From a virus, in the IMG/VR virus record IMGVR_UViG_3300044977_000094, positions 111,261 to 175,260 of that record: 64,000 nucleotides of DNA; one strand, given 5' to 3'. The notes under the pieces were generated by a model. The model did no database searches. It had not been told where the DNA came from and was given only the letters and a program-made list of their open reading frames with translations. The translations under genes and the position numbers were made by a program. This document shows, piece after piece, positions 1 through 64,000 of the stretch. Each line of letters starts with the position of its first letter. The first letter of the stretch is position 1.

Positions 1-116
1 GCGGCGCCTGTCGTAGAGGTATTCGGCTCGGCGGCAGGCGGGGCAGGGGCAGCGGGGGATGCCGGTTTGGGGGCGGCCGATGGCGCGGGCGTGGGTGCCG
101 TGCGGCGGGAGGGGCT

Positions 117-593
117 TCACGGGGTCACCGCCCCGGCGAGTTGCCAGACGCGGATGATGGCGCCGGGGGAGTCGAGGGCGTCGGGGTGCTCGCCGGGGAA
201 GACCTTCGCGAGTTGCCGGTACTCGATGACTCGGGCGTCGTCAGCCCACACGCCGGCGGTGGTCAGGGCGTCCTCGGTGGACCGCAGAAGCTTGCTGAGG
301 TCCGGGTAGCGGGTGGGCCAAGTGCGGGTTCGCTTCGGGGCACTGGCCGGCTTCGGCAGTGTGAACACCATGTCGGCGCACAGCGGGCCGTCGAGGATCG
401 TCCAGTCGGCCCATGTGGCGAGCTGTTGCCGGGCCGCGGCCTCGACGGCGTTGCGCCACGGTGCGACCTTCTTGGAGGACTCCAGCAGGACTGCTGTGGA
501 CTTTCCGGTGGACTTGCTGGTCCGGTGGCCGACGTACTTCTTGCTGCCCTGCGGTGCTGGGATGCCGTGGACGGTGATGGTGAGTGGCGTCAT
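117..593 (-). CDS. rusA: RusA-family Holliday junction resolvase
   Basis: GIPAPQGSK...PDLSKLLRSTEDALT..GVWADD motifs; start overlaps the whiB stop. Confidence 0.9.
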   Translation of the reverse strand: MTPLTITVHGIPAPQGSKKYVGHRTSKSTGKSTAVLLESSKKVAPWRNAVEAAARQQLATWADWTILDGPLCADMVFTLPKPASAPKRTRTWPTRYPDLSKLLRSTEDALTTAGVWADDARVIEYRQLAKVFPGEHPDALDSPGAIIRVWQLAGAVTP

Positions 594-901
594 GCGACGG
601 CCCTCGCCAGGCGGTAGCGGACGCGGTAGACGTTGTAGCGCTCTTCGGGGGTGAGGCCGCCGCGGATGCCGTCCCGCCCGTCGGTCTTGGAGCCGCCTTC
701 GCTCTGGAGGGCGTCTTCGAGGCATTCACGGCGTACGGGGCAACTGAGGCAGATGGCCTTGGCAGTGTTGGCTTGCCGCATCCCGTGGGCATTGGTGTAG
801 CTGTAGGGGAACCACAGTTCGGGGTCGTGGCCGAGGCAGGACGCGATGTCGCGCCAGGTCTGCGTGGCGGTGCGTCCGGGCTTGTAGGCGACGGTGGTCA
901 C
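590..901 (-). CDS. whiB: WhiB-family Fe-S transcription factor
   Basis: C..DPELWF...C-x2-CPV-x3-C...GIRGG-LT..ER. Confidence 0.92.
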   Translation of the reverse strand: MTTVAYKPGRTATQTWRDIASCLGHDPELWFPYSYTNAHGMRQANTAKAICLSCPVRRECLEDALQSEGGSKTDGRDGIRGGLTPEERYNVYRVRYRLARAVA

Positions 902-1188
902 TTGGTGTGCCTCCTTGTCGCGGAGTGGGAGTGGTAGAGCTCGGCGATGACCAGGAAGGCGGCGTCGATGCTGTTCTGGTCGGCGGTACTCCAGATGGCG
1001 AGGGTGTCGATGCGCCGCGGCGCCGGCATGGGTTCGTCGTCGACGGTGCAGGCCCTGTACACGTCGGGCTCGGTGGCGGCGAGTCCTTCGGCGAGGGCGG
1101 CTGCGAGGGCGGTGCCGGCGCGGAGGCGGATCGCGATGCTGCCCACGGCGCGGCCCAGCCGGACGGCGATGGCGAGGAGGAGGTTCAT
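898..1188 (-). CDS. Hypothetical phage protein
   Basis: MNLLLAIAVRLG...; coupled to neighbours by overlapping start/stop codons. Confidence 0.6.
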   Translation of the reverse strand: MNLLLAIAVRLGRAVGSIAIRLRAGTALAAALAEGLAATEPDVYRACTVDDEPMPAPRRIDTLAIWSTADQNSIDAAFLVIAELYHSHSATRRHTK

Positions 1189-1325
1189 TGCTCGTCCTCT
1201 CGCAGGTCGTTGCGGAGGCTGATGTGGGCCCAGGTGGCGACGCCGAGGCAGACCACGACGAAGGCGACGCCAGCGGTGAGGGTGAGTCGGGGGTGGTCGA
1301 GGAGGATGAGCAGGGCGTGGAGCAC
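1185..1325 (-). CDS. Small membrane protein (46 aa, absent from ORF track)
   Basis: GTG start after GAAGGGAG RBS; hydrophobic LTLTAGVAFVVVCLGVATW; stop overlaps next ATG. Confidence 0.6.
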   Translation of the reverse strand: MLHALLILLDHPRLTLTAGVAFVVVCLGVATWAHISLRNDLREDEQ

Positions 1326-1429
1326 GACGGGCTCCCTTCGGGTCTGGGGTGGTGGCCGCCGCCGGGGAGGGGAAGACCGACGGCGGCCGGCTGGTGGGCC
1401 GGGCAGGTCGCTGGGCTGCCCGGCGGGTG

Positions 1430-2134
1430 TCAGACGGCTTCGGCCGCTGTGGCCGGCTTTGCCTTCCGCGAGAACTTCGGCTTCCAGGTGACGTGCGGTG
1501 CGGGCCCGAGCGGCACCTCGTCGGGCGGCTCCGGCGGCAGCGGCGGGAGGCTGCTACGGGGCATGTCGGCGGGGATCGCCGCAGCCGGGTACTGGGCGGT
1601 CTCATCCGGGCCGAAGACCCGCTGCGCGGGCAACTGAACGGTGCTGGGACCGCAGTCGGGCTCCTTGGCCGGCGTGGGCTTGATCGGCTCGACCTTGGCC
1701 ACGGGAGCCCGTGCCACCCGGAGCCGGTCCAGCAACGCCTTAACCTGGTCGATGGCCAGCTCGGCATCCCCGGCGAGCCACGCCAGGAACTCGCCGCGCT
1801 CACTGGTCACGGCACGCCGGTAGACGCGGCCGGCCTCGAAGGCGAAGTGGCGGCCCCACTCCTCGGCCTGCTCGCGGGTCCAGCAGTGCGCCCCGCCGCG
1901 GCCGGCCTCGGGGGTCAGCGGCTCCCACGTGGTGCCGTTCCAGTAGTCCGGGGCTCTGTAGCCGGCGTTGCTGTCGTAGACGACCCAGTCCCCGGCGGCG
2001 TCGGCGGCGATGCCGATGTACTTGCGTGGCCCGGCCCAGTGGCCCTCAACGGGGTAGCGGATGGATGTGGCGAGGTTGGCGAGGTCGGCGCGGGCTTCGG
2101 CGGCCTGGGCGCGGCGTGCAGCCTTGGTGGTCAT
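1430..2134 (-). CDS. Hypothetical protein with Pro-rich C-terminus
   Basis: MTTKAARRAQ... after GAGGGAG RBS. Confidence 0.65.
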   Translation of the reverse strand: MTTKAARRAQAAEARADLANLATSIRYPVEGHWAGPRKYIGIAADAAGDWVVYDSNAGYRAPDYWNGTTWEPLTPEAGRGGAHCWTREQAEEWGRHFAFEAGRVYRRAVTSERGEFLAWLAGDAELAIDQVKALLDRLRVARAPVAKVEPIKPTPAKEPDCGPSTVQLPAQRVFGPDETAQYPAAAIPADMPRSSLPPLPPEPPDEVPLGPAPHVTWKPKFSRKAKPATAAEAV

Positions 2135-2337
2135 CTCGGGTCTCCCTCGGCGGTGTTCTGGGCGTCGTCGATGGCCTGCTGCCACTGGGCGCGTTCTCTG
2201 CGGTATCGCTCGGACAGGTGGAGGCAGCTTTTGACGCTGGGAAGTCGCAGGCGTTGCGTGAGCTGCCGGATGTGGCGCTCGGCGATGTCGCGGGTCGTGT
2301 TGTCCGTCACGCGGAACGTGGTCGCGGGCGCCATCAC
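2131..2337 (-). CDS. Hypothetical protein
   Basis: Coupled small ORF (MAPATTFRVTDN...). Confidence 0.55.
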   Translation of the reverse strand: MMAPATTFRVTDNTTRDIAERHIRQLTQRLRLPSVKSCLHLSERYRRERAQWQQAIDDAQNTAEGDPR

Positions 2338-2729
2338 GCGACCTGCTTTCGGGCGGCGATGTCCGCGGCAGCGGCGGCGCGCAGGGCCTCGACGCCACCG
2401 GGCATGTAGGTGCCCTTCGGGGCCTTGGTCACGGCGCTGCCCTGCGGGAGGGGCTTGGTGCCGGCGACGAGGTCGAGGAGGTTCTGGCCGGGCCGGAACC
2501 TTGGGTGCTGGTGGGCGGGGATGCGGATGGGGGTGCCGTCCTGCGGGTTGCGGGCGGCGCGTTCGTGGCGTTCGACGGTCTCGAAGCGGCCGAAGCCGGT
2601 GACGCTGACGGGTTCTCCGGCGACGAGGCTGCGGGTGATGGTGTCCAGGACGGCGTCGACGGCTGCTTCGGCGGCGCGGCGGCCGCCGAGCTTGGCGGCG
2701 ACGGCGTCGATGGGGTGGGCCTTGTTCAT
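2334..2729 (-). CDS. hup: HU/IHF-family DNA-binding protein
   Basis: MNK...VSVTGFGRFE...R.ARNPQDG.PIRIPA...PRFRPG. Confidence 0.93.
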   Translation of the reverse strand: MNKAHPIDAVAAKLGGRRAAEAAVDAVLDTITRSLVAGEPVSVTGFGRFETVERHERAARNPQDGTPIRIPAHQHPRFRPGQNLLDLVAGTKPLPQGSAVTKAPKGTYMPGGVEALRAAAAADIAARKQVA

Positions 2730-2807
2730 TGCGTTCTCCGTGAGGGTGAAGGTGAGGGTGGGGCTCGAATTCAGGCGGACGTATCCGCAGGTCAGGTAAG
2801 AAGTGGC

Positions 2808-3011
2808 CTAGGCGGTGTCGGTGGGGCAGCCGCAGCCGGGCTCCAGGAGGCTCACGAACCCGGCGAAGCCGTGGTCTGCGCACTCCAGCCAGTTCTGCGG
2901 CAGGACCGGGTGCGGCCCGAAGCTGGCGTAGACGCTGGTGCGGCGTGGGCGCCACGGCAGCAGGGCCACGAGGTCGGCGGCGGCGAAGGCGGCCAGCCAG
3001 CGGGCGGTCAC
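2808..3011 (-). CDS. Hypothetical Cys-containing protein
   Basis: Coupled GTG start; C-terminal CGC. Confidence 0.45.
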   Translation of the reverse strand: MTARWLAAFAAADLVALLPWRPRRTSVYASFGPHPVLPQNWLECADHGFAGFVSLLEPGCGCPTDTA

Positions 3012-3553
3012 GACGTCGCCGCCGGTGCCGGCGTCCACGGGTGGTCGTTGCGGTGCGGGTCGCGGGCTTCGCTGGCGCGCTGCATCAGGGCCAGGCGCTC
3101 CGTCAGGGCGACGCGGGCACGGTGCTCGTCCCGCCACGCCTTCGCGGCGTCACCGCGGCTCGGATCCCACTCGGCGGGCTCCGACGCGCGGGCCAGCGCG
3201 GCCTTCGTGGTGTCCAGTTCCTCGGCCAGGCCCCGCAGCGTGATGTCCCGCTCGGCGATCTGCTCCCGCAGCGCGGCCACCGTCGGCGTGTCCGCGAGGC
3301 GGCGGGTCAGGGCCCTGTTCTCGCCCTCAAGCCCCGTGATGATCTTCTTGAGGGCGGCGACCTCCGCTGAATCCATTGCCCCCGCCGTGCGAACGACGTT
3401 GTCGTACAGCTCCCGCAGCGTCGTCAGGTCCTGAGTGGTGCGGTCGTGCCGCTCGGCTTGGATGGCCTCCCGCTTCTTCCGCAGAGCGACCTCGGCGCGC
3501 AGGTCGCGGTTCTCGCGCCGCAGCTTGCGTCTGGACTTCAAGACCTCAGGCAC
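3008..3553 (-). CDS. Coiled-coil hypothetical protein
   Basis: GAGGAGGAG RBS; heptad-rich sequence. Confidence 0.65.
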   Translation of the reverse strand: MPEVLKSRRKLRRENRDLRAEVALRKKREAIQAERHDRTTQDLTTLRELYDNVVRTAGAMDSAEVAALKKIITGLEGENRALTRRLADTPTVAALREQIAERDITLRGLAEELDTTKAALARASEPAEWDPSRGDAAKAWRDEHRARVALTERLALMQRASEARDPHRNDHPWTPAPAATS

Positions 3554-3690
3554 GGCTCCTCCTCGGTGATCTCGGCGCGGTGGTTGGTGATCGAGTCGCG
3601 CAGTTCGCGGGCAGCGACCGCGGCGAGCAGCAGGTCCAGCAGGGGCGCCGGCTCCGGGCCGGCCGGCCTCAGGTCCACGGCGGCGGTCAT
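3538..3690 (-). CDS. Small hypothetical protein (50 aa)
   Basis: MTAAVDLRPAGPEPAPLLDLLL...; coupled start/stop. Confidence 0.45.
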   Translation of the reverse strand: MTAAVDLRPAGPEPAPLLDLLLAAVAARELRDSITNHRAEITEEEPCLRS

Positions 3691-3791
3691 CGCGCACCCC
3701 GATGACGCCAGGCGTTGAAGCAGATCCGCGACCAGCCGAAGGCCAGGAAGAGGACGAACAGGAAGGAGACGACATCCAGGGCGGAGTTCAC
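3687..3791 (-). CDS. Small membrane protein (34 aa)
   Basis: AAAGGGA RBS, GTG start, VVSFLFVLFLAFGW hydrophobic segment. Confidence 0.5.
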   Translation of the reverse strand: MNSALDVVSFLFVLFLAFGWSRICFNAWRHRGAR

Positions 3792-3865
3792 GAGGGTCCC
3801 TTTCGGTGGCACGAATGGATCTGCTGTACGGGCGGGGCGGTGGGCGAGACCGCCCCGCTGGGTGG

Positions 3866-4555
3866 CTAGAACGGGGGCTCGTCCGAGATTTCGGGCCAGC
3901 GCTGCGACGGCCGCTTACGGGCCCGCTGGCCCATGTCCGAGAGTTCGAGGGCGTAGTCGACGGCGTCGTCGATGTTCAGTCCCGCGTCGTCCAGGCGGGA
4001 CGCGAGCGCGTTCGCAGCCGCCCACCGGTCGTCCGAGCGGCCCTGCAACTCCTCCGCCACGTGCCGGACCAGCAAGTCGCGGTACGCCTCGGACAGCTTC
4101 CGGAACGCTGCCTGGTCCAGCCCGACCGTGACCGGCTTGGCCGCGGGCTCGTCGTCGGCCGGCACGGGCGGTGCCGCGTCCGCGTCGTAGCTGCGGTTGA
4201 AATCCTCCATGCGGTTCTCGATCGCCGCGTCCACGCTGACGTGGCGCGACCGCAGCGCGTAGGCCAGCCCGTGGGCCAGCTCCTGCGCGGCGGGCTTCCC
4301 GTCGATCAACGTCTCGGCGATCACAGCGCCGACGATCCGTTGCGTGGCCGCCAAGTCCCGCTGGAGCTCACGAAGCTGCTCCTGCGCGTGGGCCTGCTGC
4401 TCCGGCAACTGAGCCAGCGTCGCGTGAGCGCCAGCCAAAGCCGCCAAGATCGCCGCCGACTCGGGATTGACGAACACCGCCTCCGGGCCCGTACCGCGCA
4501 ACCAGGACGCCTGCGACAGGTACTTCTCCGCCGACGCGAAGTGGTTGACTGTCAT
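3866..4555 (-). CDS. Hypothetical protein
   Basis: 229-aa coupled ORF ending in DEPPF. Confidence 0.7.
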   Translation of the reverse strand: MTVNHFASAEKYLSQASWLRGTGPEAVFVNPESAAILAALAGAHATLAQLPEQQAHAQEQLRELQRDLAATQRIVGAVIAETLIDGKPAAQELAHGLAYALRSRHVSVDAAIENRMEDFNRSYDADAAPPVPADDEPAAKPVTVGLDQAAFRKLSEAYRDLLVRHVAEELQGRSDDRWAAANALASRLDDAGLNIDDAVDYALELSDMGQRARKRPSQRWPEISDEPPF

Positions 4556-5655
4556 GCCGTCGCCCCCTCGACCATGAAGTCGACGAACGCGGCCAACTGC
4601 TGCTCGCTGGCGTCCTGAATGCGGTCACCCTGGGACCAGATCCCGAACTGCGACTCGGTCGCTTCCCCGTCCCAGCCGCGCAGGCTGCGGGCCTCGTTGA
4701 GCCGCGTCCGCAGGCCATCCGGGTCGTCCGGATCCACGAACTCGGCCTCCAGCGGCTCATCGGACGCAGCCTCCTCGTCCTTGAGGCTGGCGATCCGCAT
4801 CAGCTCCTGAGACAGCGGATCCTTGCCGTCCGCCCGCACGTGACCCACCTGGCGGGCCTGCGTCCACACATCCCGCACGTCGTCCGACGTCAGGGCGCCC
4901 TTGGCCAGCGCGACGTAGTCCGGCTTCGGGGGCTCGATCGCCAGCGCCTCGACGGCACCACCCGGGTTCAACGCCACAGCGGTCGGCAGCGGCCCGGCCA
5001 GCGCCTGCCGCGGCGTGACACCACGCAGCTCGACCACCACCACGGGAAACTTCTTCGTCTCCCCATTCGCGACCCGCTGACGCGGCTCGATCCGCAGCGT
5101 CACCGGCACGAAGCCCTTGCCGTCGGTCCCGGCGAGGACCATGTCGACCATGCCGCCCCACTCGCTGGCGGCGTAGAAGCTGTGCGTCTCCGCACGCCAC
5201 ATGCCCATCCCCGACAGGTCGGGCAGCATCACGTTCAGGCGCGACGTCGCGGCACAGACGCGGCCCTTCGGCTGCTCGTACCAGGTCTCCCCGAACTTGG
5301 CGGCGCACAGGCACGGCTGGCGGGACAGCAGCTCGGTCTCGCCGTCGCAGCGGCGCTGGCAGCCACCCTTGGACCACATCTCGTTGTACTGGTTCAGCGG
5401 ATCACCGGGCGTGATCAGCGCCTCGATCGACGCCGCCTTCGTGATCACCCGCCACTGCTCGATGGAGGAGTTCAGCGGCGACCACTGCTCGACGTTGCCG
5501 CCCCACAGCTCGGCGGCCGTGCGCACGTGCTCCTCCGAGTGGGAGGTGACCACCCATGTCGCCGACCGCACAGGACGGTTGCCCTGCGTGTAGCCGGTGC
5601 GAAGGCGACCGTGCTCGGCGGCCTTCCGCTGGATGTTCAGGAGCCGGGAGCCCAT
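4552..5655 (-). CDS. Gp3-like (phiC31/phiBT1 recombination directionality factor-like) protein
   Basis: GRLRTG N-terminus, RRCDG...CLC...C...RLNVMLP..G.GMWR.ETHS..AA.E pattern; adjacent to exonuclease. Confidence 0.6.
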   Translation of the reverse strand: MGSRLLNIQRKAAEHGRLRTGYTQGNRPVRSATWVVTSHSEEHVRTAAELWGGNVEQWSPLNSSIEQWRVITKAASIEALITPGDPLNQYNEMWSKGGCQRRCDGETELLSRQPCLCAAKFGETWYEQPKGRVCAATSRLNVMLPDLSGMGMWRAETHSFYAASEWGGMVDMVLAGTDGKGFVPVTLRIEPRQRVANGETKKFPVVVVELRGVTPRQALAGPLPTAVALNPGGAVEALAIEPPKPDYVALAKGALTSDDVRDVWTQARQVGHVRADGKDPLSQELMRIASLKDEEAASDEPLEAEFVDPDDPDGLRTRLNEARSLRGWDGEATESQFGIWSQGDRIQDASEQQLAAFVDFMVEGATA

Positions 5656-5656
5656 C

Positions 5657-6484
5657 TCAGGCCACCTTTCGGGTCACGGCCGCAGCCTGCGGCGGCATCA
5701 GCGCGGGATAGGACGAGGGAGCGGCGTGGTGCCACTGGGCGTTCATCAGGGCGCCGCGGAACGCCCGGAACGCGGCCCGGTTGCCGGGCATCTCCACCAA
5801 GGCGTGGGACTTCTGGCGCAGGTTCAGGACGGCGGTGCGTTGGATCTTGGGCATGTCGCCGTCGCTGTCGTCCGGCAGCAGCACGTTCTCGGCGAACCGC
5901 AGGGCAGCGAGCTGCTGCGCGTTCTCCGCGTACACGCTCTTCGCGGACCGGGTCGAACTCGACTTGTAGTCGATCAACCAAAGCTCCATGCGGCCACCCG
6001 CGCCGGTCGGCAGCCAGATCATCAGGTCTGCGGTACCGGCGTAGCCGAGGCGGCGGTGAATCACGGTGATCTCCGTCGCGACGACGTCACGGTCGATGTG
6101 GACGCCCCACTCGTTCAGCCAAAGGTCGAACCGGCGCAGGTAGGGCCGGACCTCGGCGTCGTCAGCGATCGGGGCGCGCAGCAGGCGCGCTTCACAGGCG
6201 GCGTGGATGCGGTCGCCCAGATCAGCGGCGCGCTCCCGCACCGTCCCGTGGACGGCCTTGATGTCCCTCGTCAGCTCGGTCCGGTCGGTGACGACGCGAC
6301 GGGAGACCTCGGCGAGGTTGTCGAGCGTCCACTCGACGCAGAGCTTCACCGCCCACGGGATCAGGGCGTGCTTGTGGACCGACGTGTCCAGGACGTTCGT
6401 GACGGACACCAGGTCGGGGCCGCCGGCGGGGTCCGTGTAGTAGCGGCCGTTGTCGGTGTCGTGCGCGAGCTTGGGATCGGTCAC
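5657..6484 (-). CDS. PD-(D/E)XK exonuclease (YqaJ/Cas4-like)
   Basis: SVT.VL...K.AL..WA, G..IH, YAGTAD, IDYKS, QLAA motifs. Confidence 0.85.
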   Translation of the reverse strand: MTDPKLAHDTDNGRYYTDPAGGPDLVSVTNVLDTSVHKHALIPWAVKLCVEWTLDNLAEVSRRVVTDRTELTRDIKAVHGTVRERAADLGDRIHAACEARLLRAPIADDAEVRPYLRRFDLWLNEWGVHIDRDVVATEITVIHRRLGYAGTADLMIWLPTGAGGRMELWLIDYKSSSTRSAKSVYAENAQQLAALRFAENVLLPDDSDGDMPKIQRTAVLNLRQKSHALVEMPGNRAAFRAFRGALMNAQWHHAAPSSYPALMPPQAAAVTRKVA

Positions 6485-6906
6485 TTCGTGCCTCCGTGGC
6501 GCTCGCGCTGCTGCTCGATCCACGCGTCGGCGCGGTCCTTCGACGGGAAGTGGCGCTGTGACTTGCGCTTGCCGTTGAGGCGGTAGCGGACCTGCCAGCC
6601 GGAGCGCGCGGTCTCGGTGACGCGGACGGCCGTGACGCCGACCTGCAGCTCCGGGGTCAGGCGGGCGACTTGGGCGAGCAGTTCCGGCACGGCTTCGTGG
6701 GCGTCAGCGATCCACAGCGCGATCGGCCCGGCATAGTCCGGCAGCGTCGCCAGGACCGAACCGGACTCGTGGTGGATGACCCGCCAGTACGCGGGTTCCT
6801 CCCCGTCGCCCTCGACGTAGTCGGTGGTCCACTCGCCGCCGTACCAGTCGCCGAGCTGCACACCCGCGATCTCAGCGAGGCGGTCATCCGACATCGGGTC
6901 GCTCAT
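6481..6906 (-). CDS. Hypothetical protein, possible C-terminal AP2/Arm-like DNA-binding domain
   Basis: C-terminal WQVRYRLNGKRKSQRHFPSKDRADAW. Confidence 0.6.
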   Translation of the reverse strand: MSDPMSDDRLAEIAGVQLGDWYGGEWTTDYVEGDGEEPAYWRVIHHESGSVLATLPDYAGPIALWIADAHEAVPELLAQVARLTPELQVGVTAVRVTETARSGWQVRYRLNGKRKSQRHFPSKDRADAWIEQQRERHGGTK

Positions 6907-6908
6907 GG

Positions 6909-7121
6909 TCAGCACCCCCGCCGGTAGTCGCGGTAGTGGCGGTCGTCGTGCTCGCGGAGCAGCTCCGCGTCGTAGTCGTCCAGGCACAGCACCCGCTCCG
7001 ACGGCAGGTGCTCGCGGGTCTCAGCGGCGGGGAAGGTGTCGAAGCACTCCTCGCACATCACGAGGTCGACGGCAGGCGCGGCGGTCACGGCGGGCGGGGC
7101 GAGCAGCAGGTCGGCGGTCAT
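6909..7121 (-). CDS. Small Zn-binding hypothetical protein
   Basis: CEEC...LCLDD. Confidence 0.5.
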   Translation of the reverse strand: MTADLLLAPPAVTAAPAVDLVMCEECFDTFPAAETREHLPSERVLCLDDYDAELLREHDDRHYRDYRRGC

Positions 7122-7297
7122 CGCGCACCTCGCGCCAGATCCGCTGTCGGGACCTTCTCCGCCGCGATCCGATTCCGCAGGTAGTCGTGCAGCGGCGACG
7201 ACAGAGGCGTGCGCTCCAGCGCCTCGAACGTCTCCCAGTGATCGACCGGGTCCAGCGCCGGGCGAACCGTGCCACCCGGGCACAGGCGCGGGCTCAC
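7118..7297 (-). CDS. Small hypothetical protein
   Basis: Coupled ORF between neighbours. Confidence 0.4.
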   Translation of the reverse strand: MSPRLCPGGTVRPALDPVDHWETFEALERTPLSSPLHDYLRNRIAAEKVPTADLARGAR

Positions 7298-7728
7298 GCG
7301 GCACGCACCGGGGACTCGACGCCGGCCTCGATCGCGAGACGCGTCAGGCACGCCGACACGTCCGTCACCACACACGGCGTCAAGTCGGTGAAGTCCGCGA
7401 GGTGCTCGATGTAGTCCGGCTCCCCATCCGTCCACGGAGCCTCGCCCCGCATGTGCAGCGACGCGAACTTGATCGCCGCCATCGCCGTGAAGCCGCCCGA
7501 CTCCGTCGGGTCCATGCCGCACGCGATCCGAATCGCACCAACCATGTCCACGGGGCGGAACTGCGGGTCCGAGGCGTGCAGCACGCCGGACGCATCCGGC
7601 ACGGACGGCGGGGCGACGAACGCGCCCTTCGCCAGGCCGTTCCGCTCGATCACGTCCGCGGCGATCCGGAAGATGAGCGCGAGGTCGGTAGTTCTTGCTT
7701 CGGGTGTCAGAATGGTCACGGTGACCAC
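7294..7728 (-). CDS. Hypothetical protein (DUF6197-like)
   Basis: AADVIERNGL.KG...D.VGAIRIA. Confidence 0.55.
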   Translation of the reverse strand: MVTVTILTPEARTTDLALIFRIAADVIERNGLAKGAFVAPPSVPDASGVLHASDPQFRPVDMVGAIRIACGMDPTESGGFTAMAAIKFASLHMRGEAPWTDGEPDYIEHLADFTDLTPCVVTDVSACLTRLAIEAGVESPVRAA

Positions 7729-7816
7729 CCCTTCTTCGGTTGTGTGTTCGGGTGGTTGCCAGGGCCTTCGGCACTGCGGGTGCGATCCGCAGGGGAACCG
7801 GGGGCCCGTTTTGCTG

Positions 7817-7978
7817 TCAGGCGGCGGTCTGGTGCTCGGCCGGCTGGACGGTGATTTCGAAGACCCGCTGCAGGAAGGCGATCTGTTCGGGCGATGGCGG
7901 CGGCGACTCGGCCGCTATTCGGTGCGCCTCGGCGATCTCATCCGGATGGAGGATCTTGTGGCGCTCCTCGCGGGTCAT
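7817..7978 (-). CDS. Small hypothetical protein
   Basis: MTREERHKILH...; coupled to Cro-like gene. Confidence 0.55.
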   Translation of the reverse strand: MTREERHKILHPDEIAEAHRIAAESPPPSPEQIAFLQRVFEITVQPAEHQTAA

Positions 7979-8277
7979 GCGCCGACCGCCTGAAGGAGTG
8001 CCTCGTAGGCGTCCGATCCGTGCGGTGGCTGGAAAAGAACCAGGACGCCGACTCCGAGACGGCGGGTGATGCCGTGGGCTACATCCATGGGGACGCTTTC
8101 CTGGGTGCCGTCCAAGAGGAATCCGATGGTGCTGTGGGCGGCGCAACCTGCTGCCTCGGCGAGAGCTCGGTGGCTTACCTTCTTGCCGTCGCCGGTCCGT
8201 TCCATGAGCTTCGCCATCAGCTCTCGGTCTACGAGCTGGTACATCGGCGGCGGCAGCGTGGGCGTCTTGCTACGCAT
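7975..8277 (-). CDS. Cro-like XRE HTH regulator
   Basis: AAGGAGG RBS; SHRALAEAAGCAAHSTIGFLL HTH; divergent from repressor. Confidence 0.8.
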   Translation of the reverse strand: MRSKTPTLPPPMYQLVDRELMAKLMERTGDGKKVSHRALAEAAGCAAHSTIGFLLDGTQESVPMDVAHGITRRLGVGVLVLFQPPHGSDAYEALLQAVGA

Positions 8278-8334
8278 GTTCACCTCCTTGATCGGAGTGT
8301 CTATCTGCCTGAACAAGACGAGCATTGCATGGCC

Positions 8335-8446
8335 TAGACGCTTTGTCTAGCAGGATGAACAAGATGTTCAGGGGATGGCCCTGGATTGCGCCAAATATGT
8401 CGCGCGCCCTACCCTGCGCCGTCTAAGTAGATGGACACTGTGTCCA
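8335..8446. promoter_or_regulatory. Three operator palindromes TRRAC-N5-GTYYA in the genetic switch
   Basis: TAGAC-GCTTT-GTCTA (8335-8349), TGAAC-AAGAT-GTTCA (8356-8370), TGGAC-ACTGT-GTCCA (8432-8446). Confidence 0.75.
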
Positions 8447-8554
8447 TGTGCGCGAACATGTCATGTCCTTGAGCAGCGGCCAGACCGGTGGCATGCGCGT
8501 GACCCCTGGACACCAGTGTTTGCAATGAGAACCCGGAGCGGCAGGATGGGCCCC

Positions 8555-8980
8555 ATGGCAGAGCAGAACCCACGCACACAGCTGGCGGACCTGGTACGTG
8601 ACAGGCGCGCCAAGCTGCACCTCAGTCTGCGCAAGCTTGAGGCTCGCTGCATCGACCCGGACACAGGCGAGCTAGAGATCAAGTTCGGCTGGCTGCATCG
8701 CCTGGAGAACGACGAACCGACTACGCCGCCGCAACTGCCGCAGCTGCGCGCGCTCGCCGCTGCCCTCGACCTACCCGTGGAGGTCGTCCAGGAAGCGGCC
8801 GGCGCCCAATACATGGGCATCAAGCCAGCCGTAGATGCGATCTACTCCAGCAGCCGAGAGGGACGCATCACCGCAGCGCGAATGGACAAGCTGACTCCCA
8901 GTGAGCGCCAGGAGCTGGCGGAGATGGTCGAACTGTGGACCCGTCGGAAGATCCAGAACGCCGACGAAAGCCACGAGTAA
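8555..8980 (+). CDS. Immunity repressor, XRE HTH
   Basis: LADLVRDRR..L.LSLRKL...LHRLE...LRALAAALDLP; located between Cro-like gene and integrase. Confidence 0.8.
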   Translation: MAEQNPRTQLADLVRDRRAKLHLSLRKLEARCIDPDTGELEIKFGWLHRLENDEPTTPPQLPQLRALAAALDLPVEVVQEAAGAQYMGIKPAVDAIYSSSREGRITAARMDKLTPSERQELAEMVELWTRRKIQNADESHE

Positions 8981-9132
8981 GTACGACTTTAGGTACTGGG
9001 CTCGACACACTCTGATCACATTGGCATCATGTGTGGTCCGCCTGGGGGGCGTGCAAGACCATCTGTGAACCGGCCTATTCGCGCAGCTGCGCGCGAATCG
9101 GCTCTGGTTCCGCGCGCAGTAGGGGGCGCTCC

Positions 9133-9354
9133 ATGCCTATCGCACGTGCCGAACTGGTCGACTACCCACTCCCGGGAGGACGGGCCGTCATCGCCCTGGA
9201 AGACGACGGAGAGATCCTGTTCAGGTTCTCGACGGGACACATCTCCGAACAGGGCCTGCGCGAGCTCACCGATCTCATGCAGCAGGAGATCGACTCAGGA
9301 ACCTGGACCCAGCACTGGAATGACCCCGGAAAGCCCGAAAGCCCCCTCAACTAG
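9133..9354 (+). CDS. Small hypothetical protein in immunity region
   Basis: MPIARAELVDYPLPGG... after G-rich RBS. Confidence 0.6.
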   Translation: MPIARAELVDYPLPGGRAVIALEDDGEILFRFSTGHISEQGLRELTDLMQQEIDSGTWTQHWNDPGKPESPLN

Positions 9355-10816
9355 GCAGATCGGACGTCGAGTCTTCGGCATCGGGTGTCGCCTGCGGCCC
9401 AAACCACAGGTCCACCCGGCCGGGCTCGATCCGCCGCACCCCCTTCCTGCCCCGATTCACCGTAATGCTCGCGCAAGCACGAAGAACCGCCCGACGTCTC
9501 TCTAGCGGCAACGCATTCCACCGTGCGTCAGCATCCGGAGCCCCGAGAAGATCCCGGAGCGCCGGCGGCACGGTCGCCCGGTGCAGTCGGGACTGCAGCT
9601 TCTCGATGCGCGGCTGAAGGCCAGCCTCAAGCGCGGCCAGCGACAGCACCGACAGCTTGCGCGATGCCGCCAACTGGCGCGCCTCCTGCAACTCGGTGTT
9701 CAGCTCGTCGATCTCGGCGAGGATCGCTGCCGTCGTGCCGCCCCGGTCGACCGGCTTGAACGCCTCCGCCGACTGCGGAGTAGACAGCCACTCAACCAGC
9801 GACTCCTCGACGTACGCCTCCAGTCGCGTCTTCAGCATGACGACATGGGCGCTGGGGCGGCATGTGTAGCTGGGAAGTGTGCGGTTCTTCAGGATGTACA
9901 GGTCACGCTGCTTGCAGACGCCGCAGATCGCGATCCCGGACAGCAGATGCGTCAGTGGACGCCCCGCGCCGTCGTTGCGGCCGGGCAGCGAGAGGAGACT
10001 CTGTACGGCCCAGAACGTCTCCGGGTCAATGAGCGCAGGCCAGAGCGCATCCCGGATCACGGTTCCCTGGTGCTTGCGCTTCCCCAGGTTCGTCTGATTC
10101 CTCATGATCTTCAGCAGCGCGTCACCGTTCCACTCGTAGCCCGCGCGGGTCCTGTGGCCCTGACTGTTCAGCCACGCGGCAATGGGCGGCGCCGACTCGC
10201 CGGCGGCGTAACGCCGGTATGCCTCGGCGAGATCGCGCGACTCGGTCGGATGCAAGACCTGGGCGATCAGTTCGCCCGACGCGGGGTCGTACTCGCGGGC
10301 GTAGCCAAAGGGGATCCGGCCGTGGGGGCGTCCCTTCGCGGCATTGAGGCGCACCGTTCGTAGGTTCCGGTCCCGGATGGCCTCGGCCTCGTCCTCGGCC
10401 TGGAGTGCGTCCTGGGCGGTGTCGCGCCGGTCGCGACGGTTGGTCATGTCGTAGGTGTGGCCGCCATAGTGCCACAGGACGCCAGTCTCCTCGCAGAGCT
10501 GGCGCAGGAGGACGTAGCCGTCCATGCTGCGGTTGGCGCGTGACGACTCCCAGGTCACCAGGACGTCGCATTCGCCCGCGCGGATGCGGGCGGCCATGGA
10601 TTCGAACTCGTCGCGGGTTCGCTTGGCGTGGCGAGAGGCTGAGCGGTCGGTGTCGGTGAACTCGCCGACCACCTGCCACCCTTGCTCGTCGCACTCGGCG
10701 TGGTTTTCTGCCGACTGGTCGTCAGTGGAACGGCCGCGGCGCTTAGGGTCGCGGGAGGCACGGTTGTAGATGAAGGCGCGCAGGGGGGCCGGCTGGCCCT
10801 GAGTGTCTCTGGGCAT
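9347..10816 (-). CDS. int: Large serine recombinase (integrase)
   Basis: IYNRAS catalytic motif, SAS..R, DVLVTWESSR.NR, PFGY recombinase domain, LLSGIAICGVC Zn-ribbon, coiled coil; TAGCCT 6 nt before ATG suggests leaderless transcript. Confidence 0.95.
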   Translation of the reverse strand: MPRDTQGQPAPLRAFIYNRASRDPKRRGRSTDDQSAENHAECDEQGWQVVGEFTDTDRSASRHAKRTRDEFESMAARIRAGECDVLVTWESSRANRSMDGYVLLRQLCEETGVLWHYGGHTYDMTNRRDRRDTAQDALQAEDEAEAIRDRNLRTVRLNAAKGRPHGRIPFGYAREYDPASGELIAQVLHPTESRDLAEAYRRYAAGESAPPIAAWLNSQGHRTRAGYEWNGDALLKIMRNQTNLGKRKHQGTVIRDALWPALIDPETFWAVQSLLSLPGRNDGAGRPLTHLLSGIAICGVCKQRDLYILKNRTLPSYTCRPSAHVVMLKTRLEAYVEESLVEWLSTPQSAEAFKPVDRGGTTAAILAEIDELNTELQEARQLAASRKLSVLSLAALEAGLQPRIEKLQSRLHRATVPPALRDLLGAPDADARWNALPLERRRAVLRACASITVNRGRKGVRRIEPGRVDLWFGPQATPDAEDSTSDLPS

Positions 10817-11307
10817 GGCAGCAGGCTAGTCCTCAGGAGTATGTCTACGCCGCCTTTTCGGGTGAGAGAGTCCAGCAGGCATGTGGGTATGAATATGCGG
10901 CGCGTTCGCTACGCCCTGGTTTTGCCGGAAATAGCACCAGGCCCCCGCCCGTCGGCGGGAGCCTGGCTCGTGCGTCCCGCTGATCCGCCTGGGGGGCAGG
11001 GTCGAGCGGGACGCCGTCAGTGGGGCGCGCTGTCGCGCGTCAGGGGCGGCATGTCAGCGTGCAAAAGTTGACCATTGGACCACTTGGGCATGCGACTCCG
11101 CCGGAGAAGGTCGTGCGGATACGTGCGACATCACCGGATGCTGAGTGGGAGCGCTCTCGCGGTGAGTCAGTGACGGCCGTTAACGCCGGATAACGGGAAC
11201 ATGCGTGCGAACCTATCGGTGTCGGACGCATCTATCAACCCCGACCGCCCGGGAAGCTTAACGAATCCGTTAGGGACTATCACCGCTCCCACCTCCAGTT
11301 TTGCTGT

Positions 11308-11610
11308 GTGGCTAAAGATCCAATCCAGCCGGTAGACACCGACCCCGTACCGGAGCGAGTGGCGATCGGCCGCAACATCCGCAGCATCCGAGACTGGCGC
11401 AAGCTGAGCCAGGAATCGCTTGCGGAAGCCACCGGCGTGCACGCCGTCCAAATCAGCCGCGTCGAGAACGGCGCTGCCGACACCGGCATCGACACGTACA
11501 TCCTGCTGGCCCGCGGCCTCAAGGTCCCGTCGCACTGGTTGTTGACCATCGACTGGCCGCAGCTCATAGGAGACGACGAGGACTCCCCTCCCCGCCCTCC
11601 GCGCCCCTAA
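11308..11610 (+). CDS. XRE HTH regulator
   Basis: IGRNIRSIR...LSQESLAEATGV...ISRVENG. Confidence 0.85.
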   Translation: MAKDPIQPVDTDPVPERVAIGRNIRSIRDWRKLSQESLAEATGVHAVQISRVENGAADTGIDTYILLARGLKVPSHWLLTIDWPQLIGDDEDSPPRPPRP

Positions 11611-11666
11611 CCACTGCTCGCCGACATCCTGTCGCACAGGCGCACTCGCCCGGCGCGCGACTGGCT

Positions 11667-12050
11667 TCACGCGCCCCCTCGCGGATGCTCGGCGTGGTGG
11701 GTCGTGCCGGTCGTCTCGCCGTACCGGTCCGGATACGACAGGGTCACCGTCGCCTGGTACTGCGACGAATCCTCGACCGGGCCCGGGGTGCGCGCCCACG
11801 CGATGTTGTGCAGCTCGGCGCGAGGCGACTGACGCACCAGGGCCACGACCGCCTCCAATGCCTCCAGTTGGCTGCTGCCGGTGCACACGACCGCGGTCTG
11901 CAGGGTGGCCGCTATGTCGTGGACGGCGCCGAGCTGCTCCACGACCCGCCATGCCTGCTGCAGGTCCCCGACCGCGTCGCCCATCTGCCCGGGGACGGCG
12001 GCCGGCGCCGCTGGTGGGGTGATGCGCACGACGGCGCCGGGGTCGCTCAC
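11667..12050 (-). CDS. Hypothetical protein
   Basis: Last gene of a coupled four-gene operon. Confidence 0.55.
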   Translation of the reverse strand: MSDPGAVVRITPPAAPAAVPGQMGDAVGDLQQAWRVVEQLGAVHDIAATLQTAVVCTGSSQLEALEAVVALVRQSPRAELHNIAWARTPGPVEDSSQYQATVTLSYPDRYGETTGTTHHAEHPRGGA

Positions 12051-12208
12051 CACAGCTCCCGCAGCGCGGGGTACTGCCGGAGGAGGGCCTGTACGGTCTG
12101 GTAGCCCTCCGGGGTGATGCGCGCAGTCAGGCCCGCGGTGCGCAGCGCGAGGAACTCGGCCCACGCGTCGGTGGGCACGCCGGATGGTCGGGTGAGGGTG
12201 GGGGTCAT
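12047..12208 (-). CDS. Small hypothetical protein
   Basis: MTPTLTRPSGVPTDAWAEFLAL...; coupled. Confidence 0.5.
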   Translation of the reverse strand: MTPTLTRPSGVPTDAWAEFLALRTAGLTARITPEGYQTVQALLRQYPALRELW

Positions 12209-12654
12209 GCTGGCGTCTCCGTGGTGAGGGTGGTCCGGTTCAGGGCGTGCTGGTGCTGGAGGGCGGCGGCCAGCCACGGTGGTCCGCTGAGGCGCGGGGT
12301 GGACGGCAGGTGCAGCCACTGGAAGCGGTTGCTGGGCCCGCGGTCCGTGGGGGTGCTGAGCCAGCCGCCGCGCCCTATGAGGCGGCAGCCGGGCGGGTAG
12401 GTGGCGCTGTGGCCGGGGCTGACGAGGAAGTGCACTTGGCCAGCCTTCGTGTCGTGCAGGACCGGTCCGAGGCGCCTGCGCTCGTACTGGTTCTCGTGCA
12501 GCAGGTACGTGAGCGCGGGCAGCGCGAGGTCGGCTGGGGTGCGGACCGCATCCCACAGGACGCCCGCGGGCCACATGACGACGGGGTGGTCCAGGCAGCG
12601 GGTGAAGCCCTCCGGGGTCAGCCACGCCGTGGCACTCACCGGGCTTGTGGTCAT
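12205..12654 (-). CDS. Conserved Streptomyces hypothetical protein (WDAVR..GPV..D type)
   Basis: AGVLWDAVRTP...LGPVLHD....HFLV.PG motif. Confidence 0.65.
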   Translation of the reverse strand: MTTSPVSATAWLTPEGFTRCLDHPVVMWPAGVLWDAVRTPADLALPALTYLLHENQYERRRLGPVLHDTKAGQVHFLVSPGHSATYPPGCRLIGRGGWLSTPTDRGPSNRFQWLHLPSTPRLSGPPWLAAALQHQHALNRTTLTTETPA

Positions 12655-12857
12655 GACGCCAGCCTCAGGCAGTCAGGGTGCGCGGCGACAGCCCAGCCGA
12701 GGGGCTGGCCCGGCCGTACCTCGACCTCGACGTATCCCGCTCGCACCAGGACGCCCCCACTCGCCGCGCAGGCCACGCACGCCTTGCCGTGCAGCTGCGC
12801 GTAAGAGTAGTGACGTCCTGCGCCCGGGGCGCACGCCTGCGCCTGATGCTCCGACAT
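12651..12857 (-). CDS. Small Zn-finger-like protein
   Basis: QLHGKACVAC...HPDC. Confidence 0.6.
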   Translation of the reverse strand: MSEHQAQACAPGAGRHYSYAQLHGKACVACAASGGVLVRAGYVEVEVRPGQPLGWAVAAHPDCLRLAS

Positions 12858-12984
12858 GTCCGCTCGCACCTCTCGCGATCCACCAGACGAAAACCGCTGG
12901 TACGAGTAGCGTCGACAATGCGGACACCCAACCACAGGGTCTGACTGTCCGCACCCGTCCGCACCCTCGCGGACAGCGCGGACA
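12857..12984. promoter_or_regulatory. Six GCGGAC(A) motifs between divergent genes
   Basis: Copies at 12857, 12920, 12946, 12957, 12969, 12978 in both orientations. Confidence 0.55.
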
Positions 12985-12997
12985 CCCAGGGGAACAC

Positions 12998-14173
12998 GTG
13001 AACGACGAGACCTTCGGCCAGCTCCTCAAGCGCTTACGCGGAGACCTCTCCCTACGCGACCTCGCGCGCCTCGCGAACTGCGGAAAGTCCGCCATCGGCG
13101 ACCTCGAATCCGGACGCCGCCGCCCCACCCTGCACATGGCCCAAACCCTGGACCGCGCCCTGGACACCGGCGGCGCCCTCGCCCACCACGTACAAAGCCC
13201 GCCCGGAACCCCCGCCATCCAGGTTGCCGCAGCCCTGCAGCGCGACCTCGCGGACAGTCTCGCCGCCGGACCCATGACCGATGCCGGACTCGAAGAGTGG
13301 GACTACCAAGTCTCCCGCCACGGCCGCGCCACCCGCTACCGCACCGAAGCCGACCTGCTGCCCGAGCTCGTCGCCGACATGACCGACCTCCAGCGGCTCC
13401 TCGCCCACCGGCACCCCCTGAACGTGCGCCGCCGCTTGCTGGCCACGGCCGCAGGCCTGTCCGGGCTCCTCGCGCTGACCCTGCTGAAGCTCGACGACGC
13501 GTCCGCCCGGGACTGGTGGCGCACCGGCCGCGCCGCCGCGACCGCAGCCGAGAACCGGCCCGTCCTCGCCTGGATCTACGCCCAGGAGTCCTATCAGCGC
13601 TACTACGACAACGACCTCGCCGGCGCCGTGGAACTCGCCGTCCGCGCCCAGCAGCTGGCCGGCGGGCTGCCGTGCGTTGCGGATGCTCTCGCCGCGCCGC
13701 TGGAAGCCCGCGCGCACGCCGCCGCAGGCCGCTGGGACGAGACGGTGGCGGCGCTGGCCCGTGCGCAGGTCGCGTTCGACCGGCTGCCCGAGGAAGACCG
13801 GCAGCCCTCCGCGCTCGGCTACGACGAAGCACAGCTGCGGTTCCACTCCGGGTCGGCATGGACGCTCCTCCACGACACCGGGCGCGCCTGGGAGGAGCAA
13901 CAGCAGGCCCTGGCCCTGTATTCGGACGAGCAGCGCACGGACCGGTCGCTGGTGATACTGGACCGCGCCTCATGCCTCGCCTGGGACGGTGACCCGGCGA
14001 CGGCCGCGTCGATGGCGGCACAGACACTGCTGGAACTCCCCTTGGAGCATCGCTCGCCGCTGATCGTCTACCGTGCCCGTGATCTTGCCGCTACAGTCCC
14101 CGAGACAGCCAGGTCACTGCCGGAGATGCGGGTCCTGCGGGAGATCCTCGCCCTGCCCTCCGGAGCCGTCTGA
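12998..14173 (+). CDS. XRE HTH plus TPR-like helical regulator
   Basis: FGQLLKRLRGDLSLRDLA...IGDLESGRRRP followed by an Ala/Leu-rich helical repeat region. Confidence 0.85.
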   Translation: MNDETFGQLLKRLRGDLSLRDLARLANCGKSAIGDLESGRRRPTLHMAQTLDRALDTGGALAHHVQSPPGTPAIQVAAALQRDLADSLAAGPMTDAGLEEWDYQVSRHGRATRYRTEADLLPELVADMTDLQRLLAHRHPLNVRRRLLATAAGLSGLLALTLLKLDDASARDWWRTGRAAATAAENRPVLAWIYAQESYQRYYDNDLAGAVELAVRAQQLAGGLPCVADALAAPLEARAHAAAGRWDETVAALARAQVAFDRLPEEDRQPSALGYDEAQLRFHSGSAWTLLHDTGRAWEEQQQALALYSDEQRTDRSLVILDRASCLAWDGDPATAASMAAQTLLELPLEHRSPLIVYRARDLAATVPETARSLPEMRVLREILALPSGAV

Positions 14174-14186
14174 AAGGGGCACCGCC

Positions 14187-14636
14187 GTGGGCATCACGAT
14201 TCGTCAGGCCGTCGAGCAGGACGTCGAGGCCATCTCCCGTCTCCTCGGTGAGGTGGAGGCGTACTACGGCGGCGACAATGAGCCCGCGGATGAGACGCAG
14301 GTCCGCGTGGCCCTGTTCGACGAGCCTGTGTCCGCGACGGTGCTCCTGGCTGTCGACGGGGCGACGGTGGTGGGGTTGGCGTCGTTCTCCCGCTTGTGGC
14401 CCGCTGCGGGCGCGGATACGTCCATGTACCTGAAGGAGCTGTTCGTCGCCGAGACCGCCCGCCGTCGGGGTGTTGGCGCGCAGCTCCTGGACGCGGTGAA
14501 GGAAGCCGCCGAGATGGCTGGGTGCAGTCGTCTGGAGTGGACCGGCGACACGGACAATCCGGCCGCGCTCGGCTTCTACAAGAAGCTGGGTGTGCCGGTC
14601 AACGACGGTAAGGTCTTTTACCGGCTCTCGCTGTAG
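14187..14636 (+). CDS. GNAT acetyltransferase
   Basis: LKELFV...RRRGVG..LL acetyl-CoA motif; N..A.GFYKKLG. Confidence 0.9.
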   Translation: MGITIRQAVEQDVEAISRLLGEVEAYYGGDNEPADETQVRVALFDEPVSATVLLAVDGATVVGLASFSRLWPAAGADTSMYLKELFVAETARRRGVGAQLLDAVKEAAEMAGCSRLEWTGDTDNPAALGFYKKLGVPVNDGKVFYRLSL

Positions 14637-14735
14637 CCAACCGGCTGCGAGTACGACGAAGCCCGGCCCCGATGCGAGCGGGGCCGGCACGGGTGCCTGT
14701 TGGTCAGCTCACCGCTTCCAGCGGCCGCCCCCACC

Positions 14736-14765
14736 TGGGTTTTCACGGATGTCCGTGAAAACCCA
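14736..14765. repeat. Perfect 14-bp inverted repeat with 2-nt spacer
   Basis: TGGGTTTTCACGGA-TG-TCCGTGAAAACCCA between convergent genes. Confidence 0.85.
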
Positions 14766-14804
14766 CGCCCGCGCCTCCCGAAGGAGACGCGGGCGCCTGC
14801 CGGC

Positions 14805-15965
14805 TCAGCGAGACTGCGTAATCGCACGTCCGCCACCGGGCCTTCCCTGCATGCGGGTCCGCAAGCTCACTACATTGTCGACAGCCTTCGGAGCCGGATC
14901 TGAACCCGCATCCGGTGCCAATGACCGCATCAACACCGGATGCAAGCCGAGGTCATCTGCAGCCTGCAGCACCGACGGCGGCTCCCCATATCGGCGCACC
15001 AGCATCGCCCGCATCAACGCCGGCTGCTCAGCATGCACCGTTACGGGCTCCTGTGTCCGCCATCCCCGAGCGGCGATCTGCTTGTACAGACTGGTCTTCC
15101 TGTCGTCGTCGATCAGCCCAAGATGGCTCGCCCGCATGATGAACGCCTGGATCGACACCCCCCAGCGGCCCTTCAGTGCAGCCAGATCCCGCAGCGTGAA
15201 AACGCCCTCAAGGGCCTCGCGGGCCCGCTCCTGCGGGAAGAGGAACGCGCCCGCGAACCGGTGAGCCTCCTTCTCTGCATCCGCCGCCGACAGGCCGCGA
15301 CGTGCCGTGTGCAGGACCAGGTGCCCCAACTCGTGAGCGACGGTGAACCGCTGGCGATCACCACTGCCTGCGGCGAAGTAGCTGATCAGATAGGGGTCGT
15401 CCGCCCCACGCCAACAGGAGACGCCAGAGTGGCCGACGACGATCTCCTCGCCGTGCCCTTGGGCGTCGACCAGGACGAGCGGTACCACTGGGATCCCGGC
15501 ACGCTCGCACGTCCGGATCACATGGCGCAGCACACCGTCACGGCCAACGGCCAGCGCGTCACGGGTCTGCTCCGCCAGCGTCTCGATCATGTCGCCGTCA
15601 ATGTCGCCCTCGGCGCGGGGCAGCTGGAGACGCCGCACGCGAGTCTCCGCCAGCAGCCGGGCGGCCACGCGGTACGCCTCGCGGACGGTCGCCTCGACCC
15701 GCTTCACTTCTTTGGCTGACGCGCCGGCCCGCTTGCGGAAGGCCAGGGTGTCTGTGGGCAAGTCATCCGGATCGACGTCGAAGAAGGCCCGGGGGGTGCT
15801 GGTAGCAGCCGCCACCTTGGAGAGGAAGTCCTCCGTGGCCAGCTTGGTGTGCTTCTCGATGTAGTGGATGAGGGGCTGCGACACGCCTGCGATAGCTGCG
15901 AGCTCGTCCTGAGACAGGCCCATCAGCAGTCGCAGGGTGCGCAGCCGCTCGCCTGCATCAGGCAC
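14805..15965 (-). CDS. XRE HTH plus ImmA/IrrE (M78) metallopeptidase, RmrA-like antitoxin
   Basis: N-terminal HTH (LSQDELAAIAGVSQPLI..IE); RQRFTVAHELGHL, EKEAHRFAGAFL. Confidence 0.9.
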   Translation of the reverse strand: MPDAGERLRTLRLLMGLSQDELAAIAGVSQPLIHYIEKHTKLATEDFLSKVAAATSTPRAFFDVDPDDLPTDTLAFRKRAGASAKEVKRVEATVREAYRVAARLLAETRVRRLQLPRAEGDIDGDMIETLAEQTRDALAVGRDGVLRHVIRTCERAGIPVVPLVLVDAQGHGEEIVVGHSGVSCWRGADDPYLISYFAAGSGDRQRFTVAHELGHLVLHTARRGLSAADAEKEAHRFAGAFLFPQERAREALEGVFTLRDLAALKGRWGVSIQAFIMRASHLGLIDDDRKTSLYKQIAARGWRTQEPVTVHAEQPALMRAMLVRRYGEPPSVLQAADDLGLHPVLMRSLAPDAGSDPAPKAVDNVVSLRTRMQGRPGGGRAITQSR

Positions 15966-16572
15966 CGGTGTCGCCCTCTTCGCGGCGCTCGTCGCTGTCG
16001 AGCTCGAAGGGGAGCACGAAGTCCTCGTCGTTCGGAATGAACTCGATCTTGGTGAGATCTTCGGCGCTGCGGGGGAGGGTGAAGTCGATGTCCGTCTTGG
16101 CGTTGCGTCCCAGGCTCCATGCGCCGACCGGGCGCACGATCCGAATGCTGAGTTCGCCGGTCTTCGTGTCGTTGGTCCACACGGCGAGGAGCCTGCTGGA
16201 CTCGACTCCGAATAGGTCGAGGGTGGGGTTGCGGTAGTAGCTGACGCGGGCCTGGTTTCGGCCGGGCGGCGGCGTGTCTGCGAACGGAGCCCCGTGCAGG
16301 ACGCGGATGAGCATGAGGCCGTTGGCGAGCAGGATGCGTCCGCTGACGGTCTTGCGCAGTTCCCAGCCGCCGAGGTCCTCGCTGGACAGAAGTCGACGGG
16401 CATGGTCCCGGGTGAGGTCGGTGCGGCCCTTGGTGTAGCCGTGGCCGTTCATCTTGTGCTTGTCGTAGTGCTCGTGAGCGACGAGGCGTCCCTTGTCCAG
16501 GGCGTCGTGGAGGGGGACGGCGAGGTCGGTGGTGGCCTCGGTGATGTACTGCGCATCAGCAGGTGTGAGCAT
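15958..16572 (-). CDS. Hypothetical protein, putative toxin partner of the ImmA-HTH gene
   Basis: Overlaps ImmA-HTH start; TAAAAT 7 nt before ATG. Confidence 0.7.
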   Translation of the reverse strand: MLTPADAQYITEATTDLAVPLHDALDKGRLVAHEHYDKHKMNGHGYTKGRTDLTRDHARRLLSSEDLGGWELRKTVSGRILLANGLMLIRVLHGAPFADTPPPGRNQARVSYYRNPTLDLFGVESSRLLAVWTNDTKTGELSIRIVRPVGAWSLGRNAKTDIDFTLPRSAEDLTKIEFIPNDEDFVLPFELDSDERREEGDTGA

Positions 16573-16575
16573 AGC

Positions 16576-16590
16576 GGTTATTTTATAACC
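16576..16590. promoter_or_regulatory. Palindromic operator overlapping a leaderless -10 box
   Basis: GGTTAT-TTT-ATAACC immediately upstream of the 16572 start. Confidence 0.6.
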
Positions 16591-16659
16591 CCGAATTACA
16601 CACTCGCAAGGACCCGGGCGTGGCGTGTCCTGGTCCACCTTCCTGGAAGAATGATCTCT

Positions 16660-16881
16660 ATGCCTCCGCCTCGCCCGACCCCGGACCCGCAGCGTGCGAT
16701 CGAGCGCGCCAACGCGCGGATCCGGGCGTACCTGCGCGGCATCCCCGGACGCTCGCCGGCCACCACGGAGCAGCGCGCCGAGTACCACCGGCTCGTCGAC
16801 GCCTACCTCACCGCCGTCAACCAGCGGGACGAGGCCCGGCGGCGGGAGGGCGAGGACGACGGCGAGCCCGTCGCAGCCTGA
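16660..16881 (+). CDS. Small hypothetical protein
   Basis: RAIERANARIRAYL...EYHRLVDAY. Confidence 0.6.
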   Translation: MPPPRPTPDPQRAIERANARIRAYLRGIPGRSPATTEQRAEYHRLVDAYLTAVNQRDEARRREGEDDGEPVAA

Positions 16882-16907
16882 CCAGCACTCGCACGTATGC
16901 TCGGGCC

Positions 16908-17153
16908 GTGCCCGATGACCAGCCACTCCCCGAAGACCTCGTCGACCTCCAGCGCGCAGTGTTCGCAGCCCAAGAAGCCCTCAGGGCATACGACGGCGAC
17001 GACCCCCAGCAGCGCGAAGCCCTCCGCCAAGCCGAACGCGAAGCCGTCCTCGCCCTCAACCGGCACCCCGGCTACCTCGCCGCCCGCCAAGGCGGCGGCG
17101 ACTGGCAAGACCTCTGGGAAGCCGCCGGACGACCCCGCACCGTCCCCAAGTAG
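16908..17153 (+). CDS. Small hypothetical protein
   Basis: TATGCT 6 nt before GTG; LPEDLVDLQRA. Confidence 0.6.
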   Translation: MPDDQPLPEDLVDLQRAVFAAQEALRAYDGDDPQQREALRQAEREAVLALNRHPGYLAARQGGGDWQDLWEAAGRPRTVPK

Positions 17154-17279
17154 CCCCGAACGCACGAAAGCGCCCCGCTCCGCCGCCGTAAGGCAGCAGA
17201 GCGGGGCGATCCATGTGCAGCCACGGGCCCGATGCCCGCGCGGGGGCCGGACAGCATGGCGACAAGCAGGGGGGATGGG

Positions 17280-18170
17280 TCAGCCCTTCGGGACCTGCAG
17301 GCCGTCCCAGGACTCCTTCCCCGGCGGCCACTTCAGGGCGTCGCCGGTCCAGCCGAGGTTGTGGCGCCGCGAGAACTCCGCCTGCCACGCCTCGTACGAG
17401 TTCACGTCCCCGGTCCCGATGACGTCCTTGCCCAGACTCGACCGGTACTTGTCACAGCCCTCCGCGACCAGCCGCGCATGCATCCGGCCCACCACGGGCG
17501 ACACCCGGCCCATCGTGAACCACGCCGCGCCCGGAAACGGCTCATACGACGGGGCCGGGGCGGGCTTCGGCGCCGGAGGCTTCGGAACCTTCGCCGACGC
17601 CCACGCCCGCAACGCAGCCGCGCTAGCCGCCGCCGACACATCCTGATCCACCCCACCAGCAACCGCCCACTGATGGAACATCCACGGATGCTCAATCCCC
17701 GGCTCACCAGCAGGCAGACCCGTCGTCGCGATCCACAGGAAATCCCCGCAGTCCGACGTCGTATCCACGTTCAACCAGTAGTCCTTGTTGCAGTACAAGC
17801 CCGTCTGGTGCTGCGGCTGCTTGCCCCGCACATACGCCAACCACGCGCCCTTGAACACAGCCTGCGCCGGCTTCGGCACCGCGAGGTTCGCCGCGTCGTA
17901 GCCCTCCCAGTCCAGACACAACACCTCACCCGCCGTCGGCTGCGCCACCGACAGGAAGTGATCCGCCTCCGCCGCCGGCGAGTTCGCCATATCCGGGTAG
18001 TGATACAGCCCCACAACCAGACCGGCCGCCGCGGCGTGCGCGCGCTGCTGCTGCCACAGCGGATTGACGTAGGTCAGGCCCTGCGTGACCTTGATGAAGG
18101 CAAACGACAGGCCCGACGTGCTCGGGGTGGGCGACTGGTACGACGCCCAGTCCTGGCCGTTGACGGTCAT
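17280..18170 (-). CDS. Endolysin: GH25 muramidase with C-terminal peptidoglycan-binding domain
   Basis: GQDWASYQ, FAFIKVTQG..Y.NP, GLYHY, LDWE, HQW...VDQD; C-terminal YEPFPG..F..GR.SP.V domain. Confidence 0.92.
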   Translation of the reverse strand: MTVNGQDWASYQSPTPSTSGLSFAFIKVTQGLTYVNPLWQQQRAHAAAAGLVVGLYHYPDMANSPAAEADHFLSVAQPTAGEVLCLDWEGYDAANLAVPKPAQAVFKGAWLAYVRGKQPQHQTGLYCNKDYWLNVDTTSDCGDFLWIATTGLPAGEPGIEHPWMFHQWAVAGGVDQDVSAAASAAALRAWASAKVPKPPAPKPAPAPSYEPFPGAAWFTMGRVSPVVGRMHARLVAEGCDKYRSSLGKDVIGTGDVNSYEAWQAEFSRRHNLGWTGDALKWPPGKESWDGLQVPKG

Positions 18171-18182
18171 GGTGCGCTCCTG

Positions 18183-18581
18183 TCAGACCGCGGCGGGCGG
18201 TGCGGGGATCGGCGCCGGCCCCGGTGCCGGCTGCGGGACGAGAGACGCCGTCGGAGTCACGTGGATGCGCAGGACCAGCGACAGCACGGCCACGACGACA
18301 GCGTTCAGCGAGCTGACCTCCCCGGTCGTGACGTGAGGCACACCGAAGGCCATCAGGACCGTGGCCACGGCCGACAGCGCACCGGTCAGCGCCGCCACCG
18401 GGAACGGGCGCACGCTCACCGCCGCGACAAGCGCCAGGACCGCGGTGGTCACCGCCTCCAGCGCGCCGGTCTGGCCAGCCGTGAGACTGAAGCCGAGGCC
18501 CACGACGAGGGCCAGCAGGGACTGCACCAGGCCGGTGATCAGCACCGGCTCAGTTCGGATGGTGTTGACGATTCTGCTCAT
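18183..18581 (-). CDS. Holin-like membrane protein
   Basis: Four hydrophobic segments, R.EPV start and R.HVTP end; directly upstream of endolysin. Confidence 0.75.
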   Translation of the reverse strand: MSRIVNTIRTEPVLITGLVQSLLALVVGLGFSLTAGQTGALEAVTTAVLALVAAVSVRPFPVAALTGALSAVATVLMAFGVPHVTTGEVSSLNAVVVAVLSLVLRIHVTPTASLVPQPAPGPAPIPAPPAAV

Positions 18582-18594
18582 GGTGAGGGTCCCT

Positions 18595-19425
18595 TCAGGC
18601 CGCGAGGATGAGCTGCTTGTAGTCCGCATAGGCGCCGAGGAGCGCCAGCGTGGACAGGTGGATCCGGTACGAGCCGTGATCGCCCCACGACTCCGACCAG
18701 GAGTTACGGACGCGCACGTGGGACTTGTCGCCGTCGATCCGGCCGAGCAACCCGGTCGTCAGGCGCTCCACGGCGGTGATGCAGGTCTCGTGACCGCCGG
18801 CCACGCCGGAGGCGATCGCCCGCTCCAGCGCCGCGATACCGCCGTCGCCGTCGACGAATCCCAGGGAGTCGGGCTCCATCCACGCCTCGAACCAGGGCAG
18901 GCCCACCATGACGGTGCCCCCCTGGAGCAACGAGACGACGTTGCGTATCCCGGAGGCGGTCTTGTGACCTGAGGCCAGGCCCTTCTTCTCCAGCTCCGTG
19001 CACACGTACAGGCCGGTGCTGCCGCAGTCGGTCGGCGGCCACTCCTGTGCCGGGTCGCCGGTCTGGTCGGTGACGTCGTGGTACAGCTTGATCGCGAACT
19101 TCTCGCCGCCGACGCTGTCAGTGGTCGACAGGCCGATCTGCGGGAGCGCCGCGGCTCCATGGAGGGCGGCGTACCGCTCTGCCACGTGTGCGGTGCCGGA
19201 GTTGCAGGTGCAGGATCCGAGCGCGTCGACCTTCGCCGCTCCGGGGACCAGGGCCGAGGTGTCGATGCCCTGTGCCAGGAGATCCTCCTGGTCCAGGACC
19301 GGGATCGGGGACTCGTGGTCGACCTCGCGCAGCGTCTCGCCGCGGTGCAGGTGCATGCGGTCCAGGCGCATCGGCATCGGTGCCGCGTGCCGGCCGAACT
19401 TGGTGGGGGTGATGCCTTCGTACAT
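18595..19425 (-). CDS. Papain-like (C1) cysteine peptidase
   Basis: DQ...GSCT.N, GGHE, VRNSWSESWGD.G catalytic motifs. Confidence 0.85.
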   Translation of the reverse strand: MYEGITPTKFGRHAAPMPMRLDRMHLHRGETLREVDHESPIPVLDQEDLLAQGIDTSALVPGAAKVDALGSCTCNSGTAHVAERYAALHGAAALPQIGLSTTDSVGGEKFAIKLYHDVTDQTGDPAQEWPPTDCGSTGLYVCTELEKKGLASGHKTASGIRNVVSLLQGGTVMVGLPWFEAWMEPDSLGFVDGDGGIAALERAIASGVAGGHETCITAVERLTTGLLGRIDGDKSHVRVRNSWSESWGDHGSYRIHLSTLALLGAYADYKQLILAA

Positions 19426-19488
19426 GGGCCCCTCCGGGCATGGGAAAGCCCCCGACTCGCGGGGGCGTGAGTGGTGGAGCGGAGGTGC

Positions 19489-19947
19489 TCAGGCGTCTGC
19501 GGGATCCACATGAACGGAGGCCGCGACGTTCACCTGTACAGGTGCGGTCTGCTGCTCGATGACGGCGAGGCGCTCGGTCAGCGCGGTCAGCTGCTCGGCC
19601 AGGGATGCGAGGGTGGCCAGCTCCTGGCGCTCGTCGGCGAGGCTCTCGTCGGTGCTGGCCCCGATGTGCTGCAGGAGCAGTTCGAGGCTGCGCTCCTGCC
19701 GGTTGTTGCTCGCCGCGATCAGGAAGCCGATGAACAGCTCCAGGATGGTCGTCACGGTGTTCAGCGGGAAGTTCCAGCTGTTCGACGTGAACCAGACCGG
19801 CAGGAAGCTGGACTTGGCGATGACCGGGCCAAGCAGCGTCCACGCCACCAGCAGCACGAACCAGATCCCGATGTTCTGCGGTGTGCCGATGGCGTACGAG
19901 ACGCGGTCGGCGGCGTCGACGAAGCGGTCGATCAGGCGACGGCTCAT
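19489..19947 (-). CDS. Low-affinity iron permease (Fet4)/DUF1003-like membrane protein
   Basis: F..AAD.V...IG...W.LLGP...WNFPLNTVTTILELFIGFLIAASNNRQ followed by coiled coil. Confidence 0.6.
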   Translation of the reverse strand: MSRRLIDRFVDAADRVSYAIGTPQNIGIWFVLLVAWTLLGPVIAKSSFLPVWFTSNSWNFPLNTVTTILELFIGFLIAASNNRQERSLELLLQHIGASTDESLADERQELATLASLAEQLTALTERLAVIEQQTAPVQVNVAASVHVDPADA

Positions 19948-20381
19948 GCAGCACTCCCGGGCAGGAACAGGCCGCACAGCAGCACGGCGATGAAAATCGC
20001 GGCCAGGACCGCGCCGGTCTCGACCAGAGCGCGCAGTGGACGCCGATTGGGTCGCATCAGCGCCACCGCGACGCCGATCCCGATGCAGATGACCACCGAG
20101 GCGCCGATCGCCAGCGGGCCCGTATCGAACGCGTACGGCAGCGCCGGCAGCGCCGCCCCGAGGCCCGTGGCGAGGCCCATCACGCAGGACGCGCCGAAGC
20201 CGTTGTCGCTCTCGCTGAGCCACTCCCCGCCCGCCATCGACAAGGCAGAGCTGATCGCACCCGACACAGCCGCCGGGAAGATCAGATCGCGGTGGCCCAA
20301 CAGGTAGAGCACGACGCCGAGCAGCGACATCATGCCGTCGGACAGCCCGAATATCGCCGGGCGAACGAGCCGCTGCTTCAA
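19944..20381 (-). CDS. Minimal VIT1/CCC1-family Fe/Mn transporter
   Basis: AIFGLSDG...SALSMAGGEWLS...LPALPY; about five TM segments; TTG start overlaps upstream stop. Confidence 0.8.
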   Translation of the reverse strand: MKQRLVRPAIFGLSDGMMSLLGVVLYLLGHRDLIFPAAVSGAISSALSMAGGEWLSESDNGFGASCVMGLATGLGAALPALPYAFDTGPLAIGASVVICIGIGVAVALMRPNRRPLRALVETGAVLAAIFIAVLLCGLFLPGSAA

Positions 20382-20830
20382 GAGATCAGACCCCTGACGT
20401 ACCTGGACGCCTCGTAGTCCGACGCCGCGGCTACGTGCACGCCTCCGTGGCCGCGGTGGCAGGCCCGGCACAGCCACTGCAGGTTGTCCGCGGACTCGAC
20501 CCACGCACCGACCTGGTTCGGGTCGCTGATGCCGGGATAGTCCCGCTCCAGCCACGCCAGGTCCACGCCGTTCTGCAGGCTGAACTCGACGTGTGAGTGG
20601 TGCAGTTCAAGCGGCGCGCTCAGGTCGCACTCGGAGAAGTCGCCGCGGGCCACGCCCATGGCGCACTTGGCGGTGGCCTTGGTGCGGCGCCGGTACGCCT
20701 CGAAGTCGCGGTAGTGCGGATCGTCCTGCCGCGCCGGGTGCTCCGGGTAGTGCATGACGTAGTGGTGGGCCTGGGCCTGCTCGTGCGCAGCGACCTGGTG
20801 TCCAGGGTGCCCCGACAGGTCGTCGGTCAC
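20378..20830 (-). CDS. His/Cys-rich HNH-like protein
   Basis: C...C...LELHH..VE...NLQWLCRACH....VH. Confidence 0.6.
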   Translation of the reverse strand: MTDDLSGHPGHQVAAHEQAQAHHYVMHYPEHPARQDDPHYRDFEAYRRRTKATAKCAMGVARGDFSECDLSAPLELHHSHVEFSLQNGVDLAWLERDYPGISDPNQVGAWVESADNLQWLCRACHRGHGGVHVAAASDYEASRYVRGLIS

Positions 20831-21252
20831 GGAGTCCTCCGGTTGCGAGGGGCGCGCGTGCGGTGCGCGCCGGGAGTGGAAGGGCCGTCGTCGGGCGGAT
20901 CGTTCTCGTGCTTGATCTGGATGCGGAGGATGAGCACGACGCGCCAGACGATGACGATGGGCACGAGCCCGAAGGAGATGACGGAGAACCACGCGAACAG
21001 GGGCGTATCAGCCGAGCTGACGCCCAGCGCGTGGTGGATGACGGAGGGCAGCAGCGTCAGCGCCAGTGCGCTGTCCATCGCCAAGGCGTTGCGCCCTATG
21101 GCCGAGCGCCACCACGGGGCGACCGCCCACAGGACGAGGATGGCCCCGACGGCGGCACAGAATGTGGCGATGACCTCGATGGTCGTGGTGTGGACGATGA
21201 CGTCCAGGGTCCCCGGGCTCACGGTCCCCTCCCGAATGGTGACGCTGGTCAA
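20827..21252 (-). CDS. Three-TM holin-like membrane protein
   Basis: Three hydrophobic helices, PWWRSAIGR motif. Confidence 0.65.
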   Translation of the reverse strand: MTSVTIREGTVSPGTLDVIVHTTTIEVIATFCAAVGAILVLWAVAPWWRSAIGRNALAMDSALALTLLPSVIHHALGVSSADTPLFAWFSVISFGLVPIVIVWRVVLILRIQIKHENDPPDDGPSTPGAHRTRAPRNRRTP

Positions 21253-21494
21253 CGTGGCGGAAGACCGAACAACTCGCCGATTGACTCGCTGAAGTGGTTA
21301 CGGCGCCGGATACGGCGCAAGTGCTCGGCGGTCGTCGATACCTGCACACGCAGGCCCTCGGCCTCGCGGAGAGCCGACGACGCCCGGACCATCGCCGCCG
21401 AGGCGTCGCGCTGGCCCTCCGTCACCCTGCGCTCCAAGCACACGCCCTGCGGCCTACGAAGCGGGTGGCGGAGGTAGTGGACCCAGCGGTGCAC
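21249..21494 (-). CDS. Small basic lysis-cassette protein
   Basis: RRIRRRNHFSESI motif typical of actinophage lysis regions. Confidence 0.6.
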   Translation of the reverse strand: MHRWVHYLRHPLRRPQGVCLERRVTEGQRDASAAMVRASSALREAEGLRVQVSTTAEHLRRIRRRNHFSESIGELFGLPPR

Positions 21495-21804
21495 CGGCCG
21501 TCACCTCCCGCCCAGATGGCGAAGGGAGCGCGGAGAGCAGATGGACGGCAGTGCGTGACAGCTCCAGGAGCTCCATCGTCGACTCCTGCGACTGTGCTCG
21601 GGCCGCTGCCTCGCGTTCGGCCACCACGCGCCAGGTGTCGCGCTCGGCTGAGATCTCTCTTATCCGCAGCTCGCGGTCCTCGCGGAGGTCTTCGACCTGG
21701 CGGCGGGGCACGAGCCGGCCGGTGAGGATGAGCAGGATGACCACCGCCAGGATCGTGGCGGCGCTGAGCTGGAGGAAACCGGCTTGGTCCCAGAGTTCTT
21801 CCAC
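21454..21804 (-). CDS. Single-TM coiled-coil membrane protein
   Basis: ILAVVILLILTGRLVPR...WR motif. Confidence 0.7.
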   Translation of the reverse strand: MEELWDQAGFLQLSAATILAVVILLILTGRLVPRRQVEDLREDRELRIREISAERDTWRVVAEREAAARAQSQESTMELLELSRTAVHLLSALPSPSGREVTAGAPLGPLPPPPAS

Positions 21805-21830
21805 GGGCGGTCCCTCTCGCGGCTGTTGGG

Positions 21831-23924
21831 CTATTTGATGCGGGTTAGTCGCACCCAGGAGCCGGCGACGAGGCTGGCGGTGTTGCTGCTGGTGCCTGTC
21901 GCGAAAGTGACGGTCAGGCTCCCCGCGGTGCTGCTCGTGACGAGGAGTCCTCGCAGGTGGGCGTGTTTGTTGGCGCCGGTCCCGGACCAGGTGTCGGTGC
22001 CGGTGATGGTGGCGACGTAGTTCCCGGCGGCGTCGCCCCACTGCATGGTCGCGCCCGAGGGGCCGGTCCAGGAGTGGACGAAGTTCACCCCGGACGGCGT
22101 TTCGATGATCAGGGCCGCGTCCAGCAGGTAGGTGGCGCTGGCCTCAACTGCGATGACCAGGTGCGTGGAGGCAGTCTGGCCGGTGGAGGTGGTGGTCTCG
22201 GTGGCGGCCGACACGGCGTAGGCGTCGACCAGGCTGCGCACGTTGCCGGACGTGTCGCGGAGTTTGAGTGGCGCCGCGGTCCCCGACTGAGAGTAGACGA
22301 CGCCGCCGGCCGTGGGGTTCGTCGTCGGCACGGTCGTGGCGTCCGCGACCTGGATTTCGCCGACGCCGTTGTCGCCCAGTGCGGTCGCGGATCCGATCAG
22401 GGCGTTCTTCGAGGTGTACCAGACGCCCGCGGCGGCGCGCCCGTAGGCCGTGTCGCGGGCGGCGGAGCCAGAGCCGAGGTTGACAGCTCCGTCGCAGGTC
22501 AGGCGGTAGGTGTCGAAGCTGAGCCCACTGACCCCCGCACCGTGGGCGATGCTCGTCGTGTCGTGGCCGGTGGTGCCGAACATGCGCTGCCCGGTGGAAC
22601 CACCGGTTACGGCGATCATGGTGCCGGAGCTGGCGGTGAAGTTCACGCCCGTCGCGAAGTTGACGACACCGCTGCTGGCCTCGATGACGCCCGCGGGCAG
22701 GTTCGTGAACCAGTTGCTGCTCGACGAGCCGGAGCCTTGGAAGGCTGCCGCGTCGACCAGGACGGCCTGGCCGACGGTGCCGATGTTGATGGACTCCTGG
22801 ACGCCGGCGCTGCCGCTGGTCACGATGTTGCTGCCGAGCCAGCAGCCGAGGATCTTGCCTTGGGCGGTTCCGGACCAGTTGATGTCGTAGTTCGTGCCGC
22901 TGGCCCCGGCGCCGTTCAGGTTGAACAGGCAGTCGTAGATGTGGACGGGCTTGCCGGTGGACGCGACGGTGATCCCGTGGGTCTGGTTGTTGATCAGACG
23001 GGAGGTGGCGATGTGGACCTGGTAGGCGCCGCCGGTGATCTGCAGGCCGGGCGAGCCCTGCTGGATGACGCCGCCTTGGATCTGCACGTTCTGCGGGGAG
23101 CCGTTGGGGCCGTCCTCGATCAGCACGCACGGGCCCGCGTGTGGCCCCAGGGCGTCGAGGTTGGTCACGAAAGCGGCCGCGCAGTCGCCCTTGATGTGCA
23201 CGGACGAGCCGGTGCCGTTCGACGTCCAGGCGATGGCGTTCTCGACCAGGACGTCCCAGGAGTCCTCGATGCGGATTGTGTCCAGGTTCGCGCTGGCGCC
23301 GCTGGTGACGCCGCCTCCGTAGAACTGGACGTCGGTGACCTGCGAGTTCATCGCGAAGCCCTGGGCGGTGTTGCCAAGGAAGTGGATGCCGCCCGCGCAG
23401 GAGTTCCCGTAGAGGTGGGAGATCTGCGTGCCCAGCGGGTTGCTGCTCCCGGAGGCGGAGGTGGCGGCGACTTCGATGGCCCAGCCGTTGACGTACCAGA
23501 ACTGGCAGTTCTCGATCTTGTTGCGGCGTACGCCGGTGATCTCGATGGCGTTGCATGCCGGGTTGCTGGTGGTGGTCGAGCTCGCCCCGGACACCGACAA
23601 GTTCCGCACCTGGCAGTTGTAGCCGGTGATCTCGATTGCTGCGGTGCCGGAGAAGCTGGACCCGATCAGGAGCTTCGTGTTCTCCGCACCGGCGCCCGTC
23701 AGCACGGTCGCGGGCGTCGTCAGCGTCAGCGGGCCGCTGTTCAGCAGGTAGCTGGCGGTCGTGGCCGGGAGGTACACGACGCCGCCGTTGGAGCCCAGCT
23801 GGTTGATCGCGGCCTGGATCGCGGCGGTGTCGTCGGTGACGCCGTCGCCCTTGGCGCCGTAGGTGACCGCGGAGACCCAGCCCAGGGCCGTGGCGATGGT
23901 CGTACCGAACGCGCTGGCGGTCAC
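21831..23924 (-). CDS. Tail spike/fibre with right-handed beta-helix (pectate-lyase-like depolymerase)
   Basis: YGAKGDGVTDDTAAIQAAI...GGVVYLP followed by Asn/Gly/Ile beta-helix repeats. Confidence 0.85.
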   Translation of the reverse strand: MTASAFGTTIATALGWVSAVTYGAKGDGVTDDTAAIQAAINQLGSNGGVVYLPATTASYLLNSGPLTLTTPATVLTGAGAENTKLLIGSSFSGTAAIEITGYNCQVRNLSVSGASSTTTSNPACNAIEITGVRRNKIENCQFWYVNGWAIEVAATSASGSSNPLGTQISHLYGNSCAGGIHFLGNTAQGFAMNSQVTDVQFYGGGVTSGASANLDTIRIEDSWDVLVENAIAWTSNGTGSSVHIKGDCAAAFVTNLDALGPHAGPCVLIEDGPNGSPQNVQIQGGVIQQGSPGLQITGGAYQVHIATSRLINNQTHGITVASTGKPVHIYDCLFNLNGAGASGTNYDINWSGTAQGKILGCWLGSNIVTSGSAGVQESINIGTVGQAVLVDAAAFQGSGSSSSNWFTNLPAGVIEASSGVVNFATGVNFTASSGTMIAVTGGSTGQRMFGTTGHDTTSIAHGAGVSGLSFDTYRLTCDGAVNLGSGSAARDTAYGRAAAGVWYTSKNALIGSATALGDNGVGEIQVADATTVPTTNPTAGGVVYSQSGTAAPLKLRDTSGNVRSLVDAYAVSAATETTTSTGQTASTHLVIAVEASATYLLDAALIIETPSGVNFVHSWTGPSGATMQWGDAAGNYVATITGTDTWSGTGANKHAHLRGLLVTSSTAGSLTVTFATGTSSNTASLVAGSWVRLTRIK

Positions 23925-24226
23925 GTAAGCCTCCCCAGGATCACGTAGGTCTGCTGGGCGCCGACGGGCATCGCGAGCACCGCGTCCCCGGCGGCTGGCG
24001 TGTAGGCCGCCAGGTGCTGATAGGGGCCGGTGAGCGTGGGGGAGCCGTTGATGTACGCCTTCGGGTCGCCCGAGGTGTAGCCCGAGTCGATGACCGCGGG
24101 CAGGCAGGCCAGCGGGAAGCCGGAGTCGATCGCCGCGGTCCGCGACTGCAACTTCTTGATCGCTGTCCGCATGGCCTTCAGCTCGGCCGCGAACCGGTCG
24201 TTCAACCCCCGCGGGTACATCGTCAC
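23921..24226 (-). CDS. Small tail-associated protein
   Basis: LAAYTPAAGDAVL...YVILGRL OB-fold-like motif. Confidence 0.65.
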   Translation of the reverse strand: MTMYPRGLNDRFAAELKAMRTAIKKLQSRTAAIDSGFPLACLPAVIDSGYTSGDPKAYINGSPTLTGPYQHLAAYTPAAGDAVLAMPVGAQQTYVILGRLT

Positions 24227-24237
24227 GGCGCGCCCCC

Positions 24238-25443
24238 TCAGGTACTGGCGATCACGCCGCTGGTGGCCAGCTGGATGTACTCGGACTGCTGAGGGTTCGG
24301 CGGATAGCAGGTCCAGCCCGTGACCCGGACCTGCGTCTGCAGGCCCGGTGAGCCGTCGGCGCCGGGCGGGTGGATCGGGGACGTGGCGACGAACGACACG
24401 CTGTCGCCGAGGACGATGTCCCGCAGTGAGGGGCGCCCACCACCACCGACGTTGATCGTCGGCAGCGTCATGGCCTCGGAGACCAGCGCGACCTGCCCGT
24501 CCGCGAAAGCATCGACCTGGGCCTGCGCGGTGACGACGGACCCCTCCCAGCTGACCGTCGACTCCATCAGCGGATAGCCGGCGGCAAAGTCGGAGGTGTC
24601 CGCGCCGTGCGGAAAGGCGGACTGCCACTGCAGCGCGGAGCCGTTCGGCGGTGCCGTGGCCCACACCAAGTTGCTCGACTGGGAGCCGGTGCGCTGGTAG
24701 CCGTAGTCCAACACGTTGCCCGGATACGTCAGTCCGTAGCCGCACTGCCCCGCCGGCCGGCCGAGCTGCAGGTAGGCCATCTGCACGAAGACGGCGAGCT
24801 CGCCGTTCACATCCAGGCCCGGCACGAACGCCCACTCCAAGTTGCCGCTGGCGGTCATGTCCGACCAGGCACTGGAGACCTGCGTCAGGTCCGAGTAGGT
24901 GTAGGACGCGGTCCACGGGACCCCGGCGACCGCCGACGTCGGCAGCACGAGCCGCGCCACGCCGCCGTTCGAGGCCACCAGGGCGAGATAGTCCGGGTCC
25001 CGCGTCGCCGCCGGGGACACGCCCGCCTCGATGTACGGGCTGCTCTTCGTCATCCCGTAGTAGACGAGATCGATGAACGCGGCGAACAGGTCGACCTGCG
25101 GATACTCCAAGGTGTCCGTGATCAGGCGGTGTCCCCAGATCGAGTCGAGGGTCTGCGCGGAGATCGGCAGCGTGCCGTCGGCGCGGGTCATGTCCGGCCA
25201 GTCCCATACCACCCCGGCCCACACCGGGTAGCCGTCCATGAGGACCCACAGCACAGCCTGGCGGCACTCCAGGGCACGCATGAACGGGGCATTCACCGAG
25301 TAGGTCTGATCCAGGTTCAGGTTCCCGGTCAGGCTGCCGGAGCCATTGAGTTGGATGCTGAACGACTGGACGGTGAGGGGGATGTTGTCGGCGAGCACCT
25401 GCCCGGTGAGCACGTGCGTCGCCACGTAGGTGTAGGTGGCCAT
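24238..25443 (-). CDS. Minor tail (baseplate hub-like) protein
   Basis: Position; LNGSGSL.G, VWAGVVW, YPGNVLDY motifs. Confidence 0.75.
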   Translation of the reverse strand: MATYTYVATHVLTGQVLADNIPLTVQSFSIQLNGSGSLTGNLNLDQTYSVNAPFMRALECRQAVLWVLMDGYPVWAGVVWDWPDMTRADGTLPISAQTLDSIWGHRLITDTLEYPQVDLFAAFIDLVYYGMTKSSPYIEAGVSPAATRDPDYLALVASNGGVARLVLPTSAVAGVPWTASYTYSDLTQVSSAWSDMTASGNLEWAFVPGLDVNGELAVFVQMAYLQLGRPAGQCGYGLTYPGNVLDYGYQRTGSQSSNLVWATAPPNGSALQWQSAFPHGADTSDFAAGYPLMESTVSWEGSVVTAQAQVDAFADGQVALVSEAMTLPTINVGGGGRPSLRDIVLGDSVSFVATSPIHPPGADGSPGLQTQVRVTGWTCYPPNPQQSEYIQLATSGVIAST

Positions 25444-26522
25444 CAGCGCCCGACCGGGGACACCCGCATCACTGCCGGCGAGTAGGTGGCGCCGCGCAGG
25501 GTCACGTCGACGCCGGTGCTGTCGATGCCCTGAAACTTGAACGCGACCGTGTGCGAGCCGGCGGACGGCGTCGTGCCCTGCGATGCCGCGGTGTAGGCGG
25601 TGAAGGAGCCGCCGCCACGCACGACGCCGTCGGAGGCGGTGTTGAAGACGACCATCTCGTCGATGAGCGTTCCGTCGAGGTACACCTGCAGGTTGCCGCC
25701 GAACTCCCCGTGGCTCGCGGACATGTAGATGCCGGTCGCTTTGACGTAGATCGCCAGGTCCGTGTTGCCGTCCACGGTGACCGTCGCTGACGCCACGTTG
25801 ACGATGGCACCGGCGATGGAGATCGTGTCCGTGGTCTTGTAGGACGTCAGGGGTACCCACGGCATGATGGGCAGCACGGATGGCCCCGATGGGGTGTTGT
25901 GGTAGAACGACGCCGACGCCGGGTCGTAGGCGATCTGGCCCGTGTAGCCGGTCACGGCGCCCTTGGCGGCCTTCAGGACGCCGCCGGCGGTAGTGGTGTA
26001 CGGCCGACTGTCCGTGATCATGCCACTGTTGATCGACACGGTGCCGGCCGCGACCGCCAGCTGGCCCAGGGTGATCGAGTTGGCGGGGGCGGACGGCGCG
26101 GTCGGCGACGGCGCCGCAGTCCCCGTGATGATCTCCACCGCGCCGAAGCTGGAGCTCGACCCCACGTCGGACACGTACGCGACCACGATGTCGATCCGAG
26201 GATTCGTCGGATCCGCAGTCTGAACGGTCAGCGTGGCCAATGATGCCAGCGTCGACACATAGCCCCCGGCGGTTGGCGTCGCACTGTTCGGGACCACGAA
26301 GCTGCCCGGCCCAACGGTCACATTCATGCCCGTGCCCGGACCCACCGCGAGCCCTGCGCCGCCAATGACGCCACCCAGGACGCCGATCGCGGAGCTCGTG
26401 ACAATGCCCTCGTCGTAGAACGTTGGCGTCACGGACGAGTTCCGCAGGTCATTGCCGCTGCTCCCGTCGTACGTGCACCCGGTCAGCCACTGCGGCAGGC
26501 TCGTCGTCACCTGTGTTGCCAT
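25443..26522 (-). CDS. Minor tail protein
   Basis: GM.VTVG.G, ADPTNPRIDIVV, G..A.SP.AP motifs. Confidence 0.75.
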   Translation of the reverse strand: MATQVTTSLPQWLTGCTYDGSSGNDLRNSSVTPTFYDEGIVTSSAIGVLGGVIGGAGLAVGPGTGMNVTVGPGSFVVPNSATPTAGGYVSTLASLATLTVQTADPTNPRIDIVVAYVSDVGSSSSFGAVEIITGTAAPSPTAPSAPANSITLGQLAVAAGTVSINSGMITDSRPYTTTAGGVLKAAKGAVTGYTGQIAYDPASASFYHNTPSGPSVLPIMPWVPLTSYKTTDTISIAGAIVNVASATVTVDGNTDLAIYVKATGIYMSASHGEFGGNLQVYLDGTLIDEMVVFNTASDGVVRGGGSFTAYTAASQGTTPSAGSHTVAFKFQGIDSTGVDVTLRGATYSPAVMRVSPVGR

Positions 26523-26532
26523 GCCACACCCC

Positions 26533-27804
26533 TTAGATCCACGAATCGGCCCAGTAGTACGTCGCTGTCGACCCGGAGCCGGCCTGACCGCCGAACTGCA
26601 CTTCGTTGTCGCCCGGCGCGATCTGCCACCAGGCCGAGGTCACATCAGCCGGCCAGTACGTGCCGCCGGTTGAGGGGATGCCCGGCGTCGTCGACACCGT
26701 CGTCGGGTTCACGTACGCCTGCCGGTTCAGGAAATCGACCACCAGGACGTCGCCCGCCAGGAGGACGAGGTTGCTCCACGACACACTCAGGCCCGTGGTC
26801 AGATTCGCCAGCGACGGGCCAATGACCGGGCCGGCGATCACCGCCACCGGTGGTGATTCGAAATCGCCTGCATTGGTCGCCACCGCGGCGCCCGGCGGCG
26901 GAGCGGAGTCCAGCGTGATGGGGATCGTGAACGGCACCACCATGCCGCCGCCGCCCCCGGAGGGCAGCAGCCCAATGGCCAGTGACCGCTGGACGGTGCT
27001 GTATTTGCGCGGGTCCGGCGCGACCAGCCCGACCGTGAACGTCACATCCGTCAAGGTCGGATAGCTCTCGCTGACCTTCCCGCTGCGGCGCACCCACGCC
27101 ATCTTCGGCGTCGGCTCGTCATACCGCAGTTGCGCCAGGTCGCTGATCGGCACCGCCTGCTGCAGGAGGGACCGGGCGAGATCCCTCAGCGCTTGGGTCG
27201 GCGCGGAGGCCGTGACGGTCAGGGTGAGGGTGCGTGCCGCGTAGTACTGCGGGGACGCCCACGCGCCGTGGTCACCCGAGCGGGCGATGACCCCGGCTCC
27301 CTGGACATCGGGACCGTCCCAGCCGTCGATCTTCTGCCACAGCCAGCAGATGCCGTTGCTGTCGACCGTGCCGAACTCGATGTCCAGGCCAGCCGCGGCG
27401 TAGATCAGGCCACCGGTCCAGAACCCCGTGTCGCCGCCGGTGATGGGCGGCGTGTAGGCGCCGGGGACGCCGGCGACGGGGAAGTCCTCGACGCCCAGGA
27501 ACCCGCCGGTTCCGTACGTGCAGGACCAGTTGGCGACATACACGCCGGTGACGGTGTCGGCGGGGATGTTCCAGGTGCAGGCGTACTGGCCGACCCCGAT
27601 ACGCCAGATCGCCCCTGGTACTGGGGAGCTGGCCCCCAGGTACTGGTACGGGCCGGCGACGTCCGGGACGAGGCCGACCTCGGTGCCGTACGTGATGTCG
27701 AGCTGGATGGCCGACGGGTCGGCCAGGGCCCTGGTGGTCTCGTCGTAGAAGTTCAGGTACAGCGTCCACGGCAGGCCGGCGACAGCACCCGACAAGCGAA
27801 CCAC
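26533..27804 (-). CDS. Distal tail (Dit-like) protein with N-terminal Ig-like domain
   Basis: Follows tape measure; GWDG, R.LTL, L.APDP.KY, N.GD..S motifs. Confidence 0.75.
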   Translation of the reverse strand: MVRLSGAVAGLPWTLYLNFYDETTRALADPSAIQLDITYGTEVGLVPDVAGPYQYLGASSPVPGAIWRIGVGQYACTWNIPADTVTGVYVANWSCTYGTGGFLGVEDFPVAGVPGAYTPPITGGDTGFWTGGLIYAAAGLDIEFGTVDSNGICWLWQKIDGWDGPDVQGAGVIARSGDHGAWASPQYYAARTLTLTVTASAPTQALRDLARSLLQQAVPISDLAQLRYDEPTPKMAWVRRSGKVSESYPTLTDVTFTVGLVAPDPRKYSTVQRSLAIGLLPSGGGGGMVVPFTIPITLDSAPPPGAAVATNAGDFESPPVAVIAGPVIGPSLANLTTGLSVSWSNLVLLAGDVLVVDFLNRQAYVNPTTVSTTPGIPSTGGTYWPADVTSAWWQIAPGDNEVQFGGQAGSGSTATYYWADSWI

Positions 27805-28021
27805 CCCCCATCACGGTAGGCCAGGACAGCGACCTCGCCGGGCAACCCAATCCGAGCGTCGGTCAGTTCATCATGGGGACGGAAGCCCTGGAGTTCCCGG
27901 CTGGGAGCGCCCGACTCCTGTTCACCGACCGATTCGGCACATCCCTGTGCGCCGTGCCAGTGCCAAGCACCAACTAAGCCCAAGCCAGCCACTGTCCCGC
28001 CGTCTTGGGCATAGCCGACGA

Positions 28022-31000
28022 CTAGCCGCTCAGTGCGAGCGCCAGTTCCCTCTTCATGGCCGCCTTCTCCTCGGCGTTCGGCAGTGCCGACCCGTAGAAG
28101 TTCTGAACCACCTGCTCGCCCCCCATCGGAGTCGACAGGCTGGAGGGGGCAGCGGCATCGCGCTCCAGAGCTACAGTGAGACGCTCGAACAGGTCCGTCT
28201 GGCGCGGCGACAGCACGCGCTCCGGCAGCGGAGTCCCCTTCGGGAGCATCCCCATGCCGGTGGCGATGCCACCTTCATCGAAGGTGCCCCATCCCATGGC
28301 CTTGTAGACGGCGTTGGCCGACGCCATGCGCTGCGGCAGCGAAGAGGTCAGATTCGCTGGCCGCTCGTAGTAGTCCTGGTAGATCTGGGCTGCGTTCGAC
28401 GCGCTGGTGGCACGGTTGACGAGCCCCGGGCCGCCGCCCCACGACAGGATCGCGTTGAGCTGCGTCATCAGGTCCGCCTGAGCGTTCCCGGTGATGTAGC
28501 CGGGCGGGTACGGCGTCCACTGGATCAGGCCACCACCCCCGCCGCCGCCGATCTCCAGGATCTCCGGATTACCGCCCGACTCGGCGTCGATGTTGCCCGC
28601 CACGCCGGCGGCCGCGAACTTGCTGAACCCGTGCGTGGAAAGGAACTGCGCGATCGCCTTCCAGTTCTCCGGCAGCGATCCGACTGCGCCGGAGCTACCG
28701 CCGGGGAGCTGCTGCTGGCCGTGGCCGCCGCCGCCGAAACCGAGCAGGTTGACGATCTGCCCGGCCGCACGGCTGATCAGCGTCTTCGGCAGGCCCAGCA
28801 TCATCTGCCCGAGGTCCCCGGTGGCCTTCGTCCCCACGAACGCGTCGAGCGCGTTCGTCAGAGCACTGGTGTTCCCGGTCGCGAGCGCCGCGACGATCTT
28901 GCCGATGTCGTAGGTCTTCGAGATCGTCGAGGTGACCCCGTGCCAGATGCCCTTCGCCAGGCCAGCGATCCCACCACCACTGAAGCCCATGACGGCATGC
29001 TCGGCGCCGTGCTCCGCTGGCTTCTCGACACCGCGCTTGCGGAGCTGCTTCTTCAACTCCTTCCCGAGCTCGCTCTTGTGCTGGTCGTCGTCGCCCGCGA
29101 TGCCGCCGCCCGCGAAGGCGTGCGGGCCAGACTTCCTGCCATGGCCATAGGTCGCGTTGAGACCGTGGACTGTCTCCGGCCCGATCGCCTGCACGGCCTC
29201 GGGCACAAGGACACCCTCACCGGGACTGAGGACCGCGGGGATGGAGTCATGCCCCGGCGCGTAGCCGGGCAGGACGCCACCACCGGCGAGCTTCGGGATG
29301 TCGGGCAGCGCGATGCTGCCAAGCCCGACCTTATTGACGACCCGGTTCCACAGGTTCTCAATTCCGTCCGTATAGACGCTCGTGATCAGGAAATTCACGG
29401 GCGTCTTAAAGACGTCTTCCAGCTTTCCCCAGATTTCACCCAGGTCGGAAACGAAGCCCTCGGCCCCGGACTTGATTCCGCCCCAGACGTCCTCGACCGT
29501 GGACTTTATGCCGCCCCAAATCGAATTCCAATGCTGGGCCAGTTCGATCAATCCGAGGGCTATCAGGCCATTCGGACCGAGCAACAATAGCAGGTATTTT
29601 CCGAATCCGTCGTAGATAAACTTCCACGCGTCCTCGGCCCAGGTCTTGATGTCCCCCCAGACCTGCTTCCAGTGCGTCGCCAGGTAGATGATCGCCGTGA
29701 CCAGCAGGCCGATCGCGATCGTGATGCCGCCGGTCGCGCCGTCCTCCACCGTTCCGGCCTCGACCGCCGACGCCTCCTCGGCCTCGTTCTCAGCCTCAAC
29801 GGCCGTGGCGTTGGCGCCGTTCTCCTCGGCCATCTCCGCAGAGTCCGCCTCTTCCTCCTGCGTTTCCTTTCCGTAGCCGGTCACGAAATTCTTGACCGAC
29901 GTCGCCGCATTGCCCATCATGGCGCCGATTTTCGACGCCATATTCTGGATCGCCTGGACGCCGTTGCTGGCGAACTGGCCCAGTTTCTGGCCCGCCGTGG
30001 AAAGGTAGCCGGGAAGGGTGGTGGTGAAGAAAGTCGACGTCTTGCCCCAGGCGCCGGAGATGCCCTCGGCGGCCTGCATGCCGCGCAGTCGGATGCCGTC
30101 CCAGACGCCGCCGGGCCCGAAGACCTTGGAGAAGACCCCGGCGACCTTGCCGGGGATGCTCGACAGGCCACTCCACGCCTTGCCGATCTTGGTGGCCATC
30201 GACGACATCTTCCCGGGGATCCCGGTGATCATCTTGTAACCGGCGGAGATCGCCTCGAACGGGGCCTTGCCCCACTTGACGAGCGTCTTCATCGTCAACA
30301 GCCCAGCCACGACGGAGCCGAGTACCTTGGCGACGGTGCCGTTGGGGTGCGCGTTCAGGTACCGGGTCAGCGGCGCCAAAGCGGTCGCCACCAGGCCGAT
30401 GATCGTACCCAGGCCGGGGCCCAGGTTCGAGATGATGTGGCCCGCGGCCTGCAGGAAGCTGTTGATCGGCCCCTGGAAATGGCTGATCGTGCCAGCGAAC
30501 TTCGTCAGCCCATTGGCGATCCCGGCCAGGACCCCGGCGATGCCGTCAACGGCCCCCTTCTTGGAGCCGATCTTCGCCAACTCCTGCACGAACGTGGCGA
30601 AGGCGGGCAGCACGATGTTGGCGAACTTGATGCCGTTGCTGATCAACCCGTCCAGCACGTGGGCGAACTGCGGCGTCGCCATCTGCTTGCCGAACGACGC
30701 GAAGCTCTTGCCGATGGCCTGGCCCATCCGGGTCACACCCTTGGTGATCTCCGGCATCAGCGTCGCCAGACCGGTCAACCACACCGACATGCCCGGCAAC
30801 ACAGCGTTCTGCGCCGAGTCCCGCAGCTTGTCGTACGCGCCCTTCATCCCCAAGATCTGGTTCACGAACGCCCGGCCGGTCGGCGTCAGCCGTGCCATAT
30901 CCTTCGCGAACTCGTTCGCGGCCTCGTTGGACGTGGACTTCGTCGCAGCCATCGCCAGCTGCTGCTCTTTGATGGTGTTGGTGACGTTCCGCTCGGCGAT

Positions 31001-32443
31001 CGCGACCTGCTGCGCGTCCATCTTCTGCTGGAACGCGGCGTGCTCCTGCGCCGCCGCCAACTGCCGCTGCGCCTGCTGGACCTGCGCCGCATTGTTCAGC
31101 TCTGTGACGGTCAGCGTCTGCTGCGCCTCGGAATACTGGGCCTGCGCATCGGTCTGCGCATACGTCGCCGCCACCACGCCCTGCTTGGCCTGGATGACCG
31201 TCTGCGACCCGGCCACGCCCTGCTTGTTCGCCAGGTTCGCCGCATACGCCGCAGCGGTCTCCTGATCGGAGGCGTCCTTGAGCTGCTGCTGAGCCTGCAG
31301 CACCGCCAGCGCCGCCTGCTGGCGGTCGATGCTCGTGCTGTAGGCGTTCTGGTCCACCAGCCGCTGGTTGTACAGGGCCTGCTGGATCGCCAGCTGTGCG
31401 GCCGACACCGACAACTTCGAGTCGGAGAGCTGGTCGTCGAGCTGCGTGATCTGCTCGCGGGCCTGCACCCACGCCTGCGTCAGGTTGTACTGCGCCTCGG
31501 ACAGGCCGTAGTTGGCCTGCTCGACGCCCTGCTCGGCCTGCTTCACCGACTGCAGCGCCTGCACCTGCGCCTGCGCGGCATTACGGGTGACCTCGGCCAG
31601 GTTCGTCTCCGCCGAGGCGATGGACTGGGCAGCGGTGACCGCGTCCTGGCCGGCCTGCTCGCGGGTCGTGGTGACGGTCTGCTGCGCCTGCTGGACCTGA
31701 ACCTGGTTGTCGAAGTTCGTCGACGCCAACTGCGCGCCGGTCAGGCCGACGTTCAGCGCGGACTGGTGCGCCGCCGACAGGGCCTTGGCCACACCACCCA
31801 GTGCCAGGCCACCGGTGACACCCAGGAGCCCCGCGCCCGTGGCTGCGCCCGCCAGGCCGGGCATGAGAGCCCCGACGCCCAGAGTCAGCGCGCCCAGGAA
31901 GCCGCCGCCCTCACCACCACCGCCACCACCCCCGCCGCCTCCACCGCCGGAGGCGCCAAGGGACGGGCCGCCGGACTGCGCCGCGAATGCATCCAGCGCA
32001 GCCTGCGCGGCGGTGAGCCGCTCGTCGAACTCCGTGGTGTCCAGCGTCAGACGCGGATCGGCCCGCCGGGCATCCAGATCGTCCAGCTTGGCCTTGGCAT
32101 CTTCCGACTTGGCGTCGAGGTCGGCCGCCTCAAGGGTGACCTCGGGCCGCGCCTCCTTGCCGTCCAGGTCGTCCAGCTTGGCCTTGGCGTCGTCGACCTT
32201 CGCGTCGAGGTCGGCCGCGTCGAGACTGACCCGCGGCTCGGCGGTGGCACTGCCCAGGTCGTCGACCTTCGCCCGGACATCGTCGGCTTTCGCGTCCAGC
32301 TCGGAGGTGTCCAGGCCGACCTTGACGTCCGCCTCGACACCCGCCACGGCCTCGTCCAGCGCGGCCTGCAACTGCTCCTTGAAGCCCTCCGTGTCGGGGC
32401 TGACCTCCACCCACGCAGACGCGATCTTGAAGCCTTCGGGCAT
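28022..32443 (-). CDS. Tape measure protein with C-terminal phage-tail-lysozyme domain
   Basis: 1473 aa, Ala/Gln coiled coils, hydrophobic repeats; AAGVAGNIDAESG..P...GLIQWT...YERP. Confidence 0.93.
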   Translation of the reverse strand: MPEGFKIASAWVEVSPDTEGFKEQLQAALDEAVAGVEADVKVGLDTSELDAKADDVRAKVDDLGSATAEPRVSLDAADLDAKVDDAKAKLDDLDGKEARPEVTLEAADLDAKSEDAKAKLDDLDARRADPRLTLDTTEFDERLTAAQAALDAFAAQSGGPSLGASGGGGGGGGGGGGEGGGFLGALTLGVGALMPGLAGAATGAGLLGVTGGLALGGVAKALSAAHQSALNVGLTGAQLASTNFDNQVQVQQAQQTVTTTREQAGQDAVTAAQSIASAETNLAEVTRNAAQAQVQALQSVKQAEQGVEQANYGLSEAQYNLTQAWVQAREQITQLDDQLSDSKLSVSAAQLAIQQALYNQRLVDQNAYSTSIDRQQAALAVLQAQQQLKDASDQETAAAYAANLANKQGVAGSQTVIQAKQGVVAATYAQTDAQAQYSEAQQTLTVTELNNAAQVQQAQRQLAAAQEHAAFQQKMDAQQVAIAERNVTNTIKEQQLAMAATKSTSNEAANEFAKDMARLTPTGRAFVNQILGMKGAYDKLRDSAQNAVLPGMSVWLTGLATLMPEITKGVTRMGQAIGKSFASFGKQMATPQFAHVLDGLISNGIKFANIVLPAFATFVQELAKIGSKKGAVDGIAGVLAGIANGLTKFAGTISHFQGPINSFLQAAGHIISNLGPGLGTIIGLVATALAPLTRYLNAHPNGTVAKVLGSVVAGLLTMKTLVKWGKAPFEAISAGYKMITGIPGKMSSMATKIGKAWSGLSSIPGKVAGVFSKVFGPGGVWDGIRLRGMQAAEGISGAWGKTSTFFTTTLPGYLSTAGQKLGQFASNGVQAIQNMASKIGAMMGNAATSVKNFVTGYGKETQEEEADSAEMAEENGANATAVEAENEAEEASAVEAGTVEDGATGGITIAIGLLVTAIIYLATHWKQVWGDIKTWAEDAWKFIYDGFGKYLLLLLGPNGLIALGLIELAQHWNSIWGGIKSTVEDVWGGIKSGAEGFVSDLGEIWGKLEDVFKTPVNFLITSVYTDGIENLWNRVVNKVGLGSIALPDIPKLAGGGVLPGYAPGHDSIPAVLSPGEGVLVPEAVQAIGPETVHGLNATYGHGRKSGPHAFAGGGIAGDDDQHKSELGKELKKQLRKRGVEKPAEHGAEHAVMGFSGGGIAGLAKGIWHGVTSTISKTYDIGKIVAALATGNTSALTNALDAFVGTKATGDLGQMMLGLPKTLISRAAGQIVNLLGFGGGGHGQQQLPGGSSGAVGSLPENWKAIAQFLSTHGFSKFAAAGVAGNIDAESGGNPEILEIGGGGGGGLIQWTPYPPGYITGNAQADLMTQLNAILSWGGGPGLVNRATSASNAAQIYQDYYERPANLTSSLPQRMASANAVYKAMGWGTFDEGGIATGMGMLPKGTPLPERVLSPRQTDLFERLTVALERDAAAPSSLSTPMGGEQVVQNFYGSALPNAEEKAAMKRELALALSG

Positions 32444-32469
32444 GACAGGTCACCCCCCGCCATATCCGG

Positions 32470-32769
32470 TCATCCGAAGCTGAAAACACCGGCAAACGCC
32501 GGCTCCGCCATCAGCGTGGTCCGCGTCCCGGGATTGATCTGATCGCCACCGCGGGCAGGCCCACTGGCTGCCTTCGGAGCGGGACGCCGATCCTTGTTCT
32601 GCTCCGCCAGCGCCCGGGACTGCATGACGCCGGTATAGGCCGGCAGCCGCCACGCCAGCTTGAAGAACGTCGGGCCGTCCAGGGCGGTGGCGTCGTCGAT
32701 CCGGTGGAAAGCGCTCAGGTCACTGGCGATGTCGTCCAGGTAGTCCAGCATCCACGCGACCTGATTCAC
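32470..32769 (-). CDS. Tail assembly chaperone, frameshifted C-terminal part (gpT-like)
   Basis: Lies in the -1 frame of the upstream chaperone, open from the slippery site. Confidence 0.75.
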   Translation of the reverse strand: MNQVAWMLDYLDDIASDLSAFHRIDDATALDGPTFFKLAWRLPAYTGVMQSRALAEQNKDRRPAPKAASGPARGGDQINPGTRTTLMAEPAFAGVFSFG

Positions 32770-32777
32770 GCGCTCTT

Positions 32778-33212
32778 CTAGTCTTTTGGGAGCTCCAGGC
32801 CCCCGAGGGTGATCCGCATCGCGATCTCACCGATCTGCATGAACTGGGCCGGGGTGAGCTCGTCGTACTCCCGCAGCGCCCGGTAGCCCGCATCCCCAAG
32901 GAGCCGGTTCAGCAGGAAGTCGATCGCCGCCAGCTCGCCGCCGGTCCGGAACAGGTGCAGCGCCTCCAGGGCGATGTTCATGCCCGGCTTGGCCTCGATC
33001 GAGTACACGGTGTCGTCGATGCTGAACAGCGGCACCCGCGGCCGTTCAGCCTCCGGCGAGCTGACCAGGCGGATCATCTCGAAGTCCGCCTCGGGGAGCG
33101 GCGCCACCGGCGGCAGCGCCTTCCGTGTCCGTGGAGCCGCCCGCTTCGCCGCAGCGGGCTTCGCTGCCGGGCGCTTGGCGGCCGTCTTGGTGGCCTTCAC
33201 TGTGGCAGCCAT
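32778..33212 (-). CDS. Tail assembly chaperone (gpG-like)
   Basis: Between major tail and tape measure; PLFSID..Y. Confidence 0.8.
   Translation of the reverse strand: MAATVKATKTAAKRPAAKPAAAKRAAPRTRKALPPVAPLPEADFEMIRLVSSPEAERPRVPLFSIDDTVYSIEAKPGMNIALEALHLFRTGGELAAIDFLLNRLLGDAGYRALREYDELTPAQFMQIGEIAMRITLGGLELPKD
32784..32790 (-). other. Programmed -1 ribosomal frameshift heptamer C-CCA-AAA
   Basis: XXXYYYZ site just before the chaperone stop; -1 frame reads PKRLEERVNQVAW into the next ORF. Confidence 0.8.
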
Positions 33213-33241
33213 GCCATCTCTCTTAAGGTCAGGGGGTTGGG

Positions 33242-33841
33242 TCACGCCTGCTGGTCGACGATGTGCACCGGCGTGATCGAGTTCGACACGTAGTAGGCGG
33301 TGAAAGTGACGTCGAGCGCCTGCTGGGTCTTCTTGTCGTACGCCAGGCTGGCCTTGACCTGCGACAGCACCTTGCGGACGATCACGCGTCGCAGGGCCGG
33401 CGCACCGGAGGACAGCATCGGCGCCCACCCGTCGATGATCAGCGCCGCGTAGGTGGGCTGCGTTGCCGCCGAGCTGACCGGGATGTCGAGGGTGGCGTAG
33501 CCGGACCCGCTGCCAGTCGTGCCGATGTTGTTGAGGCTGGTCTGCAGGTTCGCCAGCGTCATCTCGGACAGCTTGGAGGTGACCGTCATCTTCATCTCGG
33601 TCAGGCGCGCGCCGACGTTCATGATGATCTGGTCCACCGACAAGTCGGTGTACGTGTTGTCGGTCTCGAAGGTGACGCCGCCGTCGGTGCCGCCGACGTC
33701 CGTCCAGGGGCTGCTCGGGGGCGTCGACGGCCCGTTGGGGGTGACGGCGGAATCGGCGGGCTCGGACGAGCCGAACGGCGCGACATACAGGCGCGCGGGC
33801 CCAAGGACCAAATTTGCAGCATTCACGCTCAATCGGACCAC
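33242..33841 (-). CDS. Major tail tube protein
   Basis: GPARLYVAP.G..EP, W.DVGGTDGGV, E.TL.NL motifs. Confidence 0.85.
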   Translation of the reverse strand: MVRLSVNAANLVLGPARLYVAPFGSSEPADSAVTPNGPSTPPSSPWTDVGGTDGGVTFETDNTYTDLSVDQIIMNVGARLTEMKMTVTSKLSEMTLANLQTSLNNIGTTGSGSGYATLDIPVSSAATQPTYAALIIDGWAPMLSSGAPALRRVIVRKVLSQVKASLAYDKKTQQALDVTFTAYYVSNSITPVHIVDQQA

Positions 33842-33914
33842 TCCTCAGATTTGGAGCCCATCAAATGTCCAACTGGCGTATGGACTTGAGGCTCAATTGG
33901 TAGAATTTGCAGTC

Positions 33915-34619
33915 ATGAAGACCTGCAAGCGCGGCCACCTATTGACGCCCGAGAACATTGCTCCGAACGGCAGTAGTGGAACCTGTCGGACATGCAAGAA
34001 CCTTCGCGGGAGGGCCCGCTATTGGAAGAACCCTGAGGGAAGCAGGGAGTCCGGACGTCAGCGAATGCGAAAGCATCTTGGCCCGCTCAAAGGGCATGCC
34101 CAGTCCCGCAAGACGCACTGTCCGCAGGGGCATCCATATGACGACGAGAACACTTACGTCAGCCCTCAAGGGCACCGGCAGTGCAAGACGTGCCGACGGT
34201 CCCGCGCCATGGAATCGTGGTGGCGCAACCGAGACAAGCGCACAGCCGAGAACAAGGCCTGGCGCGAGGCTAATCAGGATCGAGTCAGGGCCAGCATTCG
34301 CAGATGGCGCGAGGAGAACCGCGAGCGTTCCAACCTGCTCAGTCGCCTGAAGAAGCAGCGCAAGCGTGCAGCAGGGCGACTGACCGCAGCGGACTGGGAA
34401 CTTGTGATCGCCACCTACGGGGGTGCTTGTCTCAGCTGCGCCAAGCCGGAGGTAACTATCGACCACATAGTTCCAGTTTCGGCAGGCGGTCGAAATGAAA
34501 TCGACAACGTGCAGCCGCTGTGTGGGTTCTGCAACGGAAGCAAAGGGGTGAAGACTATAGACTTTCGGCCCGCCCCCATCGCGGAACTGCTCGCCGAAGC
34601 CGAGAGGTTGGAGCCCTAG
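33915..34619 (+). CDS. HNH endonuclease, antisense insertion in the tail operon
   Basis: KTHCPQGHPY Zn motifs; CLSC...TIDHIVP...GG.N..NVQPLC..CN..K; TAGAAT shortly before ATG; lower GC. Confidence 0.9.
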   Translation: MKTCKRGHLLTPENIAPNGSSGTCRTCKNLRGRARYWKNPEGSRESGRQRMRKHLGPLKGHAQSRKTHCPQGHPYDDENTYVSPQGHRQCKTCRRSRAMESWWRNRDKRTAENKAWREANQDRVRASIRRWREENRERSNLLSRLKKQRKRAAGRLTAADWELVIATYGGACLSCAKPEVTIDHIVPVSAGGRNEIDNVQPLCGFCNGSKGVKTIDFRPAPIAELLAEAERLEP

Positions 34620-34623
34620 GACG

Positions 34624-34989
34624 TTAGAGCACGCCGACGTACTGGAGCAGCGCGAGGGTGATGTTCGCGGGGGTGCCGAACGAGACGGTGATCGTGCCGC
34701 CCGGGGCTTCCTCGTCCGTGGGGAACGGTCCGATGACGTTGGTCGCGCTCGCGGTGAGCGTCGGCGTCAGCGGCGAGACGGCTTGGCCTTCGATGGTGGT
34801 GCCGATGGCGATGCTGCAGGTGCTGCCGCCGGAGCCAACCGCGATGACCAGGAACTCGTGGCCCGTGTTCTGCCAGGTCACACCGGTGTTGGAGCCGACG
34901 ACTCCGGCCGCGATGAGGGTGGTCAGGTTGACGGGGGCGCTGGCGCCCGTCTTGGGCAGCTGCGTGGGGGTGAGAGTCAGGATGCTCAC
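34624..34989 (-). CDS. Small beta-rich virion protein
   Basis: Thr/Gly-rich, NTG.E...IGPFP. Confidence 0.65.
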   Translation of the reverse strand: MSILTLTPTQLPKTGASAPVNLTTLIAAGVVGSNTGVTWQNTGHEFLVIAVGSGGSTCSIAIGTTIEGQAVSPLTPTLTASATNVIGPFPTDEEAPGGTITVSFGTPANITLALLQYVGVL

Positions 34990-35174
34990 GGGGCGCCGTC
35001 CTTCTTGGTGGTGGTCTTGGCGCCGCCGGCCGGCGGCTCGGCGTCGGTGGGGGCCTTCTGGCGGAGGAGGCCCTGCGAGCGCAGAACCGGGACCTCGTCA
35101 GCGGGGACCTTGATGGGGTCGGCGAACATGGTCACGTCGACGGTGACCATGTCGGGGCCGGGCGTGTCGGGCAT
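34986..35174 (-). CDS. Small hypothetical protein
   Basis: Coupled ORF, LRSQGLL motif. Confidence 0.6.
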   Translation of the reverse strand: MPDTPGPDMVTVDVTMFADPIKVPADEVPVLRSQGLLRQKAPTDAEPPAGGAKTTTKKDGAP

Positions 35175-35184
35175 GGGGGTCCTC

Positions 35185-35682
35185 TCAGTCGAGGCGGTCG
35201 TTGACGGTCACCCAGGCCAGAGCCAGGTCGAACTCGTAGCGGGCGTAGTCGCCCTGGTCGTCGTAGATCCGGCGCGCGGTGGTGGCCATGTACGCCGACT
35301 TGACGACCGCGGGCGGGTAGACGACGCCGTTGACGTCGATCACCAGCGGGCGCGAGATGTTGTAGCGGTCCAACGTGGCGCGCCGGATCGCGGACGCCAT
35401 GGCGGCGGCCTTGAGCCACGGCGGTTTGTTGCTGCCGGGAACGGTGGCCCAGCAGTCCACCTGGATCACGGGGCATCCGACGGGCAGCGCATCATCGGGC
35501 GTCCCGCCGGAGACTGCGACGGTCGCGAAGCCGGTGGTGATCCAGGCGGCCGGCGTGCCGGTGTCGTCGACGTCCGGCGGCAGTTGGGTGCCGACCATGG
35601 CGGAGGTGAAGCCGGGGACGGTGGCGATCCACGCCGTCGCGACGAGCTCGTCCGTCGTCTCCAGGGGAAGGGGAGTTGTCAC
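35185..35682 (-). CDS. Tail terminator-like protein
   Basis: Position; VIQVDCWA. Confidence 0.7.
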   Translation of the reverse strand: MTTPLPLETTDELVATAWIATVPGFTSAMVGTQLPPDVDDTGTPAAWITTGFATVAVSGGTPDDALPVGCPVIQVDCWATVPGSNKPPWLKAAAMASAIRRATLDRYNISRPLVIDVNGVVYPPAVVKSAYMATTARRIYDDQGDYARYEFDLALAWVTVNDRLD

Positions 35683-35695
35683 CGCACCCCCCGGT

Positions 35696-36031
35696 CTAGT
35701 CGCCGCGTTCCTGGTAGAGGGCAGGCCGCAGGAAGGGCTGGGGCGGCACGACTTCGGGTCCGGTGATCCCGGTGCTGGGGTGGTAGACCCGGTGGCCGAG
35801 TTCGACGTAGGCGGCGTAGGTGCGCCCCTGGTCGCCGCCGGTGGCGGAGACGATCAGGTTGCCGTCCTCGATGTGGGACTCGATCGAGTCCTTGAGCGAC
35901 CCGGTGCGTTCGGGGCAGTAGCGTGCCGCGTCGCCGGCGATGTCCGGTCCGAGGCGCCATTCGAAGAAGTCCTCGGTGGCCGCGTCGACTTGCTCCGCCC
36001 ACTGGTCGTCCACGGTGACCCGGCTGGCCAT
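35696..36031 (-). CDS. HK97 gp10-like neck protein
   Basis: P.RTGSLKDSI, YAAYVE.G, PQPFLRPAL. Confidence 0.85.
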   Translation of the reverse strand: MASRVTVDDQWAEQVDAATEDFFEWRLGPDIAGDAARYCPERTGSLKDSIESHIEDGNLIVSATGGDQGRTYAAYVELGHRVYHPSTGITGPEVVPPQPFLRPALYQERGD

Positions 36032-36043
36032 GGGGGGAGCCTC

Positions 36044-36400
36044 CTAGTCCGAGCCGGTGCCGACGCCGGAGCGCCAGCGCAGGGTGAGGATCTTGTCGGG
36101 TGGGATGCCGGTGGGTCCGGTGGGCTGGACCTGGATGTCCTGGATCATGTAGTAGTTCCCGCTGATCTCATCCATGATCGTGTCCGAGTCCAGGACATCC
36201 ACCCAGCCCGCGACCACCGCTATGGACGTGCGGATCGTCCGGGGCTGCTGCGTGGCCGGGTCCCACGTCTGCTTGCTGGACTCGTTGACCGCGGCCGGGA
36301 CACCCGTCTTGATCGGCGTACCGACGTCCGACTCGTCGCCGTAGGCGTTCACGGCCGTGCCGCGCATGATGGTCAGTCGAGTGTTGGCGATCTCCATCAT
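36044..36400 (-). CDS. Head closure (head-tail joining) protein
   Basis: Position; NAYGD motif. Confidence 0.65.
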   Translation of the reverse strand: MMEIANTRLTIMRGTAVNAYGDESDVGTPIKTGVPAAVNESSKQTWDPATQQPRTIRTSIAVVAGWVDVLDSDTIMDEISGNYYMIQDIQVQPTGPTGIPPDKILTLRWRSGVGTGSD

Positions 36401-36407
36401 CAGCGGC

Positions 36408-37160
36408 CTACCAGTTGATCAGTGCGGCACTGCCCAGGACACCGGCCGCGTGCAGGATCGCCGCAGCCTGGGGAGCCAGCGGAGGGAACGTCATCGCGGT
36501 CATCGCCGACACCCGCGACGTCGACACGCCGCCCATCGAGGTGCTGCCGTACTGCCGCTTCACGCCCGTCGGATCGTTGTCCGCCAGCATGAACTGGCAC
36601 TGCGCACTGGTGGCCCGGGACAGGACGTCGATCAGCAGCGGATCGGTCGGCATGCCGTTGGCGTTCGTGGCGTACACGGCGCCGATCAGGTAGTGGTCCA
36701 TCGCTTCCGACGCCCGCTGGAGCGTCACGCAGACCAGGTCATCAGGCGTGAACTGGTCCCCCGACCAAGCCCGGTAGGCCGCCACCGTGGCGTACATGCC
36801 GGGAGCCGGCGACCCCGACGCGACCGCGGCGACGGTCACCGTCCACACGTAGTTCACTGCCGTACCGCCGACCGTGCCGGACCAGGTGACCAGGTAGTCA
36901 CCGACGGACTGCCCGGCGGGGCACGACCACACGTACTGGAACAGGCCGTTCCCGTCGAGTCCCACCACCCCGGTGGAGGTGGTGGCCACCGGCGTGCCCG
37001 TGCCGCCGCTGGCCGTTGCAGCGGCGGAGATGGTCACCGTCACGCCGGATGCCGGGGCCCCCTGGCCGGAGCCGGGGAAGGTCTCGAACAGCTGCGTGAG
37101 GCTGATCTGTGCGCCCTGCAGGACGTCGGACTGCTGGTTGCCCAGGATCGTGAACGACAT
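36408..37160 (-). CDS. Head-tail connector with N-terminal Ig-like domain
   Basis: C-terminal YATV...L.RAS..D...AT..Q...S.GGVS connector motif. Confidence 0.75.
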   Translation of the reverse strand: MSFTILGNQQSDVLQGAQISLTQLFETFPGSGQGAPASGVTVTISAAATASGGTGTPVATTSTGVVGLDGNGLFQYVWSCPAGQSVGDYLVTWSGTVGGTAVNYVWTVTVAAVASGSPAPGMYATVAAYRAWSGDQFTPDDLVCVTLQRASEAMDHYLIGAVYATNANGMPTDPLLIDVLSRATSAQCQFMLADNDPTGVKRQYGSTSMGGVSTSRVSAMTAMTFPPLAPQAAAILHAAGVLGSAALINW

Positions 37161-37174
37161 GACCGGCCCACCCC

Positions 37175-37507
37175 TCAGGTGTTGTGCGCCCCGGTGAGCA
37201 GGTCGATGAGTTCGGCCTTGGTCAGGGCGACCGCAGCGGCGCGGTCCATGCCCTGCGACACGGCGAACTCCGTCCACGTCGCCCGGTTGTCGGCCCGCTT
37301 GGGCAGCGGGACGGCGTCGGGAACATCGACGGCCTCGGCGGGTTCCGGCTCGTCGTGGCCCGGCTCGCGCCACGGCGACCCGTCCTCGTTGACCTGCACC
37401 AGGTCGCCCCGGTGCAGGCGGTGGGCAATGCCCGGGGGGAGCGGCACGTCGAAGCAGTGCAGCGCGCCGTTCTCCCCCCGGATCCACATCGTGTCAGCCA
37501 TCGTCAC
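37175..37507 (-). CDS. Hypothetical protein with C-terminal HeH-like motif
   Basis: P.R....W..FA...G....A..LTKAELI. Confidence 0.65.
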   Translation of the reverse strand: MTMADTMWIRGENGALHCFDVPLPPGIAHRLHRGDLVQVNEDGSPWREPGHDEPEPAEAVDVPDAVPLPKRADNRATWTEFAVSQGMDRAAAVALTKAELIDLLTGAHNT

Positions 37508-37956
37508 ACCAGGTTGAACGGCAGCTCGTACGCCAGGACCGTGACGCTGGTGGTCTGGGAGAAGTCCAGGAACAGGTAGGTGTTCCCGGACGAGTCGGTC
37601 TGGATGAACCGGTCGCTGGTGAGCGGACCGACGTCCAGGGTGGCGGAGGTGGTGGACGCGGACACGAGGTCGCCCTGCGAGCCCCAGCTGAACACGGCGT
37701 TGCTGGGGTAGGGGCTGGTCTGTGCCGCACCAGACACGTTGACGCCGTTGCCGTTGGCACGGATGGTGACCACGGTCGCGGTCGAGCCGATGATGAAGCG
37801 CAGCAGGAGCTTGCGCAGGTCGATCGTGGAGGACGGCGAGGACGCGTTGACGCCCTGGATGTACATGGTCGAGGCGGCGGCGCTGGCCGCGGACTCGGTG
37901 ACGCCGAAGCTGTCCCGGACGAGCTGGACGGGAGTGAGCTGGGTACGTGCGGTCAT
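37504..37956 (-). CDS. Putative capsid decoration protein
   Basis: Directly after major capsid; beta-rich, GPL.S.RF.Q. Confidence 0.6.
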   Translation of the reverse strand: MTARTQLTPVQLVRDSFGVTESAASAAASTMYIQGVNASSPSSTIDLRKLLLRFIIGSTATVVTIRANGNGVNVSGAAQTSPYPSNAVFSWGSQGDLVSASTTSATLDVGPLTSDRFIQTDSSGNTYLFLDFSQTTSVTVLAYELPFNLV

Positions 37957-37976
37957 GACGGGTTACTCCCTTCTGC

Positions 37977-38861
37977 TCAGATGCCCGACGGGCGGGTGAC
38001 GTAGGCGACGGCGATGGCGTCGGGGCGCACGAGCTTCGCGCCGAAGACGTGCAGGCCGCGGACGCCGTCGGCGAACGTGGTCTGCAGGCGCAGGGCCTCG
38101 GTCTGGACGATCTGCTCCGCGTAGGTCAGCGCCATCGGGTGGCCGGCCTGCACGATCCAGTTGCTGCCGCTGTAGTTGATCGCGTTGTTCGACACGTAGA
38201 TGTCGAAGCCGGCGGCGCGGCCGATCATGCCGGTGGTGAACACCTCGGACGGCTGGCCCTGCATGTCGGTGATCGCGATGAACGCCTGGGTCTGCTCCAG
38301 GAGCGCCTCGGCCCACGGCGGCACGACCACGTACCGGCCCTGCATGGGGATGTTGGCCTCGGTGAGCTGGACCTTCAGCGGCAGCAGGACCTTCTGGTAG
38401 AAGTCCGCCGGGGTGCTGGAGGCGTACAGCGCCGGGGTGACCGGGGAGCCGGAGGACCCGACCATGTTCTGCGCGGAGACGCCGGTGTACAGCGAAGCGA
38501 TGTACTGGTCGGCGTTGTCGGCGAGCTTGTAGCTGGCGCGCTCTTCCAGGTACGACTGCATGTCGCCGGCGGCCTGGCGCCGGTCGACGTCGTCGACGGA
38601 GAAGCTGAAGCTGAACGCCTGGTCGATGTTCATGTCCAGGCCGGCGTCGTTCAGGGCCTGGTAGGTCAGCGTGGAGTTCGGGGTGTAGGTCGTGATGACC
38701 GGGTCCCCGAACTGCGTGATGTGGACGACGTTTCCGGGGCCGCTGATCTCGCCCTCGTAGTCGTTGTTGACGATGCCGGGGCCGCCGAAGACAAGGTTCT
38801 TCTGGAGCGCGGCCAGGATGACCTTGCTCCAGATTTCGGGCTTGAAAGCCAGAACGGACAT
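37977..38861 (-). CDS. Major capsid protein (P22 coat-like HK97 fold)
   Basis: F.PEIWS, N.DYEGEI...G..V.I, IDQ..F.F.VDD.D, F.D.VRGLHV.GAKL.RP. Confidence 0.92.
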   Translation of the reverse strand: MSVLAFKPEIWSKVILAALQKNLVFGGPGIVNNDYEGEISGPGNVVHITQFGDPVITTYTPNSTLTYQALNDAGLDMNIDQAFSFSFSVDDVDRRQAAGDMQSYLEERASYKLADNADQYIASLYTGVSAQNMVGSSGSPVTPALYASSTPADFYQKVLLPLKVQLTEANIPMQGRYVVVPPWAEALLEQTQAFIAITDMQGQPSEVFTTGMIGRAAGFDIYVSNNAINYSGSNWIVQAGHPMALTYAEQIVQTEALRLQTTFADGVRGLHVFGAKLVRPDAIAVAYVTRPSGI

Positions 38862-38985
38862 TTACTCACCCCTTTGGTGGGTTGGGTTGGGTGGCTGGTG
38901 GTGTCCGGCCACCCCGCCCGGGGGTGCATGCCGTGGTACGGAACAGCCCGCGCACCTGGCGCGGGCAAGCTGAAGCGCGGTACTG

Positions 38986-39765
38986 CTACCGGCGCCCGGC
39001 GCGCTTGGCGCCGAAGCCGAGGTCGGCGCAGAGGCCGTCGTTGATGGCCTTCTGCAGCTGGGATGGAGTCGCCCGCTGGACGTCCTCGTCGGTCCACTGC
39101 CGCGGACCGGGCGGAACAGCGCCGAACTCGCTCCCCGACTTGGGGATGGTCGGTGCCGGCGGTGCCGGAGGCTGGGCGGCCGCGGTCTTGTATCGCGGGT
39201 CCCGGTCGGCCGCAGCGGCGATGGCGTCGGTCACGCGCTGCCCGAAGTCGGCTGATGTCGGGTCCAGTGCGGCCAGGGTGCTGGTGAACGCGTTGGAGTC
39301 CAGCAGCGCCGTGCCGTCGACCTGCTGGGCGGACGCTGCCTTGAAGACCGCCAGTTGGACGGCGGCCTGCCGGGCACGGTCGCGTTCCGCGTCGCGCTCC
39401 TTGGCGGCGGTGGCCAACTGCTCGGCCAGCTGCTCCGCAGTGGGCGGTTCGTCGGTGACCAGGCCCAGGGCCTTCGCGAACGCGTCGCGCTGCTTGGCCT
39501 GCTCGGCCTGGAAGGTGGCGAGCTGGTCGGCGTTCTCCTTGGCCTTCACCCGGTTCGCTGCGGCCTCGGCACGCAGCTCGGCGAGGGACTTCTGCGCCCA
39601 GGGGGGCAGTTCGTCAACGCTGGATGCGGGCTGCGGGACCGGCGCGGGCTGCGGTGCGGGCGCAGGCTCGGAAGGCGCCGGGGCCGGCGTGGGGGCGGGC
39701 GGGTTCGGCGGGGGTGCCGGAGTCGGCGTCGGGGTCGGGGTGGATTCGGGGGTGGGTTCGGACAT
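38986..39765 (-). CDS. Capsid scaffolding protein
   Basis: Pro-rich N-terminus, LP.WAQ..L..LR.EAA..R, helical; upstream of capsid. Confidence 0.8.
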   Translation of the reverse strand: MSEPTPESTPTPTPTPAPPPNPPAPTPAPAPSEPAPAPQPAPVPQPASSVDELPPWAQKSLAELRAEAAANRVKAKENADQLATFQAEQAKQRDAFAKALGLVTDEPPTAEQLAEQLATAAKERDAERDRARQAAVQLAVFKAASAQQVDGTALLDSNAFTSTLAALDPTSADFGQRVTDAIAAAADRDPRYKTAAAQPPAPPAPTIPKSGSEFGAVPPGPRQWTDEDVQRATPSQLQKAINDGLCADLGFGAKRAGRR

Positions 39766-39847
39766 GAGTGGCCCTCCTGGGGCGGTATGCAGTACCCGAC
39801 TCCTGGCCGGGCAGCGAACCCGCCGCGGAGGCGGGTGGACTGGGGCG

Positions 39848-40969
39848 TCAGCGAGCAGCGAAGGGGTGCTCGCGGCGCTGGACGGCGACCTTTGTCATCG
39901 CGAGGTGATGCAGGCGCCGGTGCGTCTGGGATGCGGCCTTGGCGGCGGCGAGTTCACGCCGGGCAGCGGCCCGGGATGCGGGGGTGATCGCGGCGTGCGC
40001 CTGGCGTCCGGCCGCCCGGACCCGGCGCTCCAGGGCCCGCTGCTTCTGGGATGCCTTGTAGATGGCCGCGGCGCGGTCCAGTGCCACCGGATTGGTGGCC
40101 TCGGCGGCGACGCCGGCGCCGAGGGCGGTCCACGAGCAGCGGCACGAGGGGTGCCGGAATCCGGCCGCCCTGGCCTCGGCGAGCGTGGCATAGCCGCGTG
40201 TGGCGCCGGTGAGGGACAGGGTGCGGCCCAGCCACGGCAGGCACTGCGGACAGGACCCCTCGGCGGAGTGCGTGTAGACCTCGACCAGGTCCAGGCCCGA
40301 CCGCATGAGCGCGCCGGCCTGAACGTCGTCCCAGGCGCGGGACACCGCGGTGCGCGTGGCCATCTCCACGTAGGAGGTGAGGTCCCAGCGTCGGCCGGCC
40401 CGGTCCGTGAATCCGGTGATGCCCCGCGTGCCGAATTCGTCCAGCGCCGATTGGGCCGCCTGGATCCGCGACAGCGACAGTGACGTCCCGGGCAGGCCGT
40501 TGCGGTGCTCGGCAACGGCCCGGCTGCTGACCTGGGCGAAGATGTTCCCGGGCGCCGGCGGCGCGGAGGACGTGGTGTGCTCGGCCGCGCTGACGGCCGT
40601 CTTCAGGCCCTGGGCTAGGGATGTCGTAGCCTCGTCGTTGGCGTGGTCGAGGATCCGCGCGAGCGGCATCCAGTCGCCTACTGGCGCTGGTACCGACATG
40701 GTCGGCCGGGCACCGGTGAAGCCGGCGGACAGGACGGCTCGGATCTTAGGTGCGGCCGCGCTGAACAGGGCGTCGGCGCCCTGGAGCAGCTTGCGCTGGG
40801 CCACGGCGGGCAGCAGGACGCCTGAGGCGACCTGGCGGGACAGCGTCGCCGTCATGCCGATCAGGGCCAGTTCGAGCGGCTCGTAGATCGCGGCGACGGC
40901 GTCCGCCACGGCCTGGGCGTGATCCTCGCGCTGATCACCCGGGGTGCGCGGCAGGGGGCTGGTCACCAT
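39848..40969 (-). CDS. Phage minor capsid protein 2 (MuF-like)
   Basis: F.DRAGR.W.L..Y.EMA.RT, H...C..C.PW.G, HP.CRC, Q.QRALER. Confidence 0.85.
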   Translation of the reverse strand: MVTSPLPRTPGDQREDHAQAVADAVAAIYEPLELALIGMTATLSRQVASGVLLPAVAQRKLLQGADALFSAAAPKIRAVLSAGFTGARPTMSVPAPVGDWMPLARILDHANDEATTSLAQGLKTAVSAAEHTTSSAPPAPGNIFAQVSSRAVAEHRNGLPGTSLSLSRIQAAQSALDEFGTRGITGFTDRAGRRWDLTSYVEMATRTAVSRAWDDVQAGALMRSGLDLVEVYTHSAEGSCPQCLPWLGRTLSLTGATRGYATLAEARAAGFRHPSCRCSWTALGAGVAAEATNPVALDRAAAIYKASQKQRALERRVRAAGRQAHAAITPASRAAARRELAAAKAASQTHRRLHHLAMTKVAVQRREHPFAAR

Positions 40970-40975
40970 CGCCCC

Positions 40976-41329
40976 CTAGGGTCGGAACGTGCCCCCGAGC
41001 GCCGGCGTGTTGCCCTGATCGTTGAGGATCTTCGAGGACAGTTCCCGAAGGCCCTTCATGGCGCCCGTGACGGCCTGTTCGACCTGCTCGCCGGTCGGAT
41101 CCGGCGCCTGGATCTGGGTGACGTTGACCAGCGGGCCCTGACCCAGCAGCGGGGACCGGGTCGAGACGACCAGGGTGTGCAGAACCGCGAATCCGCCGGT
41201 CGGAGTCGGGGCGACGACGGCCGTGGCGATCACACCGAAGTCCTCGCCGAAGCACTGCCGCTCGACGGCGGCCAGCGCAGCCGACCTGACCTTCGCCGCG
41301 ATGTCGATGGCGCCCATCAGATTCCCCAC
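40976..41329 (-). CDS. Hypothetical protein
   Basis: AGGAAGG RBS, 117 aa. Confidence 0.6.
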   Translation of the reverse strand: MGNLMGAIDIAAKVRSAALAAVERQCFGEDFGVIATAVVAPTPTGGFAVLHTLVVSTRSPLLGQGPLVNVTQIQAPDPTGEQVEQAVTGAMKGLRELSSKILNDQGNTPALGGTFRP

Positions 41330-41375
41330 GCCTTCCTGAATTGCTCGGTGATCCAGTTACTGCCTGGCTTCCGCA

Positions 41376-41567
41376 TCAGGTGCGGTTCCGCTTCCCGAGC
41401 CGCCGGTTGCCCGCGTCGGCCCGGTCGAACACCGACTGCCCGGTGGTGTGCGACGACTGGTCGCGGACCGCGCTCGGCGGCCGCTGCGAGCCGGCCGTCG
41501 TCGGCAGCTTCTTGCCGTCAGCGGGTGCCGGTGCCTGCTTCGCGGCGGTCTTCTTGGATGTGGCCAT
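41376..41567 (-). CDS. Small basic disordered protein
   Basis: GGAGG RBS; MATSKKTAAKQ... Confidence 0.55.
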   Translation of the reverse strand: MATSKKTAAKQAPAPADGKKLPTTAGSQRPPSAVRDQSSHTTGQSVFDRADAGNRRLGKRNRT

Positions 41568-41860
41568 CAGTAGTTCGCACCTCCGCCCACCCACTTGGTT
41601 GCCAGCGAGTACGGGCCCGGCGCGGCCACGCCGACACCATCGCACTCGTCGTCGTTGACCTGCCGGTCCGCCGGAGGGTTCGGATTGCCGCCGACGGTGA
41701 GCGGATAGCCTCCGGGCGGCGCGGTGACGGCGGCATCAGGGGCCTGCTGGTGCCGGCGCAGATCCGCCGAGATGTCCCTGGGGCCCGGGCCCGGCGCGAG
41801 GGACGCCACGGCCTTGCCGTTCGGCTCCGGGAGCGCTTCGTCGGGGCCGCGCGTCAGCAC
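41567..41860 (-). CDS. Small Pro/Gly-rich protein
   Basis: In-operon ORF; stop overlaps the next start. Confidence 0.5.
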   Translation of the reverse strand: MLTRGPDEALPEPNGKAVASLAPGPGPRDISADLRRHQQAPDAAVTAPPGGYPLTVGGNPNPPADRQVNDDECDGVGVAAPGPYSLATKWVGGGANY

Positions 41861-41864
41861 GGGG

Positions 41865-42056
41865 TCACATCCCGTCGTTGTCGGCGTCGCCGGCGCTGCC
41901 GCGCTTGTTGGCCTGCGCGGTCTCTCCGGCGCTGGCACCGGTGCCGGGCATCGGACCCGATCCCCGGACGTGCTTGCCGACCCGGTCGGCTGCACCCTGG
42001 GGGCCCTGGCCGGGGATGGTGTTCTTGACGGGCTTGCCGCTGTCGCCGATCGCCAT
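41865..42056 (-). CDS. Small Gly-rich protein
   Basis: GAAGG RBS; MAIGDSGKPVKN... Confidence 0.55.
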   Translation of the reverse strand: MAIGDSGKPVKNTIPGQGPQGAADRVGKHVRGSGPMPGTGASAGETAQANKRGSAGDADNDGM

Positions 42057-42077
42057 GATGATCGCCTTCTCTCTGGG

Positions 42078-42302
42078 TTACTTGCCCTTGCCGCCGGAGC
42101 GGCCCTTGCTGAGGACGTTCTTCGCGAAGTTGGCCTGCTTCTGGGCCTTCGGGCCCTTCTTGCCGGCGAGTGCCGCCTGCATGTCCTTCGCGGGGATCGG
42201 CTTGTCCTTAGGGACACCGAGGGATTCGTGCAGGCCGCCGGGCTTGAAGCTGATGGGCTTCTTCCCGGCAGCCTTGATGGTCCGCTTCTTGGCTTCGGCC
42301 AT
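42078..42302 (-). CDS. Small Lys-rich protein
   Basis: KPGGLHESLGVP...IP motif; immediately after portal. Confidence 0.7.
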   Translation of the reverse strand: MAEAKKRTIKAAGKKPISFKPGGLHESLGVPKDKPIPAKDMQAALAGKKGPKAQKQANFAKNVLSKGRSGGKGK

Positions 42303-42303
42303 G

Positions 42304-44028
42304 TCACTGCCCTTCCACGTCGCCGTCTTCGGGGAGTTGCGCCGCCGCGGGCGCCTTCGAGGCGTCGGCGAGCTCCTGGATCTCCTGGGAGATCGTCTCG
42401 TCGCTGTTCATGGGCGGCGCGATGGTGATCCTGGCGCGGCCTGCGAGGGCGAGACCCGTCTCCGCGTAGATCATCTTGACTTCGCGGTGGACCTCTTCGT
42501 CGCCCCAGTCCGGATGCACCATCCGCACCAGCGTCTCCTTCGACGCCGCGTCGGCTTGCGCCAACGCCCCAGCGGCCTGTGCGACTTCCAGCGGGTCCGG
42601 CGTCACCGAATCCGGGAACTCGGCCTCGGGCCGCTCCGGGCTCACGCTCGCGTCGTTGAACACCGCGCGTTTGACGGCGAGCCAGCCGTACAGGATGTCC
42701 CGCACGGCCGGGCGCCAGTACAGGAGCTTCTTGTTGCGGGTGATCTCGGTCTTGCGTTCCCGGGCCCGGATCTCGGTGGCCGTCATGGCACTGCCCTGGC
42801 TGTCGTACTCGCCGAACGTCTGGCCGGAGTACCCGGCGCCCTGGACGATGCGGTTGATGTACTCGGCGCAGGTCTGCTGGTGCTCGCTGACCCGGATCTG
42901 GAACTGGTTGGCCATGATGTCGTTGGTGCCGCCGTTGCTCGTCATCATCGAGACGGGGCTGTACACCTGCCGGTCCGGGTCGAACACGGCACCCTTGCCG
43001 CGGCCGATGTTGTCCAGGTACTGCTGCGGCACGATCAGCCGGGCCTTGGCCAGGCGCAGATCCCGCTGCCAGGACGAGTACGCCTCGTCGAGGGCGTCCA
43101 TGAGGATCTCGACGCCGGAGAAGTCGGACCGGCCCAGCGGTGCGACGGCGGGCCCCAGGTCGCGCCAGATCTTGTTGGGCCTCATATTCGGCACATACAC
43201 CACGGTCGAGGCGTCCTGCGGCATGTCGGGGAACGTGATCGCGTTGCCCTCCGACAGGTACTGCGCGAACTGGGCCGTCTCGGGGAAGTCCGTCAGCGGG
43301 TACACGCGACCGAGGTCGGTCTGGTCGCCGACGTACACGTTGTGGAAGATCGCATTCTGGCCCGGTGCGTGGGTCTCCAAGTGACGAACCACCGCGGAGC
43401 CGTCGTCGGACAGGATCCGCCAGAACGTCACGCCCAGCAGCTTGCCGTGGGAGAACATCGGCACCGCGGCATCCGCCGGAACGACGTCGATCATCGGCTC
43501 GTCGGACACGTCCGTGTCCCACGTGACCCGCAGGAACACCCCGCCGAGCCCCGAGCAGTTCTCGGCGGCGTCCAGGAGCGTGGCGTGCATGCCGTCGTCC
43601 ATCAGGCCGTCCAGGGCGTCCTGGTTCGCCGGATTCGACGCCGTGACCACCGGCGGCTTGGAAAACAGCAGGTCCGCCGACGTGGACGCGATGTCACTCG
43701 CGATCGGCACGTGCAGCTTGCTGCGCTTCTCGCCGGGCGAAGTCGGGGAGCCCCAGAAGGTGTAGGACACGGAGCCCAGCAGGCCACCGCGGAACTGGCC
43801 CGGGCGCGGCATCGGCAGCCCGGCCTCGCCCGTCGTCGAGAAGTAGCTGCGGCCCACCGGGGAGTTGTCGCCCAGGTTGTAGTACGTCCACTGCAGCTTG
43901 TCCGGGTCGCCGGACCACCACGCGTCCCAGGCCCGCATCTGCATCGTGATCGGGTTGAACTCCGGCGGCGGCCAGGGGCGTGAGTCGGTGGGCAGGAGCA
44001 TCCGCATTCGGTCGTCGATCGCTGCCAT
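42304..44028 (-). CDS. Portal protein (SPP1 gp6/A118-like)
   Basis: KLHVPIA.DIA..SADLLF, YVPN, GRSD, D.LDE.YS, TATEI. Confidence 0.92.
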   Translation of the reverse strand: MAAIDDRMRMLLPTDSRPWPPPEFNPITMQMRAWDAWWSGDPDKLQWTYYNLGDNSPVGRSYFSTTGEAGLPMPRPGQFRGGLLGSVSYTFWGSPTSPGEKRSKLHVPIASDIASTSADLLFSKPPVVTASNPANQDALDGLMDDGMHATLLDAAENCSGLGGVFLRVTWDTDVSDEPMIDVVPADAAVPMFSHGKLLGVTFWRILSDDGSAVVRHLETHAPGQNAIFHNVYVGDQTDLGRVYPLTDFPETAQFAQYLSEGNAITFPDMPQDASTVVYVPNMRPNKIWRDLGPAVAPLGRSDFSGVEILMDALDEAYSSWQRDLRLAKARLIVPQQYLDNIGRGKGAVFDPDRQVYSPVSMMTSNGGTNDIMANQFQIRVSEHQQTCAEYINRIVQGAGYSGQTFGEYDSQGSAMTATEIRARERKTEITRNKKLLYWRPAVRDILYGWLAVKRAVFNDASVSPERPEAEFPDSVTPDPLEVAQAAGALAQADAASKETLVRMVHPDWGDEEVHREVKMIYAETGLALAGRARITIAPPMNSDETISQEIQELADASKAPAAAQLPEDGDVEGQ

Positions 44029-44064
44029 GCGCCTGCGCCACCTCCTGTTCGGTCTCGCTGCGGG

Positions 44065-44487
44065 TCAGGTCAGGCGGATGCGGTGCTCAATGGCCCAGGC
44101 CCGGCGGTGTCGGCGGCTGCAGAACACGTAGCGCCAGGTGCCCTCGTCGCCGGCCATCACGTGGACGTGCCCGTACCGGCCCGGCCATGGGCAGGCGCCG
44201 TGTGCGCACCCCAGCGGCTTCACGCCGCGGCGCCGGCACCACCACGCGTGGACGCCGTGGGCGATGCGCACCACAGGGTTCACCCGCGGGAGGGGCGTGC
44301 TGGTCGCGGTCACGGCCGGACGGTCGTGACCGGTACCGCAGCCCGGACAGATCTCCAGCACGCCGGCGACCGCCGCCGTGAGGCTGCCGATGTGCAGCGG
44401 GATCCGGATCCGGGACGGCAGCCGGCACACCGGGCACCATCCGTGGAGCTCCGGTTCGCCTGCGACAACGCTGCGGGGTGTGCGCAT
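44065..44487 (-). CDS. Cys-rich hypothetical protein
   Basis: CPVC, CPGC, CAHGAC, FCS..H motifs. Confidence 0.5.
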   Translation of the reverse strand: MRTPRSVVAGEPELHGWCPVCRLPSRIRIPLHIGSLTAAVAGVLEICPGCGTGHDRPAVTATSTPLPRVNPVVRIAHGVHAWWCRRRGVKPLGCAHGACPWPGRYGHVHVMAGDEGTWRYVFCSRRHRRAWAIEHRIRLT

Positions 44488-44497
44488 CTGCCGCCCT

Positions 44498-45784
44498 TCA
44501 GGCCGCAGCGGACAGGGGGATCCTGTTGAACCACAGGCCCTGCGAGGACTTGATGGCGTACCGGCCGCCGTCCAGCGAGTGATCGTCGGCCTTGACGGGC
44601 TTGTCGACGCCCATGAGCGCGGCGCGGTCGTCCCAGGAGTAGCCGCCGATCTCGTCGATCCACCCCTGGCAGGAGCGGGACGCTTTCAGGCGCCGCCGGG
44701 CCAGGAGCGAGGAGACCAGGCGGATCCCGTCGAGGACACCGTTGTCGGCGTCGGTCACGGGCCAGCCGTCCTGGTGGCACTGGACCTTCAGGGACGCCGC
44801 GGACGGGTCGATGAACAGGTACTGCGGAGTGGGTCCGCGCAGGTGCGTCCCCGGAAACCGCACCCCGTTGATCCACTCGCGGAGCTTGCCGGACAGCTCC
44901 ACGTCCGTCAGCTGCCGGTGCCGCTGCCGCGAGTCCCACCGGAACTCGTCCACCAGGAACAGGCACGGCTCCTGGCCGCTGTCGCCACCACCGCGGTTGC
45001 TCATGCCCAGCAGCAGCGCCGCGGTCGGAGCGGTCGTACCGTAGTCCAAGCCGATGCCCAGCCACGTGTGGATCGAGGGAATGATGTCGACGACGTGGAC
45101 AGCCGGATCCCACATGTCGTAGATCGCGCCCTCGGCGGCGCACCATTCGCCCAGGACACGGCGCCGGTACCACAGGCCCACGTTCTCGGCTTTGACGCCG
45201 GCCTTGTAGTCGTCGTCAAGGGACGGGTTGTCGTCGAGGAGGAAGTGCCAGCTGCGCAGGTCGAGCTCGTGGCTACGGAGCAGGTAGTTGCGCCGCAGCC
45301 AGTGTGCGGGGTTGTCCGGGTTGGTGGTCGCGAAGAGCTTGGCGCCGGGCACGGACATGCGGCCGAGGAGCTGCGAGAAGAACTCTTCGCTGACGAGGGT
45401 CGCCTCGTCGACGTAGGCGCCGGCGGCGGTGAGGCCGCGGAGCCTGGTTTCCGCGCGGGTGTCGTTCGCGCCGATGACCCACACGCGGCGACCCAGGATG
45501 GTGCCCGAGGGCGCGCCGGGGGTGTAGCGGGTCTGGTTGGCCAGCTCCCCGAACACCGCGTAGTCCTGGAGCGGGGAGAACACGTTCCGCATGGCGGTCT
45601 GGCTCGTCTTGGCGACGACGACGAGTTCCCCGCGGGGCGCGGCGGCCACGTACATGAGCCAGCGCAGCAGCGAGGAGATCGTCTTGCCGGAGCGGATGGC
45701 ACCGGTCCAGATGTTGATGCGCGCATCGGCCTCGGCAACGGAGCGGATCTGCTTCGGAGACAGAGGCAAGGCATTGAGCTGCAC
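44498..45784 (-). CDS. terL: Terminase large subunit (PBSX-like)
   Basis: GAIRSGKT Walker A, YVDEA Walker B, TTNP, LDYG, DPSA, DDH.LD..RY. Confidence 0.95.
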   Translation of the reverse strand: MQLNALPLSPKQIRSVAEADARINIWTGAIRSGKTISSLLRWLMYVAAAPRGELVVVAKTSQTAMRNVFSPLQDYAVFGELANQTRYTPGAPSGTILGRRVWVIGANDTRAETRLRGLTAAGAYVDEATLVSEEFFSQLLGRMSVPGAKLFATTNPDNPAHWLRRNYLLRSHELDLRSWHFLLDDNPSLDDDYKAGVKAENVGLWYRRRVLGEWCAAEGAIYDMWDPAVHVVDIIPSIHTWLGIGLDYGTTAPTAALLLGMSNRGGGDSGQEPCLFLVDEFRWDSRQRHRQLTDVELSGKLREWINGVRFPGTHLRGPTPQYLFIDPSAASLKVQCHQDGWPVTDADNGVLDGIRLVSSLLARRRLKASRSCQGWIDEIGGYSWDDRAALMGVDKPVKADDHSLDGGRYAIKSSQGLWFNRIPLSAAA

Positions 45785-45799
45785 GGCCCCTCCCGGGGG

Positions 45800-46333
45800 C
45801 TATTCGGTGCTCGCCGCAGGATCGGGCAGACTGTCGGCCGCGGCCTTGAGGGCTTCGCTGAGGCTGCCGAGCATGCTCTTGGCCGCGTCCGCGTTGTCGC
45901 TGGTGTCGTACTGCTCCAGGCGCATGCTCTTGTCCAGGGCGATCCCAACCGCGGTGTAGGCGGCCTTGGCGTCCTGTAGCGGCGGCAGGTCGAGGGTGAC
46001 CTGGGCCGCTCCCTGGGGGGTGCTGACGACAATGACGTAGGGGTCCCAGGCGCGCTGCCGTAGGCGTTCGGCGTCCGTGAGGAGGTCTTCCTTCAGCTTC
46101 TCCCGTGCGGCACGGCAGTCCATGGAGCGGGCACGGGTGGCGTTCTCGGTCTGACTGCGGTCGAAGCAGCCTTCGAGTCCTTCGGCTTTCGCAATGTTGT
46201 GGACGCTCGTCGGGTTGACGTCGTGGTCGCGGGCGATCTGGCGCAGCGACACGCCGCTTTCGGGCGCCGCCTTGATGGCCTCGACGATCGACTTGCGGAC
46301 TCGCGCGGGCAGCGCCTTGCCGATGGATGCCAC
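45800..46333 (-). CDS. terS: Terminase small subunit (HTH)
   Basis: N-terminal HTH SLRQIARDHDVNPTSVHNI; directly upstream of terL. Confidence 0.75.
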   Translation of the reverse strand: MASIGKALPARVRKSIVEAIKAAPESGVSLRQIARDHDVNPTSVHNIAKAEGLEGCFDRSQTENATRARSMDCRAAREKLKEDLLTDAERLRQRAWDPYVIVVSTPQGAAQVTLDLPPLQDAKAAYTAVGIALDKSMRLEQYDTSDNADAAKSMLGSLSEALKAAADSLPDPAASTE

Positions 46334-46359
46334 GGCTCACCCCCGGTGGTCGTTGCGGT

Positions 46360-47454
46360 TCAGCAGGCGTAGGACACCGGCGGTGTCCACACCTGGCCAT
46401 CTCCGGCACTGTGACTGGTGGGCGTGTAGGTCAGCGGCGTGTACAGGTCCCCGGCGGCGGTCTCGTTGCGGGATCCGGTCCACAGGTCGATGCCCTGATA
46501 AGGGGTGCCGTCGACGACGGACACGGTCCGCGGCTGGCCTCCGCAGCTCGTCGCGGACACGTCCCGGCGCCCGGTGGCAGCGGTGCTGCCCGCGGCAACG
46601 TCCACCGGCGCCGTATACGGGCCAAGCAGGCTCGACGCGGTCGCGTAGCCGGTCCCGGTCCCCGCGCAGTAGCCGCAGCCCGGATCCGAGTAGGTGATCA
46701 CGTAGGTGCCGGAGGCGGTGTCGTAGAAGCCGCCCGGGCCCTCGATGGAGGACAAGCCGGCGATGTTCGCGGCTCCGCCGCTGCCACCGGTGCCCCACCA
46801 GTTCAGCTGCTCCATGGACAGGCTGGCGGCTCCGGGCATCGTGCAGATCAGCGCCGGGGCCTGCCCTGCCGTCCCGGACTGGACCACCCCGAAGTCACCG
46901 TTGCCGGAACAGTAGTTCAAGGAGGGCTTGGTGTACGAGCCGTGGACGGGGGCCCCGGGACCGCACGGGCCGGCGGGCCCGGTGCAGCCCATGGCGTTGT
47001 AGGCGTTGGCGTGGTTCGTCGACCAGTCCTGGGGCGAGTTGAACCACAGCACGAAGACACCGTCGTTGGCTCCCCAGCCCGTGCGCTGGATCATGCGCGG
47101 GTTGAAGCAGCCGAGGCCGTTGCCGCCGCACTCCGTCTGCCAGCTCGCACCGGTCCACGGGTCGGTGCTGGTCGGGTCGAACAGCAGGGTGGGCGTGGAC
47201 CACGGGCCGTTCAGGCTGGGGGCGGTGCTGACCTTGAAGCCGCACCAGGGGGTGTTGGCGATGTACCACTGGTAGCCGCATCCGTAGCTGGTGCCGTAGG
47301 CGTAGTAGGTGCCGCCGAAGTCGGCGACCATCCCGTCGTGCATGTCCAGGGGGATGCTGAACGGTGCGGGCGTCGCGGTGGCGGTGGCGGGCGTTGCCCC
47401 GGCCAGGAGGACGCCCAGGACGAGGACCAGGGCGGTGACGAGGCGGCGCAGCAT
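46360..47454 (-). CDS. Secreted GH43-like beta-propeller glycoside hydrolase
   Basis: Sec signal (MLRRLVTALVLVLGVLLAG..A.A); HDG, YY.YG, CFNPR, GDF, EGP.F...YVITYS, SSLLGPY. Confidence 0.7.
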   Translation of the reverse strand: MLRRLVTALVLVLGVLLAGATPATATATPAPFSIPLDMHDGMVADFGGTYYAYGTSYGCGYQWYIANTPWCGFKVSTAPSLNGPWSTPTLLFDPTSTDPWTGASWQTECGGNGLGCFNPRMIQRTGWGANDGVFVLWFNSPQDWSTNHANAYNAMGCTGPAGPCGPGAPVHGSYTKPSLNYCSGNGDFGVVQSGTAGQAPALICTMPGAASLSMEQLNWWGTGGSGGAANIAGLSSIEGPGGFYDTASGTYVITYSDPGCGYCAGTGTGYATASSLLGPYTAPVDVAAGSTAATGRRDVSATSCGGQPRTVSVVDGTPYQGIDLWTGSRNETAAGDLYTPLTYTPTSHSAGDGQVWTPPVSYAC

Positions 47455-47465
47455 GCGGGCTCCGA

Positions 47466-48602
47466 TCAGCTGATGCCGTACCAGGTCGACCCGACGCCGC
47501 CGGTGATCAGGTTCGTGGCCTGGTTGGAGAGCGTGATGGGCGTGGGCATCGTGGACTGGCCGCTGCCGTAGTTGGACAACGTCAGGTGCGGCGCCGCCAG
47601 GCCCGCGTTGGCGGTGACGCCGCCGCCCGAGGACTTGAGGGCGAGGACGGTGTAGGTGCCGTTCATGAGCAGGCCGATGAAGTACTCGCCGGGCGGCGCG
47701 TTGGTGAACGGGGAGGTGAACGCGATGGTCTTGACCGTGGCCGTGGTGAAGACGCTGGAGATGTCGGCGGTGACGCACTTCAGGGTGCCGGTGTTGTCGA
47801 ACACGCCGAGGTAGCTGCCGGTGATGGCGCCGTTGTCGAGGACGGCGACACCGAAGCTGATGTTGGTCATGGTGATGGTCTTGCGGAGCACCATGCGCTG
47901 CAGGAGGAGCTTGCCGCCGGTGGAGCTGCTGGCCAGAACGGGTGAGGCACTGGCCAGCAGTGGCGGGAACGACTCCCACAGCATGTTGTTGTCGCCCGCG
48001 AGGTGGCCCTCTTGGGAGTGGCCGTGGCCGGCGTCGGCGTAGCGCCCGGTGGATCCGGTCGAGGTGGTGGAGCCGACGATGGTGATGTCGCCGGACTGGC
48101 CGGTGACCGGGATCTGGTTGAAGGCGGCCGCGTCCTGTGCGCCGGATCCGTTGGCCAGCGACGTGATCTTCTGGCCGTCGAGGCTGACCGGCTCGGTGAA
48201 GACGTTGCTGCCGGACCAGGTGTTGTTGCCGCCCAGCGCCCCGAACTCGGACAGGCTGCCTGCGGGGGAGACAGGGCTGATGCTGGACAGGTCGACGGGG
48301 CTGTCGGCCTGGGGCAGCAGGATGCTGTAGGTGCGGCCGACGGGTGCGAGCTGGCTGCCGAGGCGCTCGACGACGGTGTAGGTCCAGCCGGTGGGGGACA
48401 CAGCGGACGCGTCGGTGGCGACCAGGGAGAGGCTGAACGATCCGGTGCCGTCGAGGGTGGCGGTGACCGGGCCGCTCTGGATGATCAGATTGTTGCTGGA
48501 CGACTGGAGGGTCGTACTCGGGGTGATGGTGACGGTGCCGGTCTCCGGGCTGCCGTTCGCGGTCTGGTAGTGGCCGGTGAGGGTGACCATGGGCAGCGTC
48601 AT
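47466..48602 (-). CDS. Fibre-like virion protein
   Basis: N-terminal GTV.ITP...LD..G.F...L.ATD..GWTY.V.E domain; KITSLANG..AQDAA neck motif; ADAGHGH. Confidence 0.6.
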   Translation of the reverse strand: MTLPMVTLTGHYQTANGSPETGTVTITPSTTLQSSSNNLIIQSGPVTATLDGTGSFSLSLVATDASAVSPTGWTYTVVERLGSQLAPVGRTYSILLPQADSPVDLSSISPVSPAGSLSEFGALGGNNTWSGSNVFTEPVSLDGQKITSLANGSGAQDAAAFNQIPVTGQSGDITIVGSTTSTGSTGRYADAGHGHSQEGHLAGDNNMLWESFPPLLASASPVLASSSTGGKLLLQRMVLRKTITMTNISFGVAVLDNGAITGSYLGVFDNTGTLKCVTADISSVFTTATVKTIAFTSPFTNAPPGEYFIGLLMNGTYTVLALKSSGGGVTANAGLAAPHLTLSNYGSGQSTMPTPITLSNQATNLITGGVGSTWYGIS

Positions 48603-48658
48603 GTGGCTCCTCGGTGCGTGGGCAGCGAGGAGCCACCAGGTGGTCGACCGGGAAGCGG

Positions 48659-48856
48659 TCAGATGGGGTCGGGCAGGAACTCGGCGCCGGGGCCGCGGGC
48701 GGGGCAGTGGCCTTTGACGTGCCACCACTTGGTCTCGCCGAGCCAGGCCCGGCCGCCGCAGCGCGAGCACGTCCCGGGGACCGGATGCCACTCGGCGCGG
48801 GTCCGGAACGGGGCGTCCAGGGTGCGCCAGGCGTCGTCGGGCTTCTCGTCGGTCAC
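48659..48856 (-). CDS. Small Zn-binding protein
   Basis: CSRCG...WWH....C. Confidence 0.55.
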   Translation of the reverse strand: MTDEKPDDAWRTLDAPFRTRAEWHPVPGTCSRCGGRAWLGETKWWHVKGHCPARGPGAEFLPDPI

Positions 48857-49065
48857 TCGGCTCCCGGTTCATGCAGCGACGGCACGAGCCAGTCGGGGCT
48901 GTTCGCGTGCTGCGCGACGTGTTCCCGAAGCGGCTCCGCGTCGCCGACCATCGTCGCCACGAGCCGCCCGTCGCCGTTGGTCTCGACTGGGCCCGGCGTC
49001 AGCGGCACGCTGATCAGTTCGCCGCAGCACGGGCACGGAATCGGGATGACGGAGAAGGTGTCCAT
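48853..49065 (-). CDS. Small Zn-binding protein
   Basis: CPCC...H...H. Confidence 0.55.
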   Translation of the reverse strand: MDTFSVIPIPCPCCGELISVPLTPGPVETNGDGRLVATMVGDAEPLREHVAQHANSPDWLVPSLHEPGAE

Positions 49066-49067
49066 GG

Positions 49068-49595
49068 TCAGCTCCCGCGAACGATGCGCCAGTCGCTGGC
49101 AAGGACGTCCGACTGGGACGCGATCCAAGGCACGAAGTCGCCCTGGGCGGTCATCATCATCAGGTACGGCCGGAAGCGGCACACGGTGCCCTCGGGGATG
49201 CCCGTGGCCCGCGCCGTGTTGGCGTTGATCGGGATGCCGTCCGGGTAGCCGGCCTGCAGCACGATGAACATGCCCGACCCGTTCCAACCGTCGCGGCTGA
49301 CTCGCTTGCCGCCGTTGAGCGCGCCGAGAGCCTCGCCGAAGTCCATGTCGCGGTCGATGGAGGCCCGGGGGGCTTCCGCGTCGCGGTCGGTGCCGCTGGC
49401 GTCGACTCGCGTCACGGACACGAGGAGGTCGTCGCGGACGGACAGGACCGCCTTGTTGTCGGCATCCTTGAACGTCGTGAAGTTGCCCTCGGACTTGTAG
49501 TAGGCAGCCTCGACGGGCTGCCAGGTGAGGCCGGAGCCGTTGTTGATCTTGACCACGTAGTGGTGCAGGGTGCTGCTGGTCTCGTTGCTGGGCAT
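49068..49595 (-). CDS. tad2: Tad2 (DUF2829) anti-defence sponge domain with extra N-terminal domain
   Basis: MDFGEALGALNGGKRVSRDGWNGSGMFI...PYLMMMTAQG.FVPW.ASQSDVLASDW. Confidence 0.8.
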   Translation of the reverse strand: MPSNETSSTLHHYVVKINNGSGLTWQPVEAAYYKSEGNFTTFKDADNKAVLSVRDDLLVSVTRVDASGTDRDAEAPRASIDRDMDFGEALGALNGGKRVSRDGWNGSGMFIVLQAGYPDGIPINANTARATGIPEGTVCRFRPYLMMMTAQGDFVPWIASQSDVLASDWRIVRGS

Positions 49596-49636
49596 GCGGA
49601 ACTCCAGGTGGTGGTGGTGTTGGTGGTTGTGGTGGT

Positions 49637-49834
49637 TCAGGTCGCGGCGGTTTCGCGGCCGTCGAGGGAGTGGTGCACGATCAGCCAGCCCATCGACCCG
49701 TCACTGCGGGGCACGGGGCGGGGGCTGGGGCCGCAGGGGCAGTCGTCGGTGAACTCGTGGACGATCAGGTCATCGAGCGGGACGGCGTGCGCCGTGTCGT
49801 CGGCGGTGAAGGTCGAGAGCCACTGGCCCGGCAT
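49637..49834 (-). CDS. Small His/Cys metal-binding phage protein
   Basis: H.VP.DD.I.H...CPCGP...HHSLDGRE. Confidence 0.65.
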   Translation of the reverse strand: MPGQWLSTFTADDTAHAVPLDDLIVHEFTDDCPCGPSPRPVPRSDGSMGWLIVHHSLDGRETAAT

Positions 49835-49980
49835 CAGTCGCCGCTCTCGTCGTCCACATCCAGGGACTGGCAGTCGCACGGCCAGCCCGACGCGGACGCG
49901 GACCGGCACTTCCCGTCCGGGCCGTGCTCGGGGACGGTATGACCACAGGAGCAGTAGATCCACGCACCAGAGGTGGCCAT
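49834..49980 (-). CDS. Small Zn-finger protein (48 aa, absent from ORF track)
   Basis: GGAGG RBS; MATSGAWIYCSCGHTVPEH...C...CDC. Confidence 0.6.
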   Translation of the reverse strand: MATSGAWIYCSCGHTVPEHGPDGKCRSASASGWPCDCQSLDVDDESGD

Positions 49981-50113
49981 CGTCACCGCCTCCTGCGTGT
50001 TGGACTCGCGGCCCGGCCTACGGGGGGCGAGCCGGGCCGCGAGCAGCCCGCGACCCTCGACGCGGGCGCGGACACCCCACCGGCGCAGAGCGCAGCAGCA
50101 GGGAGACGGGGAG

Positions 50114-50347
50114 TCAGGCGGCGGCGGTCAGCCGCCCGCGTCGCATCCGAACATCATGCTCAGCCTTCAGCACGTCCACGGCGCGGTACATCGGCGTACG
50201 TACGCCCGGGTTGACGCGGGTCAGGTAGCCGCGATGCGCCCACAGCGCGATCAGGCCCGGCGTCACGCCAGCCGCCTGCGCGGCCTGCTGCGGATTCCAC
50301 AGCGTCGCTTCGAGACTCCCGGTGATCGACACGGGTTCAGTGTCCAT
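50114..50347 (-). CDS. MerR/excisionase-like HTH protein
   Basis: QQAAQAAGV...I..W..RG.L...YR..DV..AE. Confidence 0.75.
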   Translation of the reverse strand: MDTEPVSITGSLEATLWNPQQAAQAAGVTPGLIALWAHRGYLTRVNPGVRTPMYRAVDVLKAEHDVRMRRGRLTAAA

Positions 50348-50384
50348 CGTCTGCACGGAGGCCACCGCCTTCCGGGCATACGAA

Positions 50385-50418
50385 AAGCCCCGCCGACCGG
50401 TAAGGGCTGACGGGGCTT
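50385..50418 (-). terminator. Intrinsic terminator-like hairpin
   Basis: AAGCCCC...GGGGCTT followed by a short U-run on the minus strand. Confidence 0.5.
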
Positions 50419-50426
50419 CGAGACGT

Positions 50427-51200
50427 CTATGCGGCGGTTGACTCCTGGACATACTCCGCCGCCGCTGAGATTACGGCAAACCTGCCCTCTTGGCCAGCCC
50501 TCTCCTCGGACTTGTACTTCTCGGTGAGTTCATCGGACCATGCCTGGTACTCGGCCTCGCTCATCAGGGTTTCGCAGGCCGGGTTGTGGCAGGCGATGTA
50601 GTCCTCGCCGTCGCCGAAGAACAGGGACCGCCAGCCGCACTTCTTGCACGGCGCGGACTTCTGGTCGAGGCGCACGTCCCGCCGAGTGAAGCGCGTCGCG
50701 GCCCGGTTCCAGTGGCTGATCTGCGAGGCTGGGTTCGCCGAGTCCCGGTCGTGCGTTTCCATCGCGGCCGGGTGGTGGGTGAGCGCCCAGTCGAGATGCG
50801 TGAGCAGGAACGCCACTGCTCCGGTGGCTGTCTGGCCCTCGCGTCCCCGGTCGGGGCGGGGATTGAGGTGCCGCAGGTCCCGAAGGTCGTCTTCGAGCTC
50901 GATCAGGCCGCCGACGATGAGGTCCGTCATCAGGCGGGCGGCCTGTCCGGGCCAGACGGCTTCGGGGGAGCGGCCGATCGTGCCCAGCTTGTCGCCCTCG
51001 CGTGTGCCGTTGGTGGCTTCCAGCCAGATGGCGGCGAGGAGTTCGGGGAGCTCGGAGAGTTGGCGGTAGGCGCGGCCTGTGCACGGCAGGCAGTGCACGG
51101 GGGTGCCCCAGGTGGGGGTGAGGTCGTGGGGTTCGCCGGCGGCTTCGGCTTTCCTCCACGGGTTGTTGTGAGAGCCAGGGCAGACGTTGAGCACGGACAT
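50427..51200 (-). CDS. Zn-finger protein, putative late-gene regulator
   Basis: CLPC...L.ELP.L, CKKCG, C.NP.C; position upstream of HTH and terminase. Confidence 0.65.
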   Translation of the reverse strand: MSVLNVCPGSHNNPWRKAEAAGEPHDLTPTWGTPVHCLPCTGRAYRQLSELPELLAAIWLEATNGTREGDKLGTIGRSPEAVWPGQAARLMTDLIVGGLIELEDDLRDLRHLNPRPDRGREGQTATGAVAFLLTHLDWALTHHPAAMETHDRDSANPASQISHWNRAATRFTRRDVRLDQKSAPCKKCGWRSLFFGDGEDYIACHNPACETLMSEAEYQAWSDELTEKYKSEERAGQEGRFAVISAAAEYVQESTAA

Positions 51201-51274
51201 GGCGCAGCTCCCGGTGTGGCAGGAGTGAGGGTAGTGGCTGAGCCAAGTATGCGCCCGTGATCGTCAAGGCGCGG

Positions 51275-51457
51275 TTAGCCCGCGGTCCCGCCGCCCTCGA
51301 CCAACTCCCGATACAGCTGCTCGGCCTCGTCCCAGCTGACGGGTCGGCAGCGGGGCCCGAGCAGGACGCGCCCCCACATGTCCCACTCCCACCGGAACAG
51401 CGCTATGCGCTCGCGGCGTGACTGCCCGTCGGCCTCGGGATCCGGGTCGCTCCTCAC
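51275..51457 (-). CDS. Small hypothetical protein
   Basis: CATCAT 7 nt before GTG (leaderless-like). Confidence 0.45.
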   Translation of the reverse strand: MRSDPDPEADGQSRRERIALFRWEWDMWGRVLLGPRCRPVSWDEAEQLYRELVEGGGTAG

Positions 51458-51563
51458 GGACGCCATGATGCAGGGAGGCACTGACAATCGGGGGCGGGAC
51501 TCGAACATCCGCGCGCCGGACGTGCAGCGCCCCCGCCGACGGGGGACGGCAGGGGCGGGACGG

Positions 51564-51920
51564 TCAGGCGAGGCCGGCCCAGACAGTGCCCGGGGATTCC
51601 GGCGGGTGCTCGTGTCCGGGGATGTTCCGTAGCGCCAGGAACCTGAAGCCGCTCTCGGTCTCGTGCAGCTCGCCGAAGGTGACGGATCGTCCGGCCTCGC
51701 GGTCGCTGCGGGCGGTGTCCTCGGTGATCCTGGCGCCGTCTTGGTCGTACCAGGCCGTCTCCACTATGCCGATCACACGTTCCGTCACCGTCCCGCCTGA
51801 GCCGGGCCAGCCATGTGCGGGCTGGGGTTCCTCGCTGCCCTCCGGTCGCCACCGCATCGCGTCCGCACTGCCGTGCCAGTCGGCGAGGGTGTCGTCGATG
51901 GACGCCAGGATGTCCGTCAT
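51564..51920 (-). CDS. Hypothetical protein
   Basis: DILASID..L...S.DAMRW.P motif. Confidence 0.6.
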   Translation of the reverse strand: MTDILASIDDTLADWHGSADAMRWRPEGSEEPQPAHGWPGSGGTVTERVIGIVETAWYDQDGARITEDTARSDREAGRSVTFGELHETESGFRFLALRNIPGHEHPPESPGTVWAGLA

Positions 51921-52078
51921 GCTCCCAGTCTCCATCCCGGCGCGATCTCCGCGAGCAGCCGCATGCCAGCCTCGACACCACGCAGGTGCTGCTCGGCGGT
52001 AACGCCGCCCAGGACACGGAGATCAAGGGGCTGTGTGCCGCTGGGACGTGCGGTGTGCTCGACCTTCTTCTGTGCCAT
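51917..52078 (-). CDS. Small hypothetical protein (53 aa)
   Basis: MAQKKVEH...; stop overlaps next ATG. Confidence 0.4.
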   Translation of the reverse strand: MAQKKVEHTARPSGTQPLDLRVLGGVTAEQHLRGVEAGMRLLAEIAPGWRLGA

Positions 52079-52109
52079 GGCTCCATCATCCTCTCCGGGT
52101 ACTGAATGG

Positions 52110-52733
52110 TCACGCCCATGGTGGCTTCCCGCCCGCTGCCCACGCGGCGAGCTGTTCCCGTTCGCATACCAGGAACTTGGCCCGGCGGCAGTACTCGGCT
52201 GCGTCCCGGGTCAGGTGCGAGGTGGTGACGATCAGGGCCACGTCGGCGCCGTGGATGACCTTCCAGGTGCCGCCGACCTTCTGTACGTCCTCGGAGGACA
52301 CGCGGTTCGACAGGGCATAGAACTTGTCCTGCACCAGCAGCTTCCGCCCGTCGGGGAGGCGTGCCAGGTTGTCGGCGGCGAAGTCGCCCGCTCCGCCGAC
52401 GCGCCGAACCTGCGTGCAGCCGTCACGGCGCAGCAGGTCCGCGGTGAAGAACTCGAAGGTGGTCGAGTTCAGGGCGAGGATCTGGTTCAGGGTGTGAGCG
52501 CGGTGGAGTCGCTGCTGCTCGCGGCGCCGGTGCATCCGAAGCTGGGCGGCGGCGGCCAGGCCGCCCGCCAGCAGGGCGACCACCACGACGCTGACGATCA
52601 GCACCGCATGGGCGGCTACCTCCTGCAGCAGCACATCGCCGGCCCAGTACGCGCCCAGCAGCCCAAGGAGCACCGCCGCAGGATGGACACGGCGGCGACG
52701 GGTCCAGCGCCGCCAGTGTCGCCGCGCGCTCAC
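52110..52733 (-). CDS. Membrane-anchored Mrr-like restriction endonuclease
   Basis: Two N-terminal TM segments; FEFF.ADLL..DG...VGGAGD.AAD...VQDKFY...A.IVTTS..T..A. Confidence 0.85.
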   Translation of the reverse strand: MSARRHWRRWTRRRRVHPAAVLLGLLGAYWAGDVLLQEVAAHAVLIVSVVVVALLAGGLAAAAQLRMHRRREQQRLHRAHTLNQILALNSTTFEFFTADLLRRDGCTQVRRVGGAGDFAADNLARLPDGRKLLVQDKFYALSNRVSSEDVQKVGGTWKVIHGADVALIVTTSHLTRDAAEYCRRAKFLVCEREQLAAWAAGGKPPWA

Positions 52734-53161
52734 CGACCGGCCTGGAAGCTGGAGTTGTCGCCCTGGTGGAAGTTCTGGATCCGCACCCCGCCTGCCGACT
52801 TCACCACGACGAGCGCGACCGCGCCGCCAACCACGATGGCCGCGACACCGATGAGCGCGTGCGTGGCCAGGGCCATGCCCGCGAACATGAGGTACGACCC
52901 GGCCTCGGCGATGCCGGCGCCGGCCAGGATCCCGAACGCCATCACCCCGCAGCCGTACATGCGCTGCGGCAGCGGATCGTACGGGGGCAACGGCGCGGGC
53001 TGGTAGGCGTAGTACGGGGCGTGCCCTGGCACGGACACCACGCGGGCCGTCGGCGGCACCAGGGCGGGCGCGGCGGGTGGCGTATAGGGGGCGGGCAGGT
53101 TGGCAGGCATGGCGATCGCCTCGTCCTGGGCCCAGTCGTAGAAGTCGGTGCGGACGGACAT
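52730..53161 (-). CDS. Membrane protein (Spd-like)
   Basis: Pro-rich N-terminus plus two TM segments; coupled to TraB-like gene. Confidence 0.65.
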   Translation of the reverse strand: MSVRTDFYDWAQDEAIAMPANLPAPYTPPAAPALVPPTARVVSVPGHAPYYAYQPAPLPPYDPLPQRMYGCGVMAFGILAGAGIAEAGSYLMFAGMALATHALIGVAAIVVGGAVALVVVKSAGGVRIQNFHQGDNSSFQAGR

Positions 53162-55248
53162 CAGTTCTCCTCGGCGCGGAACGCGTACAGGCCGCGGGCG
53201 GGCTGGTGGATGCGGGGATCGGCGGACAGCCACGTGGTAACCGCCGAGCGGGACGGTGCGGTCTGCCCGGGGTAGGTGTCGGCGAACACCGCGATGACGG
53301 CGGACGGGTTGATGCCTTGCGGACCGGCGCAGCGCACGATCTCCACGACCAGGCCGATGCGCGGGTCCGCCCCGGGCTTGGCCGGCGCCTCGGGCTCCTG
53401 CGGCTGCGGGGGCTTGCCCCAGTCGATGCCACCGGCGGCGAGGATCTCGCGGAACTTCTGCTCGGTGTCCGGGTCACGGTCCGTGGCGTCGGACATGGCC
53501 TCGTGCAGGCGACGGCGCACGGCCTCGGCCTCGTCGATCGCCGCCTGCGCGTCCCCGCCCGTGGGCGCCGTGGGGTTGCCCCAGTCGGCGGTGACGCCGG
53601 TGGTGCGCGGCCGCTCCACCGCCTGCTGCTCCTCAGCGACCGCACCGACCGGTACGGGGCCTGCGCCGAAGAGGTGGTCGGTGTTCTCCCAGCGACGCTC
53701 GTACGCCTCGCCCGCTGCCCGGCGGGACAGATCGTCCAGCTCGGGCTGCCGGTCGGCGCAGGCGGCGACAATGTCCCGAATCTGATTGGGCTTGATTCGG
53801 AACACCTTGAAGGGCCGCGCGGGTTCGTCGTCGACCTTGATGAATCCGCAGCCCGGATAGGGGGCCTCGTCGGGGCTTACCCGGTCGGACCAGCCGAACA
53901 GGTACGCCATCTCGGCTTCGTCGGACTTCATGCCGATCTTCAGAGCGGCCTGCTTCACCAACTGCGGTTCGGTCACGACGTCCTGGGTGGCGCGCAGGGC
54001 CGCGTTCTCGACATTGCAGGCCACCGCCCGTCCGAGCTCCAGGATCTGCACGATGATGTCGCCGGTTTCCCGCAGCACCGGATCACGCCGGGCCTTCGGC
54101 GAGAACAGCTCCGCGATCTCGTCGTCGTCCAGCACGATCCCGGGAACCTGCGGGCTGACGGGGAGCTTGTCCGTGTTGGCGGTGATCTCCAGGTGCTTGT
54201 AGCCGGGCTTGCGGGCCTTCGCGATCCGCAGCAGCGCCTTGGCCATGGCCAGCGCCTTCTCCGGCGTGTCCGCGATCCAGTCGATCGGCGGACGGCCCGG
54301 ACGGCCGGCTGCCTCCCAGGCGTGCAGCCAAGCGAGGGCGAGGCCGCCGCCGTTGAGGTCGATCACCCAGGAGAGGCAGTCCGTCATTCGGCACTGGTTG
54401 GCGAGCTTGACGTTCATCAGGTTCGTCTTGCCCGAGCCGCGGCGCCCCGCGGTGAACCCGGACCGCTCGCGCAGGTTGGGTGCCGCGTCGGTGCCGTCAC
54501 GGTAGATGCCGTGCGGATTGGGGCCGTCCAGGGACAGCGGCGAGTAGTCGGTGGGGTAGTCGGCGTCGTCGATCAAGGCGTTGACGGTGGCCACATCGAT
54601 GAGAACGGCGCCGCGGTGCTGGCCGGCTTTCATCTCGACGCCGCAGCCTTCTGGGAGGCGGGCCTCGGCTGCGAGGGAGTCGCAGTAGGGGACGAGGTCG
54701 CGCCACTTGGTTCCGCCGAGGCATTCGGCGTCCAGGGTGAGTCCGGCGCCGGATTCCCACATCTCCACGCCGACGATCTTGACGGTGGCGCCGGTGCACA
54801 CCAGGGCGATGCGGGCATCCCACTCGTCGGCGATCTTCTGCCGCTGGTAGTCCATCGTCGCCCGCTTCACCGCGGCCTCGACGTCGGCCTTGTGCGCGGC
54901 CTGCTCCTCCTCGACGCGGTGCGCGCCGACCAGGGAGATGCCCAAGCCAATCGCGCCCGCAGCCAGGGCGGCGATCACCGGCGGATGCCACGGGCCGACC
55001 TGGACAGCCCACCGGCACCACGCTCCGGTCGCCAACCACGCCGCGGCGTGCAGCGCCAACGTTGGCCAGGGCCAGCGCTTCCGGCGCCCGGCCACCGCAG
55101 TGCCCAGCAGGCCCGCGCCGGCGGCGGCCAGAGCCCAGTCGGCGGGCAGGTGCGCGACGTGCCCGGCGTACGACAGCGCCAGCGCGCTCACAGCGGCGTT
55201 GAACGGCCCGCTGACCGGCCCGTGGCCGCGATCCCAGTCGATGTGCAC
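53161..55248 (-). CDS. traB: FtsK/SpoIIIE-type conjugal transfer ATPase (TraB-like)
   Basis: N-terminal TM region, GRRGSGKT Walker A, IVLDDDE Walker B, GRA, C-terminal wHTH-like region. Confidence 0.75.
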   Translation of the reverse strand: MHIDWDRGHGPVSGPFNAAVSALALSYAGHVAHLPADWALAAAGAGLLGTAVAGRRKRWPWPTLALHAAAWLATGAWCRWAVQVGPWHPPVIAALAAGAIGLGISLVGAHRVEEEQAAHKADVEAAVKRATMDYQRQKIADEWDARIALVCTGATVKIVGVEMWESGAGLTLDAECLGGTKWRDLVPYCDSLAAEARLPEGCGVEMKAGQHRGAVLIDVATVNALIDDADYPTDYSPLSLDGPNPHGIYRDGTDAAPNLRERSGFTAGRRGSGKTNLMNVKLANQCRMTDCLSWVIDLNGGGLALAWLHAWEAAGRPGRPPIDWIADTPEKALAMAKALLRIAKARKPGYKHLEITANTDKLPVSPQVPGIVLDDDEIAELFSPKARRDPVLRETGDIIVQILELGRAVACNVENAALRATQDVVTEPQLVKQAALKIGMKSDEAEMAYLFGWSDRVSPDEAPYPGCGFIKVDDEPARPFKVFRIKPNQIRDIVAACADRQPELDDLSRRAAGEAYERRWENTDHLFGAGPVPVGAVAEEQQAVERPRTTGVTADWGNPTAPTGGDAQAAIDEAEAVRRRLHEAMSDATDRDPDTEQKFREILAAGGIDWGKPPQPQEPEAPAKPGADPRIGLVVEIVRCAGPQGINPSAVIAVFADTYPGQTAPSRSAVTTWLSADPRIHQPARGLYAFRAEEN

Positions 55249-55277
55249 GATCAAGCCCTTCACCCAGTGACCTGGGG

Positions 55278-56627
55278 CTAGTTGGAGGCGACGTCCCACA
55301 TGCGCTCACCGGCGTGGCCCTTGCGGGGCTGCTCGATGCGGGCGATGTCGACGTCGTGGAGCTTGCGGAACGCGGGCTGTAGCTCGCTCGCCATCTCAGC
55401 TGCCTTCAGCTGCAACTGGTGGATCTGCCGCATCATTTCGACGATCTGCGGCGCCAGCGGGTACTTCGCGTCGGCGTTCTCGACCGTGACCTTCATGGCC
55501 TCGGCGTTGAGTTCCAGGGCTTGCTGGAGGCCGGCGAAGTCGGCGCCGACCTGCATCATGCCGGTGGGCTGGTAGTTGGCTGCCGCGCGTGCCGCTTCCA
55601 TGGCGGGGGCGACGAAGTGGTGTCCGGACATGGCGGGGGCTCCCGTGGTCGAGGCGGCGGTGTAGGCGGTGGGTCGTCGGACAGTGGCGGCAACGGTCGG
55701 GGCCGGCGCGGGTACGGCTTTGGCGGCCTTGCGGTTGGCGCGATGCTTGAGCCACGCGGCCTTGGCCCTCTGGGCGCCCTTGCGGAGCGACGCGTGCTTG
55801 ATCACGCCCCACAGGCCGGCCCTAGCCGACCGCAGGGCATCGGCGGCGGCGCCGCGGGCCCGGACGGCGTGGCGGCGGGCAGCAGCGCCGGCCTTGGTGC
55901 GGTGCGGCTTGCTGGCCTTCCAGGCGCGCGCGGACTGCTGGGCGGCGACACGACCGGCGCGGCGGGCGAGGGACGCGGCTGCGCCCTGCCGCTGGCCGGT
56001 CTTGCCCTTCCCGGGCTTCTGCTTCCCATGGCGGTCGGTCTTGCCGGTTCCGCCGCGCATCCGGTCCGCGAGCCGCGCCAACCGCGAGTCCCCAGTGGAA
56101 CCTGCGCTGGAACCTCTGCGGGTTCTGGGGCCGCCGGAACCTGGGGCCGAGCCGGAACCTGATCGGGTTCGGGGCGAACCGGTTCCGACGGAGCCGGTGG
56201 TCGAACCAGGGCGAGAGGTTCGCGCGGAACCAGCAGAGCCCGAACCGGCGCCCGACCGTGACGGAACCGACCAGGACCCGGTTCCGCCGGACCGGTTCGC
56301 GCGGGCAGTCGTCCGACGCTTCACGGTCCCGCGGCGGCGAACCACCCCCGCGGCACCAACCCCGACCATGCCGACGCTTGCGGCCGCCAGGACAGGCCAG
56401 CCGCCCGCCGCGTAGGCACCCGTAGCGGCGAGCGTGGCAGCGTTCCCCGCGGCGGCCAGAGCAGGGCCGGCCGGGATGCCGCGGCGGTGCTTGGACGGGC
56501 GGCTGGGCGGCTGGTGCTCGGCGGATGCGGGCTGCTGCCAGTCGGCCGTGACCGCAGGCACCGGAGCCGCCACGGGTGCTGGGGCCGGGATCGTCGGGGG
56601 TGCTGGCGGGGCCTGGGTGTCCGCCAC
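55278..56627 (-). CDS. Plasmid-transfer accessory protein (TM, basic linker, helical C-domain)
   Basis: AAGGAG RBS; TM segment, Ser/Gly/Arg linker, C-terminal F...H..DI.R..PR...E.MWDV. Confidence 0.65.
   Translation of the reverse strand: MADTQAPPAPPTIPAPAPVAAPVPAVTADWQQPASAEHQPPSRPSKHRRGIPAGPALAAAGNAATLAATGAYAAGGWPVLAAASVGMVGVGAAGVVRRRGTVKRRTTARANRSGGTGSWSVPSRSGAGSGSAGSARTSRPGSTTGSVGTGSPRTRSGSGSAPGSGGPRTRRGSSAGSTGDSRLARLADRMRGGTGKTDRHGKQKPGKGKTGQRQGAAASLARRAGRVAAQQSARAWKASKPHRTKAGAAARRHAVRARGAAADALRSARAGLWGVIKHASLRKGAQRAKAAWLKHRANRKAAKAVPAPAPTVAATVRRPTAYTAASTTGAPAMSGHHFVAPAMEAARAAANYQPTGMMQVGADFAGLQQALELNAEAMKVTVENADAKYPLAPQIVEMMRQIHQLQLKAAEMASELQPAFRKLHDVDIARIEQPRKGHAGERMWDVASN
56046..56343. 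repeat. GAACC/GGTTC motif array 1 (about 17 copies)
   Basis: Counted by hand; both orientations; inside a CDS linker. Confidence 0.8.
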
Positions 56628-56642
56628 GGGGGTCTCCTTGAT

Positions 56643-56738
56643 GTCGTCGTAGTCGTCGTCGCTGGGCCGGGAGGGGCAGGTCATGCGCGTACAGGGGGTG
56701 GGGTGGGTGTCGTCGTCGCCGTGGGCGACTACGACGAC
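56643..56738. repeat. Intergenic GTCGTCG repeats with a 13-bp inverted repeat
   Basis: GTCGTCGTAGTCG (56643-56655) pairs with CGACTACGACGAC (56726-56738); GTCGTCGTCGC occurs twice. Confidence 0.65.
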
Positions 56739-56747
56739 GACGCGGGT

Positions 56748-57713
56748 CTAGCCGCCCTCGCCGTGCTCCTCGGCCCAGGTGGTACGGGCCTCGATGAGCC
56801 GGTTGTAGGCGGTCGTCTTGGACATGCCGGTCTGCTCCTGGACGAACTTGAGCTTCACGGTGTCGTAGCCGTGCTCCTGGATCAGGTCGAGGATCTGCTG
56901 CACCTGATCGAGGACCGACGGCGTGCCGGGATTGGTGGGCTTGGCCTCGGCGGCCGGCTTGGGCTTGCTGCGCTTCGGCTGGGTTCGAGTGAGATTCGGT
57001 TGACCCGGATCCGCAGGTTCAACGGCCGCCGACGGGAGAGGTTCGGAACCAGCCGGAACCTGGGGTGCTGCGGGTTCCGGAACCTGCCCGGGCCGGTGAA
57101 CCTCTACCGGTTCGGGCTCCGAGGGGCGCGCCTGAACCTGGTTCGGAACTTCCTCGAATCTGTCCGGGAGGGGGAGGTTCAGGACGTAGGCGCGAACCAG
57201 GTTCCAGGTTCCCTTGTGGTCGAACAGGAACCGCAGCGGGTGGAGGCGGGGGCGAACCTCGGCTCCGTCGCGGCGCTTCGCGGCGGCCCGGACTTCCGAC
57301 ATGAGCCCTTCGAAGAGGATCACTGCGGCGGGTGGCATGAGGGCGGCGACGTCCCGGCCGACGGGGTCGCTGATGTGCTCCCAGTTGATCCACGACGACA
57401 GGGCGGTGAAGGCGACGATCAGGGTGCGCCAGAGCGTTGCGGATCGTCCGTGGACGCCGGCGCGCATGACGACGATGGATAGGCCGGCGGGGGCGCCGTC
57501 GAAGGTCATGGGGACGAGCCATGCGGATCGGTGGCTGAGCATCATGTGCTGCTCGCCGAAGAGGTGGAGGCCGATGAAGCTGGCGGACCAGCCGGAGAGG
57601 GCGACGACGAGGACTAAGGCGAAGCCGAAGCCGCCGAGTCCGGTGTCGCGGAGCCAGAGGGCGGCGTGGCGGCTCCAGGCTGCGGCTCGGTCGAGCTTGC
57701 CTGTGTCGGTCAC
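56748..57713 (-). CDS. DUF2637-like membrane protein with C-terminal HTH (Spd-like)
   Basis: SF..L, AWL.P..D, S..IN..H, PP.A...FE TM core; C-terminal KFVQEQTGMSKTTAYNRL. Confidence 0.75.
   Translation of the reverse strand: MTDTGKLDRAAAWSRHAALWLRDTGLGGFGFALVLVVALSGWSASFIGLHLFGEQHMMLSHRSAWLVPMTFDGAPAGLSIVVMRAGVHGRSATLWRTLIVAFTALSSWINWEHISDPVGRDVAALMPPAAVILFEGLMSEVRAAAKRRDGAEVRPRLHPLRFLFDHKGTWNLVRAYVLNLPLPDRFEEVPNQVQARPSEPEPVEVHRPGQVPEPAAPQVPAGSEPLPSAAVEPADPGQPNLTRTQPKRSKPKPAAEAKPTNPGTPSVLDQVQQILDLIQEHGYDTVKLKFVQEQTGMSKTTAYNRLIEARTTWAEEHGEGG
56982..57258. repeat. GAACC/GGTTC motif array 2 (about 17 copies)
   Basis: Includes palindromic pairs GGTTCGGAACC, GGTTCCGGAACC, GAACCTGGTTC, GAACCAGGTTC. 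Confidence 0.8.
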
Positions 57714-57776
57714 GGTGCTTCTCCTCCGGGGATGGGGTGGGGCCGGGCAGCGATGGGCTGCCCGGCGGTGGGTGTG

Positions 57777-57902
57777 TCAGACGTCGGTGTCGATCGGGGT
57801 GGGGCGCATGCGCTGGGGCTCGTCGTTGCTGGGCTCGGGCTCGTCGTTGCTGGGCTCGGGCTTGTCGTCGCTGGGCTCGGGTGTGCTGCTGATCGGGTTC
57901 AT
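57777..57902 (-). CDS. 41-aa acidic peptide with three PEPSxDx repeats
   Basis: GAGAGG RBS; MNPISSTPEPSDDKPEPSNDEPEPSNDEPQRMRPTPIDTDV; 21-bp tandem repeat. Confidence 0.5.
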   Translation of the reverse strand: MNPISSTPEPSDDKPEPSNDEPEPSNDEPQRMRPTPIDTDV

Positions 57903-57993
57903 GGCGTTCCTCTCGTTGAGCTGGCTGTGGGTGGCGGCCGCGCTGCCGCGGGGGACGGTGTTCAGCGCGGCCGCCGGTCTGGGTGCGGGTTGG

Positions 57994-58134
57994 CTACTGG
58001 GCTCTGCCTGCGGTGTCGCCCTGGAGTCGTACGGGCTCGGCCGGTCGTTCCTCGTAGAGTCCTTCGGCGATCTCCGCGTCGGTGGCGGGGTGTTCGGGCT
58101 GGCCGTAGCCGACGAGGGTGGGTTCGTCGTTCAT
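57994..58134 (-). CDS. Small acidic peptide
   Basis: MNDEPTLVGYG...; coupled to upstream ORF. Confidence 0.45.
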   Translation of the reverse strand: MNDEPTLVGYGQPEHPATDAEIAEGLYEERPAEPVRLQGDTAGRAQ

Positions 58135-58355
58135 GCGGCGCTGCCGTAGTCGCTGGGCTGGCGGGGGCTTGGGATGCGGGGGATTGCGGGGCCGTCGTCG
58201 GCGTCTCCGAAGGCGCGGTCGGCGTGGTGGGCGTCCCACAGGTCGCGGGCCAGGGGCCGGGCGGTGAGGCGCTGGCGCGGCGGGGCCGGGCGCGGGCGGA
58301 GCGTGGTGACGCGCGGGGCGTCTGTGCAGGTACGTGACTGCTCGGTACTCTCCAT
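58131..58355 (-). CDS. First gene of the transfer operon, hypothetical
   Basis: GAGGAAGG RBS; MESTEQSR... Confidence 0.5.
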   Translation of the reverse strand: MESTEQSRTCTDAPRVTTLRPRPAPPRQRLTARPLARDLWDAHHADRAFGDADDGPAIPRIPSPRQPSDYGSAA

Positions 58356-58485
58356 GGGAGACCTTCCTCGGTGCTTAGCGGCTTGAGGTGGGTCTGGCCC
58401 CGGCCATGCGGCGTTGCGAGCGCCGGCCGGGGCCATTTGCTGTTGATCGATACGGAGCACTGCGTGAGTGCGACGCATAGACCAC

Positions 58486-58525
58486 GCTAGAGCCTAGGCT
58501 CTAGCAATGCAAGAGCCTAGGCTCT
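58486..58525. promoter_or_regulatory. Tandem perfect palindromic operators between divergent promoters
   Basis: GCTAGAGCCTAGGCTCTAGC (58486-58505) and AGAGCCTAGGCTCT (58512-58525). Confidence 0.8.
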
Positions 58526-58528
58526 AAT

Positions 58529-58882
58529 ATGGCCATGCTGTCGCGCCCTCACGGCACGAAGGGAGCGGGAGTGGCACAACACCCAGAGGAGGTGCAGCGC
58601 ATCATGGACGCCATCGCCGCACTCGAAGGCATTGATGACGACGGAGCATGCATCCGGGCCACAACCGACCTTCTTGATCAGTGGCCCGCGCAGCACGCGC
58701 GGCTCCGGGAGCTCAGGCAGCAGCGTGTCCTGAGTCTTCGAGAGCAGGGCAAGACCTGGCGCGAGATCGGCGACCTCATGGGCGTGCACTTCACCCGCGC
58801 CAGGCAGATCGCAGCAGGGCAGCGCGGTGAGAAGAACCGGCCCAAGAAGGCCGAATCCGACCCGCCAACAACCCAGGAGTGA
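58529..58882 (+). CDS. Small HTH repressor divergent from the transfer operon (Kor-like)
   Basis: LREQGKTWREIGDLMGVHFTRARQI HTH. Confidence 0.8.
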   Translation: MAMLSRPHGTKGAGVAQHPEEVQRIMDAIAALEGIDDDGACIRATTDLLDQWPAQHARLRELRQQRVLSLREQGKTWREIGDLMGVHFTRARQIAAGQRGEKNRPKKAESDPPTTQE

Positions 58883-59349
58883 CCATGACCGCCACCCGCG
58901 AGCTCACCCACTACGACTACGACACTGCCCCCTTCACCCCCGGGGAGACCCAGGGCATCAGCCGCTTCGAGGCCGCCGTCTACGGGACCGCGATCCACGA
59001 CTGCTTCGACCAGTTCGACGCCGACTCGATCCGCGACCACACCGCCGAGTTCGGGGAGCTGGCCGCGCGCAGCTTCCTCAAGGAGCTGGCCGGCTACCTC
59101 AATCAGTGGCACCTGGCGGTCGACGGGCTGATCGGCGACCTCCTCACCTGCACGTCGGAGTACAGCCGATACAGCACCGCCGCGGCCCGCTATCTCAAGG
59201 ACAAGGCCGAGGAGTACCACCACGTGCGCCAGGACTTCGAGTACGCAGTGACCGTGTGGACTCTGGGCCTGGATCCGGCGCCGATGGGGAACTATGCGCC
59301 GGCCACCCGAGGGCTGGACCTTGGGATGCAGGCGCTGTCCTACGAGTAG
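58879..59349 (+). CDS. Hypothetical protein co-transcribed with the repressor
   Basis: AGGAG RBS; coupled. Confidence 0.65.
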   Translation: MTMTATRELTHYDYDTAPFTPGETQGISRFEAAVYGTAIHDCFDQFDADSIRDHTAEFGELAARSFLKELAGYLNQWHLAVDGLIGDLLTCTSEYSRYSTAAARYLKDKAEEYHHVRQDFEYAVTVWTLGLDPAPMGNYAPATRGLDLGMQALSYE

Positions 59350-59361
59350 CCCCCACATGCA

Positions 59362-59396
59362 GCAGCCCCCGCCCAATTCGCCTGGGCGGGGGCTGC
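59362..59396. terminator. Terminator hairpin between convergent genes
   Basis: GCAGCCCCCGCCCA-N7-TGGGCGGGGGCTGC followed by GTCTTTCT. Confidence 0.75.
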
Positions 59397-59407
59397 GTCT
59401 TTCTGCG

Positions 59408-59956
59408 TCAGGCGGCGTTCCCCAGCAGGTACTCGTCGATCGTCATCCCGCGCAACGCCAGCGCCTCGCCCACCGTGGCCGTCCCGCACTCCGTCACCAG
59501 GGCGCGCAGGCTACGGGCGGTCTCCCGGTTGTACACCAGCGGCGCCATCTTGCCGTCCATGCCCTCGATGACCGAGCTGAGGTCGTCCACGGTCATATCC
59601 TCCAGGCTGGTGTCCTGCCAGAACAGGGCCTGCGTCTCGGGATCGCGCCGCCGCAGCGCCTGGACGCCCGACAGTCGCACCAACTTCTCGCCGTCCCGGG
59701 TCTGCACCGGGTGGCGCGTCCGGTCCCAGGACTTGAAGCGCCGGATGTGGCCGGCGCGGGCGTCCTCGTCCATCACCCACTTGGCCCAGGTGCGCTGCGC
59801 CTGGATGGCGTCGTTCAGCAGCTCGTGGAACCTGTCGCCCATCTCGCAGCTGGGCCGGCGCTGGCCGTTCTCGTCGAACCCCGCCTCGAAGACGAGGGCG
59901 TCGTACTCGGCGCGCTCCTCCGCACTGAGCATGTTCCGGATGTTGCTGTTCCTCAC
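59408..59956 (-). CDS. Hypothetical protein coupled to the ParB-like gene
   Basis: GTG start overlaps ParB stop; GGAGG RBS. Confidence 0.7.
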   Translation of the reverse strand: MRNSNIRNMLSAEERAEYDALVFEAGFDENGQRRPSCEMGDRFHELLNDAIQAQRTWAKWVMDEDARAGHIRRFKSWDRTRHPVQTRDGEKLVRLSGVQALRRRDPETQALFWQDTSLEDMTVDDLSSVIEGMDGKMAPLVYNRETARSLRALVTECGTATVGEALALRGMTIDEYLLGNAA

Positions 59957-60960
59957 TGATTTCCTCCGGCGAGGCGTAGGCCAGGCTTGGGCCTGGCCGT
60001 GTCGATGCGGTCGAACCAGTCGTCGACCGCGGCGCGGAGCCGATCCAACTCGGCCCAGCGCTCGGATCCGTCCCGACGCGAGGTGAGCGCCTCGGCTACG
60101 CGGTCCGGATCCAAGATCGTGAAGTTGCGCAGCGCTACGCAGGCCGAGGTGTAGTTCTTGAACACCAGGGCGAGCTGGACATCGGGGTCCTTGCCGAGAT
60201 GCTCATCGAGTGCCTTGCGCACCGCTTGGTGCGCCGGGTTGATGGCCGCGCCGGTCTGGGCGAGCGCGGGCATCTGCTTGCGGGCGATCTCGCGGACCGG
60301 CTCAGGGACCGGCTCCTCATGCTTGGCGCTGCCGGCGCCGACGGTGCGGGTGCCACGCTCGGCGATCTGCCGAACCTCGTCCACCTTGTCGATGGAGCTA
60401 CCGGAGAAGCCAGTGGTGACGGCGCCCACCTTGCGTGCAGCCGCAGAGGTCGGACTCGTTGGAAACTCGTCCAAGTTGGACGAGTTTCCGCGGTCAGCCT
60501 TTGGCTCCTCCCAGAATCCGTCCTGCGGGATCTCCGGCTCGACCGTCTTGGCGGGGCGCCCGGGCTTGCGGATTACCGCCGCCTCGGTAAGCACCTTGAT
60601 CCGGCGTTCGCGCATCCGGCTGGCCTCCAGCGGGGACAGCGGCTTGCGGCAGGTGTTCTCGTCAGCTTCGGCGCGCAGGGCCTGCTCGGCGCTGAACCAG
60701 TCGACGACGGTGACCGGCGTCTCGGTCCAGCCGAGCTGCCGGACCGCAGCGAGCCGTCGCCCGCCGGCCACGAGGTCCAGGTTCGCGGTGACGACGATCG
60801 GGTGAAGGAGACCGACGGCAGCGATGGACGCAGCCAATTCGTCGATCCCGTCGATGACTTGACGGTCGCGCTCGCCGACGCGAATGGCGTCGAGCGGGAC
60901 GGCGTCGGGGGTGGTGCCGGGTGCCCCTGGGGGAGGGACTTCTGTGGTGGCGATTCCCAT
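59953..60960 (-). CDS. ParB/Srx N-terminal domain protein
   Basis: I.ELAASI..VGLLHPIVV....LVAGGRRLAA...LG, EN..RK.LSP.E. Confidence 0.85.
   Translation of the reverse strand: MGIATTEVPPPGAPGTTPDAVPLDAIRVGERDRQVIDGIDELAASIAAVGLLHPIVVTANLDLVAGGRRLAAVRQLGWTETPVTVVDWFSAEQALRAEADENTCRKPLSPLEASRMRERRIKVLTEAAVIRKPGRPAKTVEPEIPQDGFWEEPKADRGNSSNLDEFPTSPTSAAARKVGAVTTGFSGSSIDKVDEVRQIAERGTRTVGAGSAKHEEPVPEPVREIARKQMPALAQTGAAINPAHQAVRKALDEHLGKDPDVQLALVFKNYTSACVALRNFTILDPDRVAEALTSRRDGSERWAELDRLRAAVDDWFDRIDTARPKPGLRLAGGNQ
60461..60489. repeat. Perfect 14-bp inverted repeat inside the ParB-like gene
   Basis: GGAAACTCGTCCAA-G-TTGGACGAGTTTCC. Confidence 0.85.
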
Positions 60961-61155
60961 GCCTATTGAACGATTGGCGTCACGGAAATGCGCCCGCAAT
61001 CTTCCAACTACTTCTCGTTCATGCAGGTCAGACGGTGCGTTACCTACTCCACGAGTCCTTCACGAACGGCGATCGAATTTGATCGGATCGTGCCGCATTC
61101 TGACCGAGTGACAGGCTGAAGCCCCGGTCGCTTCCCGGCCGGGGCTCCGTGCTGC

Positions 61156-61689
61156 TCACCCCTCGGCGCTGCTGATCCCCATGGGGTCCCCGGGTACCCC
61201 GACCACGTCCCAGCCGTCGCCGTGGTGCGCGGCGTCGGCGATGGCGTCGTACAGCCGGTCGCGTTCGGTCTCGGTGATGCCGGGCGGCAGGTACACGGCG
61301 ATCGTGTAGCCGTCACGGTCGGGGCGCCGGGTGGCGAACACGTCGGCTCGCCCGACGAGCCGGGCGAGCCCCTCGGTGACCTCGGGTGGGCAGTCGTCGG
61401 AGGGCTGGTCGTCGTCTGCGCACAGCCACTCGACGGTCACGCCCCCGTGCGTAGCGATCGCGGCGAGCTCGTAGGTGGAGAAGCGACGGTCGCCGGCGAG
61501 CGACGCCGCGAGCTTGGCGGGGTCGACGTTGATCAGCTCGGACAGCTGCTCCTCGCTGGTGCCGGTCCGGGCTAGGACGTCCCAGACTCGCCGTCGGATG
61601 GCCGTGATCTCGTCCTGCTCTGCGATGAGCGCGATGGTCTCTGGGTCGGTGAGGTCGAGGCCGAGGAGGCCGGCGATGTTTTGGTCCAC
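61156..61689 (-). CDS. XRE HTH-containing protein
   Basis: SEEQLSELINVDPAKLAASLAGDRRFS..EL..IA..GVTVEWL. Confidence 0.65.
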   Translation of the reverse strand: MDQNIAGLLGLDLTDPETIALIAEQDEITAIRRRVWDVLARTGTSEEQLSELINVDPAKLAASLAGDRRFSTYELAAIATHGGVTVEWLCADDDQPSDDCPPEVTEGLARLVGRADVFATRRPDRDGYTIAVYLPPGITETERDRLYDAIADAAHHGDGWDVVGVPGDPMGISSAEG

Positions 61690-61780
61690 GGGAACAGGAT
61701 GCACCCGCCGCCGTCAGGATCTGTCAGGTAGGGCATGCGAAAGCGCCCCGCTTCCGGGGAGGCGGGGCGTCTCGTCGTAC

Positions 61781-62134
61781 TCAGTCCGTGGCTTTCGGGT
61801 GGCCGGTCCCGGCGTAGTGGATCCAGCAGGTGCGCCGTTCCTCGTCGAAGAGGTACCAGATACGACCGCCCCCAGTGACCTCGATCTGCCACTGTGGGTA
61901 GACCTGGCCCTTGTAGGAGTCGCTGGCTAGCGTGTGCCTGAGTCGATGATGGCGCGCCGTTTGGACGGCCGGGGCGGGACTGGCGCGCATCTCGCGCCAG
62001 GCTGCCAGAAGGTTGGCTGGCGCCTGCTGGATTAGGTCGTCCCAGCCCTTGCCTGCTTCGTTGCAGCTGAACCGGACGTCGAATTCGTTACTCCCGGGCG
62101 GCGGTGCTGCCCGTTCCCCCCTCTTGCCGCTCAC
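61781..62134 (-). CDS. RelE-like toxin (putative)
   Basis: KGW.DL...HRL...QWQIEVTGGGRIWY..D......AG.GHPKATD; coupled behind antitoxin. Confidence 0.65.
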   Translation of the reverse strand: MSGKRGERAAPPPGSNEFDVRFSCNEAGKGWDDLIQQAPANLLAAWREMRASPAPAVQTARHHRLRHTLASDSYKGQVYPQWQIEVTGGGRIWYLFDEERRTCWIHYAGTGHPKATD

Positions 62135-62616
62135 TCGTCGTCCACCTCGGGCAGGGTGACGCGGCCGTGGTCATCGTGGGTGCCGCTGGTGAGTGCCGCG
62201 TAGAGTTCGGGGTCGGCGTAGACCTCGGCGGTGCTCTTCCAGGCTGCGATGACGGTGGCGATGGGGTCGACGATGCCTAGAGCGGTGCTGGCCTTGGCGG
62301 TATCGATGAGCTCGAGGAGGAATTCTCTGACGGCGTCGTCGGGGAGGAAGCGCACCCAGGGAAAGGCATCGGGGAAGACGCTGGTGAGTAGCTGTACGGC
62401 AGCGGGTTCGCTCTTCATGAGGGCGACGAACATGCGCGTGGTGGAGTCGACGATTTCGACGACCTGTTCGGCGCGTGCTGCGGTAGTGAGGTACAGGTCT
62501 TCGTCGCCTCGGCGGACGATGCGGATGCCGTGGCGTGGTGCGCGGTCCATCTTGGCGACGGTGTCGACGGGCTTGTTGACGAGCTCGGAGAAGGTTGCAG
62601 AGGGTGTCGGGCTCAT
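62131..62616 (-). CDS. Phd/YefM-like antitoxin
   Basis: FSEL..KP..TV......I.RR..EDL.L; FPWVRFLP...F..E...W..TAEVYADP. Confidence 0.7.
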   Translation of the reverse strand: MSPTPSATFSELVNKPVDTVAKMDRAPRHGIRIVRRGDEDLYLTTAARAEQVVEIVDSTTRMFVALMKSEPAAVQLLTSVFPDAFPWVRFLPDDAVREFLLELIDTAKASTALGIVDPIATVIAAWKSTAEVYADPELYAALTSGTHDDHGRVTLPEVDDE

Positions 62617-62638
62617 ACTTCGAAAGTACTTTGAAAGT
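62617..62638. promoter_or_regulatory. TA operator overlapping a leaderless promoter
   Basis: ACTTCGAAAGT-ACTTTGAAAGT tandem near-palindromes directly before the ATG. Confidence 0.65.
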
Positions 62639-62869
62639 CCTCGCCTGTCCACGTGAATCACACGTGCGGGTGACTTCTGCACTTGCGCGCCGCCCCGGGC
62701 AGTCCCTTCCCGCACCAGATGAAGGCGGAGACGAACTGGCCGCGCCCTGTTCCCGGGCGCGGGGCCTTCGCGCGCCGTTATTCTGGCCGCATGACCGCCG
62801 CCCCCGCTGTGCGGCGCCGTTCGACGGTGCCTACCGTGGAAGAGGGGGTAGTCGAGCGGCAGGTGCGAC

Positions 62870-63103
62870 ATGAGCGCGAAGACGTACATCAAGGCCGAGG
62901 TACCGAACGGCCGGGAGGCCGAAGCGTTCGGCTACCTTGCTGAGCTTGCCCCCGGCGCGCAGCCGGCTGGCACCGAGAGGCCCGGAACTGGTGTCACCCA
63001 CTGGGAGGTGACCCGGGCCGGGGATGTCCGCGACGAGATCGAGAGGCTCATCGACGCCATGGACACCAACGGGATGAGGATCACCGTTCGGGTGGGGGGC
63101 TGA
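62870..63103 (+). CDS. Small hypothetical protein
   Basis: 77-aa ORF with GCAGGT RBS-like site. Confidence 0.45.
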   Translation: MSAKTYIKAEVPNGREAEAFGYLAELAPGAQPAGTERPGTGVTHWEVTRAGDVRDEIERLIDAMDTNGMRITVRVGG

Positions 63104-63262
63104 TCTTCGGGGGCGGCCGGAGCTCTTTAACGGGCTACTCCGGCCGGAGCCCCTTGCGCGTAGGACGTCACATGCACGCGAGGGGAGACTACTGCGGTGG
63201 GTATGGGATGGGCGGGAGGCGGGGCGTGTCGGGCGCGGACGGCTACTCGGCGGGACGGTCCG

Positions 63263-63826
63263 TCAGCCGTGACCCATGCGCGGCCCGGGCTCTCCGCCTT
63301 CGCGGCCGGGAACGGCGGGGCCGAGCCAGCCGGCCTCGCGGGCTTTCCCGACCCACCGGGAGACGGTGGGCGTTGACTTGCCGTAGCGCTTGGTCAGTCG
63401 GGAGATGGCACCACGCGGCTTGCCGGGGGCGGTCTCCTCGAGGTAGTCCAGGGCGACGCGCCGCAGGAATTCGTCGGTGATCGGGGCGCGGCCCTCGACG
63501 GGGGACGCCAGGGTCGGCATCTGCTCCTGGTCGGCCCGCACGGCGGGATGGCGGAGCGCGAGCGACTGGATCCAGCGTGCACTGGAGAGGATCTTGCGCG
63601 TGGGCACGTCGCGGAGCATGGCGGTCGTGATCCCGGTCCCCTCTTCGTCGGGGTCGACTTCGAGGTGGGAGATGACCAGGCCCTGCGAGGTGCGGCTGAC
63701 GGATCCGGTGGCGGCCCATCCGTCGCCGGTGTACGTGAACGTGGCGACGGGGCCGACCTGGCTGCCTCTGAGCATGCTCTTGAGGGGTTCGATGTGCAGG
63801 CTGGCGTCGTCCTCGTCGTCCTGCAC
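63263..63826 (-). CDS. HTH-containing hypothetical protein
   Basis: FLRRVA..Y...KSTPTVSRWVGKAREAGWL. Confidence 0.7.
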   Translation of the reverse strand: MQDDEDDASLHIEPLKSMLRGSQVGPVATFTYTGDGWAATGSVSRTSQGLVISHLEVDPDEEGTGITTAMLRDVPTRKILSSARWIQSLALRHPAVRADQEQMPTLASPVEGRAPITDEFLRRVALDYLEETAPGKPRGAISRLTKRYGKSTPTVSRWVGKAREAGWLGPAVPGREGGEPGPRMGHG

Positions 63827-64000
63827 TGCGTTCCTCTCGTGGATGGTTGGCGCCTGCCACGCAATCTCTCATTGGTCGTTGTGGCACGTCAACGAGGCAG
63901 GCCGGGCGTGGTGATGGGGTTGCCTCTCCCTCCCACTTCTAGTGATAGGGAAGGCGATGCCTATTGCACTGAGTGATGTGGTCGCCGTACCATATCGACA

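What the first reader, a model, noticed from the sequence alone, without database searches (positions are those of the whole stretch)
19489..20830. Metal-transporter-like gene trio translationally coupled inside the lysis operon
Seen: a His/Cys-rich HNH-like protein, a 145-aa VIT1/CCC1-like protein (FGLSDG, SMAGGEWLS, apparently lacking the cytosolic metal-binding insert) and a protein resembling the Fet4 low-affinity iron permease/DUF1003 fold (W..LNT.TTI...FLI...NNRQ). They overlap start-to-stop between holin-like genes and the protease-holin-endolysin block. Known: VIT1/CCC1 proteins export or sequester Fe/Mn, and Fet4-like proteins import Fe(II). Inference: a late-expressed phage iron-flux module (metal supply, oxidative killing or lysis timing), or transporter folds co-opted as holin/antiholin components. 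I know of no description of this arrangement.
Basis: partly seen in the sequence, partly recalled or inferred. Interest (0 to 1): 0.8.

Follow-up and report, generated by a model that had tools for sequence, protein, structure and literature searches.

The report
Mini iron-transporter genes in phage lysis operon
A prophage of a soil actinomycete carries, inside its cell-bursting (lysis) operon, a stripped-down relative of the plant/yeast iron transporter VIT1 followed by a small two-helix membrane protein of the Fet4/DUF1003 kind; the pair recurs in many uncultured phages right before the wall-degrading enzyme, and nobody has described what it does there.

Summary
On the minus strand, four genes are joined by 4-base start/stop overlaps: Phage_holin_2 (20827-21252), an HNH-like His-rich protein (20378-20830), a 145-aa VIT1-family protein (19944-20381) and a 152-aa Iron_permease/DUF1003-type protein (19489-19947). 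A hairpin follows, then a C1-like peptidase, a second holin and a GH25 endolysin.

The VIT and Iron_permease assignments pass Pfam's own cut-offs. The VIT model matches only the EgVIT1 crystal structures. The roughly 72-residue cytosolic metal-binding domain is missing, while the Asp43/Gly44/Met80 equivalents are invariant.

A second, about 75%-identical prophage in the same record keeps VIT and the partner under purifying selection but has a PLD-like gene in place of the HNH gene. Of 26 distinct VIT-short loci, 11 have a Fet4/DUF1003-superfamily gene just downstream. About 16 have a peptidoglycan hydrolase within three genes. Partner type does not follow the VIT tree, so partners are swapped often.

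The "trio" is therefore really a recurrent pair. The HNH-like gene belongs to a separate, very abundant lysis-cassette family. I found no match in 50,697 deposited phages, none in PHROGs, and no paper.

Function is untested. I favour a lysis-linked ion-conducting membrane module (0.45) over plain Fe/Mn efflux (0.3). This scan had already found the same kind of gene on other DNA.

The parts
21454..21804 (-). 1-TM plus coiled-coil protein (116 aa from the GTG start that the sibling prophage also uses); first small gene after the tail fibre gene
   Evidence: phrog_4565, E 9e-12. Similar 1-TM proteins of 134-185 aa sit directly upstream of VIT-short in many other loci.
20827..21252 (-). Holin candidate, Pfam Phage_holin_2 (141 aa, about 3 TM)
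   Evidence: PF23778, 45 bits against a cut-off of 32. 70% identical in the sibling prophage, dN/dS 0.27.
20378..20830 (-). His-rich HNH-like protein (150 aa); its start overlaps the holin stop (GTGA)
   Evidence: HNH scores 14.1 bits, below the cut-off. Invariant C56, C68, H77, H78, H80, N116, C121, H125, H132 in 24 homologues. 1,281 or more homologues at 70-80% identity. It sits in lysis cassettes without VIT. A PLD-like gene replaces it in the sibling prophage.
19944..20381 (-). VIT-short: 145-aa, 5-TM VIT1/CCC1-family protein without the cytosolic metal-binding domain; TTG start overlaps the HNH-like stop (TTGA)
   Evidence: PF01988, 40 bits against a cut-off of 28.1. AF2 model pLDDT 88. 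The best PDB matches are 6iu4/6iu3 EgVIT1, prob 1.0, TMq 0.76/0.69. Invariant D15, G16, M49 correspond to EgVIT1 D43, G44, M80. dN/dS 0.31.
19489..19947 (-). Fet4/DUF1003-type partner: 152 aa, N-terminal helix, 2 TM, with TM2 continuing as a long cytoplasmic coiled-coil helix; ATG overlaps the VIT stop (ATGA)
   Evidence: PF04120, 32.5 bits against a cut-off of 25. Model pLDDT 86, helices 23-44 and 59-134. 162 homologous clusters, of which 30 of 70 sampled match Iron_permease and 3 of 70 match DUF1003. dN/dS 0.26.
19448..19466 (-). GC-rich hairpin (7-bp stem, 5-nt loop) followed by CUUUCCC, in the 63-nt gap between the Fet4-like gene and the peptidase gene
   Evidence: Folding. The same position in the sibling prophage holds a hairpin with a different stem sequence, z -2.35. 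Whether it acts as a terminator or a stabiliser is inferred only.
18595..19425 (-). Papain-like (C1) peptidase, 276 aa
   Evidence: phrog_16701 peptidase, E 3e-16. Peptidase_C1 is weak. Homologues at 54-57% identity in the cassettes of L018, L022 and L023.
18183..18584 (-). Second holin candidate (about 133 aa from the ATG that aligns with the sibling copy; the ORF extends to 18629)
   Evidence: phrog_9752 holin, E 3.5e-13. 74% identical in the sibling prophage.
17280..18170 (-). GH25 muramidase endolysin, 296 aa, no signal peptide seen
   Evidence: PF01183, 88.7 bits. phrog_291 endolysin.

Best explanation
The VIT-short gene and its Fet4/DUF1003-type neighbour are real, selected membrane proteins. 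They belong to the phage's lysis operon and are made late, together with the holins and the endolysin.

Shown: family, fold, operon position, recurrence next to endolysins, and purifying selection.

Inferred: VIT-short forms a VIT1-like dimer in the host cytoplasmic membrane. It keeps the conserved Asp/Gly/Met cation path and an acidic cytoplasmic loop (E53, D57). It has lost the metal-capturing domain and the Glu72 position that couples protons in EgVIT1. It should therefore act as a small, poorly coupled conduit for divalent cations or protons.

The 2-TM partner has a polar TM2 (N59, N63, T66, T67, E70, N82, R83) and a coiled-coil tail. I read it as an oligomeric co-channel or regulator of class-II-holin shape.

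Together they would leak ions and depolarise the membrane late in infection. That would set or sharpen the moment at which the true hole-formers (Phage_holin_2, phrog_9752) release the GH25 endolysin and the peptidase. This is a pinholin- or antiholin-like accessory role rather than bulk metal nutrition. The HNH-like gene is a separate lysis-cassette resident, not part of this module.
For: Position:
- 4-base overlaps chain holin-2, HNH-like, VIT and Fet4-like, and no promoter-like site lies inside the block.
- Across 26 distinct VIT-short loci, a peptidoglycan hydrolase of varying type (GH25, Amidase_2, PG_binding_1, Rv2525c-like) lies within three genes downstream in about 16. VIT-short often overlaps its neighbours by 4 bases.
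- In the L010, L007 and L019 lineages, VIT-short is the only polytopic membrane protein beside the endolysin.
- In six lineages the Fet4/DUF1003 partner sits directly before the endolysin, which is the classic holin slot.
- Partners and endolysins are shuffled relative to the VIT tree, as lysis-cassette modules usually are.

Distribution:
- The gene is phage-borne, not a host core gene. It was found in 2 of 301 Streptomycetaceae genomes, and its nearest ESM Atlas clusters are 75-86% viral.

Fold and residues:
- VIT1 fold without the MBD.
- D15, G16 and M49 are invariant, while the E72 position is an invariant Gly.
- Conservation is concentrated in TM1, TM2 and the acidic loop, which line the pathway in EgVIT1 (PMC7714665).
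Against: - No experiment exists, and no holin HMM (Pfam, PHROGs) matches either protein.
- The window already has two holin candidates, so neither gene is needed to explain lysis.
- VIT-short lacks the charged C-terminal tail typical of holins.
- Mean column identity of 66% with invariant polar residues is high for a holin and fits a transporter under functional constraint.
- Some loci are not visibly lysis cassettes: L029/L030 sit among small genes, and L012/L013 sit before a glycosyltransferase.
- MBD-less plant VTLs do transport iron (PMC7714665), so loss of the MBD does not by itself imply loss of transport.
Confidence: 0.45

Rival explanations
1. Genuine metal-efflux auxiliary gene. VIT-short, like plant VTLs and bacterial VIT/MbfA exporters, pumps Fe2+ or Mn2+ out of the cytoplasm late in infection. 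This would limit Fenton damage or metal toxicity while virions mature, which would matter in acidic, iron-rich soils and bogs. It sits in the late operon only for timing of expression, and the Fet4/DUF1003 protein is a second metal path or a regulator.
For: - Pfam VIT1 and Iron_permease hits above the cut-offs.
- VIT1 fold, with the Asp43/Gly44/Met80 equivalents invariant and a conserved acidic cytoplasmic loop.
- MBD-less VTLs are active iron transporters (PMC7714665).
- Some VIT-short loci are not next to an endolysin.
- Homologues come largely from bog or soil metagenomes and from an acidophilic Streptacidiphilus.
- Metal import and export genes are strongly re-programmed in an actinophage infection (PMC10986025).
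- An earlier follow-up in this scan reached this reading on other DNA.
Against: - The constant placement just upstream of whichever endolysin the phage has, with translational coupling, is not expected of a metabolic gene.
- The Glu72 position, used for iron and proton movement in EgVIT1, is Gly.
- In the one actinophage transcriptome read, the host's own VIT exporter is shut down during infection, so efflux seems unwanted. This is a single system.
- No benefit of exporting metal minutes before lysis is evident.
Confidence: 0.3
2. Lysogenic-conversion cargo (a moron). The pair is expressed from the resident prophage and gives the host tolerance to excess iron or manganese.
For: - The genes are prophage-borne and sporadic among host genomes.
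- PHROGs places the weakly related phrog_3485 membrane protein under 'moron, auxiliary metabolic gene and host takeover'.
- A hairpin closes the block.
Against: - No promoter-like site lies in front of or inside the block.
- The genes are chained by 4-base overlaps to a holin gene of the late operon.
- Co-expression with a holin from a repressed prophage would be lethal.
- The same position is kept in many diverged phages.
Confidence: 0.08
3. Membrane scaffold or antiholin without any transport. The transporter folds are kept only as stable membrane anchors that bind and hold back the holins or the endolysin.
For: - Lysis-cassette position (as above).
- The coiled-coil tail of the partner suits protein-protein contacts.
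- Partners are exchangeable.
Against: - The most conserved positions are exactly the polar and Gly residues of the VIT1 ion path and the polar face of the partner's TM2. A mere anchor would not need these.
Confidence: 0.1

Closest known systems
EgVIT1 / VIT1-CCC1 family (PF01988; PDB 6IU3, 6IU4), and within it the MBD-less plant VTL and prokaryotic group IA/II proteins
   Same: - Five-TM fold (TMq 0.76, prob 1.0).
- Pfam score above the cut-off.
- The Asp43, Gly44 and Met80 equivalents are invariant.
- Like VTLs and some prokaryotic groups, it lacks the cytosolic metal-binding domain (PMC7714665).
   Different: - Only 145 aa.
- Gly at the Glu72 position.
- A short conserved acidic loop (EWLSDSDNG type) stands where the MBD would be.
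- Carried by tailed phages and prophages inside lysis operons.
- About 16% identity to EgVIT1.
- Not found in 50,697 deposited phages or in PHROGs.
Yeast Fet4 low-affinity Fe(II) permease family (PF04120) and bacterial DUF1003 (PF06210)
   Same: - The conserved core (NFPLN-TT ... FL ... NR) scores above the PF04120 cut-off.
- Relatives span PF04120 and PF06210.
   Different: - A 152-aa protein with 2 TM and a long coiled-coil tail, not a large polytopic permease.
- No solved or informative structural relative.
- No bacterial member has a tested function as far as my paper searches show.
Phage holins, pinholins and antiholins (for example class II holins such as S21 68, from my own knowledge; Pfam Phage_holin_2 and phrog_9752 in this window)
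   Same: - Small membrane proteins encoded directly before the endolysin, translationally coupled, and shuffled between phages.
- The partner has the class-II shape: N-in, 2 TM, charged C-terminal tail.
   Different: - No sequence or profile match to any holin family.
- VIT-short has 5 TM and no charged tail.
- Both belong to families of cellular ion transporters and are much more conserved than holins usually are.
Short VIT-fold proteins of giant viruses (BFVD A0A5J6VL61 Megaviridae, 145 aa; CeV-01B A0A0N9QR04)
   Same: Similar length and fold (TM 0.74 and 0.55, prob about 1.0).
   Different: - Eukaryote-infecting viruses with no lysis cassette.
- 14-18% identity.
- Relationship beyond the shared fold was not tested.

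Membership tests
VIT1/CCC1 (PF01988) | Profile match above Pfam's gathering score | tested here: met
   40.0 bits against 28.1, in two stretches on either side of the missing MBD. Also 34.5 and 32.8 bits for the two genomic copies.
VIT1/CCC1 (PF01988) | Five-TM fold of EgVIT1 | tested here: met
   AF2 model pLDDT 88, pTM 0.81. 6iu4 and 6iu3 are the only matches with high probability, with TMq 0.76 and rmsd 2.7 for 6iu4.
VIT1/CCC1 (PF01988) | Pathway residues Asp43, Gly44, Met80 (EgVIT1 numbering) | tested here: met
   D15, G16 and M49 align to them and are invariant in 70 homologues.
VIT1/CCC1 (PF01988) | Glu72 (iron and proton movement in EgVIT1) | tested here: not met
   It aligns to the invariant G41. 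The alignment is weak (8-11 bits per stretch), so the register could be off by a turn, but TM2 holds no acidic residue before E53.
VIT1/CCC1 (PF01988) | Cytosolic Glu-rich metal-binding domain between TM2 and TM3 | tested here: not met
   About 72 residues are absent. This does not define the whole family: groups IA, II and plant VTLs also lack it (PMC7714665).
VIT1/CCC1 (PF01988) | Fe2+/Mn2+ transport; dimer with the pathway at the interface | not testable with these tools
Fet4 low-affinity iron permease (PF04120) | Profile match above Pfam's gathering score | tested here: met
   32.5 bits against 25, model positions 2-85 of 128. 30 of 70 homologues also match.
Fet4 low-affinity iron permease (PF04120) | Polytopic permease architecture and Fe(II) uptake, as in yeast Fet4 | tested here: not met
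   Only 2 TM plus a coiled coil in 152 aa. Uptake cannot be tested here. The Fet4 architecture is recalled from my own knowledge.
DUF1003 (PF06210) | Profile match | tested here: inconclusive
   The window protein itself does not hit PF06210. However, 3 of 70 relatives do. The same slot downstream of VIT holds clear DUF1003 proteins in L020, L023, L032, L033 and L049. The L006 partner aligns to the family profile at 96% probability.
HNH / His-Me finger endonuclease (PF01844) | Profile match; HH...N...H catalytic motif with Cys/His zinc ligands | tested here: inconclusive
   14.1 bits against 21.4, and 4 of 24 homologues give weak hits. The invariant H77, H78, H80, N116, C56, C68, C121, H125 and H132 fit the motif. 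No PDB match by sequence or by profile.
Holin (functional class) | Small membrane protein encoded next to the endolysin in the late operon | tested here: met
Holin (functional class) | Membership of a described holin family | tested here: not met
   No Pfam or PHROGs holin family matches VIT-short or the partner.
Holin (functional class) | Timed, lethal membrane permeabilisation that releases the endolysin | not testable with these tools
   Needs expression and lysis assays.

The most novel reading that the evidence does not exclude
VIT-short, alone or with its Fet4/DUF1003-type partner, is a new class of phage lysis protein. It would be a metal-transporter fold turned into a pinholin-like ion leak whose opening (possibly gated by Fe2+/Mn2+ or pH) triggers lysis. 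In phages such as the L010, L007 and L019 lineages it would be the principal holin. That would also give the first function for bacterial DUF1003/Iron_permease mini-proteins.
Probability: 0.25. Interest if true: 0.8.

Novelty: new variant of a known kind. Interest (0 to 1): 0.6.

Why it matters
Lysis cassettes of actinobacterial phages are full of unassigned membrane proteins. All known holins belong to small phage-only families. Here, two families otherwise known as cellular metal transporters are wired into the lysis operon of many uncultured soil phages.

If they time lysis by leaking ions, that is a new route by which phages build a lysis clock. It would also be a first handle on the function of DUF1003 and small Iron_permease proteins. 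If they really move iron or manganese, they are a new kind of late auxiliary gene that links metal homeostasis to phage release in acidic, metal-rich soils.

Either way there is a cultivable entry point, because a related prophage sits in Streptacidiphilus carbonis NBRC 100919.

Tried and rejected
- tblastn of VIT-short (two divergent members) and of the Fet4-like and HNH-like proteins against 50,697 deposited phages gave no match. Only a DUF1003 partner found four weak hits.
- PHROGs has no family for VIT-short or the HNH-like protein, and only a borderline membrane-protein hit for the partner. NCBIfam gave only a far-sub-threshold TIGR00267 hit for VIT-short.
- Fold search of the partner model against about 48,000 PDB representatives returned only generic long-helix and coiled-coil hits, Z 6.7 or less. 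PDB sequence searches for the partner and for the HNH-like protein found nothing useful.
- A complex prediction of VIT-short with the TM part of the partner gave no verdict (score 0.00). This says nothing either way.
- A first attempt to scan viral contigs with the 70-sequence partner alignment failed for lack of a conserved block. A closer 21-sequence alignment worked.
- The idea that the three genes form one conserved trio was rejected. The idea that VIT-short and its partner are stably co-inherited was also rejected, because the partner label needs 10 changes on the VIT tree, the same as shuffled labels.
- The hairpin after the Fet4-like gene is not exceptional by energy in the window (z -0.46), though it is in the sibling prophage (z -2.35). 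I list it only as a positional feature.
- Paper searches for DUF1003, for VIT1+holin+phage and for low-affinity iron permease+phage found nothing on such phage genes.
Full report
**Setting.**
The window is bases 111261-175260 of a 175-kb IMG/VR virus record with about 70% G+C. A self-comparison shows that the record holds two collinear, related prophages at roughly 72-83% nucleotide identity. The finding lies in the second of them. All genes discussed are on the minus strand, downstream of a 697-aa tail-fibre-like gene.

**What is there.**
ORF listing and direct reading of the sequence give this order:
- a 1-TM/coiled-coil protein (21454-21804; phrog_4565);
- a Phage_holin_2 protein (20827-21252);
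- an HNH-like protein (20378-20830);
- a 145-aa VIT1-family protein (19944-20381);
- a 152-aa Iron_permease-family protein (19489-19947);
- a 63-nt gap with a GC-rich hairpin;
- a papain-like peptidase (18595-19425);
- a second holin (18183-18584);
- a GH25 endolysin (17280-18170).

The four genes from holin-2 to the Iron_permease gene are chained by GTGA, TTGA and ATGA start/stop overlaps. Each start has a Shine-Dalgarno-like motif upstream. No promoter-like site lies inside the block.

Pfam supports VIT1 (40 bits, cut-off 28.1), Iron_permease (32.5 bits, cut-off 25), Phage_holin_2 (45 bits, cut-off 32) and GH25 (88.7 bits). HNH reaches only 14.1 bits against a cut-off of 21.4. PHROGs supports the peptidase, the second holin and the endolysin. 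It has no family for VIT-short or for the HNH-like protein.

**The VIT-short protein.**
A profile of the family aligns to the EgVIT1 crystal sequence in two blocks, chain residues 11-67 and 140-187. About 72 residues, the cytosolic metal-binding domain, are therefore missing.

An AlphaFold2 model built from 70 homologues is confident (pLDDT 88, pTM 0.81, five TM helices). Its only high-probability PDB matches are EgVIT1 entries 6iu4 and 6iu3 (prob 1.0; TMq 0.76 and 0.69).

In that alignment D15, G16 and M49 correspond to EgVIT1 Asp43, Gly44 and Met80, and all three are invariant in 70 homologues. The review PMC7714665 describes Asp43 and Met80 as the metal-coordinating and metal-selecting residues at the mouth of the dimer-interface pathway. 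It describes Glu72 as taking part in iron and proton movement, and it states that the MBD is absent in several prokaryotic groups and in plant VTLs, which still transport iron. Here the Glu72 position is an invariant Gly. A short, nearly invariant acidic loop (E53, S56, D57, S58) replaces the MBD.

Conservation is concentrated in TM1, TM2 and that loop (mean top-residue frequency 0.84-0.90). TM4 and TM5 are variable (0.64-0.72). So the protein is a true but minimal VIT-family member whose ion-path side is the part under constraint.

**The partner.**
An exhaustive search finds 162 clusters of small relatives of 120-230 aa. Of 70 sampled, 30 match Iron_permease and 3 match DUF1003, so the protein sits between these two Pfam families.

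The close relatives share an almost invariant core (LP-W-TS---NFPLN--TT--EL-IGFL--A--NR) followed by a variable coiled coil. The model (pLDDT 86) shows an N-terminal helix, TM1 (23-44), a short outer loop and one long helix (59-134). The first third of that helix is TM2 and the rest is a cytoplasmic coiled coil. Structure and sequence searches of the PDB return nothing specific. In shape this is a class-II-holin-like hairpin with a charged tail, but with a strongly conserved polar TM2.

**Replication inside the record.**
The sibling prophage (locus L005) has the same order: holin-2, X, VIT-short, Fet4-like, hairpin, peptidase, holin, endolysin. There, X is a 188-aa PLD-like protein (weak NucT/DrmC-type hits) instead of the HNH-like protein, and the endolysin is of another type.

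VIT-short and the partner are 75% and 71-72% identical between the prophages. Their dN/dS values of 0.31 and 0.26 are like those of their neighbours (0.23-0.27). The hairpin is kept at the same place with a different stem sequence.

**Distribution.**
- VIT-short has 131 relatives in the 5.8-billion-protein index. Nearly all are 128-160 aa, and many are on long contigs.
- Scans returned 21 viral contigs and a prophage in Streptacidiphilus carbonis NBRC 100919. Further contexts came from contig look-ups.
- The gene was found in only 2 of 301 Streptomycetaceae species genomes.
- Its nearest ESM Atlas clusters are 75-86% viral.
- It has no match in 50,697 deposited phage genomes.
- Among UniProt viral models, only giant-virus proteins share the fold.

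After removing duplicates there are 26 distinct VIT-short loci. A member of the Fet4/DUF1003 superfamily lies one or two genes downstream in 11 of them:
- Fet4-like in the window, L005, L017, L031 and L037;
- DUF1003 in L020, L023, L032, L033 and L049;
- a divergent member in the Streptacidiphilus prophage, with hhalign probability 96%.

A recognisable peptidoglycan hydrolase of varying type lies within three genes downstream in about 16 loci. A 1-TM protein of 134-185 aa commonly overlaps the VIT-short start. In the L010, L007 and L019 lineages, VIT-short is the only polytopic membrane protein beside the endolysin.

A few loci do not look like lysis cassettes (L029/L030; L012/L013). On a maximum-likelihood tree of VIT-short, partner presence and type need 10 changes, the same as shuffled labels. 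The pairing is therefore recurrent but not stably inherited, which is what one sees for shuffled cassette modules.

Fet4-like genes also occur in phage contigs without VIT-short, in varied contexts.

**The HNH-like gene.**
Its family is an order of magnitude larger, with 1,281 or more hits, mostly 137-150 aa at 70-80% identity and without any Pfam domain. It occurs in lysis cassettes that have no VIT-short, for example in an Amycolatopsis prophage and next to a GH25 gene in Streptantibioticus cattleyicolor.

Within VIT loci it appears at different positions (L006, L018). Invariant Cys, His and Asn residues fit an HNH/His-Me finger, but profile evidence is below threshold and there is no PDB relative by sequence. 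It should be treated as a separate, interesting family rather than as part of a metal module.

**Interpretation.**
Family, fold, selection, operon wiring and the recurrent position before endolysins are shown. Function is inferred.

I favour (0.45) a lysis-linked role. VIT-short would be a minimal, probably poorly coupled cation/proton conduit. With a 2-TM coiled-coil partner, it would leak ions late in infection and so tune the firing of the true holins.

The main rival (0.30) is genuine Fe2+/Mn2+ efflux as a late auxiliary function. It is supported by the conserved ion-path residues, by active MBD-less VTLs, and by the loci that are not next to an endolysin. An actinophage transcriptome shows that metal traffic is re-programmed in infection, with the host's own VIT exporter repressed (PMC10986025). 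This shows that metals matter but does not favour extra efflux.

A prophage-expressed moron (0.08) is unlikely given the coupling to a holin gene. A transport-dead scaffold (0.10) does not explain why the ion-path residues are the conserved ones. The complex prediction gave no verdict.

**Comparison and novelty.**
VIT-short meets the profile, fold and key-residue tests for the VIT1/CCC1 family and resembles the known MBD-less branch. It differs in size, in the Glu72 position and, above all, in being a tailed-phage lysis-operon gene. The partner meets the Iron_permease profile test but not the Fet4 architecture.

Neither protein belongs to a described holin family. I found no paper on such phage genes. 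An earlier follow-up in this same scan described the same kind of mini-VIT with interchangeable neighbours on other DNA and leaned towards metal adjustment. My tree test agrees on the interchangeability, and my context survey makes me weigh the lysis link more heavily.

I rate this a new variant of a known kind, with interest 0.6.

Noticed in passing
G000:C1:20800-73300 versus window 1700-52400; L005 = G000:C1:33000-41500: The 175-kb record holds two collinear, related prophages (72-83% nucleotide identity in blocks). In the sibling's lysis cassette a 188-aa single-HKD PLD-like protein (weak NucT/DISARM DrmC-type hits) replaces the HNH-like gene, and the endolysin is of a different type.
   Followed up: partly
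window 20378-20830 (-); L047:5001-5492; L048:5001-5420: The HNH-like protein belongs to a very large family (1,281 or more hits) of about 140-aa proteins, 70-80% identical and without any Pfam domain. They sit in lysis cassettes of Streptomyces, Streptantibioticus, Amycolatopsis and Trebonia prophages, often without VIT. Invariant C56, C68, H77, H78, H80, N116, C121, H125 and H132. It is unexplained why a nuclease-like protein is a constant lysis-cassette resident.
   Followed up: partly
window 19448-19466 (-); L005:3630-3652 (-): A GC-rich hairpin followed by CUUUCCC lies between the Fet4-like gene and the peptidase gene in both prophages, with different stem sequences. It may be a partial terminator or an mRNA-stabilising element that splits the lysis operon into two blocks.
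   Followed up: partly
window 21454-21804 (-); L010:5600-6004; L007:5468-5992; L019:5385-5789; L049:3582-4004: A protein with one N-terminal TM helix and a coiled coil (116-185 aa; phrog_4565 in the window) recurs in these cassettes. In many loci it overlaps the VIT-short start by 4 bases. It is a possible single-TM holin or spanin-like partner.
   Followed up: no
window 18595-19425 (-); L018:7392-8213; L022:7797-8621; L023:8931-9746: A papain-like (C1) peptidase without a signal peptide recurs (54-57% identity) between the endolysin and the holin in several of these lysis cassettes. It could be a second lytic enzyme or a maturation protease.
   Followed up: no
BFVD A0A5J6VL61, A0A0N9QR04 (not in the window): Giant viruses (a Megaviridae environmental sample; Chrysochromulina ericina virus) encode proteins of 145-152 aa with the same MBD-less VIT fold (TM 0.74 and 0.55).
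   Followed up: no
L012:6985-8061; L032:6683-10450: In some VIT-short loci the cassette is followed by glycosyltransferase or sugar-nucleotide genes (GT1, GHMP kinase, NTP_transferase, SIS, GT17). These may be cell-wall or glycan-modifying cargo next to the lysis genes.
   Followed up: no

Follow-up and report, generated by a model that had tools for sequence, protein, structure and literature searches.

Two dense clusters of the word GAACC/GGTTC lie within the adjacent coding sequences of two genes, here called X and S, upstream of a gene for a TraB/FtsK-type translocase on a tailed-phage genome, that of a large Streptomyces-type phage. The arrays are real and are selected at the level of the DNA. 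Because the word and the DNA-binding tail of S vary together between related elements, the arrays are most likely docking sites of S, not of TraB. The explanation that we favor, with a probability of roughly 55%, is that S binds the clustered sites of both arrays through its C-terminal HTH, which would tether the element's DNA at the TraB/Spd apparatus. Throughout, the window refers to the whole stretch of 64,000 nucleotides that was analyzed, which forms part of a replicon of 175,260 bp.

Array 1 (positions 56046 to 56343) consists of 17 sites in the codons of a linker of gene X rich in Gly, Ser, Thr, and Arg, whereas array 2 (56982 to 57258) consists of 17 sites in a Pro/Glu-rich linker of gene S, a DUF2637-HTH gene, and extends into the end of its DUF2637 domain. 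Neither array is assigned to a strand. By word count, the 17 start positions of each fall within 56046-56339 and 56982-57254, respectively, and thus about 34 sites are packed into 1.2 kb of coding sequence, 0.8 to 2.0 kb upstream of traB. The remaining window contains 132 copies, or about 0.62-0.65 per 300 bp, and across the replicon the two arrays alone are the densest spots, with 16-17 copies per 300 bp versus 4 at the next best place. A sequence-only reading of this DNA had described two arrays of about 17 copies each, an expectation of fewer than one copy per 300 bp at about 70% GC, and palindromic pairs of the word. All of this is borne out by the exact count of 17 plus 17, by a background of 0.62 copies per 300 bp at a window GC content of 69.2%, and by five pairs of the kinds described (56176/56181, 57040/57046, 57073/57080, 57134/57140, and 57194/57200). 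The extended consensus of the site is approximately C-S-GAACC-K-G. Tandem Repeats Finder returned only two tiny local repeats and no long tandem array, which argues that the arrays are interspersed sites rather than products of slippage. A search for a separate clt-like array downstream of traB, in the window and in 18 relatives, yielded only GC-rich background words.

It had also been proposed that the motif encodes different residues in the two genes, and this is the case. In X, most copies of the word are translated as Gly-Ser (GGT-TCC) or Gly-Thr (GGA-ACC), whereas those in S yield Glu-Pro (GAA-CCx), Val-Pro (GTT-CCx), and Asn-Leu (AAC-CTG). The word occupies several codon phases and both orientations, again pointing to selection on DNA. 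In a codon control, synonymous codons were resampled according to local codon usage while the amino acid sequence was held fixed. The expectation was 1.7-1.8 ± 1.2-1.3 copies (maximum 6-7) for array 1 and 4.4-5.2 ± 1.6-1.9 copies (maximum 10) for array 2, versus 17 observed in each case, and the z scores for the window arrays are 6-12. Permutation of synonymous codons inside each segment gave 5.9 copies for array 1 and 9.4 for array 2. Amino acid composition, the explanation against which the earlier reading had suggested a codon-shuffled check, accounts only for the smaller, resampled numbers. The arrays make use of rare codons (GGT, 11%; GGA, 6%; GAA, 17%; and GTT, 6% of their families). The claim of selection at the DNA level is backed by these controls and by the different words that relatives carry at the same two positions. 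If the word is indeed one that binds protein, this would be a case of overlapping information, in which the amino acid composition of two protein linkers is dictated by a DNA-binding word.

Two arrays occupy the corresponding positions in approximately 30 related S-X-traB modules, whose TraB proteins are 49-63% identical. Each element uses one word, common to both of its arrays, and nine words are found across the clade: GAACC, CGCCCC, CGCCAC, CGCTAC, CGTTGC, CGGGCA, CTGGCGMCA, CCGAAGC, and CGACGG. When the codon control was applied to 27 loci (27 S and 27 X genes), z was at least 2.8 for all genes except the X genes of L057 and L058, which have a weak array (z of 1.4-2.2). In L014, the S protein is present and arrays were undetected. 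The two arrays of an element are opposite in polarity in several of the other word classes, as is the case for words that guide translocases. Plasmids, phages, and chromosomal islands alike carry the array together with the transfer module, and L019 and L024 are chromosomally integrated copies, situated on large chromosomal contigs. GntR-type TraR regulators, with intergenic sites of their own, are encoded in some of the related modules. Plasmids that are more distantly related have a classical array downstream of traB, whose word differs from that of their own S-gene array; this classical clt position is seen in the distant relatives L003, L004, and L007. The last of these, a distant plasmid, has GGAACC sites in its S gene despite an unrelated HTH; a GCAAG cluster in its X gene was discarded as a composition artefact of a Gly-Lys repeat. 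As a separate observation, the clade of TraB modules is widespread, occurring in phages, plasmids, and integrated elements.

Judged by protein sequence identity, the word co-varies with the HTH of S rather than with the wHTH of TraB. Identity over the last 60 residues of S predicts whether two loci share a word with an AUC of 0.999, a value drawn from about nine word classes, and so from a modest number of independent specificity switches, among phylogenetically related loci. The corresponding values are 0.91 for the C-terminus of X, 0.84 for the TraB wHTH, 0.81 for the TraB core, and 0.78 for the N-terminus of S. In 47 locus pairs, TraB helix 3 is identical although the words differ; in 21 pairs, conversely, one word is shared by two different versions of helix 3. 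Helix 3 of the sequence PHAATIGRWL is paired with CGCCCC, CGCCAC, and CGCTAC, that of the sequence PSRSAITDWL is paired with GAACC, CCGAAGC, and CTGGCGMCA, and six versions of the helix occur inside the GAACC class. The TraB wHTH of the window is 54% and 51% identical to those of elements with other words, versus 55% and 52% for GAACC elements. In S, the start of the predicted recognition helix reads SRRH[GA]Q with CGCCCC, [ST]RQ[YF]A with CGCCAC, SRAQAG with CGCTAC, and [SP]KTTAYNRL with GAACC.

The segment coding for this HTH is only 70-300 bp from array 2, and consequently part of the co-variation could reflect co-inheritance. Simple linkage is broken, however, by the mosaicism of the module. 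The S membrane domain of the window is nearest to that of L012 (68%), whose word is CGCCAC, and the C-terminal domain of X is nearest to those of CGCTAC elements (78-80%); the S HTH alone groups the window with other GAACC elements (72-78%). An out-of-sample test used six contigs picked solely by the similarity of their S HTH (62-77%). GAACC was the top clustered 5-mer in all six. S contained 19-27 copies in each of them, and the X region contained 17-28 copies in five; in the sixth, L073, this region is occupied by another gene and has 5 copies. The sequence-only reading had asked whether the motif of homologs follows the HTH of the DUF2637 protein, and the AUC together with the six correct predictions indicates that it does. 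It had also offered the arrays as a locus for loading TraB. Taken as direct recognition by TraB, this idea is not supported, since the word does not track helix 3 of the TraB wHTH, as the double dissociation described above demonstrates; the arrays may, however, have an indirect role in TraB loading by way of the membrane protein S.

The proposed reader, S (minus strand, 56748 to 57713; 321 aa), carries a DUF2637 domain at its N-terminus and a three-helix HTH at its C-terminus, with a disordered linker between them. Residues 32-175 (57189 to 57620, minus strand) match Pfam PF10935 with an E value of 1.4e-31 and 110 bits (gathering cut-off 22.8), and their translation contains four hydrophobic segments, from which a membrane topology is predicted. 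The HTH, residues 267-317 (56763 to 56915, minus strand), comes from an AlphaFold2 model of the C-terminus, a three-helix HTH-like bundle with a pLDDT of >90 over all three helices: helix 1 (267-281), helix 2 (288-295), and helix 3 (299-317), the putative recognition helix, which starts with SKTTAYNRL. In Foldseek, the top matches of this model are TetR, AsnC, and winged-helix HTH domains, all non-significant (best E value of 0.47). L011 and L015 have the same type of HTH, but their membrane domain has no PF10935 match. No homology of S to ParB or Rep was detected, a tblastn search of phages with S returned nothing, and no segment of S is conserved across the clade in a way that could serve as a fixed interface to TraB or X.

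Gene X (minus strand, 55278 to 56684; 468 aa) belongs to no known family, and homologues occupy the equivalent position in every related locus. It encodes a hydrophobic N-terminal part, a basic low-complexity linker containing array 1, and a conserved C-terminal domain, and its end overlaps the start of traB by 22 nt. The latter gene (minus strand, 53161 to 55299; 712 aa) encodes a TraB-like dsDNA translocase of the FtsK/HerA superfamily, an assignment based on a model of the motor domain and on homologues annotated as FtsK-like translocases. The model, with a pLDDT of 88.8, has structural matches to the FtsK motor (6t8b and 2ius), TcpA, and EccC (E values of 1e-10 to 1e-12, TM of about 0.6). 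A Walker A P-loop is present at residues 285-292, GRRGSGKT (54424 to 54447, minus strand), with G285, G288, G290, and K291 invariant. The C-terminal segment, approximately residues 650-705 (53185 to 53352, minus strand), is conserved and has an HTH-like pattern in the alignment, which suggests a winged-helix-like domain with PSRSAVTTWL as its helix 3. PF01580 is not matched by the window TraB, is matched weakly in L004 and L007, and is clearly matched by pIJ101 Tra. An FtsK_gamma domain is fused after the C-terminal segment of TraB in L013 and L005 and is separately encoded in L011; neither a standalone nor a fused FtsK-gamma domain, as an alternative reader, is present in the replicon of the window. 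Pfam and NCBIfam assigned neither X nor the window TraB to a family, a TraB profile found nothing among PDB sequences, and a scan of genome contigs with the X protein alone revealed no relatives. At the DNA level, blastn against plasmids gave almost nothing, and megablast of the structural region against phages gave nothing.

The replicon resembles a phage-plasmid in having a ParB-like gene (ParB_N; 59953-60999) with no ParA nearby. This gene was considered as the array reader and rejected, since tblastn with the ORFs of the window found no counterpart in 26 related loci. Likewise, a 278-aa unknown protein of the window (50427-51263) is shared only with L011, L015, and L058 and is missing near the arrays of all other word classes; consequently, it cannot be a general reader.

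Given all of these findings, it is postulated that the sites are accommodated in the coding sequence of two disordered linkers, in which almost any peptide would be tolerated. S would be inserted into the membrane from an operon common to X and the TraB translocase. Cytoplasmic copies of its HTH would then coat the roughly 34 sites, and the DNA of the element would in this way be tethered to the membrane where the TraB/Spd DNA-translocation apparatus is located. As each related element has its own pair of HTH and word, recruitment would be element-specific. The physical binding, the membrane tethering, and the link to transfer are all inferred from comparative evidence. It should be noted that the opposite polarity of the arrays in several word classes would also fit a motor-related role. 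Further points that count against the favored explanation are the missing arrays of L014, the weak X-gene arrays of L057 and L058, the GGAACC sites of L007, the non-significant Foldseek matches of the HTH model, and the lack of a conserved interface segment in S. We found no published description of such arrays in the literature.

A different use of the same components is conceivable. In this model, the arrays are a centromere-like or stability site, at which S holds the extrachromosomal phage-plasmid at the membrane so that it is positioned and inherited in hyphae, with no direct role in TraB transfer, comparable to SpdA2/sps of pIJ101. The reader and the site would be identical to those that we propose, the sps/SpdA2 system acts on stability and not on transfer (PMC4170104), and the replicon is phage-plasmid-like, with its ParB-like gene and no ParA in the vicinity. 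However, the S and X arrays are always found together with traB, in a single operon whose genes share an orientation and partly overlap, and they are also present in copies integrated into the chromosome (L019 and L024), for which partition is not needed. In addition, genes of the Spd type have been linked experimentally to spreading (PMC4447253). A stability function is thus considered unlikely.

Similarly unlikely is the postulate that the arrays are a classical clt that has been displaced into upstream coding sequences and that TraB itself recognizes through its C-terminal winged helix, as it does in pSVH1. Clt loci are clustered short repeats beside traB (PMC4447253, PMC3583192), and no other clt-like array was found near this gene in the clade. 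Furthermore, the opposite polarity seen in several relatives recalls words that orient translocases, and families of TraB helix 3 correlate coarsely with word families, as the AUC of 0.84 indicates. Yet two helix 3 sequences each occur with three words, the GAACC class contains six versions of the helix, and the window wHTH is equally close to elements with other words and to those with GAACC. In addition, the separate array downstream of traB in the distant plasmids differs in word from the S-gene array.

It is very unlikely that the arrays are an operator field, that is, sites bound by S or some other regulator acting as a repressor, so that transcription of the potentially lethal traB operon is autoregulated or roadblocked. 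Control of traB is tight in Streptomyces plasmids, which have a kil-kor system (PMC4447253), and the sites do lie within the operon, upstream of traB. However, thirty-four sites over two coding regions are far beyond what an operator needs, a membrane-anchored repressor would be unusual, and TraR regulators of the GntR type are present in related modules. Finally, an absence of function, with the density of the word a by-product of low-complexity peptides, codon bias, or replication slippage, is barely credible: the arrays do lie in low-complexity linkers, and the Lys/Gly-rich stretch of L007 generates a trivial GCAAG cluster, but codon resampling gives z values of 6-12 in the window and >3 in all classes, rare codons are used, one word yields different peptides in two genes, tandem structure is absent, and the word is predictable from a protein domain.

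To our knowledge, the only established cis site in conjugation of the Streptomyces type is clt, read by TraB. If the docking of S on the arrays is correct, a sequence-specific reader on an SpdB-like membrane protein, with its sites in coding linkers, would constitute a second layer of specificity in transfer. This would explain why tra-adjacent genes are needed for the transfer of some elements, and it would provide a directly testable code of protein-DNA recognition with natural variants. A broader proposal, which we put forward only tentatively, is that in this TraB clade a membrane-anchored adaptor has taken over from the pump the task of recognizing which DNA belongs to the element and is to be transferred or spread as dsDNA. 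The HTH of this adaptor would read dozens of sites concealed in coding linkers. The pairs of HTH and word would then be a simple recognition code that decides whether co-resident elements are able to use one another's transfer machinery, and the genome of a tailed phage could be moved between hyphal compartments without virions. The matter bears on whether large actinophages and phage-plasmids can spread as naked dsDNA by means of a plasmid-type pump. In this proposal, the pairs can be abbreviated as a candidate code (SRRH-CGCCCC, SRQY-CGCCAC, SRAQ-CGCTAC, and SKTTAYN-GAACC), and they appear to diversify fast. Many elements, among them the archetypal AICE pSAM2, lack a described clt (PMC9513070).

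Several known systems resemble the present one in part. The plasmid-phage pZL12/phiZL12 and Hiyaa-like Streptomyces phages are likewise tailed-phage genomes with a membrane-protein gene, a large gene of unknown function, and a TraB-like gene in a row, and for pZL12 and SCP2, transfer depends on tra together with two genes next to it (cited in PMC3583192). However, their TraB proteins (pZL12/phiZL12 and Hiyaa-like phages) are only 27-34% identical, and the same scan detected no comparable arrays in these two loci. ParB-parS systems and iterons are similar in that many short sites nucleate a specific nucleoprotein complex and cognate pairs diversify between related replicons. Unlike these, S lacks homology to ParB or Rep, and the arrays travel with the transfer module; identity with a ParB-parS centromere was rejected, given that the ParB_N gene is unmatched in the 26 related loci.

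The sps site of pIJ101 offers the precedent of a protein-binding motif inside the coding sequence of its own binder, on a conjugative element of Streptomyces (Thoma et al. 2014, PMC4170104), where the motif forces a peptide motif onto SpdA2 (PMC4170104). Sps is a 12-bp palindrome, CGTCACGTGACG, present in 1-3 copies and almost invariant between plasmids, and SpdA is a small soluble protein. Here, in contrast, an asymmetric word of 5-9 bp that varies between elements is present in 17 plus 17 copies, the protein presumed to bind it is located in the membrane, and the neighboring gene harbors a second array. The arrays were consequently not assigned to the sps/SpdA2 type, the word being GAACC, variable between elements, and S being a DUF2637 membrane protein.

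The membrane protein SpdB2 of pSVH1 has been shown to bind dsDNA, to interact and co-purify with TraB, and to be required for intramycelial spreading, and SpdB2-like genes have been reported on actinophages (PMC4447253). It is polytopic, as S is predicted to be, and is likewise encoded beside traB. The likeness is one of context, that is, of hydrophobic segments and a position in a tra/spd-type operon, as pIJ101 SpdB has no match to PF10935. Furthermore, the DNA binding of SpdB2 is reported to be non-specific, with no cognate site known, whereas S is proposed to be a sequence-specific reader.

A further parallel is with clt itself: clusters of direct and inverted repeats of 5-9 bp adjoin traB, the words are element-specific, and dsDNA is moved by a pump of the TraB/FtsK type (PMC4447253, PMC3583192, PMC5133688). 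Known clt loci are non-coding or lie at the 3' end of tra, have 4-9 copies, and are bound by the C-terminal wHTH of TraB/TraA. The present element differs in that its arrays, two in number and with 17 copies each, are embedded in coding sequences upstream of traB and in that the word follows the HTH of a membrane protein. On the favored explanation, the arrays would serve a clt-like function with a different reader.

The two arrays lie within neighbouring genes, S and X, which are encoded on the minus strand together with a TraB-type pump gene. S (56748-57713; 321 aa) specifies a DUF2637 membrane protein (PF10935, E 1.4e-31), in which the domain with its four hydrophobic segments is followed by a Pro/Glu-rich linker and then by a C-terminal domain, the S tail. 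AlphaFold2 models this tail as a confident three-helix bundle (residues 267-281, 288-295, and 299-317; pLDDT above 90). The structures closest to it, TetR, AsnC, and winged-helix HTH domains, all fall short of statistical significance, and the designation of the tail as a putative HTH rests on a confident model with no significant structural match. X (55278-56684; 468 aa), which at its end shares 22 nt with the next gene, was assigned no family in family searches; its N-terminal part is hydrophobic, its C-terminal domain is conserved, and between them lies a basic linker rich in Gly, Ser, Thr, and Arg. The product of the pump gene (53161-55299; 712 aa) has an invariant P-loop and no Pfam match. 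In structural comparison, the model of its motor domain (pLDDT 88.8) hits the FtsK motor, the TcpA coupling protein, and EccC at E ~1e-11, and annotations of its homologues, which lie on Streptomyces plasmids and phages, name them FtsK-like translocases; the protein is a TraB-type dsDNA pump. Downstream, a long minus-strand ORF with an Mrr_cat domain (52110-53771) overlaps traB at its 3' end. Close relatives have a restriction-endonuclease-like gene of the Mrr_cat type as the second gene after traB (L068, 10215-10808; L069, 10168-10749), the intervening gene in the relatives being a small one of ~146 aa. Farther on, a 278-aa protein without a family (50427-51263, minus strand) has homologues in L011 (61%), L015 (42%), and L058 (40%), only in elements whose S tail shares the fold type of the window's.

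Array 1 (word starts at 56046-56339) falls within the X linker, and array 2 (word starts at 56982-57254) within the S linker, from which it extends over the last part of the DUF2637 domain. Counting of the word GAACC/GGTTC yields exactly 17 starts in each versus 132 copies in the other 63 kb of the window (0.62 per 300 bp; GC 69%), which bears out the roughly 17 copies per array given by the sequence-only reading. The window is the final 64 kb of one 175,260-bp contig, and across this whole replicon the arrays reach 16-17 copies per 300 bp versus at most 4 anywhere else, with no other dense spots. The extended site approximates C-S-GAACC-K-G, and the paired sites in both orientations that had been described are present as five head-to-head or tail-to-tail pairs. 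Because Tandem Repeats Finder detected no array-wide tandem structure, the sites are interspersed with variable spacers. Just upstream of S, among the small ORFs preceding the operon, there are 3.3 copies of a 21-bp unit (57812-57881; 93% matches).

The alternative that the word merely reflects the peptides encoded is contradicted by codon controls: when each codon was redrawn from local codon usage with the protein sequence fixed, 1.7-1.8 +/- 1.2-1.3 copies were expected in X and 4.4-5.2 +/- 1.6-1.9 in S, and no resample of either gene exceeded 10. Furthermore, the arrays rely on rare codons (GGT 11%, GGA 6%, GAA 17%, and GTT 6% of their codon families), and the word is found in both orientations and in several codon phases. 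It is translated as Gly-Ser/Gly-Thr in X and as Glu-Pro/Val-Pro/Asn-Leu in S, as the sequence-only reading had noted. Given all of these findings, amino-acid composition does not account for the enrichment, and selection acts on the array DNA; the odd composition of the two linkers looks like a consequence of that selection. Very probably, judging from the sequence, these are protein-binding arrays.

Scans of viral and genome collections with TraB provided ~30 related modules (TraB identity 49-63%), and an unbiased k-mer clustering scan found two arrays in nearly all of them, the S array ~1.8-2.2 kb and the X array ~0.8-1.2 kb upstream of traB. L001 (TraB 50% identical; same S-X-traB row) is the closest plasmid, and its two arrays, in the same two places, are built of CGCCCC/GGGGCG. 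One word is always common to both arrays of an element, and words differ across elements: GAACC in the window, L011, and L015; CGCCCC in seven loci; CGCCAC in five; CGCTAC in eight; and CGTTGC, CGGGCA, CTGGCGMCA, CCGAAGC, and CGACGG in one locus each. At 27 loci, codon resampling was positive, with z at or above 2.8, for 52 of the 54 genes; the X arrays of L057 (z 2.2) and L058 (z 1.4) are weak and make up the remainder. In L014 (2873-5986; TraB 63% identical), S and X are present and the word-cluster scan detected no array; its S tail has a homologue in L057, whose arrays are of CTGGCGMCA. The array regions of the three GAACC elements barely align; of the 17 sites in the window, no more than 3-8 keep their position in either relative. 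Thus, what is conserved among them is the word and its density, not layout or peptide. In many other word classes (L001, L012, L013, L017, L050, and others) the S and X arrays are opposite in polarity, each with nearly all its sites in one orientation, so that they point towards one another with the HTH-coding segment and the S-X junction between them; forward/reverse counts are 21/0 in S and 4/25 in X of L001, and 0/15 in X of L050. Polarity in the window is weak (9/8 and 7/10). Separately, the S-like gene of a Kitasatospora linear plasmid (L006, 2758-3430) contains, by raw count, ~37 copies of CGGGTACG in 670 bp; they encode a Gly-Thr/Pro-Tyr-Pro-rich repeat.

It had been proposed that the arrays are read either by the HTH of the DUF2637 protein or by TraB. 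Direct reading by TraB is not supported: the TraB helix PHAATIGRWL is identical across elements with CGCCCC, CGCCAC, and CGCTAC, as is PSRSAITDWL across those with GAACC, CCGAAGC, and CTGGCGMCA, and the GAACC class alone has six versions of TraB helix 3. The first candidate is favoured, since homologues carry different words that match the S tail, the telling residues being the start of its last helix: SRRH[GA]Q with CGCCCC, [ST]RQ[YF]A with CGCCAC, SRAQAG with CGCTAC, [SP]KTTAYNRL with GAACC, and KQTTAYDRL with CCGAAGC. The remaining words accompany S tails of other fold types. Over 325 locus pairs, which are non-independent as the loci are related and which comprise about nine independent word switches, segment identity predicts a shared word with an AUC of 0.999 for the last 60 residues of S, 0.91 for the X C-terminus, 0.84 for the TraB wHTH, 0.81 for the TraB core, and 0.78 for the S membrane domain.

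Linkage alone is insufficient to explain this match because the module is a mosaic. The window's S membrane domain is nearest to that of L012 (68%; word CGCCAC), its X C-terminal domain to those of CGCTAC elements (78-80%), and its TraB wHTH is equally close to GAACC and other-word elements; the S tail alone places it with L011 and L015 (72-78%). In a forward test, a protein collection was searched with the S tail only and the contigs of all hits with readable DNA, six of them new, were scanned for clustered 5-mers. GAACC was the top 5-mer in 6/6 (S tail 62-77% identical), with 19-27 copies in S and, in five of the six, 17-28 in the X region; L073, which has another gene there, has 5. As an exception, GGAACC sites occur in the Streptomycetaceae plasmid L007 with an unrelated S tail. 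On balance, the arrays are probably read by the S tail, with a probability of roughly 0.7.

Three plasmids that share the S-X-traB gene row but are more distantly related each have, just downstream of traB, a textbook clt array in which units of 6-8 bp are repeated directly and inverted: TGTTGC/GCAACA in the S. mobaraensis plasmid pDSM40587 (L003, 8763-8869), five direct and two inverted GACGCAA in Frankia pFQ12 (L004, 6941-7070), and paired GTACTCG/CGAGTAC in L007 (8801-8905). In L003 and L007 a second, different word is clustered within S, which suggests that the clt-like array and the S-gene array are two separate cis systems. No array was found downstream of traB in the window's clade, where the S-linked arrays are the sole candidate cis site of the module. 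In L013 (about 8130-8385) and L005 the TraB wHTH is followed by a fused FtsK_gamma domain (PF09397, E 1e-17 to 1e-19), and L023, L026, L059, and L062 have C-terminal TraB tails similar in sequence. In L011 (2855-3085) the domain forms a standalone 76-aa gene upstream of S; it is absent from the window's replicon.

These results have led to a model in which S inserts into the membrane with its tail in the cytoplasm, as expected from four membrane segments and a basic N-terminus. The ~34 sites would be occupied in cis by many S tails, keeping the element DNA at the place on the membrane where X and TraB, products of the same operon, come together. Private pairs of HTH and word would reserve access for the one element, and this could drive their diversification. 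An S alignment across the clade revealed no conserved segment able to contact TraB or X. That the arrays serve transfer or spread at the TraB apparatus has about an even chance; the main functional rival is that S-bound arrays constitute a membrane-anchored stability or centromere site. Tethering by S fits the properties of SpdB2, a membrane protein that binds DNA, interacts with TraB, and is needed for spreading (PMC4447253). It also fits the requirement for tra and two adjacent genes in transfer of pZL12 and SCP2 (PMC3583192).

The replicon is the genome of a tailed phage (window 21831-45799 and elsewhere in the replicon). Its genes include those for the large terminase, an SPP1-type portal, the major and minor capsid proteins, Dit, a pectate-lyase-like fibre, and a tape-measure-like protein of 1475 aa with a tail lysozyme. 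A ParB_N-domain gene and a partner gene of ~180 aa (59408-60999, minus strand), located upstream of the transfer module, form a pair that recurs in the close relative L069 (1459-3004) and not in most other related loci. With tailed-phage genes, the S-X-TraB module, and a ParB-like gene, the replicon is probably a phage-plasmid like pZL12, which has the same three-gene row.

The literature searched describes clt/TRS and sps; a sequence-specific reader of the SpdB-like or DUF2637 type, with its arrays in coding linkers, was not found there. A site inside the gene of its own binder, as the model would have it for array 2, has a precedent in sps/SpdA2 (PMC4170104). The hidden arrays and their candidate reader form a variant of the clt/spd kind of system. 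In pSVH1, clt does the same holding job for TraB, whereas here the proposed reader of the sequence is the adaptor S.
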